From the NCBI GenBank assembly GCA_964187785.1, contig OZ076409.1, positions 10,356,001-10,420,000 of the forward strand: a stretch of 64,000 nt of DNA, in the 5' to 3' direction. Of this stretch, positions 1-64,000 are shown one piece after another; the first letter of the stretch is position 1; each line of letters begins with the position of its first letter. This DNA comes from Amphiscolops sp. MND2022. Lineage: Eukaryota. The notes beneath the pieces are model-generated. The model ran no database searches, was not told the origin of the DNA, and saw only the letters and a program-made list of their open reading frames with translations. The position numbers were made by a program, and so were the translations under genes.

Positions 1-2437
1 TGAATGCTTGGATAGCTCTCCAACACGCCATCAGTTACGTCTTCAGCAGTGACTTTCACGCCTTCTGGTTCAGGAGCTGCCACTGTTTTGCGAACTTGAT
101 CGCGGGCGGGACAGTCCCGGGCAAAATGCCCAGCTTGACCGCAATTATAGCGCGCGCCAACGGGTAGGCGTGCCGCAGGCTGCACTGTTGCTTGATTGGG
201 GGGAGCATTACTCGCAGGTGGGGGAGGCATTACTCCTTGTGGTAACACCATTTTGTTGGGGGGTAGTGGCGCGAAGGGATGAGGTCGAGACCTCATTGCT
301 AGTCTGGGGTCATAGGGTTGAGGGAATTGGTTAGGTTTTGGACGGTTGCGCTGCAATTGGCGGGTGGTGAAGCGGAGGGATTCCACCGTAGGTGGCTCGG
401 TGAGGAAGACTTCCGATGCATACACTATGGCCAGCTCCCGCCTCAGCGCTGGGTCTCGTACACCTTCCATGAAGCGCTGGAGGATTTCATATCGCTTGGT
501 GGTGATTGCCTCTTGTGGGAATCCTTGACTCCGAAGACCCTCTAGAGCGTCTAAATACTGCATCCAGTCTTCTTTCTCTTGTTGAATGCGGCTTTGGAAA
601 GCTTGTCGCACTTGCATACGGTTTCCTCCAGCGCCAAAGCGGCTGGATAACAATTCGAACACCTTTTCGGGGGTGTCACGTTCGGATTCCGCTTTGTTGA
701 TAATTTAGTTGCGGGCTTCACCTTCAAGGTGACCGATGATGCTCCAAGCCTGGTCCTCGGCTGAGACCTTGGCTTGTGTTCTCTTCAGGTATCTCTGCAT
801 AATAAGGATCCACCCATCAATGGATCCTTCTTTGGACCCGCGATATACATTGGGCCTCGCCTGAGCCAAGTCTCTGCCGGCGAGTAAGGGCGCTAACTCT
901 TTGGAAATCGCCTTTGATATGGCGGCCGTGAATCTCAGCTGCTCGGGGGATATGGCTTCTCCTTCATCAGCCTTGGCCTCCCCTTCGCGTGTCCTGTCAT
1001 GACTACCAAGAGTGGCTTGTATCGACAGGTCAGCGATTTCGTCCTTTTTACGAGTGCTGCTAGCACAGGGAGTGCCCGAGGGCAGTCCATGTTCGGCTGA
1101 CAAGTCTGCGGTCCAGTATAAAGAATCTGGTCCTGACATCGAAATAGGGGCAGTTGCAAACGTTGCTCCCTCGGTTTGAGAGCCTAGGGTTGCTTTGGTG
1201 TTAGATAGGTCGACTTCGACCGAGGAATCTAGATAGATGGTCGACATCGGGTCCACGCCTTGATCTCGAGTGGTACTCTGGGTTGCAGAAGGCATCGATG
1301 ATTCTGCTGAGTCGTGATGTCCCCTCATCTGCACTCGTGCAGGCTTGCGCTCTGCTTCAGGCGTGGCCATCACCAAATTTCCGGCTACTCCTTCATCTTT
1401 CGGGGCGCAGGCACCGCCGGCCTGGAAGTGCTAGGCTTTAGCGCGCTCGGCAGTTCCGACTTCACTACCTGGCTCGGGCACGTCGGCTCCGAGATACGGA
1501 CTGGACCTCCATTCCGCACGCCTCCACTTGTACTGGGCTGCCGCGGGAGCGACCTCTCACGCCTCATGACATCAATGGCATTGAGTACCGTGTGCATCTG
1601 ATTGCTTAAGTCGTTGATCTGCGTTTCCACGCGCAGCTCACGAGACATCAACGTGTCATTCATCTCTCCTATCCGGTGACCCAATGTGTCCACTCGAGCA
1701 TTTTGCACATTCTGCGCGGTGCGCAATTGATCACTGACCTGCAGGCCTTCACGCATCGTCGTCTGCATCACTTTAATGTTCTCTACGATAGCAAGGTGTT
1801 GCTCATTGCATTCAGCACGAGTGCTGGCCAGACCTGCTAGGGCCCGTTGGGTTTCGGCTTGGGCATCCAATAGTGCTGCCTTGTATACTGAGGACCGTTG
1901 CGATGAGGCCAATGAGCCTGTCATACTCCTGACACGGGATGCCTCTTGACGTGGCTCGCCTACCTGTAGTAGAGGTGGTCGTACCTTCTTGTGCTTCCCG
2001 TAGGCACAGACCCGGGTAGGTCCTCGAGTGGTCCCGAGTCCCCGCTGTCGCGCGTAACTCATACCTCCCACATAAGTGAGGTGCTGCTCCATGTCAGTTT
2101 GTGAGCCAAGTTGTCTTTCTCCAGCCGGGGGTGCGCGCGAGCACCCTTCCTCGGCCGCCAGTTCATCGGTCATGTTCGAATTAGGCCAGCCCTCTTCCAC
2201 TTCATTAGCTCTTTCGCGGCAGGTTTCGTCGACCCACTGCTCAGTTCGACGCGAATTTGCAGAAATACTGGAGTTCTCTGAGGGAGGAACCATAGCGGCC
2301 AATTCCTCCTTTCGCTGTTGTTCGATAGTGACTTCGTCAGACATGTCGTCTGAAAAACACGAACCCTCTATCGTGACCCATGATTGTGAACCAGTATGGG
2401 ACACCGCCATCGGTTCGGTGGCCAACGCGTTTATCAA
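1..2437 (-). pseudogene. gag: gag polyprotein, disrupted
   Basis: ORF 2437-1385 (coiled-coil-like) is followed in another frame by ORF 1376-705 (capsid-like IDGWILIMQRYL...WSIIGHLEGEARN). After an in-frame TAA at 705-707 the frame stays open to the window edge and includes a degenerate CCHC knuckle RYNCGQAGHFARDC at 152-111 (first Cys mutated to Arg). Confidence 0.8.
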
Positions 2438-5089
2438 TAGCGATCGAGTTACCGCTCACGATTACTCGGAAGACTCAAATTGGGTCGCCGAACGCACCAG
2501 GGTCTTCAATTCGAAGCTGATCCCTTGGTCGTCCCGGTGAGCACTTAAGAATTTTGGTGGTATTCAACGTTCTAGATTTTTCGAAACACGTTCTAGAGCT
2601 CGTAGGCTGTTCAAATTTGCACAGCGTTTTTCCACAAGCACACTGGGCTGGAAAATCAACTTCGTTTGGGGCAAAAAGTCTCCAGTCACCCACAGGAAGG
2701 ATTCCAAGGAATTTTCGGATTTTTCGAAATTCGCACGGTAGCTCTCCACAGGCTCGGGTATGCACGGGAAGCGCCGTATCCAGCCCAAAATTGGCCATCA
2801 GATCTTAGGTACACGTAGGTTTACGGAAATGAACCCAGTTTTGAGTTGCGCCCCTTCTACACAGTTTCACCTAGGTACAGACGTGCGGTACCACTATGTA
2901 CCGAAATACACTGTTTTTCACGTCTTTTTCAAGATTGCGGTCCACTGGAAAGAGCTAGCAAGCTCAAATTCTCTGCAGCAACGTAGGAACTAGCACAGGA
3001 TACGATGGTGGGCTGCAATATAGCCCCACCCGTCGGCTAAGGTGCCCGGGTTACTCGGAAAAATTAAGAAAAAGCTGCCTTTTTGCACGCCTTTTTGGGT
3101 GCCACGTTTTTCCTATTTTCTCAACACATATCACACAGATCGGCACCAAACTTGGTAGTTTATGCCTGTGGGCACCTACAATGCCACTGATATGGTCGAA
3201 CTGAAGCGCGAGCGCTTATTTGAGGTTTCGACCCACTACGTACGTTGTACACGAAAAAATACTGTTTTTGACTACTTTTTTCACAAATTGACCAAGAGGA
3301 TCACCTCAGAAAGTGATACGGCGGGCAAAATGGGACTAACGTGTTGCCCCACTATCCGTAGCACTGGGATAAACCCTCAATTGGTCGTGCCCGTTAGGTA
3401 TAAGGCACTGACAGTCCTGTAATTTTGGAATTTTTTGGCTCTTATGTGCTTTTCTGAAGTCGAAACGTCAGAGAGCTTTTCTCGACTTTGGTGAGCGACA
3501 CGCTCACCAAATTTTCGGCACTAACGTCAATTTTTGTGGTGGTTACGAAAATGCAACCACTTTTTGGCTAGGGTTCAGGAATCGATGACCCGACCCTAGC
3601 TCGGAGACAGTCCAGTTTTGTGGAAAATTGACCAAATTCAGTGCGTTTTTCCACTTTTCTCAGCACTGAACAGGAAATTTTGCACGCGGTTTTCACCACA
3701 ATGCGTTGTTTGTATTATAAAAACAGAAAATAGGAGCGCGCGGGTCTCGAAAACACTGAGTGCCCTAGAGGTTTTAATGATGCACTCTGGCACTCCTGAA
3801 ACTGGCCAAAAATCAAGGTTTTTCAACTTTTCTCAACGCTGAAAAAGAATTTTCGAATGCGGTTTTCACCACAATGCGTCGTTTTTGCTGCTACAATCGA
3901 AAATGAGAGCGCTCGAGCCCGCTCTCTTCGAATAAGCTTTGCTCTGGGTGTTTTTGGTTAATGCACTTTCTCTACTCGGAAATGCCAAAAATTACAAGTT
4001 TTTCGCACTGTATCAGCCCCAGGCTGCCTGAGTCCGCCACAAAAGTTACAATTAGTATCCTGAGGGTCAAGTACACTTGGGATAGTGCCGTACACTGTCA
4101 TTTTACACTTCCACACTCGTGTACGTTCACATTTTGGGTGCCTTTTTGGCCAAATTTCCACTTTTTTCACATTTTTCGGCAACAAATTGGCACTTTTATC
4201 ACAATCAAAGGCTTCAACTTCGCCTTTCGTGCCTCGTGCCGGCTTTCTCGAGCCTTGCAGCTGCTTTTTCAAAACTTTCCACCACGCTTTCCTGGCTTCT
4301 GTGAGCACTAGTGCTCGAAACCAAGAAAAACACCAAAAAAACGCAAAAATGAGGTTTTTTTTTCCAAGTGCTATCTTTTTCGCAGAAAAGCACTTCGTTG
4401 GGTGTCGTTACACTTATGGTAGAACGTCACTGACATGCACCAACGATTCTCCATCGAAAGAGGTGTATTTTCAAAATTTTCGCCAACCATACTCCATCTG
4501 AGCGACTCATCTGGTCCTAGGGGGTGCATCTTCACCACGTTATTTCTCCACTTCTAGACCAGATAGAAACACGCGGGTGGGACCATTAGCACCGTCTGTC
4601 GTTGCACTTGCTGTCCACCAAAAGCCATGCCTCTAGGACGTCTCCACGAGAAATGGGAATAGGAAGTAGGCAACACAAGATTTGTCCCCTCCTTCGCTTC
4701 GCTGGAGTATGGTCTACCATCCATCCGTTACCCTCTTGCATGGCATAAAATGGCTGAAAATAGCTCAAAAAACCTGTTAGACACCCGTAGCCACGTGCTA
4801 CGGTCCTCTACACCTGCAAAAAGGTACCCACTGATGGGTATACAACACATCACACATAAAGAGCGATTTCCTTCTAAAATGCCCAAAAATGCCATTTTCG
4901 CACCTGAAAACACGTTTTCTTCGGCATTTTCTCTGGTTCAACGCCTCTCCCAGTTCCAGTAAGACGTAATACGACTAAAAAGAGGTAAAACTCTGCTCTT
5001 CTCTCCTGTCCAGAGTCGAAAACGGGCTTGGGGCTGAACACCAGGGGGCCAGATCTTTTAAAAACCGCTAGGGAAAGCTTCCCAAGACG

Positions 5090-5107
5090 ATCCCTTTGTG
5101 GTCGCCA
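5090..5107 (-). promoter_or_regulatory. primer-binding site, probably tRNA-Arg(TCG)
   Basis: Minus strand reads TGGCGACCACAAAGGGAT. This is complementary, with one mismatch, to the typical animal tRNA-Arg(TCG) 3' end ATCCCTTCGTGGTCGCCA (recalled, not searched). Confidence 0.7.
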
Positions 5108-5122
5108 AAAAATGAGTTTCTA

Positions 5123-5866
5123 TGTAACGATAAGCGCTGGCACTTGAACCGCAACGTAGAGTGGAGGAACTAGAACAGCGAATGTAATCTGGGACCTAGA
5201 TCTCCGCGGCCCTAGCTCATTTTCCCTCCAAAGGAGCCAGTCCCAAGGTGGGGGAACCGTCTTGTAGGACGCTCTCTGGCCTGGTCCTAGTCTGTAACTG
5301 CTAAAAGTAACAGGCATCTTGCAAGACTCAAGACCACTGCTCAACTAGCCTTTAAAAATTGGGCTGAAAATCGATGAAGGTTGAACCGTAATATTGGAGA
5401 ATCTGATAAAATCGCCAAATTGGATAAACAGATGTTAAACAACAGCTCTCGAGCATATTAATTTACCACATCGAAAAATACAACAAGAAATCAAGAGTTC
5501 AGAGTCATTTGATGAAAATTGACCTCAGGTTCCCAGCGCTAGCGCTAGTTGCCACACAGGATACCGCAGGGATACTCAGGCGAACATCTGGAACACTGGT
5601 TTCCTTTACTGTAGTAATGGATATCTCCTAGAGATTGACACAATACCGTGTTCTGTATACGTCGGGGATGTCTTTTTAGTTGTCTCCGGTGCTTGTTCGT
5701 CGCGAGCGGCGATTTCTGCTTTTTCTGGGGTGCTTTTCTGGCAGGTACTTCGTCTTGAGCATGTTTGAGTGCCACGTCAAATTTGAACGAATTTTTGACA
5801 AAATTTTCTGAACATGTCGAAGTTGCAAAGTTGGTTGATATTGCTGTACCAGAGCTTGCCGTTACA
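5123..5866 (-). repeat. 5' LTR of the Gypsy element (744 bp)
   Basis: Perfect 7-bp terminal inverted repeats TGTAACG/CGTTACA next to the PBS. Homology to the neighbouring host repeat begins right at 5867. Confidence 0.7.
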
Positions 5867-6667
5867 AATGTTGACAATTTTAGAAAGCACGCAACATTTA
5901 GTCTCACAGGACCAAAACAACATAAAAAATGGATACTTTAGGGATTTTCCGAGCTTTTTTGCTTTCAATTGAATTTTGTTTTGGTCCCATTTTTACGAGC
6001 AGGGACGAAGCATGAGTGAACGATTATTTTTTTCGAAACTTGTGAAAACGATAAAAAATATATTCATATGTGTCTCCAGATGTATACTGGCCACAATGCA
6101 GTCGTTATTCGTTTTAATCAGGACCAAAACCGAAAAAAGCGCAAACAATCGAATGCTGCATTTCCGGATTATATCAACATTATACCCAGAAATTTTATCA
6201 ATTTCAAAACTTGGATATTTGACAACGGGAAACCAGTAGACAGCTCCGAATTCTTTTGTAGTGCGGGGTGTTTGGGTTGGGGTTGCACAGTTAAGATGTA
6301 GTCAAAACTAGTAGAAAAAGCAGAATTGAAAACATTCAGCTCAGGTATCAAGTTAGTATTTCTTACAATCGTTTTGTAATAAATTTTTACTATAAAAAGT
6401 TAGCAAAACTATACTAAAAAAGGGACGAGTCTTCGAAGGGTGTCTCAATCGAATACATCTGCACTTTGAAAAAAACAATGGGAAAGACTTTCACCATGTA
6501 GGCCTGAATTTTGGTTTTGAATCAACTGAATAAACTCAAAACCATAACAGCGCGCTAGATTAGATCACTTTCTATCTTGAATAAAAAAATTCTTCAATGG
6601 CATGGTTTCCAAAGAAATCGAACTCAACAAAAAACACCTGCTGAAAAATGAAGACGTTGCAAAGCTG

Positions 6668-7044
6668 AACAAGCCAGGAACGGCCCACGTCGGCGCCATA
6701 TCTAAGGCTCAAAAACAGGAAAAGGAATTCAAAGTGTCAAGTATTCTCTTCTACTGTACTCCCATGAGGAAAAATTTTTTGAAAAAATCCTAAAAATTTT
6801 TTTTCGAAATTTTTTTCAAAAAAAATTGATCTCCGGTAAGTCGCATAGTGCCAAAAAATGTAAAAGGGGACCACAAAAAAGTCTAATTAACCTCTATCTC
6901 AATTGCAAGTAGAAGTAGTGTGGCAGTTAGTGTTAGTGAAAGTCAGCTTATAAAATTTATAAAATCTGTCGATTTGTTGGTCTTAAAAACGAAAAGTCAA
7001 TGCTAGAGTCTGCGTTTTCTACGAAAAGCGCCGACTTAAAAAAA
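6668..7044 (-). mobile_element. DINE-1/HINE-like non-autonomous Helentron-type element
   Basis: Subterminal inverted repeats GTCGGCGC/GCGCCGAC, a hairpin-like end and A/T-run flanks. Confidence 0.65.
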
Positions 7045-7979
7045 CTACTCAATTAGTTTCTTGGCGCCCATAACACCTCGAAGAGGACTTTTTTAAACGG
7101 ACCCAAACGGATTTTTGAACCAAACAGATCAAACGGACCCAAATAATTTTAGAGCAAAAAATGTTATAAACTGAAACACCAACAAAGTTTACATTTTTAG
7201 AAAGCACGTAACATTTAGTCTCACAGAACCAAAACAATATAAAAATGGGAATTTTATGGATTTTCCGAGCTTTTTTTGCTTTCAATTGCATTTTGTTTTG
7301 GTCCCAATTTTACGAGCAGGGACGAAGCATGAGTGAACGATTTCATTGAAACCTGTGAAAACAATAAAAAAGATATTCGCATGTGTCTCCAGATGTATAC
7401 TGGCCACAATGCAGTCGTTATTCGTTTTAATCAGGACCAAAACCGAAAAAAGCGCAAACAATCGAATGCTGCATTTCCGGATTATATCAACATTATACCC
7501 AGAAATTTTATTAATTTCAAAACTTGGATATTTGACAACGAGAATCCAGTAGACTGCTCCGAATTCTTTTGTAGTGCGGGGTGTTTGGGTTGGGGTTGCA
7601 CAGTTAAGATGTAGTCAAAACTAGTAGAAAAAGCAGAATTGAAAACATTCAGCTCAGGTATCAAGTTAGTATTTCATACAATCGTTTTGTAATAAATTTT
7701 TACCATAAAAAGTTAGCAAAACTATACTAAAAAAGGGACGAGTCTTCAAAGGGTGTCTCAATCGAATACATCTGCACTTTGAAAAAACAATGGGAAAGAC
7801 TTTCACCATGTAGGCCTGAATTTTGGTTTTGAATCAACTGAATAAACTCAAAAACATAACAGCGCGCTAGATTAGATCACTTTCTATCTTGAATAAAAAA
7901 ATTCTTCAATGGCATGGTTTCCAAAGAAATCGAACTCAACAAAAAACACCTGCTGAAAAATGAAGACGTTGCAAAGCTG

Positions 7980-8355
7980 AACAAGCCAGGAACGGCCCAC
8001 GTCGGCGCCATATCTAAGGCTCAAAAACAGGAAAAGGAATTCAAAGTGTCAAGTATTCTCATCTACTGTACTCGCATGAGGAAAAAGTTTTTGAAAAAAT
8101 CCTAAAAATATTTTTCGAAATTTTTTTCAAAAAAAATTTGATCTCCGGTAAGTCGCATAGTGCCAAAAAATGTAAAAGGGGCCACAAAAAAGTCTAATTA
8201 ACCTCTATCTCAGTTGCCAGTAGAAGTAGTGTGGCAGTTAGTGTTAGTGAAAGTCAGCTTATAAAATTTATAAAATCTGTCGCTTTGTTGGTCTTAAAAA
8301 CGAAAAGTCAATGCTATAGTCTGCGTTTTCTACGAAAAGCGCCGACTTAAAAAAA
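7980..8355 (-). mobile_element. DINE-1/HINE-like element (duplicate of 6668-7044)
   Basis: Same structure as the first copy. An empty-site version of the host repeat is at about 41880-41943. Confidence 0.7.
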
Positions 8356-8799
8356 GTATTTGCACCAGGGGAAAGGATCCTGGATCCGACCAGCAAGAAC
8401 CCATCCTTATACAGAAACAAGACGCCCGGGACACTTTGTTGGTTGTTTGTACAGAAGGATGTTTGTTGGTTGTTTGTTCAAAATGATACGTACTTGTCAA
8501 AATGATACGTTCCGGCTAAAGATTCATGATTGACCATTTGTCCGGCAGTCGTATTAGGCCATTTTGATGCTAGCCTGATAACATGAAATATAAATAGCCC
8601 AATATGTTTATGTAACCCTTTGAGTCATGCGTGTATGCACGTGCCTAAGTGCAGTAGATGCATATTTGAAGTTTTTTGAACATCACCGACGCTTTGAACT
8701 GAGACTGATGACTGTAGTCAGGTGTTATTTTTAGCGATAATATTATTGAAAAACTCTGTTTTTATTGATTTGTCGAACAAAAATGTGAGTGCCAGGTCA

Positions 8800-9405
8800 A
8801 AAAGAGTATAAATACTCGAAACGCTTCCTGAGACACACAAGATTGTAAAACTTTTGTTGAGTTCAAACCATTTATGAAATCGTCACTTTCCGATTTATTC
8901 AAAATATTGCAAATCGATTCATCTTTGATGCTTCCTACAAGAAAACAAGAATAAGGCTAGAAGATCAAGAGATGCATATATGTTTTCTGATCGGCAGAGA
9001 TCAGTGAGAGAGACGAAAATGTTTGGTAATTTTGCTGGAAGACCAGAAAGCTTAAATAATCAATCCCTGATTGATCACAACTTGAACAGTAATTCAAACT
9101 CTAAAGAAAACGAGATTAGGAGATTTGCCGAAAATGGGCAACGAGCTAGTGAAATCAGCTCAGACAACAATTTGAATCGTTTGTCAGGAGAGTTTAATAA
9201 ACGAATGACAGAAAAACTGAATGGGTTGTTTGACAATGGTAATGTGCAAATCCAAAGAGCCAATTAGTGAAGCCGTAAATGGACAAGTTTTGCCTCTATT
9301 GCAGCCTTCGCCTAGGTCCTTGATCGGCAAAGTGCCCAATAGGAACGGAACGTGCCCTTTGAGAGATCGGAACGGAAATCCGAAAATGCCTTTAACCGTC
9401 AGAAA
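8800..9405 (+). mobile_element. solo-LTR-like repeat family A with embedded degenerate ORF (MxxTRKQ..KARRSR...LNRLSGE...QIQRA.SEA...QVLP); 3' truncated, 5' limit unknown
   Basis: TATAAATA at 8807 and ATG at 8928. Peptide similarity to 25948-25388 and 40360-40940. Confidence 0.55.
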
Positions 9406-11533
9406 ACAGACTTCAGACACCAAAGAAGAAGGCGCTGATGGTGATGAAGAAGAAATGCCGGAGAATGAAGGAAGTGTGCGATGCCTCCGAGTGGTTCCAT
9501 TACGATACATATGCCGCAAAAGTGGAATTTATCATCAAGTGTAAAGTGTATTTTATCAAGTGTAGAGTCTAGATTTGCACCTCTGGAACCTATCGTGAAA
9601 ATGATGGAAGAGAAATCTGAGATGACGGTCCAAAATTACGTATCCAATTGGACCCAACAGTTCTTGTTTGCTTTTTTGAGTTGAAGAAAAAATTTTTTTG
9701 TCTTTTCCAATGAAATCTGCAGTTTCAAGTTCGTACATTTTTTCGGAACTAATGCGAGAACATTTGCTGGAGTTATGTTTTAATCGCAGCCAAAAACCGC
9801 CCCAAAAAGAGAAAAAATCCAAGAAACTCACATTTTCGTTTCAAGGTATCGTTTCATTGGGAAAAGCACATCAAAATTGTCGATACAAAATTTAACTAGG
9901 GGCTTTGTGATTTTTGTTGATTACTGCGCACGCTTATACCCACAGATTTTCACACACTTTCTGAAACTTGAAATAACATGTTCAAGTATATAACATCAAA
10001 CTTTGTAATGGATTACTGTGGTTACTCATATTTTCAAAAACATTCCAATTAAAGAGAAAAATGTTTGCATGAAACCACTCGGAAACTGAGGCGGCAGAAG
10101 AGAAAAGTGAAATTAACCATTGCGGTTGGTATTTGGGTATTCCAGTTAAAATCTATTCACATCAAGCTACCGTTCCGTCGTTGCAATCAATTGATATGGA
10201 GTTGTGATATCGGTATGACTTTCTCGAGGCCAAAAAGTCACGAAGTAGGCGCTTGATTTCATTTCGAAAGTCCTAAATAAACAAACCTAAAAGAAGTAGC
10301 AAAATTAATTTTTCAATGTTCCAGGTTTCATACCCGCAAAAACCGACAATGTTACTTATTTTGCTCAGACCAACTTAAAGTATACTGAGAAGTTAATTGT
10401 TTTGTCTCAGCATGTGATCTTTCATACGAACTAAAATGGAAGCAAAACTTGAAACAGCTACCTAACACAGTCAAAACTTGAGAAAAAAAAACATTTTCGA
10501 TAGTCTTTTGAGCTTTTTTTCACCAGAGAACTCAGATTTTTTCATGGTTGGAATGCTTTGGATTTTTCCCGTTTTGGGGCTATTTTGGTCATCACCAAGA
10601 TATCCAAAACATCTCTACAATTCCATAACGCACGGAACGACGTTTATGGTATTTGAATTTCCAGAAAAACTACCATTTTGTAATAAACTTGAAACGGGAA
10701 AATTTTAAAAAACGCTGCTTTGTGCTTTGTTCTCAATTTTTTATTTCTCATACAGAAAAATGGGCTGGAAAACATAGCGGGATTAACGCATTGAACTCAA
10801 CATAGTGTGGAAAAAAGAAACTGTGTTTATACTCTTTCTTCACACTGAGTTTTTTTTTCATTTTTCTGTCTATTATAACTCCTATTTAATTTTTCCCTTC
10901 CACGCCAAGTTTGCAAAAACTCCATTCTTCTACAAAATTGTTCACATAACTTTCTGAAACGCGCAAAAAGGCCTGAAAGATCTTCGATTCGGCTGACTTT
11001 TGTATTTTGTTTCTAGCGTCGAGAAACAAAGATCAAAAACCTACCTAACACTTTGGCGAACATTAACACTGACGACCAAAACCATCATTTATTGGAAGAC
11101 ACTCGAGCCGTGATCAAAATGGTTCAAACGCGACGAAAATGATAACTTAAAATGTGACTTTTCAAGCAAGAAGAAAGGGCAAACGGACAGGAGTTTCGTT
11201 CAAGTTAGATAGTTCGGATCTAGAATTGAAAGAGCAGTAAAATCAGCACAAGCTTCGAACTGGGTCTTAATTAAAATTTGGAATCCAGAGCAAAAGCAAA
11301 GACCCGTACATCAGAAGGGCGAACGAAAACTAATCCAATTCAATGATATATTGTTATATATGTATATTCAAGGTCCATTAATGTTATTACATGAAATACC
11401 ATAGTAAAAAATGAATCAACGATTAGTATTGAACTCGTGTTCTTGCCTTCTGAAAATCTTGCAACTGATATGCAATAAAGCAGAAACTGTTTGCCACAAA
11501 TCAATTTTCCTCAAAAGTTCCCCAAAACCTTGT

Positions 11534-12040
11534 TGTTACAACTATTTACCGGAGTTGTTTTATGAGTAGTTGTAGTAGTTTTAGACCTTTTAGGTGCTGA
11601 AGTTGCAGATGCCGGGACATATTCGGATTCAGAATCAGTTTCACCTGGAATGGCTAACGAAGTTTGTTTCTCCGTTACAGGAGCTATCATTTTCAGCATT
11701 TCTTTTTGATTCTCAGCTAAGATCTTTGTGAGGTCAGACATTATCTCTTTTCTAAGAGTAGATTTCCTCTAGGTTTTCAGTATGTACCTTAGGAGACTTG
11801 CTCGTTACCGCTACGGGATTTGTATTTTGGCTATGCCCATCTAGAGGGGTCTCAGTCTCAGCAGAAACTACTTCTTCTACAGCTTTCCTTTTCCGACTTT
11901 TAGTAGTCATTTTAGAAAGAGAGAAAGGGTTCTTTGGAAACTTGAAATTCTTCATCGAAAAATCAGGTTTTATCAAACGGAGTATTATCGCAACGAAATT
12001 GAATGAATGAATTTACAAAACTCTTAAGTATATATACTTC
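11534..12040 (-). mobile_element. solo-LTR-like repeat family B with embedded ORF (MTTKSRKRK...SPKV...EIMSDLTKILAENQKEMLK...NSCN); 5' limit unknown
   Basis: TATATATA at 12036-12029 and ATG at 11910. The frameshifted ORF runs to an LTR-type end TGTAACA at 11534. Similar to 29028-29415. Confidence 0.55.
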
Positions 12041-13325
12041 TCAGCATTGTTTGTTCCTCACCTAAAAATCCCTAGGAATCTTAAAAATCGGTTTTGTTCA
12101 CTAAAATACTTAATCATCCTTATCATTTCATTCCTTCAGTCATTAGTTCACACTTTAAAATTCCTAGTTACGACTCCTCACGGAGCACTTCTTGAAATCA
12201 ATTTTGTTCAACGATATCATTTCCGGTTTAGTCGCGGAAAAGCGGCAAAATAAACGTCTAGTTAAATTTCTACCGAAGAAAGCACGCTGGCGTGAACAAT
12301 GATTCAGTGCAGGACCAGTGAAAATCACCTTTTAGCGGCAAAAGAATGACAAGCAAAAATAACTCCGAAGATATTACGGAGAGTTTTAAGCTAATGTACT
12401 GAAAAAAACTGATCCACATTATAGAAGGAACAAACGATGCTGGAAATGATGAACCCGGATTATTAATTGAATTTACAAGTTCCAAAACATGGTGCTAATC
12501 TAAATCAACTTTGCATGTTCAGAGGTCATAATAGCCAGATTATTTAAAGAAACAATTATCACAATATAGTAAAAGTAGCAAAGTTCAGAACACTTTTCCA
12601 AGAGTAGAAAAGAGCACCTTTTTAGCATCATCACATTGCACTTATACGACTGTCCTCCTTGTCTTAACCAGCATCACAACTTTTCCAATCATATCTAGCA
12701 AGACGCAAAATATACGGTACGATATGACTTTAATGCTCTAACATTCTAATTATTCCGAAATGATTCCGTGCAATTTCAAAATTTATCATAGCGAACTAGA
12801 GTAATCGCGACCTTACAATCTGTCCCGTAAGCACTCCGTACAAATGAAGATTGGCCATAGCTGAGCAGCGGAGCACACTTTTAATAACTGCTCCGAAGCT
12901 GCTCCGTACGTATTAAGATTGACTATAGCTGAGCGAGCGGCAGAGGCTGACGGAGAAAAAGCGGAGAGCGTAGGCGAATTCATTCTCTTCTCTCTTAATT
13001 AGCTGGCGTTGCTAGTGGCAACTGAGTATGATTTTATTGGTTTGAGTTCAAAAGGGACAACGCTATTGGTCCGTAAGAATAGAAACACCGGTTACTTGCT
13101 TAGTTGAGTGACGCTGTGAATGCTCGCTTAAATCACTTGGCTGTAGTTTAGGTGGGTTTTGACAGCTACTTCAGTAATGGAAGACAATTCCACTATACTA
13201 TTTTCTATGTTGCTTTCATTTTAGATTGTATTAATTCCGTTGGGACCGCGGAGTTAAATATCATTTTTAATGTTTCGTTTCAGTGTGGAGAAAAAAAGAA
13301 TGGTCCAAAAATTAATAATAATCTC

Positions 13326-14270
13326 TGTAACAGCTGCTTGCCCTTATCCTAAGCTGAGGCTTGACAAACTTTACGCCGCCCTGATCCGTTGCTTAGTACT
13401 GTGGACAGTTACTAAACAAACCCTGGTTTTTTTGTTTAAAGGACTCTATCTTGTGGCTGGTGGGTCCGATGTGAACCGTAGGAGTCTCCTGCGATCCCTC
13501 TTTGCACTTGTTTGGATCCTATGCGATCCGTAACACACTTTCCTCACTGTATCTTCACGCGCTCCGGCTCTCTAACTATGAGAGTAGCTACTTAGTCGCT
13601 CTGATTCTAGCGAAAAGTTGTGAAGATTGAGAAGTTGATTAATTAGACTCTTGGTCCTAAGACCCAACTTGACTATAGCTACTCAGTAGAGAAAATCTCT
13701 ATATAAAAATGGTATACATATCGTTTACAATGCTACAGTAAATATATGCAATTACAAGTAAGTATAAATAAACGACATTTAAGTGAAATATTAAAGTTAT
13801 TGGCTATGTAAACAAACAATGTGGTGCTTTTGGCATGTTGGTTAGGTGGGCTAGAAAGTATGTTTGCACAACACAATGTAAATATTATTAATTTCAACAC
13901 AGTTGCTTTTCCTTCAAGGTCATATGAGAAAATCACATAATAATTAATACATCAAAATTGGGTTTTCATGGGTTCCGACATATGTCACTAAGGTGTTAAT
14001 TGCTCGGAACCCAGGGGAGATACGAGGGAGGGTGGTTCGAGTGGAAAGTTGAGTTAGCACCTCTAGTTTATACATTCTATGTTTCGGGGTGACTGCATTA
14101 GTGCTTCTCAAAAAAGGGGGGGTGGGGTTTTTGCCTGCAACACCTATTTTGGTTAAAATCGTAATTTTCCATTTAGAATCCTGATGAGATTTCTAAGTGT
14201 TTTGAGTTATATGTTTCATCAGTCACGTTCAAACTTGAGTTTCTGATCTCGCAATTGACTTGCGCCAACA
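13326..14270 (-). repeat. BEL/Pao 3' LTR
   Basis: TGT...ACA termini; direct repeat of 20697-21636. Confidence 0.95.
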
Positions 14271-14279
14271 TTGCCGGCA

Positions 14280-17200
14280 CTATTTTCTCCCGAAAAACAC
14301 TTTCATAGAACATGGGTGCCATCTTCACTACTGGTGTTTTGAGTTTTCCACCTTCAGTTTTCACCAGCGCTGATCTCACTCGCCCATCGCTTCCATGGTA
14401 GACTTCCAACACTCTACCCATCTTGTACCGTGCTCTTTTTTACATTCTCATCTACTATCCATACCAAATCATTGACTTCCAATTGTCGAACTTTTTCTTT
14501 ATTCCATTTGGGTCTCTCATTCTATTGTAGTAAATATTCTCTGTTCCATCTGCCCCAAATCATATCTGCGTATGCTTGTGAAACTCTGAATACTCTTCGC
14601 AGATCCGTATATCGCTGAGAGTTAGGAATGAATGGGGTTGCAGGACTCGCACGTCCTAGTAGGAAGTGATTCGGAGTCAAAGCTTCCAAATCTTCGGGAT
14701 CATCACTGACACTAGTCAGAGGTCTCGAATTCAAAATCTGCTCAACTAGACACATTGTTGTGGATAATATATCATCTGTCAATGTTCTGTTTGCCACAAT
14801 CGCCAATATGGCCTTCTTGCAGCTTCTGACCATGCGCTCCCAAACACCTCCAAAATGCGGTGCACCTGTAGGGTTGAACCTCCATTTTAATTGCTTTCGA
14901 GCAATAGACTGCTCAATACCTGATTGATTCCAAGCTTCTATCCATTCTCGCATTGCTCCAGCTGCGCCCACAAAATTTGTTCCATTATCACTTAAAATGA
15001 TATTAGGTGTTCCGCTTCCTGCGATGCATCTCGTAATTGCAGCAAGACGTGCGTCGGCTTCCACGCTGGGCACGACTTCAATATGCACAGCTCTTATTGT
15101 TAAACATGTGAATCGACAACGCCATCGTTTCATTGATTTCCCCATGAATCTCACTTCGAATGGTCCAAAATTGTCTACTCCAGTATTGGCAAAGGGGAAA
15201 ACTCTTTCTTCCTATCATTCTTTAGGTAAGTCTGCCATGAAAGGTTGAACTCCTCCAACATGTTGCTTTCTGCACTTAACACACTTCAACTTCACCTTTC
15301 TGAGCGCGTTCCGGAGTCCAAATATCCGGTATTTTTGCTGCAAAATGCTGCGGACTTAATCCGTTCATTCATGGTAGTTACTTGCATGCGCATCTTCAAT
15401 CAGGTTCCTCACAATCGGAGGCTTAGCAGATAGCAAATTTGAATGTTTCATTTCATAACTCGCAACAGCAAGACAAAGTCGTCTTCTCAATCGCATTAGG
15501 TTTTGATCGTCCATAAATGATGACAATTTGTTCAAGTGATCAGATGCTGTCATGGATTTACCTGCTGCCAATGCTTGATAAGTTTGACCGAAGCAATCCA
15601 TCTGGCTCTTCCTCAGTAACAGTCGGACCACTTGTTGCAACTCTTCTGTTATTACCACTTTTCCTTTGATTTTTGATTTGAACCGAAAGCAATAGGCGAA
15701 GATCCGTGGCATTCTTCTGAAAGAACCGAACTTCTCCCAATCGATGTCCTTTTCTTCTGACACGACTTCAAAGACTTGTTCTATGTCTTCTGCTTTTTGC
15801 TGAAATAGCTGTGGCGAGGTTTGTGGCCAAGCACTTTATTTCTCTGGAAGCCATGCCGGCACTGTGAACCACTCAATCTTTTCTAGTTCAAGAACAGATT
15901 TTCTTCTTGTTCCAATGTCCGCAGGGTTTAAGGTTCCTTCGACATGTCTCCTTTGATCAATGGTTGAACAGTCAAGGATCACTGCGACTCTGTTTGCCAC
16001 AAACACTGGTTGTTTATTGTCAGCCCCAAGCAACTTTTGCAAACCAGTTGTCGAGTCCGTCCAAAAGAAGGTTCGTCCAATTTCAATGTCGTGTTCGTCT
16101 ACGATCAGTTGTTTCAATCGGGTTTCATACATAGCTGCTTGTAGCTCTAGTCGGGAAATTGATTGTTGCTTCATTGGCTCTACTAGGCATTTCCCTACCA
16201 CTTAGGCAAGCTCTCCAGTTTGTTGATCGCGAGAGTAGGCAACTCTGCACAAGGCGTCCAGGGATGCATCGGCGAAAACATACTACTTCAGCATTTTTCG
16301 ACAAATTCTTTTGATAGCCTTCTCATTCATGTGATTCATCTCCGATGCCCAATCCTTGAATGCTATCTCGTCTTCTGGAGATAACTCTTCGTCCCACGAC
16401 TAACCATGATTCTTCCAATTTCCTTTGAGCAACAATCTCATCCTGACAGTGAAAGGGGAAAACAGTCCCAACGGGTCAAACACAGATGATACGTGAGATA
16501 AAACAATTCTCTGAGTAACCTTGGCTGGCACCTCTTTTCCTGTTTCGCGGGAAATCTCAAGACTGTCTGACTCCACAATCCCCTGGAGTCCTAATATAGA
16601 AGGAACCAAGGGTTCAGCGTCGAATGTTTTGCTTAGCGCGACTGATCTATCTTCCGGGGATATTTCTTCCATCACTTTCTCTGAGTTGCAATTGCATTTC
16701 GTTAGTCGAAAGCCATGGTTCGCTAAGGACTTTCGCAAGCTCCTGTACACTTCCACAGCTTCTTCCTCTGAAGCTACTGACTTCACAAAGTCATCCATAT
16801 AGAAATTTCTGTTAATCAAACTTGCGACCATCTCCTTTTCGCCTCCGCAATCTCTTTCGACTTGTAGCAAAGCATAGTTGACACATGTTGGCGAACTCTA
16901 AGCTCCGAAAATGTGCCTTCCCTATTCATACGCAGCGATAGGTTCCGTGTTGCTTTCTTCTCTCCACTAAAATCTGAGCACTTTGCAATCAACAGGGGGT
17001 ACTTTCACTTGGAGAAACATCGCTTCGACATCTGCTGTCAAGGCAAACTGTTTCTCCCTGAATCTGAAAAAAATCCTATCAGCGATTGAAGGAGGTTTGG
17101 TCCGGCCATCAAGTTACTATTTAGTGAAGCAACTCCGAACTTTGAGAGGCAGTGTTGTATACTCGTCTCACTTTGTCTGGCTTGTTCGGGTTCAGTACTG

Positions 17201-20200
17201 GAAGATGCGGAACGTACCACTGAAGGTCTGTTTTAGTGCTTTCAGGCTCTGCTTCATCCAGAATTCTCACAAATCTCTTTTGCACGTCCACGTCAATTGT
17301 TTCTTTGTAGCGTTATTTCAGGTGCTCATCCTACTCCAGTCGACGCTCGAGAGGCTTAAATTGACACACTGCTGAACTGTGGTTGTTTGGCAAATGTTAT
17401 TCCAAAGTATTCCGACCTCATACCTCTCTCCATCGATCTTTGTGGTTGCCTTGAGCATTTCGAGAGCCTTGTCGTCCTCCTTTGACTTTCCGGATACGCT
17501 GCAGTTGGAAGCATACGATTTCTTGCTCCACCAAGACTTCACGTGATCCGCTAATGGGTCCACTTCTGCTGAAACTAGACTTTCAGTTGCAAGTTTTGCA
17601 GTCTCTTGTCGAGTCAATGGTTCACTGATCATCCATCAGCTTCGTTCGCACTGCCCAGGTCTTTGCGTTTCCACATATTCTATATTCGGTAGCTTTATGC
17701 AAGTGATAACAATCTTGGCCCAAGATGACTTGACATCTTTCATTTTGATGATAGAGTCTTTCAAAACTGACAAGTGAGGATATGTTTTTTTCAATTTCTT
17801 GAGATCGTACGATCGATTTCCCGCCTTTACGCCACGATGACCATATACTATGATATCTTCATTAGCCTTTCCGTCTTGATCTCAAATCCTGACTCGAAGT
17901 CGTTTGCTACTAATATCTGACGTACCATGAATTCCTGCATCATTCAAATCCACTGACTGTCCCGTCAGAATCAGCGCTTTCATCAGGCTCTTGTCCAGTC
18001 CACAAAGCACAGACTTGCTCCAGAGTTGCACAAAGCGAACGTTTTCAGAGTTTTGCTCCCACTCCCTATCGTTCCTGGAATGACTGGAAGCACTCCACTG
18101 CTTTTCATTGATGACAGGTTGGAGACCATTTCGACATTTTCAAAATTTTTCTTTTGTTCCACGTTCTTGTATGATCTGTGTAGCAGTATGTGATGAGGTT
18201 TTCCGCAACCAATGACGTCACAGAGTCTACCAGAGCAATTTCTCATCTGATGTGCGTCTGATAAGCATTTGAATCACAGCTTCAGTTCTTTCGCCTCTTG
18301 TCCTCATTCTTCAACGTTCATCATCTTGAATTTTCCACATTTCCATATCGGATGTTTGCCATAATTTCAGCACACACTCTCGCCGGTATTTCAAGTTGTC
18401 ACTCGCGGTGTTTGTTGCTGATGTTGCAAATGTGGAGCTTTTTGCCTTTCCTTTGTAACTCGACTTCGGGCGGTCAGAGATCTGCTATATCAATGAGCCA
18501 TTCACTGAACACAGCGAGTCCAGTTTGATACAGGTTCATTTGCTTCACATGAGTGAGCCACTTCGTTTTCATGCCCAGTGTTAATTTCCTTGTGGCACTG
18601 CCCAGAACTCCTTCTGAGTTTAGGTCTCCCACGTAGTTGAATTGTGTCAAAACATTCACGCAACTCGGCACTATTCTCGCAAACTTGATCAATGCGGCTC
18701 CATCATAAAGTTTCATCGGAGGAAAGGAGTTTATTCGCTTCAGCTGAGCGTTCACAACCATTTGAGGTTTTCCAATGTTTCGAACTAGAACGTTCCACGC
18801 TACATTGTACATCTCTGTACAAGATTCATCTTTACACTGCCGTTCAAATTTGCTGCGTGGACAGTTGCTTGAAATAGTTGTAACAACTCTGGCCACTCCA
18901 ATGGGTCACCTGAAATCTCTGCCAGCTCCAGTTTTGGCACTCTTGACCTGATGTAGTAGTCGTCTCTAGCACTTAACGCTATGTTTGGCCCTTGACTTGG
19001 AATATACTGCTTCTGTCCTCACAAACTGTGGTACTTGAAATGCACCACTCGGGATGCCTCCAAACGTAGGGGTTTACTGATTTTGGTCTGCACTGAGGGT
19101 CATCGACTGCTTCGATGAGGCGAACTTCACTTCTGCTTGTGCTGTTGCTCTTCGACTGCCGACTCCGAAGACAGTCCTTGTTCTATCCCTTCCAATACCT
19201 CGCATAATGGCTTCTGTGGATATGATCGGTTTGACTGAGGGTTTCAAGTCTCTCACTAGCGCGGAGGAATGTCCTCCATGCATCGATTGTACTGAAATCA
19301 CTGGTGCTGAGACGGGCGTTTGCTGGTATACTGGTAGCACGTTAATCGACGATGCCACGTTTTCAGCTTCTTCTGTCTTGTCCATTCATTCTGAGACTTT
19401 CGTCAGATTGTCATATAAAGTCCCGACTGGTGAGATATTTCAGTAGCTAGACCCACAACTTTTCGAAATTTTCGCCAGCTCTATTTCCTTTTGAGCAATT
19501 TTGGCTTTGCGGGCCACCTATTCTTGTGAATCTGCTATCTCCTTTTCTTTTGCTTCTCGTTCCAGTTTTCCAGGCGCGTTTGCAGTTCTTCGTACTCTTT
19601 TAAAGCTTTCAACTCAACTCCAAATCGAGAATTCGTCTTACGTTTGATGTTTATGAAACCACGGAGGTTTTGTTGCTTTTGGTTCTGTCACCTCGCGAAT
19701 GTATGCTCAATTCTTCTATTGGCTGTGATCTAGCCCCATTTTGTCGCTCTTGGCTGTCATCCGCGTTATGACCATCGTGTTCTTTTTGCTCATCGTCTGG
19801 TTGTGGTTCCTTTTGTGGTGAGGTACCAGTTTTACTGCTTTTGTCTGCTGCAACGCTACCACGAACGTCTGCTAGTCTTTGTTCAGCGTCTTCAAGACTT
19901 CGCAAGAAGGCTCCAGGTTCTCCTGACTTCAGGAGAGCTTCAATTTTCATTTTGAAGTCAGACCGCTTTTGAAGCAATTCTTGATATGCTGTTGCATGAC
20001 CTTCTTCGACGTCCTCGACGTTTTCAATTCGTTTGTAGCGCAACTTTTCGTTATTCTATCTTTTCGATCAGTATTATCAACCATCCAATGCTAGAGTTTT
20101 GTTGCTGCAACTCATCAAATCGACTCTTTATTGCTTTTTTCCTTGCTGAGAATATTTCGGGTATCTGCGGTTGATACGTGAGATATATTGCATTTTCGAC

Positions 20201-20310
20201 TGCCTAAATGAGTCGTTCTCGCCTGTTGATGGCATCGGTTCGTCGTAAGAGTAGCTCTGCTATCTGTTTGTTGTCATCATTGCTAGCTAGATTTTCATCA
20301 ATTTCTTTGA
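14280..20310 (-). pseudogene. BEL/Pao gag-pol polyprotein with many stops and frameshifts
   Basis: In order: gag (DUF1759-like, 18474-18896), Cys/His knuckles (CDVIGCGKPHHILLH), protease-like KTFALCNSGASL, RT NFYMDDFVKS, Pao RNaseH-like SISRLELQAA and FWTDST, integrase SDNGTNFVGA and APHFGGVWERMVRSCK, and C-terminal GRVLEVYHGSDGRVRSA. Confidence 0.92.
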
Positions 20311-20458
20311 GAGTCTTGCGTGCTCGACAGCTACATTCCAATAACTCCGCGTTTTCGCGTTGTCTGCAGAGTTATCCAGAAAATTCTCAACTGTGTTGAT
20401 ATCAAACCGTTTTGGTTGAGCCTTCTCTTCACTTTTCGATGGAATTTAGTTCCCAAAT

Positions 20459-20600
20459 TCACAATAGCCCAATCTCCTAGAGACACAGTAGCCCAGTCTC
20501 CCAGAGACACAGTAGCCCAATCTCCCAGAAACACAGTAGCCCCAATGTCCAAAGATACAGTAGCCCAAGTTCCCAGAGACACAAAATCAGAGACTCCAAG
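20459..20600. repeat. 24-bp tandem repeat (about 5-6 copies) in the BEL leader
   Basis: Units resemble ACACAGTAGCCCAGTCTCCCAGAG. Confidence 0.9.
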
Positions 20601-20696
20601 ATTCAGACACTTGTTCTCGGGCAATATTCTCAGCTGTCCACCAACGAGACGTCTTCGTCCTCGTCTTCTTCTTGTAGTCCTGGTCGGCGGGCCAAA

Positions 20697-21636
20697 GGTA
20701 ACGGCTGCTTGCCCTTATCCTGCGCTGAGGCTTGACAAACTTTACGCCACCCTGATCCGTTGCTTAGGACTGTGGACCGTTACTAAACAAATCCTGTTTT
20801 TTTTGTTTAAAGGACTCTATCTTGTGGCTGGTGGGTCCGATGTGACCCGTAGGAATCTTCTGCGATCCCTCTTTGCACTCCTTAGGATCCGATGAGATCC
20901 GTAGCACACTTCCCTCACTGTAACTTCACGCGCTCCGTCTCTCCATCTATGAGAGTAGCTACTTAGTCGCTCTGACTCTAGCGAAAAGTTGGGAAGACTG
21001 AGAAGTTGAATAATCAGTCTCTTTGTCCTAAGACCCAACTTGACTATAGCTATTCAATAGCGAAAATCTCTATATAATATTGGTATACCTATCGTTTACA
21101 GTTCTACAGTAAATATAAGCAAATATAAGTAAGTATAGATAAATGACATTTAGGTGAATATTTTAAGTTATTGGCTATGTAAACAAACTACGTGGTGATT
21201 TTGGCATGTTGGTTAGGTGGGCTATAAAGTATTTTTACACAATGTAAATATCATTAATTTCAACAGAGTTGCTTTTCCTTCAAGCTCATATGAGAAAATC
21301 ACATTATAATTAATACATCAAAATTGGGTTTTCATGGGTTCCGACATAGGTCACTTTGGGTGTTAATTGCTCGGAACCCAGAGGAGATACGAGGTAGGGT
21401 GGTTCGAGTGGAAAGTTGAGTTAGCACCTCTAGTTTATACATTCTAAGTTTCGGGGTTACTGCATTAGTGCTTCTCAAAAAGGAGGGGTGGTGTTTTTGC
21501 CTGCATCACCTATTTTGGTTAAAATCGTAATTTTCCAACTAGAATCCTGATGAGATTTCTAAGTGTTTTGAGTTATAAGTTTCAGCAGTCACGTTCGAAT
21601 TTGAGTTTCTGATCTCGCAATTGACTGGCGCCAACA
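20697..21636 (-). repeat. BEL/Pao 5' LTR
   Basis: Direct repeat of 13326-14270, adjacent to the PBS. Confidence 0.95.
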
Positions 21637-22689
21637 TTCTCGTTTTGTTATTTAGATTAGTATGGAAATTTCAGAAGACGAAACCGGAAGTAAGAAAAAT
21701 GGTCGCGTGTGAAAACATTGAACCGGAAGTTTTATTTTTCCTAAAAATCGCTTTTGAATATCTTACGTTGTGCTTACGTTCATTGAAAATTCTTCCGCCT
21801 TAATACATTGTCGTGCTACAGTTTAAGAGAACAAGGTAAGGTGTTTACTTTTTAAAGGCTCCATGGCCGAGACCAGAGGCGAGTTTGTGCAACCCTTCGT
21901 GACAGTTGCAACTCCGACCGGGAGCGGGTCGTGACACTTGTTGATGTCAAGAATCAAGCCCGTACAGTGCTGCTCAGAAATCGAGCTTTTCGACCACTCA
22001 GCTATGTGCTTCAAAAACAAGATTTGGTTGATAATCTATCATGTGTCTGGAGCATTCTCCAGAAAACACTAACGCTCTAATCACTCTTCCTACAACCTGC
22101 TGACAACATAACCTCAACAAGGGATTTTCATATTGGAATCACGAGATGGAATATTGCAATGTTAACATTTTGAAACGCCTGTCGATGCAAAGCGAAAGCA
22201 AATCAAGCACAATTGAGTCTGTCTGGCAAGAAAGTTGATTGCTACATATACATGCTGATAAGTTTCTGCTTTGCAAAGAATATCGAACGAAGCACGATGT
22301 CAAGCTTGTGAACAGTTGCGTGCGTTGCGTTGTAAATAGTACGTAATCGACTGAACGTTTGAAGCATTGAAGCTACGATACCGTTTCGAAACTTACCGTT
22401 AATGCAGAAATACCAGAGAAATATGTCATCGATTGACACAACGATTTCGTTCCAAAAGAAGGAAGGTCAATTTACCAAGTCTTTGTAACTCCAGGTCGCA
22501 AAAATTCACCTTGCGAATCCGCAAAAAACTAATTTGCAATGGTTTTTCTAACTTTTATTCAATAATCTACTCATCAACTCTCCAGAGAGCTGTCTAATTA
22601 CTGTTGATATCGTTTGCGTTTCTAGGAGTTGCAAACAGATTATAAAAACTGAGAAACAAATTACGTACTTTGTCATTTAGTCATATCTC

Positions 22690-23195
22690 GACCAATCTCG
22701 CTAAGTTTCTCAGATCCCAAACATACGAATTTTGAGGTCATTGCACACATAGGACCCTAACATGGCGTTCAATGATTGTTGAAACTTTCGTTCGATTCGC
22801 ATTGACAGTTTTTGAAAATTGAAAAAAGTCCCAAAATGACAGTATTTTTATCATTTTTGGACTGGTTTTGGCTGTTCCTCATATCCCAGTCATTCGATTT
22901 TGATGCCATTGCACAAACAGGACCCTAATAAAGAGTAGCATGAATGCTTAGAAATCCGTTCGAATTGTGAGGACAGCGAAAATCGAAAAAAAAAAATTTG
23001 AAACGTGTGTTTTTTGGTCTTTATAGGACTATTTTCGGCTATATTTCTCAAATCCCAGCCATGCGATGTTGGTGTCATTGTGCAGACAGGAACAATTTTC
23101 GGAACAAAAGAATGGCCCTGCTAAGTTTTTTTAAAAATCGTTCAGACAGTTTCCTGAAACTTTCATTGGAAAGTCGTGAGAAAAAGGTACGATTA
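22690..23195. repeat. dispersed repeat with about three diverged ~170-bp internal units; related copy at about 53400-53670
   Basis: Recurrent ATCCCAG.CAT.CGATTTTGATG.CATTGCAC...AGGACCCTAA. Both loci share the end motif GAGAAAAA(AA)GGTACGA. Confidence 0.75.
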
Positions 23196-23751
23196 AATAT
23201 GTAATAAATGGAGACTAAGCATTGAATTGTAGTGGATAAAATAGTAGCTAAATATTTAATGAAATTTGAGTTGCCTCTTTTAGCAGCTGCTACAACATTA
23301 TCAAACGTCATCTTTGAGTACTTTAAATTGTTGCTTGTTGCTTCTTTCAGAAATTAATTATTTATATTTGTTCGAAGTCATCGAAATCGATGTTTCTGTT
23401 CACTTTAATAGCTGTATTTTCTGTTGTGGTTTCGCAAACTTCCATTCTGATTCTGTTTGTTACTATCAAATGAGGGAATCAACCGCTTGAATGCTTCTGT
23501 TGTTTTGAGCTTCTGTTGTTTCAAAGATGATATCTGTGAAACGAATTTCCAGCGCACAGTTGGCTCATTGTTTTATACAGACAAAAAGCTTTTGCTTCTG
23601 CAACTGCTCCATCATTTGTTCGTTCACGACATTCACCAACAAAGGCGAACTTCATGCTCAGTTCAATTGATCGTTATACCTCTTCTGTTACCGTCGAAAA
23701 ATGTTCGACTTAATAGACAATAAGCCCATTGTTTCTCAGAAGACAGGAGTT

Positions 23752-24672
23752 ATGTTTTGGATCATCAGCGTTTGTGTAACATTTACTCTTGTTGCAAAAA
23801 CAGTGACAGGAGATACCAATACCTTTCGTTCCACGGCATTCGAAGACCCAATAAATGGGAAACGTTTGGACGCAGGAAAAGTTATTGAAACACGACAAGA
23901 AGCATCGAGTACAAAATGCGCTCTAGCTTGTTCTAAAAACGATGACTGCCTTTCGTTCGGTTTTTGTGGAGAAACCTCTTGCGAATTATACAATGAAGAC
24001 ATTTTTTCAACAGAGCATGGAGAGAACATTCTAGAAGAAGATGCAAACTGCAAATATTTTGGGATGAAGAAGGAATCTAAGCCAATATGCCAGCAAGATG
24101 GTCTGTTTGCAGACATACAGGGTGACGATGGAAACAGTGAGTTTTGTCTAATAAGTGGGAAGCGAGTTGATACAGTGTGGGGCCAATGGGGAGGGGAAGA
24201 AACAGTATACGACCCTCCTGATTGGAAGTTAGTAAACAGGAGAGAGACTGTTATTGAAGCAGCCCATGAGGGACTTCTTGACTTGGGAGATTCTGAGCGA
24301 GCTTTAGAATGGATCAAGTTTGTAGATCAAGAGATGACATGGGAGGATGCAAAAGCAAATTGCGAAACTTTGGGTGGAACTTTGTTCTCCAGAGTAGATG
24401 GAACTGAGGAGCAATTTGAGTTCTTGCTACAGAAAATGAATGGAAAGAGACACTGGTTAGGGATCTACACTGAGGATCACATACTCTGGAAATCGGTGAA
24501 GGATGATATCGTCAGCTCAACGTTACTGCATTGGAAAACTGGGCAGCCAAACAATGTAGGAAATCAACAAAAATACGTCTCTATCTACCCTGCTTGGCAA
24601 TCTGTGCCTTTCACTGGTTTGGCTGATGATGAAAACTCAAAAGTCAAGGTGTCAGTTTGTGACATGATGTGA
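23752..24672 (+). CDS. secreted PAN/Apple-domain + C-type lectin protein (intronless)
   Basis: Signal-peptide-like MFWIISVCVTFTLVAK (ATG 23752; upstream in-frame ATG at 23701), PAN motif CALACSKNDDCLSFGFC...CELY, and CTLD motifs MTWEDAKANC, HWLGI, WKTGQPN and a terminal VCD. Confidence 0.85.
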   Translation: MFWIISVCVTFTLVAKTVTGDTNTFRSTAFEDPINGKRLDAGKVIETRQEASSTKCALACSKNDDCLSFGFCGETSCELYNEDIFSTEHGENILEEDANCKYFGMKKESKPICQQDGLFADIQGDDGNSEFCLISGKRVDTVWGQWGGEETVYDPPDWKLVNRRETVIEAAHEGLLDLGDSERALEWIKFVDQEMTWEDAKANCETLGGTLFSRVDGTEEQFEFLLQKMNGKRHWLGIYTEDHILWKSVKDDIVSSTLLHWKTGQPNNVGNQQKYVSIYPAWQSVPFTGLADDENSKVKVSVCDMM

Positions 24673-25387
24673 TGCCTGCAGGACCTGTGCATAGTGTAAA
24701 AATTGTAATCACTGGATTAAAAACTGATCAAAATTAAGGGAAATATTTTATCATTTCTCGATCTTGTTAGTAGCAATATGTTAGAAAACATTATTTTGAA
24801 GATTTTGCTTTATGATTACATCGTTTATTGCCGGTACATCTTATGAACTGGTGAAACCTATAATATTCGTTGCGCCTTCATTTTAAGCACTTAATAACTC
24901 AACTGTTTATTGGAACAAGATGAAATGTCACAAATTGGAGCCCCGACCAAAACTCAAAACGCGCAGTCTCAAAAATATGCTCAGAATGACTTTTATCAAG
25001 TGCGCATAAAGATCAGAGATCCAAAAAATCCGAAGGGGCACCATGTGGCCTTAAAAAACAATTTTCTTTGACCAAAATTATCATTACAAACGTCGAAGAG
25101 GCTTCCTCTGGTGCTTTTCAGCCTTGCTGTATAGTCATATGTGGTCTACGGACACACTTTAGACTAGTTTCACGACGTTATGAAATTACTGACTGGAAGT
25201 TATATAGCAAATCTGATAAGAACTTTATTATCTTCCTGTAAGCTTTCCGTAACGTGATAGTACATATAACGGTAATACACATAAACATTGATATGTACTT
25301 TATCGTCAGCATACTAAGTGGGGAGTACGAAATTAAGTGATATCTACCACATATAACCGCTACAAATGAAATATTTTAAATACAAAT

Positions 25388-26100
25388 TGTAAGGAGTGAA
25401 GTCCATGCTTTCCCTAAGATCACATGCGGACCTTGCGTCCTTCTTGCAAACCTTGTATTCGGGCCATTCCGAGCATTGCCGAAACCTCGCTCATTTGAGG
25501 ACGTACCAGTACGAGTACCATTTGGTCCAAAGGCAAACTACCCATTACTTTCTACATCCCAAAAAGTACTCTGTCATTTATAGCTGAACTAACGGTCCTA
25601 TTGATCAGCGTCTGCATCACGTTCATTAGTGAATTTATTTCTTGGGACAATCTAGGGTGGATTTCACTTGATAATATCTCAATAGACTCTCCAAGTCAAT
25701 CTTGTCTTACTGGGCCCTTTCTGATATCAATGTTTCTGATCTCATTTTCCTGAGATAACATTTCACCAAATATGTAGAGCATCGAAGTCCTGATGTCCGT
25801 CTGGGCGATTTATCACACGATCAAGCTCTCTTTTTATAGACTTTGAGTCTCCAGTAACGAGCATCACTTCCATATTATCATAATCGGATGAGATAACCTT
25901 CTCTCTGTATTTTCTAGCCCTGGCTTTTTGTCTTCTAGTGGAAGGCAATGGTGAGAGTACAGGAGGAAATATTCAAATTGTTCCTGTAATGTAGTTATCA
26001 ATTCTGGTTCTACAAAGAACAATAACAAAGCAACTTGTATTTCAACGAATCATGGAAAATGGTGTCTCTCAGACAACCAACTTCGGTATGTATACCCAAG
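25388..26100 (-). mobile_element. solo-LTR-like repeat family A with embedded degenerate ORF (PSTRRQKARARKYRE...NMEVML); 5' limit unknown
   Basis: TATACATA at 26094-26087 and ORF start at about 25948. Ends CACTCCTTACA at 25388, matching CACTCATTAGA at 40940. Confidence 0.55.
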
Positions 26101-28889
26101 CGAGCATGACACTGAGAAATTGAGGGGCCACGTTTCAATCAATATCTCCACAGGAAAAATTAGAATCGTCCTGACTATAAAAAGCATCAGTGCCTCACCA
26201 AGTCCTTGTATGTGCTGCTACTTCAAAGCACTTAACAAAAGACGGAGGGCGTGTTGATTGAGCTAATTCAATATAAGATGAACACTACGTGTATTCGGAA
26301 ACTTTCCATGTTACTGCAAATCAAATTCGACCTATTCGGCCGACAGCCTTGATGGTCTTCCAGTTTATAGCAACAGAGCAGGCCGGAAGGTAGTATAAAA
26401 TGGTAACAGCACTTTGGATTTGTTGTTATCCAAAGTTGGATTTGTTAGGTAACATCACTTTACATGTCAGGTTATATTTCATGTTGATACTTCAAGTACA
26501 AAAGGACCTATCCAGTCAACCAAATGTGTTAGGCCTTTTGAGTAATATCGCTGAGGAAGATCATTCATGACATCTTTCGAGTACATGTTGGTACACTAGT
26601 ATCACAGGTCTTTATTGGACAGCACATTATCTAATTTACATACATTATCAACAGTATTAATTTAGCACGCAAGACCAACTAGGGAGCGTAGCCTTATTCG
26701 TCTTTTTCTTGTTAATCATGCATACAACAATATACTATCAAAGCAAAAAAAAACTAAATGCTCGGCTGTGACGGTCCAATACGCCGTAGTCGGCTATGTT
26801 TGCTATGCTGAGTAGGCAGAGCTTTGAACGCGCTTCCTTTCTGCCTGTCATTATCATAGCTTTCTGTCAAGTATCATAACACGTAATTGCAATAACTAGC
26901 CTAAACTAGCAATAACAATAATTTCACGTGAGTTAGGAACATAACGATTCAAACTTATTAAAGAAAGTTTGTAATTTTACAGTTTATAATAATGACAACG
27001 TCCCTTGTAGGGCGATCGGTGTACTATGGTTAATCGTGAACATGGGACACAAAACAGTGTACAACACACAGTTATTGCGAAAGCACGTTGAAGCAGCCTC
27101 CGTCGTTTTGAATTGTTGGTGTGATCGTCCGAGTTTATTTCTCTCCGTATTCTTTCTAGTCATGTGCTAGTTCATTCGTTCAAGAGATAAAACGTTACTG
27201 AAATCCCAAATTGTATAATTGATTTAGTGGGCCTTAATCTAGTTAGTTTTGCCGTGCTCGTGATTTTTCGTTCTTTTTGTATAACCTCCGACACTTGAAT
27301 TTTCATGTAGACCAGTTTCTTTTGAAGCACGGTTACAGTTTGTGAAAACTGTCACAGACTACTTATGTACTGCGTTGCGGTTGTACACGAGTTGTATTTG
27401 GGAGAGGACATGGATGCACTTCAGAACTACCAAAATGGTATTTTGGATATTAGAATTTCAATGAATTTCGAAACCTGTGACTCACCAATTTCATCCAAAA
27501 ATCTAAAACGAATATCACTACCAAAATGAACAGATTCAAAAAAATTTCACACACTTACGCTAAGACGTCTAAACCTCCCCAGAAATAAGACAAATTCCAC
27601 ATGAAAACTAATTTAGAAATTATCTTTCACCTAAGATCGTAGACAAATCTAAAATTGAAGTTTGTCAGGCAAGCATATTGACACCTCACGCTTTTCTGGG
27701 AAAAGGCAGCTTGAATATGGCTTTGAAAAACAAATAGTTCAGGACGTCAATACGTCGTTAAATTAACCAATATAGCAGCGCTGACCGGTTTTGCTATATA
27801 TGTGACGTCACAACAGCGTAGACAAACACAGACAATATGGCGGTGACGTCACAGTTTTATCAAAGCTTAACTGAGAAAATCATTCCAAACTTACGTCACG
27901 CCTACGTCCCAGCTACCGCAGCTAGATAAACCGCAGTCCAAATTTACATCCCCCTGACAACACTACGACTAGCTACGTCTAGCATCAAATTTACGTCCAC
28001 ACTACATCCAAACTTTTTGAAAGTTTATACCTAGGATATAGGTAGTGATTTTGTGAACAATAAAGTCTAGGATAAAGCCTTTATAATTGGAAGGTATTGA
28101 TTTATATTCTCTTTGAATCACGACTACGTCAATTAATGAATAAAACAGCAAGGAATTGCATTTTCACATCACCTTTACATTGCTCAAGATCAAAATCGTT
28201 AGGGACCAAGATTTAGGACTGTTTTTACATAGATAATAAAGCAAAAGTGATCAGAGAAATTGAAAAAAAAGTCAAGATTGAATTGAAAGCATCTTTTCCT
28301 AATCCAGTTGCTACTGATTTAATAGTTTTATATTAAATACATCAAACTTATGCAGTGAACCTGTAGCTGGTACTTAATTCGCAGTTTTATAATGTGCTCC
28401 AATGTTTCAAAATAACACGTGTTAGTACTTGTTTTTTCACAGTTTAAAGCAGTTTAAGTTTGATTACTTGACCTGGTGGCGACAGTCGTAGATTACCTAT
28501 CGTTGAATACCAATATAGTGGTTTTTTGTGCATTGTCCTATTAATTGAGCTTATTGCTTCGTTAATAATAATTTTGTGGCATAATTTGTTGGATAATATT
28601 TAGTCGGATGAAATGAAAGGGGAACTGGGTGAAAAATCGAGTCGTACTTCCGGTCTGCCAACATGAAGTAAAATCGACTTCCTAGATGTAGGAAAATGTT
28701 CTGACGTCGGAGTGAAATCATATGAGAACGGTTGATGACTATCATCCGATTAAAAACAGGTAGATTATGAACTTGACGAAATCACGACGTACGTTGATTT
28801 CCTAAAAAGAAGTGTTGCTAAGAAAAACAGGAAATGACTATTTGTTCGAAGAAAATTAGTGTACGCAAGCATAATAAAATGATGCTAAA

Positions 28890-29415
28890 AGAGACTATAT
28901 ACTCCGATTTTTGTGAAAATAATCAATAATTTGCTGTCTTCCACACTGCTAACTTTGAATATGTCGAAACAAGCCTTCAATTTGAATCTCTGGATAAAAC
29001 ACTTCAGAATCAAAATCTTTCTTCAAGATGTCTAGTAGAAGTAAAAAGAAAAATACCCATCAGGAAAGCACCAAAGCGTAAGTGAAACTATACTTTCACC
29101 AACTACTGTTAGAAAGTGTTGAACTAGGTGAAAAGGACGCCATTGTAGCGGTCTGAAGCCAAGTCACCGAGGATCGAAAATAGTATCTTCTAGAGTTTGA
29201 GAACTTCTTTGGAGGAGGAAATGACTTCAGATAAACAGGGGTACTCCTGGAGTTGCAGAGGAAGTTGTTGAAAATGTTAAAACCTAAAAATAGGAGGAAT
29301 CAGAACGAGGAAAATAAATCTGACCAAGAAAACTTATTTATCAAATTCAATGCACCTACGAGGTCTGTTAGGATCAATACTTGCAAGAAAACGGCATTGA
29401 ACTTCAGTCGTAACA
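28890..29415 (+). mobile_element. solo-LTR-like repeat family B with embedded degenerate ORF; 5' limit unknown
   Basis: TATATA at 28896 and ATG at 29028 (MSSRSKKK...SPRIE...SLEEEMTSD...LQRKLLKML...SRN). Ends CGTAACA at 29415. Confidence 0.5.
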
Positions 29416-29419
29416 TACA

Positions 29420-30300
29420 CTGTCAACATTGTGTCTGTGCTTTTATCAGTTGTTGTTACTGCTTCCTCCAGCTGCTTTTCATTCACTTTTAGTCAATGCA
29501 GACGTAGGTTATTCGCCCCTGGCGAGCTTTATTCGATTTCTAATCAACTTTTATATTCGGCTAATATGGCCTTGGTTTGGGGAGCCACTTTGGAAACTTG
29601 TTTCAGTTGTACCGGCTTGTTCTTCCGGTGTGGGATGCTTTGTCTCTCAGTTTGCTCTTTTGATAATCCAGGTCTGTAGAATTCCAGAATTTGTTGGTTA
29701 ACGTCCGGTGCAAATGTCATCTGCATGGAGCGGCCGTCCGATACTCTCAAATTCTCTTTTCGTCTGGATAGTGGATACTGTGATGTAATGCCGATCGGTT
29801 TGCTTATTATATTTCGGTGTATTTCTTTGTTTTTGCTTGTTGTTACGCTATGATCGGTTTCAGCTACTCTTACGTGAGGTTTCGTTTCGTACGTACTCTC
29901 GCAATGGTTTTGGTTTAGTCTTTGAGTCCTTCTAAGATTGAGTAGGAAACTTGGTACTTACATCTTTTCACTTTTCTTGAGGGTTTCAGAACAATTGGTT
30001 GTGTTGCTTAGCTCTGCCTCCAAATGAGTAGACTAGTGCGACCTCTGCTTTTGCCGAAAAAAGTATTCTTTTTATGTTTGTTGACAGCTTTAGATTTTAA
30101 TTCATCTCCGTTCGTGGCTTCTTTTAAAAATGTTGCTCAAATTGGGACACTATAGGACGTGAAAGGACCGTTGGTTTCAATGTAGTTAGAGAGGGTTTAA
30201 AACTTCATTTGGGGTAAATCTGGCAAACTAACGTCTTCAATAGTTTTTTTAAAAAGTCGTTTCTGTGGCGATTGTTTTTGAGATCGGTTGAGTTTTTATG
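29420..30300 (-). pseudogene. old, highly decayed LINE reverse-transcriptase fragment
   Basis: Remnant motifs RPI..NLSNIFKK and LHADDIC on the minus strand, in different frames. Confidence 0.35.
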
Positions 30301-30421
30301 TGAGAGAGAGAGAGAAAACACTGTATTATTGTATAGGGATAGCTGGTGCCAGTATACAATAAGTGTAGATTGATTTATGCTGAAGCATAAATGATTTTTT
30401 CAAGTTTTACAGGGCGATAAA

Positions 30422-33400
30422 TCAGGTGAAGCGGAAATCACGCCAAGTATGAGATGTATGGATAGGCATACGACTACTTTCCAAAGTTAGATGCCTTCTG
30501 AGACGACTTTTGAATGTGTGTAGACTTATACTAGTGTCTCTTAAGTACAACGGTAGTGAGTTCCACTTCGAAGAAGAATGATGAAAGAAAGAAAAAAGAG
30601 ATACATGACTTCCCACGTAAATTATCTGATTAGTGCGATCGTTCCACCTGAAAATCGCCGTAGGTAACTTTAAAGAGCTCTGGAAGGCTTTTTTAGTATT
30701 TTTGAGATATTGGAACAGAAATACAAGAGATTTCAAATCGATAAGTTGCTTTATTCCAATTATTTTCTTTTTTTCTCTCAGATCACTCGACGATTTAAAG
30801 CTCGAACGGAAGTAGACAGATTTTAATGCCCAGTTCATCTGTTTCTCAAGGGAAAGTAGCAAAGGAGGGGATATTTGAGTGAAAAAAATCGCAGAGTATT
30901 CGAAATGACTGATTATTAGCGCGTGGAAAAGCATGACTAAGACTGTGGTCGGAAATTTGTGTTGTATAGATTCAATAGTTTTTATTCCAACTGCCATGTT
31001 TTTCAGAACCTTTTTTACTTGGGTTTGGAAAGTCAGGTGTTGATCTAACGTTGTTCCAAGATATTTACATTCACATTTCTTTTTGACAACTGAGGAGCAC
31101 ACGACAACTGTTTCGGAGTCTAGCTGTCTCTTGTCTTTTTTTTCGGGAAAAAGTTATGAATTCTGTTTTACTACCATTCAAATTTAGTCGATGGGACTTA
31201 AAGTAACTTTCAAGTTTCAAAATATTTGTTTGCAAACATTGCAAAGCAATGTCAGGGTCCTGGTGACTACAAAAAAGCAAGCAATCATCGGCGTACTGGA
31301 TAATGCGAGCATCCTCCGTTATCTGTCCAGTCAGGTCATTGACATATAGGTTAAAGAGCAGTGGTCCTAAAATAGTGCCCTGGGGAACGCCTTGTTTCAG
31401 TTCTATCCAATCCGATTTGACACCGTTCAATGAAACCTGCTGCAGTCTATCACTGAGGAAACTTTTTATAAAGTTGATGGCCGAAAATGAGAAACCAAGA
31501 GACTTGAGTTTAGACAAAAGGATTTCATGTGAAAGTGAGTCAAAGGCTTTTGATAAATCCAGCAAGACTGCATGAACTATCTTTCCATCCTGAATTTCCT
31601 GTTGAACCGATTCGGTGAAAAACAAAACAGCATCTTCTACTGATACTTTTTTCCTAAAACCAAATTGGAGTGGAGCGAGATTTTTTTCTTCAATGTAAGC
31701 TGTAATTTGCCTATGAATACATTTTTCAAGGATTTTGGAGAACGTTGTTGTAATCGAGATGGGACGATAATTTTTGGGATCTAGAATGTCATCTTTTTTG
31801 AAGATGGGGGTTATAGTCGCTCTCTTTAACATCGTAGGAAAGACACTTTCATAAATGCACTCATTCAATATGAATGTTAAGTGAGAAGTCAAAATTTGCT
31901 TTCCATCAATTATAGCCCAAGCGGGCACCTTACAAGGACCGGTAGGTTTGTTCGGTTTCAACTCATTGATGATATCGTAACAATCTTTCACTGTGATTGG
32001 ACTAAAAGAGAACGAAGAATCACCGGGAAGGAAGGATGGAACTTCATCATTGATATTACCAAAATATTGACCAAGGTTCGAAAATATCAGGTTGAAATGA
32101 TCGGCCATTTCCTTGTCATCAACTATCATTTTACCGAATGAATTTCTCACTGCTGCAAGATTGACCGACTTTTTATTTTGCCCTCGGGCGGAATTTATGA
32201 AATTCCATCTTTCCTTAGCGGTGCACAGAGAAGAAAAACAGCTCCAGGCAAATTTCTCTTGCTTTTCTTTTAGTACCTTAGAAAGTTGATTTCTAAGTTT
32301 TGAGTACGTGGACCAAGTTTGAGCAGAGGTATTATTACAGTATTCGTGGTAAGCTGCTTGGCGTGCCTGGGTTAAGGTTTTGCACTCGCTGTCATACCAG
32401 GATTCTTTGAAAAGTTTAGGGGTCCTTTTTCGGAGAAAAATTTTTTTGACGGGTGCATGCTTTTCCACAACACTAGCTAACATATAGACAAACAGATTGA
32501 ACATATCAGTAGCATTCGAACAATTATAGATTCTAAACCATGGGATATTTGATAGTGACAGACAGAAAGCGTCTTTTTGGTATGTACTCAAATCGAACTT
32601 TTGCAAGATTGTGCACTTCTGTTTTTCAGCGAAAACGTTTGTGAAAACTACTGAGCCAAAATGATCTGTTTTAAAAGGACTATTGAAAACAAAGCATTTA
32701 CCGTCTAAGATGTTTTCAGCTATTATATAGTCAATGTGTGTTTTTGTAGTTTTACAGACACGCGTAGGTAAATTTGGGCTAGCTACGGAGAACCCATATG
32801 GTAATATGACAGTTTCTAGGTTTTCCCGTTCAAGTGGGGTGAGGTAGTCTAAATTGTAATCGCCCATCATTGTGATGTTTGCAGTTTCGCACGTGGAGTT
32901 GTCTATATTTGTTTCTAATTGTTCAAGAAAATCATTTTGAAATTGTTTCATAGGATTATAAGTTACGTTAATCAACATGGTTTTCTTGCAATGTTTTGAG
33001 AAATCATTCCTACATTCTACCCAGATGGAGTCGAACTTAGTTTTATCAAAAAGGTTGAGATCTTTTCGTTCCCTCGGAGCAAGTTTCAAAGGTACAAAGA
33101 GCATTACACCACCACCCTTTTTTTTCGAAATTGCAGAACTTCGGTCACATCTGAAAAGCTCGTGGGTGTTTGAAGCTACATTCCAAAAAACCATGTCATC
33201 ACTAGGAGTTAACCAACTTTCTGAGATACCCACAATTGCGTTCGTTCCCATGTCGTTCACAAAAGATTTCAACTGAGTATGTTTTTTAGATACATCTTGA
33301 AAGTTCATGTGGACTATGCGTAAATTTTGTTTATTTTTGTCGGACAACTTGGAAAAATTATCATAGCTAATTTCAGGACCTGGATTTTGCTCAATATCTC

Positions 33401-33473
33401 CGCATAATTTCAAAAGGGCTCTAGCGAATGTTAGAAAATCGAATGAACTAAATGCATCAGATATCCCAAGGTT
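30422..33473 (-). CDS. LINE ORF2: 2A-like peptide + APE endonuclease + reverse transcriptase (one frameshift near 31140)
   Basis: LCGDIEQNPGP; APE motifs ISESWL, GGGV, MGDYN, PTR, IDYI, TDH; RT motifs NYRPIS, QFGFR, DLSKAFD, GVPQGTILGPLLF, YADD, KYLG. The frame switches in an A-run between ORFs 33413-31071 and 31102-30422. Confidence 0.92.
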
Positions 33474-34199
33474 TCATATAAATTTTTTAACACTTTTACA
33501 TGCACTGGCAAGGAGCTCTTTATCCCATTTTTGCAGTTTATAAAGGTTTTCAAATACGAGTTTTTCATTATCTTGCATAAACACAATTATTTTTTCATTA
33601 ACAGTATGCACTCTAGCAACATCATCCCGTTTCCTCAATTCACGAGTTATTTTAGCTCTGATTGGGGTAAGATCATCATTCACAAAAATGTTGGTATTTT
33701 TGAGATTGCGCTTGTTTTTCATTAGCTGATGTTTCGTGTCACGTCTCACAAATTTGGCTATCAGAGGTTTGGGGCCAGACCCTCCGCCAGGTAAACGGTG
33801 GCAGGTACTTACGTCATTGGCAGTAATTTGGACACCGGCCTTTTCAGCAACACTAACCACCTTCGCATAAACGTCCTCGCCTGGCTCTTCTTGCACTCCG
33901 AAAATGCGCACATTCTCCCTTCGCCCATACTGCTCTATGCTGTCAGCCTCGATGATTGGCGCCAGGTCCTCCGTGGTACACCGACTGGCTTTGTTCAGCT
34001 CCTCAAATGCACAAAATCCACACAGGAAAGGCCTCGCGAAGAAATTCTTGGGAATTTGTGTGGGTACCCATACATTTGTCCAGATGACACATCCATTCCC
34101 ATCCACACCAGGTCCAGTGCATTCAATCAGATGGTTGCTACCTTCTTCCTTTTTGCCCTGATTGATGGAGGATGTTGATGGGTTTCGCGCAGACGGCAT
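33474..34199 (-). CDS. LINE ORF1 protein (Cys-rich N-terminus, L1/CR1-type RRM and CTD)
   Basis: Motifs EQYGRRENVRIFGV, CHRL, PLIAKF and IFVNDDLT are typical of CR1/L2-group ORF1p. Confidence 0.85.
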   Translation of the reverse strand: MPSARNPSTSSINQGKKEEGSNHLIECTGPGVDGNGCVIWTNVWVPTQIPKNFFARPFLCGFCAFEELNKASRCTTEDLAPIIEADSIEQYGRRENVRIFGVQEEPGEDVYAKVVSVAEKAGVQITANDVSTCHRLPGGGSGPKPLIAKFVRRDTKHQLMKNKRNLKNTNIFVNDDLTPIRAKITRELRKRDDVARVHTVNEKIIVFMQDNEKLVFENLYKLQKWDKELLASACKSVKKFI

Positions 34200-34724
34200 T
34201 TCGTCGGGCCTTCTCTTTTATCAGTTAATCTGAAAAGACTTATTAAACAGCCGCAGCTATTTAATAAGTTTATCACAACAATTAGGCTGCTTGTTGTTCT
34301 GCTTGTTGAACAGTTTTTTCGAAGTCCCATTGCCTAGCCTGTCCCGTAGGAATATACCGTGTTTGGTTGCTCCTAAGTAGCTTCTGACGTTAACGGCTGG
34401 CACGTGCAGGGGTTATCTTGGTTGGCGTTTTTTTTCCTTCCCACATCTGATTCTTTCCCCTGGTTTGTTTTTTTTTGTGAACAGCTTGTTAATGCTTGTT
34501 GGTTGTTTGGTTGTATTTCTTTCTGCATGACTGTGTTCAGATCCTCCATTCGTCCTACTTTCAATTACCATTCATGGCTTTCGCGCACCATTCTGTTCCA
34601 AAACATTCTATTTCGTCTTTGTCACAGTTCTATTTTTTCCGCCCGATGACGTTGTACATTTTGTCTTTCAGTTTGACATATCTTGTAATTACCTGGTTTT
34701 GTTAATTATTTCCAACTGCTACTA

Positions 34725-35440
34725 ATGAACTTTCATTTCGTGCAACATACTTTGCTCGCCTTCTCGTCATATTTTACAGTCATAATAACTGCAAAAACTT
34801 GTCCCCAGAAATTTGAACAGAAATTCTTAAATCCTTCACGTACTTTGATCGATAAAGTAGTACAATCAGAGTCCAAATGTGCTGTTTTATGCAACAAAAA
34901 TAGCAAACGTTTATCCTTCAGAATACGTTTTTCCTTGCAGGCAAAATATGTCACTTCTACAGCAAAAACATCTATTCAAGGGCACGCAGGATGAAAACTT
35001 TACAAAACCATACAGAGGGTAACTTTTTCGATTTAAAAAAGGAATCGAAACCAAAGTGCCAGAAAGATGGTGTATTCGCACACATACAAAATGTGTCAAA
35101 GTGGGGCGAATGGGGATGGAACGAAACCCTAGATGACGGAGTTGATAGAAAAACAATCCAAAGATGACAAATTCTAATTGACGCAGCACACGTACGAATA
35201 AAAGGCAATGTATCATTCGAGAAGATCGTCAGCTGGATCAAGTTTGTAAAACAGGACATGACGAGGGAAAGAGCGAATGAATCTTGTGAGCCTTTGGATG
35301 GTGAACTGTTCCACAGAGCCGATGGAACTCAGCTGCAGTTATATTTTTTCGTGGATAAAATGGGAAACAAATCACACTGGTTGGGAATCTACACCGAAGA
35401 TCACGTGGTCTGGAAGACAGTGTTGGGTGACGTCATCCCC
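34725..35440 (+). pseudogene. PAN + C-type lectin paralogue, frameshifted and 3' truncated
   Basis: SKCAVLCNKNSK, KKESKPKCQKDG, KWGEWG, IDAAH, WIKFV and HWLGIYTEDHVVWK match the two intact paralogues. Similarity stops at about 35440. Confidence 0.85.
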
Positions 35441-37200
35441 AATATCCACTAATTCAGCATTGATGAATCGGGGCAGTTCATGTGCGAGTTCTAACTTGGT
35501 GAGGATTTTGCCATTTCTCCCCCTGACGCGATGGTGCACTTTACCTCGAACTGGGTCACCGCTCCTTAGGGGTAGCGCCAACGCTGATCCTTGCGCAAGT
35601 GTTTTTCCGTGCGATGATGTCTCAGGATTTCCTTTGTGCCCTTGGTCCAGATTGAGATGTTTGTCTTGCATATGTGACACCATGTATGGATTATGCAAGG
35701 GATCCGCTGGTCCTGAGATGAGCGACCTTGTCCATCCTATTTCTGTGAAGAATTCCTCACGCATTGGGACTCAGCGCCTGGTTACCTTCTCCTTTTTACT
35801 TGCTTGGATTGGGGCCCTATCGGACTCTTTCCTGAAACTGCCTCATCTTTAATCTCAGACAGTTTTAGTTCTTAGCCACTGAAGCCGCTTGTCTCTGGGT
35901 CCTCAGCAGTAGCTATGGCCCCGGCGACAGTTCCTGCTGCGGCGGTTAGTGGATTGGGACTAATGGCCTGCTTCTGGAAAGTTTTTTCTATTAGGGCCAT
36001 TTCACCGGCGCTGTCACTCTCTTCATGAAAATAGAAACTATCTCGCTCACTGCTATCATCTACCGAATGTGTGGCTCTAGCTTCCGATTCAGACTCTGTA
36101 TTGGAGTTTTCTCGACTGGTGTCACTGGATGGGTTTCTATAAGAAATCGGGCATCGTGCTCGCGACTCCAAATGGTCAGTTCTGGACATGATAATGGCAG
36201 GGGCACTTTCACAGCTTATATTACCAGTTGCTTCATCGTGGAAAAAGATCTACTGATAGTCTCATCAGTGTGCACCCTGAGCAGGTGATACATTTGAGGG
36301 TCGCTGAAAGCAACTGTCGGATTCACGATGGGGAGGGAAAATGTGGAGTTTTTGCAAAATAATTTATCCAAATGGCCCTACTCCGGCCTGACAAGTCACA
36401 AGTCGCGAAATCTGGGGCCTTTGAGCTGCTTGGCAAGCCGGGATCCGGAATCCGCTCTATTTCAAATTCCGATTCGTCTCCACCATCTGTTCCGGATTCA
36501 CCACCTCCCTGAAGGGATCTAAAGAATGATGAACTTCCGGTCTGATTCATGGCGTCTCTGGCTCCTTCTCCTTCACTGGCATCAGTGAGAAACTGCACTT
36601 TTGGTTCAGAACCAGGTATAGAGGGAGCATCACAAACGATGAGCTTTCATCGTCATTAGGGAGGAAGGTAACAGTGGCTTTTCTTTCACCATGCTGGGAA
36701 GTAGGAAGGACCTCAGGCAATGCTAATCTGGATAAACTGGCTACTTTCAGAGTGGCCGCCAAAGAAGTCAGATTAACATCAATTCCAGATAATTCTCCAG
36801 CAGGAATTGACGTGCTGGTTCTTACCCCTGTGTCTGTTCCTGTTTTATCAATGGCGGGATGGATGGTAGGGATTTTCCCGATGGTAACTTCTTCCTCTTC
36901 AGTCTCTTCTCGTACTGGTGGTTGGGATTTTTTCATCAACTTGACCATCTGGTCAGCGTACAGATTAACATCCTCACCGTTAATAGGTGTGGTTTGAGGA
37001 GGAGTTAGCAGATCTCCATAGTTGGAAGTCTCCATAGCCGGCACAGAGTCTGGTATTTCGACATTCTGTCTGAACGAAAAGAAATACATTTTGGAAGAGT
37101 TGGAAATCGACATGATCCAGCTGGAGTAAGAGGATATGGTGTGTCGACTCACAAACAACCCAGGAATAAACAGCAAAAGGGAGACGTAAAGCAAACGAAA
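35441..37200 (-). mobile_element. decayed coding remnant with BED-like zinc finger, probably the N-terminus of a hAT-like transposase gene
   Basis: An alternative frame at about 35682-35572 reads WCHICKTNISIWTKGTKEILRHHRTEKHLRKDQRWRY (C2H2/BED-like). Upstream ORFs are Ser/Glu-rich and frameshifted. Confidence 0.45.
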
Positions 37201-37503
37201 TTAAAATATAAATGTGAATAGCAACAGAATTGAAAATTGAAAGGAGTTGGAGTTCGTGACTGAAAAAATATACGAGACAAAGTATTTGTGGTGATTATTT
37301 ACATATTCAAAATGTACATGGAGTCTGCCAGCAAAACGTACAAGCGTATCTTCCTTATTTACAACTTACTTAATTTGAGCCCAGTAGTTTACTCTGTTTC
37401 ATTTTACTGTTTCGTCCAGATCCATTTTATTCCATGTTTATTAGAAGTATCTCCATTTTGTTTTATTTTGAATTATTTCGATTTTCCGCCAATTCAATAT
37501 TCA

Positions 37504-38020
37504 TTTTTAGTCGGCGTTTTCGTAAAAAATCCCGACTCTCACAGTGACTAGTTTATTTGTCAGTTCAACGCGAAACGTCCACTTTTTGTGCAATAATGCA
37601 CATTCACCAACTTTTACCATATGTACTTAGTGCTTCATTTCCAAAGCCTCTAACATGAGATAATAAGCCATTCCAAAGCAGAAGGGTCAACTTTTGTCAA
37701 CACTACGAGACTTTTCTCCTTTTTTCGGCACAGTGATTTTTTCCCGGATTTTTTTTTATTTTTTCCTCCCATCAATTTTTGATATTTTGCAACAGAATGG
37801 ATGTTCAAAAAATCCCAAAGCGTCCCCCTTTTTTATTTTTTGGCTCAATGCGACTTACCGGAAACTTCAAAAAAACTTCGAAAAAAATTCGGAAATTTTT
37901 TTCTCAATTTTTAGTTTTTTGAAAGCTTTTGTTGTCTCCAGTTGTAGAAAAAGTGGTTTTCGTTTTCGAGTTTTTTTGAGCCTTAGATATGGCGCCGACT
38001 TGGGCCGTTCCCGGCTTGTT
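37504..38020 (+). mobile_element. DINE-1/HINE-like element
   Basis: TTTTTAGTCGGCG start with a partial IR (CCCGACT), 3' GCGCCGACT, hairpin GCCG-TTCC-CGGC, ends in TT. Confidence 0.7.
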
Positions 38021-38290
38021 CATTTTATCAACGAATGAGTTTTGCTGGCTGAGGCCATTTTGAGAAAGTTATGCGACGCGCGCTGTTAATTACGCTCTTG
38101 AGCTGAGTTCAACTCTCTTCAAGTAAATGATGATGAGGGGTAAACAATTGGAAGTCGGAGGGTGCCGACGCCAGGAGAAATTCCATTCAGAAACGTTAGG
38201 TCGACTCTGGGCAATTTACCGGAACATATCCCGCATATACAAAATTGCCGGGAAATCACCCTAACCTTCTCTGTCGGAAAATTATCAACA

Positions 38291-38745
38291 GGTTCATTCT
38301 ATCTTAATCTTCGCCAAGCCCATTAGCAATTCAAAGACTCAAAATGCAAAGATTCAACTTATCTAAAAGGTTGTTTGAAGCTGATGAATTGAGCTCAACA
38401 ACATCAGTTGACTCTGTGATTTATATCTCCGCAGTGAGGAGGAAGAACAGTCGGATTGCTGGGAGTCCGACTGGTCCACAGACACGGATGAATTGATGAG
38501 AAGGATTTTACGAGAAGGGTTCATTCTATCTTAATCTTCGCCAAGCCCATAAGCAGTTCAAAGACTCAAAATGCAAAGAGTCAATTTATCTAAAAGGCTG
38601 TTTGGAGCTGATGAATTGAGCTCAACATCATCAGTTGACTCTGTGATTTATATCTCCAGCAGTGAGGAGGAGGAACAATCGGATTGCTGGGAGTCTGACT
38701 GGTCCACATACACGGATGAACTGATGAGAAGGATTTAACTAGAAG
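38291..38745. repeat. 227-bp tandem duplication (2 copies)
   Basis: GGTTCATTCTATCTTAATCTTCGCCAAG starts at both 38291 and 38518. Confidence 0.9.
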
Positions 38746-40239
38746 TAACCTCTAGCCGAATGTTAATCGGAGGAAGGGGAATGACAGTGAGCAACACGCA
38801 AGAAGTAATGGTGGCTGGACCTAATACAAGTCAGACGTGTGCGGGCGTTTTCCCAAACATAGCAAAGTATATTTCGACAAAACGTCGTGTTACGCCCCTG
38901 TCAAAGAAGACGCCCGAAAAAAAATTCAATTGTGCAAGACAATCATTGCAATCGCAGATTCACCCGTCTCCTCCTCCGCACGAAAAAGGACCAGTAGTGG
39001 ACACTCCGATCGGTCAGTCTTCAGATTCCAGTTCCAGAGCCGCCTATTACATCCAAAACACAAAGTCGTACCAGAACGTGAGTGAAGTACGTTACATCAG
39101 GTGCTTGTTTTGCGGATTTTCAGTAGATGCAACTAGGAGAGAGAATCTGGATTTCTACATGCAGAGATGTACTCCGAAAGATGAGCTCGAAACGGTGACA
39201 AGTCTGAGGATGGGACAAGGCGTATGAAAATGGAATGTTTTATTCTTAGCACCGGCAGTGTCGCAGGCTGCCGCCTGCGACGGGACAAAGTATACAATAA
39301 GCGCCAGCGAACAAGATCCAGCCCCGGATACTCTCCCTATATACTAAAACTAATAATTCACTGATGCAAATTGATATAATTCTTTTATGTTGCTACATTC
39401 TTGTTTTGAATTTTGCAAATATGGTTCTGTTGACATTCTATACTGATTAGTTAGAACTGTTGGTGGAATTGTTTGATGCGATGAATTGCAATAGAAGCTA
39501 TGAAAGCGGAAATGCTAAGCGAGAGTATAATACTGCGTAGAAGTATGGAAACGAGTTCGAATGAGCTCACGTACTTTTACGGCAACGATACTTACCAATT
39601 CCCCGGTAACCACTCATAGTTCTCTATTTTCATAGTGCAAGATAGTTATTTGCCGGTTACGGTCGTTTGACTGATTGTTCGCTGAACAACAATAGTGATT
39701 ATTCAAATTGCCGGTTTCGGCCAAATAAAGTGACAAGTAGTCAAAGCACTATGCATGCCTTATTAGTAATTGGTATTGGTGTTAGGAGTAGCCATTATTC
39801 TGTTCGTGTAGTGTTATAAGTAACTGTTTCCGGTCCTATTCCGGCTATTATTTGAAAAACAATATTGCACCTCATGGCCGTATTCGGCCACAACAATATT
39901 TAATCCCCATTCATGTAAATTGGAGTTTGCTCTGTTCAAGTAACCTATTATGGCTCGCGCGTCAGCACGTGTCTGATATTGCTGATGTGCTTTTAACCAT
40001 TTGTTGATGCTTTGAAGAATTGTTACGGCTCAGAGTAGTACGTAGTTTTATTTCAAGCTGCTTTCGAAGTGTTACGTAATAGTTTTAAAATTTTTCTCCG
40101 TTGGTTTAATGTTTCCAACCAATGAAGGTCAGGTGATTTTCACGATTGCAACAACTAACGATCATGTGACTTTCGCTTAGATGTTGTGATAACTAAACAA
40201 TTGATGAAATGTAAAAAAAGTGAGTGTCATGCCTTAAGG

Positions 40240-40940
40240 GGTATATTTATATCCAACCCCTTAAGTCTGACACAATATTTCCGAGCTAACAAATGTTCAA
40301 ACCGTTATCAAAATCATCGCTTTCCTATAAAGCCATTCAAATATTACTATCGGACGTTCTTCAGCCTCCAAGAAAGCAAAAGAGTAGGGTTTAAAAATCT
40401 TTAGAAACTGAAATGTTATCAGACATTGGAAACATGGATATAATGCTAGGTAGCAATCACTTTAAAGAGAGGAAAGCGAGCTTTGCAACTCAGTACGGAA
40501 ACCAGAAAGTCCTAGTTACAATATCTAACTAATCATGAGTCAGTTTCTCACTCTAACTCTAGGGGGAATGAAATTAGAGTTTTGCCGTTTTGCCAGATAT
40601 CGCCAGATCTCAAGAGAAGCTGATTCGAACAGTGAAATCAATAGACTGTCTGGGGAATTATGTCGAAGGATTACTCAAGTGATGAATGCTTTAGTGAGTA
40701 CTGTAAGTTCACAGATCCAGAAAGCCATAAGTGAAACAATTATTGAGCAAGTCTTGCCCAAGATTCAAGCTACTTTTACGTCCGGACAAGGACAAGTTCC
40801 TCGTAAAGGGTGGAACGTCCCGGCTGAGAAAAAGGGATGCAGATCTGAAGAAGCCTTTAGGCGCACGTTCAGGATTAGTTCAAGTGATGAGTTTCTTCAA
40901 AACCTGATTAGAGATGAGGATGAGGAGGACACTCATTAGA
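40240..40940 (+). mobile_element. LTR-like repeat family A with embedded degenerate ORF; 5' limit unknown
   Basis: TATATTTATA at 40242; RKQK...EMLSDIGNMDIMLG...EINRLSGEL...QIQKAISETIIEQVLP; ends CACTCATTAGA. Confidence 0.55.
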
Positions 40941-41129
40941 ATACTCAAAAAGTTTGTTAGCTTATACAGCATCCCGAAGAAACATCTATGGCTAAACGAG
41001 TCCAGATCTTTTTATAGCACAATGAAATGTTGAAAAAAGAAACTCCAAAAAGTGATTTTTTTTAGAAAGTACGTAACGTTTATTCTCGCAGTATCAGAGA
41101 AACAATTATAAATATGGATTAATTGAGGA

Positions 41130-41943
41130 TTTTTCGAGGTTTTTTTGATTGAAAGTGCATTTTGTTTTGGCCCCTTTTTTGCGAGAAGAGACGAAGGAAG
41201 AGAGAACAATTTAAAAGAAACGTGAAAACAATTTTAAAAATTTTTTCGTGTCTCTAATTGTATAACTGAATACTGTGTAGTCAATATACGGTTTAATCAA
41301 GGCTGGCCAAAACCGAAAAACGCGCAAACAATCGAAAACTCCATTTGTGATATATATCAACATTACATCCAAAAGCATTCGGAAAACTTTTGGAATCTTT
41401 TTCAAAACTTGAATTTCTGATAGACAGTGAAACCAGTCGACTGCTCCGAGGTATCTGGTATTTTGGGGGATGTTGCACACAGTTCGGATGTAGCTAAAAC
41501 TATTGTGTGCACTATCCATCGTTGAAAAAAAAAGAAGAATTGAAAACATTCACTCTAGGTGTCGAAAGAGCATTGAATAGATTCGGTTTGTATTTTTTCC
41601 ACCATAAAAATTTGAAAACCTACACTAAAATTGGGCGAGACTTCATTGGGTCTCCCAATCGAATACATCTTATATACTTTCAAGATACATTGAGAAAGAC
41701 TTTTACACGGTAGGTCTGATTTTTGGTTTTGAAAAAACTCAAACTCAATAAAATCAAAACCGTAACGCTGAATTCAAATTTTACAAGCTGGATTCGCAAT
41801 ATCACTTTCTATTTTAGATGGTTATACTCTTTACTGGCATGGTTTTGATAACCATATCTTCAGGAAACACCTGCTGAAAAATGAAGACGTTGCAAAACTG
41901 AAAACAAAATTGTATTTGCTCCAGGGAAAAGTATCCTGGATCG
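41130..41943 (+). repeat. diverged copy of the unclassified repeat at 5867-8385, lacking the HINE insertion
   Basis: Shared blocks AAAACCGAAAAA.CGC.CAAACAATCG and AAACACCTGCTGAAAAATGAAGACGTTGCAAA, joined through a few bases to GTATTTGC.CCAGGG with no HINE. Confidence 0.8.
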
Positions 41944-42496
41944 TCTTCGCAGTTTCTCGTCAGAAAGCGCCTAAACTATTAGACAAATGAGCAAGCTGAA
42001 TAACAAAATCAGGAATAGATAAATCACTCAAAATATGCATTGGAGTCTCCAGAAAGTTTCTCAAAAAAAAAACAACTAAGCTATATTCTTGAAACAAGAT
42101 TGACATACTGCTGATTTATTTATTGATTCTAATGCTAATTATGTTTGCAAAATTTGTACCATTTTGGAAAACGAAATAGTCGTTCAATAACGTGGTATGT
42201 ATAACATGGTTTTTCACAGTCATGGTTTTGGTGACAGTGTACTGAAGAAGCCAACTTACTTCGGCCACATCGCGTAAACTGTCAACATCTCGTGACTAAT
42301 CTTCTTTCCAACCAACAAAAACAACAGTCTGTATACTGAAACAAAATTACACAAAAAATGTGCTATTTCTGCAAGAGCTTGATTAGAGAACACGAGTTCA
42401 GAATACAAGTGCAAACTCCGCTTTTGATTTCTGGCTAATTCCGGGTTCCAAACCTCGACAGTTTTTCCAGAGATTTCAGAGAGCGATTCTTTGAAG

Positions 42497-43429
42497 ATGT
42501 CACACGTCTATTATTTACCAATCGTTTTCTTGATTTTGATTCGGGTATTCGCAGCGGATGCAGCAATGAAACCTCCAACATCTCGATCATCGGTATTTGC
42601 TGACATAAAAACTGGGAAACGTCTGGAGCTTTCTTCCCTTCTTCAAGCAACCAGTGTAAATTCTGTTTCTAAATGCGCCCTGGAATGCAACCGAAACGAT
42701 AAATGTTTATCGTTCGGGTTCTGTGACGTTGATGTGTGCCAACTGTACGATGCGGATGTCTATTCGACAGAATATGGAGAAGACATTTTGGTGAACGACC
42801 CAAAGTGCAGATACTTAGGGATGACAAAAGTCGCGAAACCAATTTGTCAACATGAAGGTCGATTTGAAGATGTGCAGAGTCAAAACAACAGTGAGTTTTG
42901 CTTGTTGAAAGAGAAACGTGTTGATCAAAAATGGGGACCGTGGATCGAAGGACCTAAATCTTACAATGGTGTTGATTGGAAAGAATACAACGTACGAGAA
43001 GTATTGGTCGAGGCAGCCCATGGAGGAACAAAAAACGATGACGTTTCAGAAAAACTTGTCTATTGGATTAAATTTGTGAACAAAAGGATGATTTGGGAAG
43101 ACGCCAGAGATAACTGCCAAAACATTGGCGGTAAATTGTTCTACAAAGTCAATGGAACTCAAACACAAATAGGATTTTTCATGGAAAAAATGAACAATTT
43201 TTCACTTTGGCTGGGAATCTACACTGAAGATCACAAAATATGGAAATCAATAGATGGTGAGTCAATAGCGCCACAGCTGCTGTTTTGGAGGTTTAATCAG
43301 CCAAATGGAGCTACCAGAGATCAAAACTGTGTATGTACTTTTCCCAAGACAGATGCAGGTATACCTTCATTGGGTTTGGGTGATTGCGCAGAAACGGCCA
43401 GGAAAAGGTCTATTTGTGATATGTTGTAA
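42497..43429 (+). CDS. secreted PAN/Apple-domain + C-type lectin protein (intronless paralogue)
   Basis: Signal-peptide-like MSHVYYLPIVFLILIRVFA, PAN CALECNRNDKCLSFGFC, and CTLD motifs WEDARDNC, LWLGI, QPN, NCVC, GDC, ICD. Co-linear with the 23752 gene. Confidence 0.87.
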   Translation: MSHVYYLPIVFLILIRVFAADAAMKPPTSRSSVFADIKTGKRLELSSLLQATSVNSVSKCALECNRNDKCLSFGFCDVDVCQLYDADVYSTEYGEDILVNDPKCRYLGMTKVAKPICQHEGRFEDVQSQNNSEFCLLKEKRVDQKWGPWIEGPKSYNGVDWKEYNVREVLVEAAHGGTKNDDVSEKLVYWIKFVNKRMIWEDARDNCQNIGGKLFYKVNGTQTQIGFFMEKMNNFSLWLGIYTEDHKIWKSIDGESIAPQLLFWRFNQPNGATRDQNCVCTFPKTDAGIPSLGLGDCAETARKRSICDML

Positions 43430-43879
43430 AACCTGCAGTTTTTAATCATTCTGAGGCACAAAAAATAATCTGAAACAATTGTACCTCAAACAGTTGTACC
43501 TCCATGATAATGTTGAACAATGACAGGATTTTTGTGTGATGATGAACAAAATGATGAACGAAGGATATGTAATTGAAAATTGCATCATGTAGTTTTAAAA
43601 CGTTATTTTTGCTTAAAGTAATTTTGAAAAGCTTCGACAGTCATCATGTCAAATCACACTTTTTTGACAAGACGAAAACTCGTGAATATATAGCGCTAGA
43701 TTTTTTCGTACCCATCTTGGTCCCTCCTTCATGAAATTTTGTTTCCCAGTATTGAACATGAGGATTCTAATAAATTCTGTTAAGGCTCGCATTTTGGCAA
43801 CTTCTGGAAAAAACTTCGAAACCAAAGTAATTTAATCATATATTAGACTGCAAATTCAACTCATGTTAGAACCTGACGG

Positions 43880-44305
43880 TGTCATGACAAAATACCAGAG
43901 TCGAAATACGAGAGGACGAAATGCCAGGAAATAAAGTACCTGAAAGTCATAGTTTTATAGAGACAAGATCTCGAAGGGACAAAATACCAGTGTAGTCAAC
44001 TTCCTATTATGTCCTGAAGGCAGGAACGAAGCGAAGCGGAGCGACTTCCCATTCTTGAGTAGCGACTGGTTTTGATGAAGACCAACCAGGTGGAATGCAA
44101 AGCGTCCCGAAAGAAAGAAGGCCGAGTTATACAACCAATATTTACCAATATTGATGGAAATTATATTTTTTAAACTTTGCTTTCCTGTCCAATTGTTGTC
44201 AATTAGTTTCACGCATTATACTCAAGTCAAGTATTTTGTCCTTCGGGTATTCCCACCTCTGGTATTTTCTCCCCTGTATTCCCCGCCCGGTGTTTGTCAT
44301 GTATC
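43880..44305. mobile_element. foldback/MITE-like element with imperfect, internally repetitive TIRs
   Basis: Left CATGACAAAATACCAG... and right ...CTGGTATTTT...GTTTGTCATG, with recurring AAAATAC/GTATTTT units. Confidence 0.5.
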
Positions 44306-45525
44306 CGATTTTAGGTTTAGGACAAAACAGCCGATTCAAAAATAAGAAAAAGGGAAAAGTAGCCACCCATGTTATTACTCCAAAACAACAGTCGTTTGTT
44401 AAACAGAAGCAGATTTTTTACCTGTGTTTTGAAATGTAACTATCTAAATACATTTGAGTCAAAAAAATTGAAGATATGGTATTCAGTTTTAGTAATCTGC
44501 CATTTGTGCTAATTGATTTTGTTCAATGCGTGTTCAATTACGTGTAAATTAAAACAATCAACTGATTTGTCCCATTCTCAAAATCGGCTCATTTCCCGCT
44601 CCCCAAGTAACAAGCTATCGAAAAGCATTTGATTATACTTTTGACATAGAAAAAATGCTTTCCCGGGACTATATATTAGGACTCATAATTTCTTCTGGAA
44701 GCGGCCACTTTTGCTGAAAGCTCAACATAATTTGAACCCATGTTTTCAAAGTATGGTTATTTCATGGAATGCATGTTTTTAAAGTATGTTTTTGAAGTTT
44801 TAAAGATGGAAAACCGAAAAAAGTCACCGTGTTAGACAGAGGAACCCTAATTTCTGCCTAATTAATGTTGACAGTGAAAATTTGTTTAAAAAGCAAGTTT
44901 TTCATAGTTTGAACAAATTATGGAAACCATTCGTTCCATAAAATGACCATAGTATGGGAAACATGTTTCTCATAAAACGACCATAGATCTTTTTGTATGG
45001 TCAGTTTATGGCTGAACTGATTTAATAAACACCATATATGACTTTTTATGATCTACATGTTTTTCGTATAGTGGTCAACCCGGGTTCACTTCTGATCCAA
45101 ATGTTTTGAAATCTCTTTTCTCATGACCAAATTGTTTTCGTCACTCCAATTAAAAAACAGTAAAAAATGCTCTTCTAAAAAGTTTGATAACAATTGTTCA
45201 GCTCAAATTAGCGTCGCCTAAATTATACCTCAGTCTACTATTCAGTTTTAATGATCATATTCATTTGGTTTTGAAATGGTATTTTGTAGGTGTGAAAGTG
45301 TGGATCCTCCTAGTACTATCAGTGAGTTATTGCATTCATTAAAATCCTTCAATTAAATTCAAGTAGAGACTGGACAATTGTTACATGACAATTCGTCATA
45401 CGCAATTTCAAACTACACATCTACAACAGTAGAAAATATTTAGTTTGTGCATCTCAACCTTCCGCAATTTCGATCTAAACTAATTTTGGCAAAAATCTTT
45501 TTTCATTTCATTACAGTACTTACGG

Positions 45526-47461
45526 CAGGGGTGTAAAAAAGATAATTTTAGCAAAGATTATCTAGATAACGGTAAATAAAATAATCAACTTTTAACACAA
45601 AGTATATAAAGATTATCTAATGCCTAGCTAACTGGTAATCTAGATTATCTTATTTTCTACTATTCCCAGGCTAGTACCAACTTTTCATTATGTTTACGTG
45701 TAACGTGAAGCATGAAATCTGTTCACGTGAAATTTGTTCACGTGTTTTTCTTGTAGCTACAGCTAGTTCAGTGTGTTTGTTTTACGCATTAACCTTTCAT
45801 TTTCTCATTTCTTTTCAAATTGGATTTAATTTGAGCTCGCTTTAAATGATGTCGATAACCAATAAACATTACGTAGATCGGTTTTTTGAGAAAGATAAGG
45901 AAAATGAAAGCTATTTCAAATGCAAAAATCCAGGAGGTTCAGTGAAACGGAAGCGACACGCGGGATCTGGGTTTGGCAATATTATTCAGCATTTACAATC
46001 AGCCCATCCAACTTATCTATCAGACTATCAAGCCAACATTTCCACGTTTGTTTATCAAAACAATGAAACAGTATTTTCAACTTTTAAGAGGATTGAGTGG
46101 ATTGTTATGGATAATTTACCTTTTATATCTGTAGAAAGCGAACGATTCCGGAAATTTCAAACATGAAATCCATATCGCGACCAACTCTTATGAAATACAT
46201 GATTTTGCTGACCCGTAAAGTGGAAGATCATTTGAAAGGCATATTACCGAATAAATTTGGCCTAATTTTTGATTCAAGGTCAATTAATTCAACCAATTAT
46301 ACAGCTATTTTCGCTTGTTATTGTCCAAATGGTCATAATTCTTATCCGTTGTTGGCATTTTCGCCTCTTTTGGACGAAACGTCTCATTCGGCCGAAAAAT
46401 AATGTGATTTTCTAAAATTTGTCTAGGAATGATACGGTAGAAAATGGAACGACATTTTATTTGTTATATGCGATAATTGTAATACTAATAAAGCCATTGC
46501 GGACAAACTTATGGTACCTATGATTGGATGTGCCTCTCATCGATGTAATTTAGCAGTGAAAGAGTACTTGATTTCGAATAATTATGAAAATGTGATTGAA
46601 AAAGTGAATGATCTCATGAAAAAATGTAGAACAATGAAGGCAGCTGCAACAATACGTAAAAACCGCCATTAAAAGCGATTACTCGGAATTATACTCGTTG
46701 GTCTTCAACTAATTCTATGATTCAAAGATATTTGGAGATACATCAGTTTCTTGACGATGGTGATGATTCGGAAACAACAGAATTCCTTTTGGGTCCTGTT
46801 GTTCATAGAAAAATTAAAGAACTATCGTCAATTTCACAGGATTTTGAGTCCGCTACACTAGCTCTACAAAACTCGACACGAAGGAATTTGCATGCAATTT
46901 GGTGTCTTTTCGATGGGGTTATAGCAGGAAACTCATCGATGAGAAGCTATCTTGGTTCCGACGCACATATCGTTCACAGTAAAGAGTTTGAAGCTGCAAT
47001 TGCAAAATAACAAGAAGGATCGACAGATTTGACACCTGAAGAAACAGTTTCTGTCTAAAAAATTAAATGCATCAATGATTCTTCAGAAGTATTAGTCCTT
47101 CCTAAAAATACTTCTCTGGGCGAAAGGGCGCTTTCAGAACAAGTTGGGAAAAAGTCCAATATTTCAATATTCAAGATATTATTGGCACGTCGAATATTGC
47201 TGAACGACTGTTTAGTGTTGCTGGGAATATATTTACGCCATCGAGATCATCAATGTGCCCAACAACAATAGAAGAAACCCTTTTTTTAAAGGCAAATGGC
47301 AAATTCTGGGACATTAAAATGGTATGTGATATCATTGATTTGTAAATGGATTATTTAAAATAGTCTTAATAATCTAGATAATCTTAATAAATCAATGTTG
47401 GGTAATCGGTTATCGCTTTTTCGCAAAGATAATTTTGGTGACAAGATAACCTACACCCCTG
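45526..47461 (+). mobile_element. hAT DNA transposon, full-length (1936 bp)
   Basis: Perfect 10-bp TIRs CAGGGGTGTA/TACACCCCTG, perfect 8-bp TSD ACTTACGG on both sides, and subterminal GATAA/TTATC repeats. Confidence 0.97.
45846..47345 (+). pseudogene. hAT transposase, intronless, disrupted
   Basis: Degenerate BED finger, FGLIFD, ICDN, GCASH (CxxH), TRWSST, SNIAERLFSVAG and ETLFLKAN..FW, with several stops and frameshifts. Confidence 0.9.
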
Positions 47462-47732
47462 ACTTACGGTATTGAACTAACCAGGTCTAATTAATGGCAC
47501 TATTAGATTTAAAAAGCCGCGTGTAATAAAAATGGCGAACAATTAGGCATATTTGATTTCAGAATAGTATGAAAATGAAAACTATCTAAAATAATTATAT
47601 TACCAGGTGAGATCCATTAGCCAAAACTAGTTCAGGTCGCAAAGATCAGTTTAGCAGGTATAATTGCAAAAGTTTTGTAAATTTTAAAAAAAATCATAAT
47701 ACTAGCTATTTCTTTCGAAGTGACTATGTCTA

Positions 47733-48294
47733 CCCTAGTCGAGATTGCTTGAACTTTTCACATGCTGCATGGAAACATGCAGACTAATTTTTTTACAAAA
47801 CATGGAAAATTTCGGGAGCCTGCATGGAAACATTTTGTAGGATTACAATGCAGCCTCCACTATTTGAAAAAAAAACTGAAAACAATTCCACATCTTCACT
47901 GCCGTGATCACCTAGTTTTCATGCTTAAGTTTCTCTAGTAAGTACCTTATGTAATCACCGTTAGTCAAATATCACGTTGAATATGACGCTAGTTTGAAAT
48001 TTATATTGTGATTGAAGTTTATTTGCAGTAAAATCGCGGTAATATTGATGATTAAAGCAGCAGTCTAAGCTGCTTCTAAAATTAGAATGACGTCTTAGTG
48101 AAACCTGTAAGACTTTGCGGCGCAGAATTCCCGCCAAATTCAAATGGCATTTTATAGGCAGCTATTGATAAAATTGAATCGAATCATTGAAGTTTTAATG
48201 CATGGACGTTTCTTTGAGAATTTTGTAAAATCATGGAAAATTAGCTTGGTAACCTACAAAATCATGTAAAAAGTTCAAGCAGTTCCAACTAGGG
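47733..48294. mobile_element. MITE with ~32-bp imperfect TIRs and TA target duplication
   Basis: TA-CCCTAGTCGAGATTGCTTGAACTTTTCACATG ... CATGTAAAAAGTTCAAGCAGTTCCAACTAGGG-TA. Confidence 0.8.
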
Positions 48295-48634
48295 TAATCA
48301 AGAGTTACCTGAGAAAAAAACTGAATTACCTGAGAATTCATTCAATTGAACAGCATCAATTCATTTTTCTGCCGGTCTTCAGTTTGCAGTTTTGGCAAAA
48401 TACGAACTGGAAACATGAAAGACACTGGTTTTTAGATAGCACTTTTTGTAGATTAATGATCCTGGTACTATTGTGATGGTATGGTTTCTCCAGGCCACAA
48501 AGCTGACACAGAGAAGTCGTTTAAACACTTTACGCATATTTTATAAAGAGTATCCAAAAATGACAAAGGGTCGCTTTTGAGGAACAAAGGCTCCAAATAG
48601 GGTTTTCCGGGAGTAAGCTAAGAAAAAATTCGTA

Positions 48635-48808
48635 CAGTGGATCCCGGGTATAAGAAACCCTCTTATAAGAAATACCCGCTTGTAGTCAATTCGTATCTTT
48701 ACCCCGACTGTCAATTCAATTCTTTTCTAAACCCGCATGTAAGAAATTTCGATTATAAGAAACATCCTTAGTCTTTCTGCTGACGTTGATTATATCCGGG
48801 ATCCACTG
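48635..48808. mobile_element. Tc1/mariner (pogo/Tigger-like) MITE, 174 bp
   Basis: TA-CAGTGGATCCCGGGTATAA ... TTATATCCGGGATCCACTG-TA. Confidence 0.85.
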
Positions 48809-49204
48809 TACTACCAAAATGTCCCATAACAGTTAGGAAGAGCTGTATCTTGATTTCAAAGGGTCTCATTTGAACATTTGTGACTTTTCGAATATCTCAG
48901 TAACAGCCGTTCATAGAAAATAGAAAAGTTTACAATGTAATATTTTTTCCACAACAAAAAACAGGAGTAAAAGATCCAAAAATACGCGGAATGGTCAGAG
49001 GCTCTTCGAGTCCCCGCTCGGCGAAACTTTCCTAACAAACGTTGTTCAAACCCAATCCGAACAGTTTTTAGTCAGCGCTTTTCATAAAACACAGAGGCGA
49101 AGCGGTGCTTCGCAACACATGACGAAGACATTATTTTAATATGCGTATATATATTATTTTAATCGCATGCGTATATATTCAACAGTTCAACTTTGTTCAA
49201 TAAC

Positions 49205-49276
49205 GTCCCTATGGCACAGTGGTCAACACTTATGCCGTGCAATCGGGAGGCTGCAGGTTCGAATCTCTCAGGGGTT
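49205..49276 (+). mobile_element. tRNA-derived SINE-like head or tRNA pseudogene
   Basis: A box TGGCACAGTGG and B box GGTTCGAATC at tRNA spacing, but the anticodon arm and T stem are imperfect. Confidence 0.55.
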
Positions 49277-49369
49277 TTGGCTTTTGTCTAAAAGGCGCTC
49301 ATTATGAAGTTGACTATTGTGGAAAAAAAACTTTCTTAGCTGGACTGCAATGCACATTGACTTCGTCAT

Positions 49370-49818
49370 GTGCAAAAACAGCCCGACTACTCCAGTCACT
49401 CGTTTTTTTCTTCACAACAGACTCAAAGCGACGAACGTTAACGTTCAGTATGTTCAACTAAAAAAACTAAACGAATACCAGGGAAACGCATCCACGATAT
49501 TCCAAAGGGTCTCCCCCTATGGTTTTTTACTTTTTAAACGTAACCTACAAAACCGGACGGGACTAAAGGGTCCCTTTCGATTCTTTTCGGCACTGTGCAA
49601 CTTTTTTCGATTTTTTTGTCTCCAAAGGGTCACCTCTTTGGTTTTTTACTTTTTAAACATAGCCTACAAAACCGGATGAGTGTAAAGGGTCCGTCCCCCT
49701 TTCGGTTTTTTCGGCACTGTGTAACTTTTCCGATTTTTTTGTCTCCGAATCTTATTTGAGCCTTCAATTTTATTTGAGCCTTAGATATAGCGCCGACTTG
49801 AGACGTTCCAGTCTTGTT
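49370..49818 (+). mobile_element. DINE-1/HINE-like element (5' end degenerate)
   Basis: Similar to 54412-54923; ends GCGCCGACTTGAGACGTTCCAGTCTTGTT. Confidence 0.65.
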
Positions 49819-50354
49819 ACATCATTAAAGCCTTTCTTATCCTAAGAGTAGCTGAATTTTTAGTAAAAACAAACTGAAAAGTTGCGCGTTAATTATGATA
49901 AATGACGTGCTTATTCTGGAAATAAATCGTTTGAGCTTAATTTTTGATTTTTTCAGACAGTATAAAGTTCAATTGTGCAACCAATTGAATGTTTTCCCCA
50001 AGTTCTTTTCAATGATTTCCTTTTGATGACAGTCCGATTGTTATTTGGTGGCATTAGGTTCTTCCAAACATCTGGTAATATAAATTTAGTTTTTTTTTTA
50101 CTTGGTGATCGTAATACGTAGACATGGACTCAAGCTCAAGATTTTCTCCTTAGCAAGTTCTAATATAAATAACTCGAATGCAGTCAAAATTTTGTTCTGT
50201 AAATATATCAGACAAAGAACCAAATTTCTTTATGAAAAAAATGCTTATGATTCTCCGTTGGGCCGCTTCCACTTTTTGCTTGGCTGCTAACAAGACGCCC
50301 GCTAAGCACCGGGATATTTTCCTCCCTTTTCGCCTTCAACACTTGAGCTATAGC

Positions 50355-50510
50355 TATTTTGGGAGGGGTATAGGATCTAAATAATAAGATCTAAAATTTA
50401 ATGATTTTAGATCTTATTCCCTTTAGATCTTTTTCCCGTCCTGAAATTTTAAATCTTATTCCCTTTGGATCTTAATCCCATTTTTGACTTTAGATCTTAT
50501 TCCCCCCTCC
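50355..50510. repeat. short array of TTTAGATCTTATTCC-like units in direct and inverted orientation
   Basis: Directly visible. Confidence 0.7.
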
Positions 50511-50699
50511 TACGAAAATAGTCAAGTAACTAAATAGTCAAGTAGTTAAATAGTCAAGTGATGGAGCGTGGAGATTTGGCAGAATTTGGAAAAAAACGCA
50601 ACACAGATGATTTTCCTCCCCATTGAAAATGTGGGTCGGAAAATATTTGATTTAGCGAAGGAGTTATAAACAAGGAGGCACTTTCGAGGATAATCACGG

Positions 50700-51060
50700 G
50701 TAAATTAGCCCACAAAATTTTTCAATTTCTTCACAACTTGTTCAATATTTTCGCGAAACGTCAGATTACAATCTAACTGTTTCCCCAGGTATTTACAAGA
50801 ATTTTTATAGGGCAGTTCTTTACCAAGTATTTAAACCTTGTTTGGTTTTCATGAGCCTGCTTCAAATTAGTCAACATTAACGGTAATTTTTTTGTTGTAA
50901 ACCACACAATTGTTCTGTCCAAATCTGATTGTATCATTGGTATTTCTTGTTTTATTCCCGAGCTATGTATTGTAGCATCATCAGTAACTATCAATGTCTT
51001 TCTTTGCCATTTATCGAAGTCATTAATGTACAAGATGAAGAGTAGCGAAGCTAGCACCGA
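50700..51060 (-). pseudogene. LINE reverse-transcriptase fragment
   Basis: LLFILYINDF...TDDAT...IQSDLD..WF, followed by KYLG in another frame. Confidence 0.65.
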
Positions 51061-52886
51061 CCTTGCAACATTTTAAAAATAACTTCACCTTGAGCCTCAA
51101 ACGGGGCGTCGGCTTCAGGCGTTTTTCGAATAGTTCAGGTCGAAAACAGAATGATTATTCGATCAAAATTTGTTTGTACAGTGATGTCCCATTTTGAGCC
51201 ATGTATAAATATCTTGAGCTAAGGAATCCTGTTTATAAGGATCTATAGTTTTTTAAAAGGTAAATTGTTCGAAAAAAACTACGGTATAATGAATGAAATT
51301 GACGAACTTTGCAATGATGTGGCTGCCTTGCATATTGCAATTGGATACATGTTGGCTGCCATTTGAACTTATAGACTAGCTAGCTAGCATGAGTGTCTTG
51401 TGAATCAGGCGAACGTGATTCAAACAAACGTGAAGTGCAAAGGAACTTACTATGCAAATACTCCAAAGAGTATAGCTGAGGTGACTAGAAAGTTCAACAC
51501 GAGGTTCCCAAGTTTTCAAGGTCAAAGGGTTCAAAGTAAATCTAACTTCTATATTCGGTACTTCAAGCGAAAATGAGCTTTAATTTTGCAAGAATTCAAT
51601 ACAAGGGTAAATATCCATTCCAAAAACAAGATATTTTATCCGAAAATGTTGCTCAGAACTTCCAAGTTTGAGCTCTTGCAAATAGTAGTACTTCTGGAAC
51701 AAAAACTTTCGCCTATGTCGCATATGCTCATGGTAAAGCTTTCAGGAAACACCCAATAATTAAAAAGCAAAACAAGGACGTCTCAAACGCATTCCCCTGG
51801 CTCAAAGCATGAGAACCAAAAGGGGGCTTTTCCGTGAAATGTTAAATTTCAAAAAAAGTCACAGCGCCGAAGAAAAAACATGGGGAACTCTTCGGTCCCT
51901 TATAGTTCCGAAGATAGTTCGGTAAAACTATCAAAAACTAATGGACAGTACCTTTTCGCCTCATTGTGTGGACCATTCACTGTGAAGTCAGTCAAAAAAT
52001 TTGCAACTGTAAGAGTCAAGAACTTTTGTTTCGCTAATTTTGAAAAAAAGCAGCGCTAATTCATTTTGTGGCGCAATGCAGCTAAGCATATTCTCTCGCT
52101 TTAGCCTTCTATATACGATATCGACATCCACGCTTTTCCGCGAACTCACAAAATCATGGAGAAATAGAGAAAGCGACGAGTATTAAAAATCAATTCATCT
52201 GAGACTATGAACTAACAAATTGAAATAGTTATCAATAATTAACATTGACAAGCGTATGAAAATTATTATTCATTAAGTGACGATTGTGTCCATTGTTCGC
52301 CTCTCAATCGGCGACGGAATATTACTTATTTTCATAGAACGGGGGACGGGAGACTAAATGGTTGCTTTTAGAGAAATACATAGCGTACTTCATGACTTCA
52401 CCAGGGACTACACAAAGTGACCGATTCTTCCTCATAACAAAAGTTTCAAAATCGGCCATTTTGTGGAGTATTCGATTTAACTCTTCAAATGTTGATAAGC
52501 ACAGCACCCAAATACTCGTTCACTAACTAAGAAAATAGAAGAATCTACTTGTATGAAGGTAATGATTAAAATACAGACAAACTGTCCGAAACACTGTCCC
52601 AAAAAGAGCACTAAAAACATACTTGAAGTCAAACGTTCGTTTGAAGAAAGAATTTCAGCGAGTTAGCTGAAATTAGCGGTTTATCGAAAAAAGCGATGTC
52701 AAAACCCTGACCAATAACTATCAGCTTCAAAATATTTTGACAGGTTTATCATGTTGAAGTATGGCCTATTGTAATTTCATGTTCTGAAGTTCACTTTTCA
52801 AATGCACTTTGGGGTAAATTCCGAAGGAACAGTATATAAGCACGACGCAAGTGTTTCGTCCAGTAAGCGAGTATGTTTTACTATTT

Positions 52887-53128
52887 TTAAGAAAAGGGTT
52901 CGGATTGGTGTGGGGAGAACTCGTTGAAACTAGACGAGTTGCGGCCGCCGGAACAACTTCTGCTTTTTCCCGTTCCTGGGTGGCGGTTGGGGGGAGGGGG
53001 AGACACGGGGTAGAAGTTATCACAGCCAGGGGCCATGTCTTTCTGCGATGTCCATTTCCCAGGAGAGTCGCCCAAGCTGCTGCTGTCGTCTGAGCTGATT
53101 GGCCGCACGTCCACTATCGACTGAGGGC
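52887..53128 (-). CDS. probable terminal coding exon of an unknown host gene
   Basis: GC-rich Ser/Pro-rich ORF with acceptor TTTTCATTCAG|GC and a TAA stop. Phase 1 matches the exon at 59264-58833. Confidence 0.55.
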
Positions 53129-53733
53129 CTGAATGAAAAACTTCCATTTATGGAAAGCGAAACTTGAATTGCAATACATGCCAGGAAGGAGTCAGAAACG
53201 GATTAAAATACTGAAAAACAAATTACGAACTCAATTTTTGCAGGATTCTCTGCAGTACTTAAGGTGAGCGCTTTGGAAATGTTTTTGTGTTATTCGAGAT
53301 GAAAGACTACAATTTCAAGTTGAAAAAGACTATAATGACTTTTTCCCTTTGGCTCCCTCGAATGCCCCCCCTTTGACAAAATTGCACAAATGAAGCTCTT
53401 GTATGGTGGAGATTGATTGTAAAAAATTTCGTTCAAATCGTCAAGACAGTTTTTGAGAAAACCGAAAAAAGTCCGAAATTGGCAGGTTTCTGCGCATTTT
53501 CGGACTAATTTTGGCTATGTTTCTCAGATTCCAGTCACACGATTTTGATGTCATTGCACGCATAGGATCCTAATATGGTGTAGAATGACTAGAAAATTTC
53601 GTTCGAATCGTATGGACGGTTTTTTTTGAGAAATTTTCACTGAATGGTCAAGAGAAAAAAAGGTACGAGTGCATATTTTTTTCCGACTCCTGAAAAGAAA
53701 GCATGTCAATTCATATTCTTATGCTATTAGCAT

Positions 53734-54228
53734 AACAAGACGGGAACGTCTCAAGTCGGCGCTATATCTAAGGCTCAAAAAGCGCAAAACATTTTTTTTG
53801 GAAAAAAAAACTTGAAATTTTCGAAAAAAAATTCTTTCGGAAAATGTCGCACAGTGCCGAAAAATGTGAAAGGGGGACCCTTTTTGATTTATAAACACGC
53901 ATTCTGTAGCAAAATAACAAAAAACTCAAAGGGGGGACCCTTTGGGGACATTAAAAAAATTTCGAAAAAAAGTCTCACAGCGCCGAAAAAAAATCGAAGG
54001 GGGGGGGGTTAAAACTTTAGTCCCGTCCGGGCTTGTATGTAACGTTTAAAAAGTAAATGAATGCGCTCCCCGTTTGCCTTTAGCGGTCCAGTAGTTTAGT
54101 ACTTATTTAGTAGTTGAACGTTAATTTTAACGTTCGTCGCTTCGAGTCTGTCTTAAATAAAAAAAAAGAAAAAAAACGAGTGACTGTAATAGTCGGGCTC
54201 TTTTCTTAAGAAAAGCGCCGACTAAAAA
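53734..54228 (-). mobile_element. DINE-1/HINE-like element (left arm of a large inverted repeat)
   Basis: subTIRs, hairpin AGACG-TTCC-CGTCT, and internal AAAGGGGGACCC tandem units. Confidence 0.75.
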
Positions 54229-54411
54229 CAACAGGGCATGTGAGATAAGAAAATGTAACATCATTCCAGAAAAAAAACCTGGACCATTGCAGTCTGGACC
54301 AGTTAATCGATTAAGCCAATTACTCCAATGTTGCGTTAACTCATCGTCAGCGCCAACGAAAATTCGTAGAGTTAGTGACTCAACCAAAACTAAAACTACG
54401 CGATTCAACCA

Positions 54412-54923
54412 TTTTTAGTCGGCGCTTTTCTTAAGAAAAGAACCCGACTATTACAGTCACTCGTTTTTTTTCTTTTTTTTTATTTAAGACAGACTCGAAG
54501 CGACGAACGTTAAAAGTTAAAATTAACGTTCAACTACTAAAAGTACTAAACTACTGGACCGCTAAAGGCAAACACGGGGAGCGCATTCATTCACTTTTTC
54601 AACGTTACATACAAGCCCGGACGGGACTAAAGTTTCGTACACCCCCCCCCCCCCCTTCGATTTTTTTTCGGCGCTGTGAGATTTTTTTTCGAATTTTTTT
54701 TTAATGTCCCCAAAGGGTCCCCCCTTTGAGTTTTTTGTTATTTTGCTACAGAATGCGTGTTTATAAATCAAAAAGGGTCCCCCCTTTTACATTTTCCGGC
54801 ACTGTGCGACATTTTCCGAAAGAAATTTTTTTTCCGAAAATTTCAAGTTTTTTTCCAAAAAAAAATGTTTTGCGCTTTTTGAGCCTTAGATATAGCGCCG
54901 ACTTGAGGCGTTCTCGTCTTGTT
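54412..54923 (+). mobile_element. DINE-1/HINE-like element (right arm of a large inverted repeat)
   Basis: Near-identical reverse complement of 53734-54228. Confidence 0.75.
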
Positions 54924-56886
54924 TATTGTTTTCAGGTTCAAGGAGGGGCATTCATTGTCCTGAAAGAATCAAGCTTAAAAGCGGACACATCTTAAATAAA
55001 TCCGAAAAAGTTGCAACATAACTAACACCCAATCGCAATTAAAAACAGTAAAGAAATGCAAAATGCAGCTGAAACAATTTCAAGAAGACAACATTCGCTA
55101 AAAACACTTCAACCCCAGCAAGGGCGGGCTGATTATAATCAACTTGATTAAAACTATTTTAATCATGATTGTTTTTGTACGAATCAACAGTTTCTGTTTC
55201 ATCGTTCCGAGCACTGGACAACCGGAATGTGTTCCCCTCACTTTAGGCTTGTTTCATTTGAAGGCTAACCCCTAATTCAGGGTTGAAAAACCCCAAAGCT
55301 TGTTTTCTGGTCCAACTTTAAAATTTATTTTTGAAAAATATTCAGTTTTGCATTCTGATTTAGAATGAAAATATTTTATTCCGATTAAAAACCAACCCTA
55401 ACCCCAAATTACCTAACAATGCTTCAAGAACAGTCTACCAAATCTCAAGTAGAACAGCTCATGTCATTATTTTGGTACCTTGTTTGGTCCGTACGAAGTT
55501 TCAAAAAGTAGATTTTTCTCCAGCGTTGAGAAAATTTTCGAAAAAATGCCCCTAAAGTATCACAAAAGTTGATTATTTCAAAACTTTCAACCATTTTAGG
55601 CAGTTTTGTCGCCGTTTTTTGAGTTGCTTGAAAGAAAATGAATCCCCTCAGTTCAACGACAAAAGATTTGGCAGTTCTGAAATGCTCAAATATTCAACCG
55701 TTTTAGGCAAATTAGGTAATGTTGTGGATATAAACTGCGTTAGAATGAGTCCCCAAAAAACAAAATGATAGTTCTTGTTCGATGACAAGCGAAAAGCGGA
55801 TGAATCGTCAAACTTTTTAGAGAGATCTCCCAACTACAAAAGTCCTTGAAAGCTCTAAAAACCAACAATTATTCGATTCTTGACATTGAATCCTCAAAGA
55901 CTCTTATCTGATCACCGCTTGTCAGTTAGCACGCTGAAAATGATGTTGGTTTGCAATTTATAATGTAAAATAGAGTCTGCATTAAAATGGTTGTAAACTT
56001 GATGAGATGTCAGCTGCATACAAAAATGTCTTGTCGCTAAAAAATTCAGGGCAGAAAACATCCCGTATCTCTAGGGGCGAATTGTTTTGGAAAGAAATAT
56101 TCCGAGCATTTCAAAAACACGTACCGCGTCATCAACGAAACATCAGACAGATTAGTGTCTGTATAATCTACATAGCAAAATAATAAGATAGCAAGGTTAA
56201 ATAGCATGGTAAGATAGCAAAATTCGACCATTTCGGAAAAATTACTGAAGTTCACTGAAAAATTGTCAAGTGGGGACCAAAAAATGTAGAGATTAGGGAA
56301 AAGTATGTTATCGTGATATGAAATTTACAAGAATGGTGTTTCAAAAATTGTTTGAAGTGCGGCAACAATCAATCGTCACATTGATGCAAATAGCGTCTCA
56401 GAAATACGGCCAGTAATACTTCTGAATTTTTAATGGCAGGGAATCAAAAATACAAGGTTATAGAAGCAGTGTAACAATTTGCCCAGTAATGACGCGGTTG
56501 TTCGTTTTGCTAGAACTTAAAAAAAAACTTTTCCAATAGAGAATCGATGACAAGTTGATGCAAAAAGGAAAACTTGGAAAAACAGATTCAAAACAAGAGT
56601 ATCGTAAAACTAGTACACTAGTCATTTTCTCTCGCAAAAGTGCCAAGACTAAAAAGACATTGAAAGCTGAATTATGACAGCCTGAAGGAGGGCTTTCAAC
56701 GCTGTGTATTACGCAGTAAGGAAGTCACGTGACACTACTTTACTACCAACAGTTGGGAATGGCGTGGATACAGTAATAGAGAAAGCCAAAATGCTGTGAC
56801 CTGAATCTAGCATTCACATTTGCCAGGCAATCTATCAGCCAGTGAATTAGGTTTTGCCAAAAAAGGCGCTGACTACCACTGGCCGC

Positions 56887-57078
56887 CTAACACTTAAGCG
56901 GCGCTTTTTGCAAGAAATATTCGGAAAATGCATTTTTACAACATTTCGAATTTGATCTGTTACTCCCTTTCATCAACAAAATACCAGCAGAAGAGACAAA
57001 TCTTTCAACTGTACTGGAGTCGAGTGAAACGCTCAGTACTTGACTACAAAGTTTTTCCAGAATTCTGTCACATTGCAT
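56887..57078 (-). pseudogene. hAT C-terminal dimerisation domain remnant
   Basis: LEKLCSQVLSVSLDSSTVERFVSSAGILLMKGSNR resembles the hATC consensus L..LA..VLS+P.SS..VER.FS.AG. Confidence 0.5.
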
Positions 57079-58832
57079 GCTAATGATTTAGATATATACA
57101 GTAGTGATTCTAGAAGCAACATAGCACGCGGAAAGAAAGCAAATAAACAAATATCATTGGCTGATCAAGGTCTCACGCGCTCATTTCATTGGTCGAGAGC
57201 GATTTCCAAAACATCATCATTTTTTAGTTTTTGGAATTTTTGACCCACCTAAAATTTTTTGACATTTCGAATCTGACAATATTATTTTTTCTCGAAAATA
57301 TTTTAAATTGTATTAGTATGAGCTTGTTTTAAGTTGATAAAGTTCAAAATCATATCTTAATACATGTATTTCTGAAAAAGTATAATTTTACAGCGTATTT
57401 TTTGTACCATTTTAGGATGATTCCTAAATCCAAAACATATCAAGGGCTTCAGCTAAATCAGGGGAGTCAATTGCACATAAAATTTCTCTAAACTTTCACG
57501 CAAAAATTGACTAAAACCTAAATTTGGTTAAAAATGGTCCATCCTAACTTCTTCAATTTTGATCGCATAACCTTCAAATGAACATATTTGTAAACTAGAT
57601 AAAAATCTAAGAAACTTTCACTTTTATCATTTTAAAAAAATTGCTGCTGTTTTAGAAATATTCGATTTTGAGATTTGCCTTTTGTTGCTTTTAGAAATAT
57701 CACTATTATAATAGGGTTGTCATTATTCGATAAAGCTTCAAAAATTTCCGACCAATCAGATTAGGGTATATTTTAGTGGTCGCTTTAGCTTCTTTTGCGC
57801 TTCCACTGACCTAATTCACTGCTATCAACTAGGGAAACTACTGGTTAGTAAGCAAGTTAGACTACGATCGGTGCGACCATCATGCTCAACGCAAGTCGGA
57901 GCCCGGAAGGGGGGGGGGGTCTGGAAAATATATGCTAACAAGACAGCCTATCTCTCTGAAACTATGGAGTCAAAAACTCATGCTCTTGGTGAGAAGTTGC
58001 AATATTGAAAGATTGTAATATCCAAAATTACATACCCTCAGTCTATAATGATATTTGATTTTGCTAGAACAAAGTATTCTTTTTGACATTCTTTCAACAC
58101 AATTGAAATTAGCAGTTGTCCCAGGTGATATAAAACCGGGCATCCGATACAAAAACTAGCATAATTGAGCTTAATTGGTCTAATACAAAAACCAGTTTAA
58201 GTGGTCAAAAGGGAAGTGATGCGTTACGCCGACAGGCAATTGAACCGACTAGCCATTAGGTCGACAAGAATGATTATTTTGAGACATTGTCGATCGGTAT
58301 TGAAACCGGTTGCTTTGAATGAACTTTTCAACCAATCGGATAATTAGGGTCGGCTTTTCGGCTCAATATTTGACTGTCGGTGTAATGGTTTTTGTCGACT
58401 TAATGCGCGCGTTCCGTCAAAAGTAGATACCAGTTGCCTCTCCAGAGTCGAATTATTTAGAATCGAAAATTACAACTGACAATTTCTGAGTCGAATTATT
58501 TAGGATCGAATTTTACAGAGCACCATAGCAATGGTATAATATGAATGAAATTTCCATTTCTTTCGATCCTAGATAAAATCGAGTCACAATTCGATCCCAG
58601 ATAACTTTGCACATTTTTCGATCCGACATAGTTCGACTCTGCACAGCAATCTGCCGTAGATACATCGAATGCTCCATAAATATAAAAAGTTGTCAATGTG
58701 AACTAAGTTCACATATTTACAGTGAACAAAAAGCTTACCTACTCATTTTGTTCACACATAATTTTCAAATCAACTCATGCACAGCGGTCTTATATCACCT
58801 GCTGGAACTCAAAGGACTCGGAATCAAATTAC

Positions 58833-59264
58833 CTTTGCCCAGGGGGTGACATCCGGCCGGACTACTACTGTTTTCCATCATGGCTTCGGCCAACAGATCC
58901 TCTAACCCGTCTTCCGCTTCCGCGTTCGTCCCATTGCCATCTTTGCATGCATGCTGAGAGGCTGCTTCCTTCTTGGCCTTGTTTTTGCTTCTGTTCTTAT
59001 TCTTCTTGCTTTTCGACGAACTCTTGGTTCCATTCACTGCGTTAGAAGCTGCTGCCGCCGCCGCGCCGTTCACCAAAGCTGTTGAATTCTTTTGATCGCT
59101 GCCGATTGCAATGAGGTCGACTGAATTGCCACTGGGCAAGGTTTTATCGCCTCTTTTCCGACCGTTTTCTAAGTTCATCTCGTCTAAGGCATCGTGGAAG
59201 TCCTCGGAAATCAAAGGTTCGTTATCGATCGAGTTTAAAGCATCGTCTAAGTTCGTATCTTCTC
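58833..59264 (-). CDS. probable internal coding exon of an unknown host gene (acidic, poly-Ala, Lys-rich)
   Basis: Open frame flanked by acceptor TGTTTTAG|GA and donor AAAG|GTAAT, both phase 1. Low-complexity, NLS-like SKSKKNKNRSKNKAKK. Confidence 0.6.
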
Positions 59265-60619
59265 CTAAAACAGCATAAAGATGTCAAATTTGAGAAGGAA
59301 ATCAAAATTCCAAAGGTCTCTGAGTCACAGCTTCAAGTCGACTATTGCTTGACCATTTGACTGCGGATATTGAACCATAGCTTGCTTTGATGAGATTGTA
59401 TTCGAAAAAGGGCGTTGACAGAGAAAACTCGACGTCCACCCCGTGGAATTGGGGAAAAAACTTTCTTCGTCAAAACATCTCGCGAAACAAATTTTGACAC
59501 AGAGGCGAAGCCGTGCTTCGCAAACACTTGCGAACTTTTAAAGAAAACTAAATAAGTAATATCTTACCAATAGGCCACGAACGCCCGAACTATGCGACTT
59601 GCGGGCTGAAACGAGAGAGTTGTCGCCCGAAAAAAAAGCACCCGAACTTTCCCATAACACTTGGTTATCGCAAGTGTAAAAACTACGAATCAAGTTGAGT
59701 CATATTTCGATAGTTGAACATGAAGCATTAACCATAGGCCGTATTTTAGATAAGCACTCAATGTGAGGCGCGGCAGTATAAGAAGCAAGCAAGTTCGGTT
59801 TCTATAGTTTAACAATTAGCTGCTATGTAAAATACTCAAGAAATGGATGAGTCCAAAGTACCCGGATGAGTCCAAAAGAAAAAAGTGCACCCGATCTGTA
59901 TCAATCGTATCCCAGCTAACGCAGGAAAATTAATTTCATTCCGAAAACACTGGGAATGAGATGAAGCAAGGTTCAAATCTGCCTGATTCTGAGAGGAACT
60001 GAACAAATTGGTAATGGAGCGAAAGTCACTGTACCAATTTATACCGCCTTTAAATATCGGACTAAAGCAAATATAACTACTAAGCGTAGACGAAGTTTCG
60101 CATTCGCACTTGAATGCAGGCGAAGCTCTCGGCGAACGAATAATTAACACTCGTTCGCTTCATCTCACTAACTCGGCGTACGAGGGCATAATTACGAACA
60201 TTTGCTCGCTTCATCTCAATGACGTCAGTGTACGAATGCACAATTACCTCTCGCTCGTTCCATCGCACGAGAAACAAATTATTGTCGGCAGCTTGAGAAA
60301 TTCAAATCCCACGCTTATACTCACTGCCGAACAAAATATCTGAATTTTTCAGTACTCGGAATTAGACGAAAATTGAACTGAAAAGTGGAATTTAGATTTC
60401 AATAATATTCCTGCTATCGCAAAAATAATAAAAATGAACTGAACGATTTGGAAAGGGAAAGTTACCGTCTTTCACTGCGTACTTCATTGCAGTCAATTGT
60501 GTTCCAAAACACAAAAATTTGCCAAAATTGCAGTTATTTTCGGAATGCCTATACGAAAACTTTTGAAATGGCCAATAATGAGTCTCAAGCAGATACTAAA
60601 AATTACTACCATTAACAAA

Positions 60620-61292
60620 AACAAGCCGGGACCGGCCCAAGTCGGCGCCATATCCAAGGCTCAAAAATAGCAAAAAGACTTCCAAGTGTCAAGTACTCTT
60701 TTACAGTACTCGAAAATCGAAATTTTTTGAAAAAAAATTTTTCGAAAAAATTACATACTCAAAAAACTGGACCGAGTGGCGCGCCGGGGCTCGCTAGTGC
60801 GAGCCCCTGGCGCGCTAAAGTCTCACAATGCCGAAAAACTGAAAGGGGGGACCCTTTGTGGTTTTTCAACATCCATTCTGTCGCAAAACATGAAAAAATT
60901 GAAGAAAACAAAAATTTTCATTTTCGGGAAAAAATCTCACAATGCCGAAAAAAACTGAAAGGGGGGACCCTTTGGGATTTTTCAACATCCATTCTGTCGC
61001 AAAACATCAAAAAAATGCAGGGGGGACCCTTTGGGGAAAAATTTTTTCGAAAAAAAGTCTCGCAGTGCCGAAAAAAATGAAAGGGGGAGTCTTTGGTCTC
61101 GCCCGGTATGGTATGTTACGCGGAAAAACAGGAAAAACCTTTTTGGTTCAGTTCGCTAGACCAAATAGTGCATTTTGATGCAATAATATTTTGTAGAACT
61201 TTTGTAGAACTATTTTGGTCAGTTCGTGTGGATAGAAAAAAAAGAGTCACTATAATAGTCGCGTTTCACTTCATGAAGCGCCGACTAAAAAA
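60620..61292 (-). mobile_element. DINE-1/HINE-like element
   Basis: ACAAGCCGGGACCGGCCCAAGTCGGCGCC...GAAGCGCCGACTAAAAA with internal tandem units. Confidence 0.75.
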
Positions 61293-61532
61293 CAACGACC
61301 TGCAATAACCTTTTGATAAGCATGAATTTTGAAAATTAGACAAACGACAAAATTAAGAGAAGCTCAATAAGACGAAAAACTTGAAACACTTTCTTGAATG
61401 TTTTAGTACTAGTCATTTCTTTTGAAATCATTTCTGCTTAGCAAAGTAAATGCTTGTCTCAACTCACATCGATTCGGATATGACGCGAATACTTTTACAT
61501 TTCAAAGCACCGCGACTTGTCAGTTTCAAACT

Positions 61533-61711
61533 GACTTGGGCTCTTCCCGGCTTGTTTATGGTTCACCTAGTAGAGTGTTGTTCCTCTGTCGGTCACCACC
61601 TGATTGATTTCTGGTTACCAAGTTGATAACCAGAAATCAATCAGGTGGTGACCGACAGAGGAACAACAGTCTACTAGGTGAGCCATAAACAAGCCGGGAA
61701 GTGCCCAAGTC
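61533..61711. repeat. 179-bp near-perfect palindrome
   Basis: 89-bp arms with 4 mismatches around a single central base (61622). Confidence 0.95.
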
Positions 61712-62964
61712 GGCGCCCGCACAAGGTTCAAAAAAGTTTTTCAAATATGCAAAAGAACATCAATGTTGAAATTTCATTAATTTTGCAGTGCCAAAAAAAC
61801 CCGAAGGGATATGCAAAGGCTGGAAAACTATTTTTCCCCAACTGGAAACAGAAAAAAACCCAACTTGTGCGACAGAAAACATCAAAAAACGAAAAATCTA
61901 GAAAAATTCGAAATTTTTCACAAATAATGTATCCGGTATGCCGCATAGTGCCGAAAACCCTAAGGAACCCTCTATGCTCGCAAAACTTCTGGTTTCTTGA
62001 AAAAATTGAAGGGGGGATCCGATAAAAACAAATTAGAAAAAAGTCGCATAGTTCCGAAAAACACGCCGGTCTCAAAAACAAGAAACGTCATATCCGATAT
62101 ACGTTATATCCGGAATTGTTATATCAGGTTTGCGTTAAGGAGACCCTTTTGCAACATTGGAAAATTATCCAAAAAACGTTATATCCGGTTTGCGCTAAAT
62201 CCGGTATGGGTTGTTATTGTCGAAGGGGACTAATTAGCACTTTTTACAGCTTTGAAAAATTCTCCAAGGACCGTTATATCCGGTTTGCGTTTAATCGGGT
62301 TTGTGCCAAAAAAATCCTAAGGGAGACCCTTTTGCAACATTGAACAATTATCCAAAAAACGTTATATCCGGTTTGCGCTAAATCCGGTATGAGTTGTTAT
62401 TGTCGAAGGGGACTAATTAGCACTTTTTACAGCTTTGAAAAATTCTCCAAGGACCGTTATATCCGGTTTGCGTTAAACCGGGTTTGTGCCAAAAAAATCC
62501 AAAGGGAGACCCTTTTGCAACATTGAACAATTATCCAAAAAACGTTATATCCGGTTTGCGCTAAATCCGGTATGGGTTGTTATTGTCGAAGGGGACTAAC
62601 TAGCACTTTTTACAGCTTTGAAAAATTCTCCAAGGACCGTTATATCCGGTTTGCGTTAAATCGGGTTTGTGCCAAAAAAAATCCAAAGGGAGACCCTTTT
62701 ACAACATTGAACAATTATCCAAAAAACGTTATATCCGGAATTCGTTATATCCGGTTTGCGCTAAATCCGGTATGGGTTATTGTCGAAGGGGACTAATTAG
62801 CAATTTCTACAGCTTTGAAAAATTCTTCAAGGACGGTTATATCCGGTAACCCTTATTATCCTATTTATCCGGTATAAAGCTTATAAAATCTGTCACTTGG
62901 TTGGTCTTGGAAAAGCCAGTGATATAGTCTGCGTTTTCTACGAAAAGAAAGCGCCAACTAAAAA
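61687..62964 (-). mobile_element. DINE-1/HINE-like element carrying a nested tandem array
   Basis: Both termini resemble the 6668-7044 family; interrupted at about 62077-62878. Confidence 0.65.
62090..62850. repeat. 183-bp tandem repeat (about 4 units), each of two related ~91-bp halves
   Basis: GTTATATCCGGTTTGCGCTA recurs at 62178, 62361 and 62544, and again at about 62745. Confidence 0.92.
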
Positions 62965-64000
62965 CGGAACGCACTAAAATGTTTGAGCTCCCAATGTTTC
63001 AAATAGTTGTCAACATATAATTCTGACCTCTGAACATTACAATTCAGCTTGTCAGTCATTCACTTTTACAACTTTTCTTCGAAGCAAAAGAAGTTTCACA
63101 CATTAAAAATGATCGAAATGGCTGGTAAAGACGTCTAGACATTTTCTGAAAGTTCGGAGCATTATTTGAAGATTTGATTACGTAACCAGAGAATGATTGA
63201 CAGAGAAAGTGGAAGATAATCAGTTACTTGTCTACAAACATTACGATTTAAGAGAGTGATTTTGTGCGTTCCGTTTTTTGGTTACCCTAGTAATAAGTTC
63301 AGCTGACAAGGTTTCGTCTGAGTAGAGGGAGGGTTCCCAATCACAGTGTTGACGGCCGTGATGTAACTACCGGGAAGCGACAACACTGCTATTAGTGGTA
63401 TGGCCCTCATTTAGCGATACTGGCAAGTTTACTCTTCCGATTCTGTTACCAGGGGAACCTTTAGAATGCAGGCGATCGATGTGATTTGAAATTATCGACT
63501 GTCGATTTTTTAAAAAAATATCATATGTGGGTCTTGTAATACTTGTAATAAGTGGAAGTTAATCACAGTTTGACTGAATTACGAAGTGCATTTTTGGACC
63601 AACCTCCACTTATCACTAACTACGCGCCTTGACTAGTTTGCACCATTCTCCATTATGCTCGTTGACACAGCTACACCTTCCAGGAGTAGACTGCCTTGAC
63701 TGACTTCCGATGGATGACCATTTTCCGGATTAAACAGATTACGTTGCGTGACTGAAATCCATTTTACCGAGATGTGTATCGTAATGATTATTGGCCAAAT
63801 TATAATAAAAACCAAAAATCGAGGGAAATAATTGCAAACCAATTGGTTCAATCAAAGAGTTGGGAAAGCGATTATAGTATTTGGGGAGATGCTCTCAAAT
63901 TCATTGGATTGATGAAGGGTTTTGACAACCCTAATTTTTTCACTACTCGCTAAACAGTTAACTTCAAAATCGCTTTTCGCTGAAAAGCTTTTTCTGCAAA

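Follow-up and report, generated by a model that had tools for sequence, protein, structure and literature searches.

How LINEs translate their second ORF, keep the dosage of its product low, and tie that product to its own RNA are described as open questions in the available text of PMC3894237 and PMC11485995. The APE-type non-LTR retrotransposons known to bear a 2A-like peptide have GD(V/I)ExNPGP directly ahead of the ORF2 APE domain; the accessible parts of the papers describing them (Odon et al. 2013, PMC3708506; Luke et al. 2013, PMC3894237) place the 2A about 40 to 80 amino acids into ORF2, with ORF1 mostly missing, and describe no junction in which a stop codon precedes the 2A. In many LINEs, a 2A that has the motif gives weak skipping or none (PMC3708506, same parts). 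Proteins of Cordylochernes scorpioides likewise have a 2A-like peptide between ORF1p and ORF2p domains, but these are single predicted proteins, for which the available text mentions neither a stop nor readthrough (bioRxiv 10.64898/2026.06.17.732966). In the bicistronic RNAs of mammalian L1 and silkworm SART1, an ORF2 AUG is not strictly needed (L1) or a downstream structure is involved (SART1), and both have an ORF2 AUG of their own (after a 63-nt spacer, or within UAAUG), no 2A, and no 3′UTR pairing reported in the available parts of the sources (PMC5972666, PMC11485995, PMC5009743). Among tombusvirids and luteovirids, PRTE-DRTE readthrough is described for TBSV, TCV, and TNV-D, and −1 frameshifting for BYDV, RCNMV, and PEMV2 (PMC5893793, available text).

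The window analyzed here (64,000 nucleotides of the Amphiscolops sp. MND2022 assembly) contains a LINE copy that differs from the described 2A elements in having ORF1 present in frame and the 2A placed after a single stop codon, with no AUG. All of its features lie on the minus strand. ORF1 (241 amino acids, 33474..34199) ends in KKFI and a lone in-frame TGA (33474..33476), after which the frame runs NLGISDAFSSFDFLTFARALLKLCGDIEQNPG/P (33473-33375) and on into the APE-RT, as the earlier note had described; it was also correct that the ATG overlapping the stop opens only MKPWDI*, which is in the −1 frame. This ATG-less stretch of 33 codons (33375..33473) closes with GDIEQNPG/P (2A motif, 33401-33375), and the first in-frame Met of ORF2 is codon 56 (33308-33306). 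ORF2 (2A, APE, and RT; 30422..33473) is 1017 codons long where intact; the window copy is frameshifted near 31135, a change private to it, and reads AFSSF where the family majority reads AFCSF. A terminal hairpin in the 3′UTR (30318..30366) is followed by a (CT)n tail, read from the sequence as the element's 3′ end (30304..30314). With its RT (RVT_1 at E 3e-37 in a Pfam search), N-terminal APE-like region, repeat tail, and dispersed copies (40 scored copies on many contigs in a genome search), the element is an APE-type non-LTR retrotransposon. The APE region was assigned from motif alignment and has no match in Pfam or in a PDB sequence search. ORF1 has nothing above the Pfam cut-off and no PDB sequence match, and its Atlas feature matches (PHD, Baculo_FP, Transposase_22) are all below 0.9, so that a PHD-like N-terminus and an RRM-type C-terminal part are leads only. 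The GD(V/I)ExNPGP motif at the ORF2 N-terminus is above chance, in that two degenerate patterns gave 202 and 214 genomic matches and their reversed versions gave 0; the motif alone is insufficient to establish ribosome skipping, which we regard as a putative activity of this 2A.

The 5′ end of the element is a copy of the host spliced leader (34257..34287), matching the acoel trans-splicing leader given in PMC9911081, and the genome has a cluster in which the leader is followed by a GTAAG donor. Just 5′ of the leader, flanking sequences differ among element copies. A trans-splice acceptor, TTTTCAG, lies in the short 5′ leader (34230..34238), and the spliced leader is joined directly at the acceptor AG in copies L069 and L074, and at two places on C1.

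The stop junction is conserved. We compared the window copy's family (family A) with a sister family (B, 68% ORF2 identity) and with a family seen only as database proteins (D; three decayed proteins, visible because they are in frame). The earlier note had asked whether the TGA, the frame, and the lack of an ATG hold in other copies, and they do, both in family A and in its sister families: 30 family A loci were fetched, and all 29 that could be mapped have the TGA, with none having an ATG ahead of the 2A motif, which rules out a copy-specific mutation or an ATG start lost through a missing base. In a hand count of the first 100 of 108 motif matches, using a pattern that detects only TRR at the stop position, TGA is at the junction in 41/42 A-type and 33/37 B-type copies; three TGG copies are decayed and sit on separate tree branches. 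A third class, matching TGA-N6-GGGATATCTGA (12 copies read), proved to be an unrelated repeat that lacks an upstream ORF1; this motif alone can therefore arise by chance. Both ORFs are intact in 5 of 20 full-length A copies and in B copy L081. Between A and B, identity over ORF2 is 0.74, 0.85, and 0.44 at codon positions 1, 2, and 3, respectively, and ranges over 0.74-0.90 at positions 1-2 and 0.44-0.45 at third positions, which are near saturation, a substitution pattern showing ORF2 to be under purifying selection in both families. Together, the intact copies and the low third-position identity imply that ORF2p production has persisted all along in the presence of the stop. Because stop and frame are conserved and the ATG is missing, ORF2p must be reached noncanonically.

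Comparison of the junctions further supports a one-frame layout, with a single stop and a 2A, that is conserved in all three families. The spacer from stop to 2A is 24 (A), 22 (B), or 25 (D) codons, always in frame; its indels fall between GIS[DE] and the 2A core, with GIS[DE] at a fixed distance from the stop and not from the 2A, and the 2A-core codons of A and B differ at synonymous or conservative sites. The first Met of family A falls within the first conserved APE motif, at a hydrophobic residue that varies (M/L/V). Family B keeps the stop and frame, but with in-frame Mets downstream, at spacer codon 19 and two codons past the skip site. The three D proteins read W, W, and G at the stop position, consistent with TGA under alternative-code gene calls. 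Family A and one of the three D proteins have a lone conserved in-frame stop, keep the frame, and lack an in-frame AUG. A fused ORF1-ORF2 protein was also sought: the one longer match is chimeric, its ORF1 part being C-terminal, and there is none above 734 amino acids in the best 150 of 7809 representatives, which is weak evidence because gene callers stop at TGA.

Three further families (C, E, and F) have the same layout as A, but with ORF2 in the −1 frame (C is more distant, ATG-less, and different in sequence), and they probably express ORF2 by frameshifting rather than readthrough. Family E has a canonical A_AAU_UUU heptamer at the site two codons before the stop. No canonical slippery heptamer is present in C or F, and the −1 frame of F is already open at an AUG lying 52 nt upstream. 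In an RT tree of local families (5 of 22 rows were dropped for short coverage), A and B nest among families with an ATG-initiated, 2A-bearing ORF2, and a clade of A+B+C+F is rejected (p-AU 3e-5). The ORF1 of A is 48-50% identical to that of C/E and has no match in the ATG-initiated 2A families. From these sequence relationships, A, B, and D look like recombinants in which this ORF1 and its junction logic were joined to the 2A-bearing ORF2 of ATG-initiated families.

A candidate stimulator of recoding lies just past the stop. The junction arm GGGAUAUCUGAUGC (33454..33467), 14 nt beginning 6 nt past the stop, is predicted to pair with the loop of the 3′UTR terminal hairpin (30349-30336), 3.1 kb distant. 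Ranked for pairing with its own 3′UTR, the junction window is 4th of 188 in A, 2nd of 180 in B, and 1st of 177 in C, and shuffled UTRs match it in 0/1000, 1/1000, and 0/1000 cases, respectively; the A/B pairing was found post hoc, and family C was tested after the idea had come from A and B. At two base pairs, A and B differ in both partner nucleotides, and the pair missing from young A copies occurs in an older one. In C/F the helix ranks first of 21 conserved helices (−25 kcal/mol); the six longest exact matches between C and an F copy include the junction run for 5/7 F copies and a UTR motif for 3/7. The helix starts 6 nt after the UGA in A/B, and 4-6 nt after the UUU two codons ahead of the stop in C. 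In six copies of ATG-initiated 2A families, stop windows rank 23 to 157 of about 200, with no junction pairing.

The A/B helix is modest (−14.6/−17.5) and alone no stronger than the best background helices. It is missing from the 49 conserved helices listed automatically, probably owing to a gap in the alignment; by hand scoring it would come about fourth, below a background helix that likewise has two double changes. The 11-nt junction identity of A and B is unexceptional among 41 exact A/B runs of at least 9 nt. The arm has a second conserved predicted partner, within ORF2 in A/B (32541..32554 in the window; a conserved helix ranking 4/49, of uncertain significance) and within ORF1 in C/F. 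One ATG-type copy, L237, has strong pairing of the ORF2 5′ region with the UTR, 70 nt past its stop, and pairing of this type therefore extends beyond elongation recoding. Pairing between a recoding-proximal segment and the 3′UTR is predicted to be conserved across families, strongly in C/F and modestly in A/B.

The stop itself is not in a leaky setting. Leaky stops include the CUA/CGG and CARYYA types, and neither these nor a C after the stop is found in A (UGA-AAC) or B (UGA-GAC). No local stem-loop is predicted 3′ of the stop (folding z +1.05 for A, +0.04 and −0.70 for B). A purine after the stop, as here, favors termination, and known readthrough stimulators begin at least 8 nt after the stop, compared with 6 nt here (PMC13517186, available text).

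The earlier note had proposed double recoding, with TGA readthrough or non-AUG reinitiation followed by a 2A skip; noncanonical access to ORF2 stands, readthrough with 2A is best supported, and reinitiation is the main rival. It would take the form of termination-reinitiation without an AUG close to the ORF1 stop, a mechanism proposed for mammalian L1, with an in-frame restart at a near-cognate codon (most plausibly the codon-4 AUA), the 2A trimming the N-terminus, and the long-range helix working like the SART1 downstream structure. We consider this unlikely, although far from negligible. For L1, ORF2 is described as being translated independently of an AUG (PMC11485995, PMC5009743, available text), caliciviral restart tolerates non-AUG codons, and SART1 requires its downstream structure (PMC5972666); moreover, A and B share the codon-4 context GGG-AUA-U (D has Ile there), a purine follows the stop, and the ORF2-to-UTR pairing of the ATG-type copy would fit. 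Known cases prefer a nearby AUG, yet the in-frame AUG beside the stop that characterizes calicivirus-type TURBS is missing, and the stop-nearest AUGs in A and E, which adjoin the stop, are out of frame; these, and a stop-blocked AUG in C (15/16 distinct copies), would compete with reinitiation and not with elongation recoding. The codon-4 AUA sits within the predicted helix, the ORF2 frame of family E offers its first near-cognate codon only some 57 nt beyond the stop, and no extra in-frame stop has been fixed from stop to 2A in A or B. Calicivirus-type TURBS reinitiation uses a UGGGA, complementary to 18S helix 26, at 40-90 nt before the stop. An AUGGGAU resembling TURBS motif 1 lies 52-55 nt ahead of the stop in A, B, C, and E, with UGGGA at −51 to −54, but conserved Trp-Asp codons dictate this UGGGA, which makes it uninformative, and the sole 18S-like copy found lacks UCCCA in the stretch that we take to be helix 26.

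It is improbable, in our judgment, that a genuine pairing has a role in RNA folding, packaging, or reverse transcription and not in translation, with ORF2p arising from basal UGA leakiness and few molecules being enough. The partner lies in a 3′-terminal hairpin, the kind of element that LINE RTs recognize, and the weak stop context, the lack of local structure, and the second conserved partners in ORF2 (A/B) and ORF1 (C/F) are all in keeping with this; however, both sequence groups place the arm where ORF1 meets ORF2, its position moves by about two codons according to reading mode, and it is missing at six ATG-type stops. Bypass of the stop by cis-splicing or internal trans-splicing, yielding ORF2, is very improbable. 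The host trans-splices, the element RNA is trans-spliced at its 5′ end, and pyrimidine-rich AG sites occur at the ORF1 stop in C and E, but the leader has no AUG, A and B share neither an acceptor 5′ of the 2A nor a donor-like site at a homologous ORF1 place, and the stop junction is kept in all 19 A-type 2A matches listed. ORF2-only RNAs should also leave copies with the leader joined inside the junction, and 0 of 10 copies read show one. It is scarcely credible that the stop is a disabling mutation in a family mobilized in trans, given purifying selection on ORF2 in both families, or a sense codon, with host UGA read as Trp, Cys, or Sec. The W or G in database proteins might suggest the latter, but an 800-codon stretch of ORF2 lacks TGA, and a 3′UTR search found no SECIS among 4 weak Rfam matches (E up to 5). 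Host code reassignment was rejected: translating locus L028 with table 4 gives database protein P0002 exactly, which means that the W in P0002 is how a gene caller rendered TGA.

We therefore lean, with confidence a little above even, toward the view that A is a young LINE family that makes ORF2p by UGA readthrough followed by 2A skipping. Low-level readthrough of the conserved UGA would carry ribosomes from ORF1 into ORF2, the post-stop sequence paired with the distant 3′UTR loop is predicted to stimulate it, and the 2A would then skip, releasing a free APE-RT. We infer pairing formation, delayed termination, stop decoding, and 2A skipping alike from sequence. More tentatively, and with a likelihood below even, an end-to-end RNA contact may gate ORF2p, such that only hairpin-bearing RNAs recode, by readthrough plus 2A in A/B/D and by −1 frameshift in C/E/F, at the end of ORF1, and the first ORF2p bound to the hairpin would break the contact and halt further synthesis. 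If so, it would be a built-in counter that imposes full length, a low dose, and cis preference, and it would have converged on the replication-translation switches of tombusviruses.

The predicted junction-to-3′UTR pairing appears new as a candidate stimulator in a LINE; among the papers listed in literature searches, no title or displayed text reports readthrough plus 2A or such pairing in a LINE, and these searches found recoding through a 3-kb contact only for plant RNA viruses. If our reading is correct, stacked recoding (readthrough, then StopGo) would be governed by a 3-kb RNA contact in an animal retrotransposon. We note that protein-based 2A surveys miss AUG-less leaders, and that these families form a compact test system, with intact copies, natural controls in the frame-0 versus −1-frame sisters and the ATG-initiated relatives, and named base pairs open to alteration.

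Among described systems, gammaretroviral gag-pol resembles family A in its lone in-frame stop between structural and enzymatic ORFs and the G-rich structure soon downstream, but its pseudoknot is local and set off by an 8-nt spacer, and a protease instead of a 2A performs the release (PMC13517186, available text). Tombusvirids are plant RNA viruses without a 2A, and their proximal bulge lies in a local stem-loop, for which there is no predicted counterpart in A; their pairing has been tested by mutagenesis, whereas that of family A is predicted. Nonetheless, as predicted for family A, a segment 3′ of the tombusvirid recoding site pairs with a 3′UTR loop, 3.5-4 kb off; the distal element doubles as a replication signal; and related genera use either readthrough or −1 frameshifting, much as proposed here for A/B/D and C/E/F (PMC5893793, available text).

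The window copy of this LINE (family A, minus strand) has a 241-residue ORF1 (34199-33474) that ends in KKFI-TGA, and its frame continues past the TGA with no Met, through the 2A motif GDIEQNPG/P (33401-33375), into the APE-RT ORF, just as the earlier note had described. The ATG overlapping the stop does indeed open only a short ORF, of six codons in the -1 frame. ORF2 of this copy carries a private frameshift. In family A the first in-frame ORF2 Met is codon 56, which aligns with a variable hydrophobic position in the first conserved motif of related ORF2s, and sits 3' of residues conserved in 2A-bearing families. The comparison with other copies, proposed earlier as a check, gives a uniform answer: 40 scored matches led to 30 fetched loci, of which 29 were mappable, and every one of these has the TGA and lacks an in-frame ATG before the 2A motif. 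Private deletions affect the spacer from stop to 2A in two of the loci, and two tandem copies contain an additional stop. Five of the 20 full-length A copies (L067-L071) retain both ORFs intact, with one TGA and an ORF2 of 1017 codons.

The sister family B (77% identical to A in ORF1 and 68% in ORF2) likewise has a single in-frame TGA and then a 2A motif, with a spacer of 22 codons compared to 24 in A. A/B identity is only 0.44-0.45 at third codon positions and 0.74-0.90 at the first two, which indicates that purifying selection has acted on both ORFs while the stop was present. The longest stretch of exact nucleotide identity between A and B spans 30 nt and lies ∼168-198 nt past the stop, at the start of the APE region (window ∼33280-33310, minus strand). 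B has in-frame Mets where A has none, one at codon 19 of the spacer and the other two codons past the skip site, and conserved 2A-core residues lie 5' of both. A further family, D, consists of three decayed database proteins with a 25-codon in-frame spacer containing GIS[DE] and a 2A remnant; two D-type proteins used as queries found no high-identity match in this genome. The residues at the D stop position are W, W, and G. Because an A-type protein with W at this position is exactly locus L028 translated under table 4, these are probably gene-caller readings of TGA, and a code change is excluded; selenocysteine is excluded by the lack of a SECIS match in an Rfam search. We note that a decayed copy that forms a separate branch next to B (L248, G000:C9:49938900-49943200; 75% identity) has TGG at the stop position, which could reflect either decay or a fused lineage.

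Families C and F of this genome, and E from one metagenome contig (L181), share the A-like ORF1 type and have no 2A; ORF2 is in the -1 frame with a 16-nt overlap. Neither C nor E offers a usable AUG ahead of the APE domain; in F, an AUG lies 52 nt upstream and the -1 frame stays open from there. Two codons ahead of its stop, E carries a canonical A_AAU_UUU heptamer, and C and F have the noncanonical A_CAU_UUU instead. Other 2A-bearing LINEs here mostly begin ORF2 with an ATG, placed between 1 nt ahead of the ORF1 stop and ∼70 nt past it, in any frame, and have a leader of 60-97 residues; ORF1 matches a GDSL esterase, below the Pfam cut-off, in one of three tested. A reverse transcriptase tree (17 of 22 rows kept) nests A and B among these ATG-2A families and rejects an A+B+C+F clade. 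Thus A and B appear to be recombinants, with ORF1 from the C/E/F side and the 2A-ORF2 and tail from the ATG-2A side, and D is probably a similar recombinant of C/E/F-type ORF1 and ATG-2A ORF2. The genome has at least eight further 2A-bearing LINE-like families (L031-L060, L218-L237); in most of them the 2A is preceded by an ATG and a leader that is hydrophobic and signal-like. In some (L108-L110) the region around the 2A comprises 200-350 residues. At G000:C3:75775492-75776261, three 2A motifs share a stretch of 800 nt, with 120 nt separating two of them, a spacing that is not LINE-like.

Folding found no local structure after the stop. In both A and B, however, the junction arm, which begins 6 nt past the TGA, is predicted to pair with the 3'-terminal hairpin across 3.1 kb, the partner sitting at the same place in the hairpin loop in both families; 12 of 14 positions pair, and two pairs are changed on both sides between A and B. 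This helix was scored by hand and is missing from the automated A/B conserved-helix list, and within A/B alone background helices are equally strong, one with two double changes. The arm also has a second conserved A/B partner inside ORF2. In pairing with its own 3'UTR, the junction window ranks 4 of 188 in A and 2 of 180 in B. C differs in sequence and was tested after the A/B pairing was seen; its stop-adjacent window ranks first of 177 for pairing with the C 3'UTR (-26.9 kcal/mol), and none of 1000 shuffles does as well. Of 21 conserved helices the C/F one ranks first; the junction run belongs to the six longest exact matches between C and F in five of seven F copies, and a UTR motif does so in three of seven. 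By eye, the E arm complements the first C/F UTR motif exactly. Stop windows of ATG-type families rank 23-157 of about 200 in six copies.

Several other pairings were seen. ATG-type locus L237 (G000:C4:42210100-42215600) has a -27 kcal/mol pairing of the ORF2 leader, 70 nt past the ORF1 stop, with the start of the 3'UTR, both ends being seen in one copy only; this strong pairing in an ATG-type element counts against the junction helix as a stimulator. A conserved ORF1 segment, seen ∼305 nt before the stop in L093 and also in F copies L200, L201, and L209, gives the C/F arm a second predicted partner, and could possibly act as a translation-dependent switch. At the ORF2 3' end, window 30556-30569 and 30428-30441 (minus strand) form a 13/14-pair helix, identical in A and B and built from two of their longest common nucleotide runs, that is likely an RNA element. 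An unrelated multicopy repeat (L121-L132), whose Cys/His-rich ORF reaches 329 codons, matches the junction motif by chance.

A spliced leader, matching the acoel leader printed in the available text of PMC9911081, lies just 5' of ORF1 in all four families (window 34257-34287, minus strand; likewise in L081, L093, and L181). It forms the start of these elements, and the ORF1 ATG follows after only ∼60 nt. The leader makes an acoel the likely host. Across the genome the leader pattern matches 589 times, in many cases just before recurring repeat starts, and a spliced-leader RNA gene cluster (leader then GTAAG) is at G000:C1:16.2-16.6 Mb. In some A copies (L069, L074) the leader is joined at an internal acceptor, TTTTCAG, so element RNA undergoes trans-splicing and new insertions receive a copy of the leader. 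Host transcription and trans-splicing may serve these LINEs in place of an internal promoter.

How ORF2p is made is a matter of prediction, and we moderately favor UGA readthrough followed by 2A release. The helix starts 6 nt past the UGA in A/B and, in C, 4-6 nt past the UUU of its putative slip site; it would then sit near the ribosome entry while the recoded codon is decoded. This geometry, together with the 3'UTR-loop contacts that drive recoding in tombusvirids and luteoviruses, argues for readthrough of the UGA in A/B, and in C the predicted helix would be positioned for a -1 frameshift. Readthrough would also give the 2A a clear job, that of freeing the enzyme from ORF1p. Against it are the purine after the stop and the 6-nt spacer, shorter than the at least 8 nt of known cases (available text of PMC13517186). 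The earlier proposal of readthrough, or non-AUG reinitiation, with a 2A skip is supported in part, by the conserved TGA and frame, and extended by the candidate 3'UTR pairing, with the mechanism itself predicted.

AUG-independent reinitiation near the ORF1 stop has precedent in L1 and SART1 (PMC5972666, PMC11485995, and PMC5009743, in their available portions), and an AUA is available at codon 4; we consider it the main rival, though less likely. Known reinitiation prefers a nearby AUG (PMC5972666, same portion), yet neither A nor E has its closest AUGs in frame. Trp-Asp codons impose the UGGGA at -51 to -54, and its complement is absent from the single 18S-like copy found. That splicing bypasses the stop is highly improbable, given that the junction is kept at 19 of 19 A-type 2A sites among the matches listed, and the leader is joined at the junction in none of 10 further copies.

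Among the papers listed by literature searches, none describes in its title or displayed text a LINE with a 2A following a stop in this way, or with pairing between the ORF junction and the 3'UTR. A 2A before the APE domain is already known, mostly in elements without an ORF1 (PMC3708506 and PMC3894237, as far as their available text goes), whereas A and B have one; in a pseudoscorpion, ORF1-2A-ORF2 occur as single proteins (bioRxiv 2026.06.17.732966, in part). Plant tombusvirids and luteoviruses use 3'UTR-loop contacts for readthrough or -1 frameshifting (available text of PMC5893793), and the contact at the recoding site resembles that predicted for A, B, and C. The single parts are thus known, and their combination in a LINE appears to be new.
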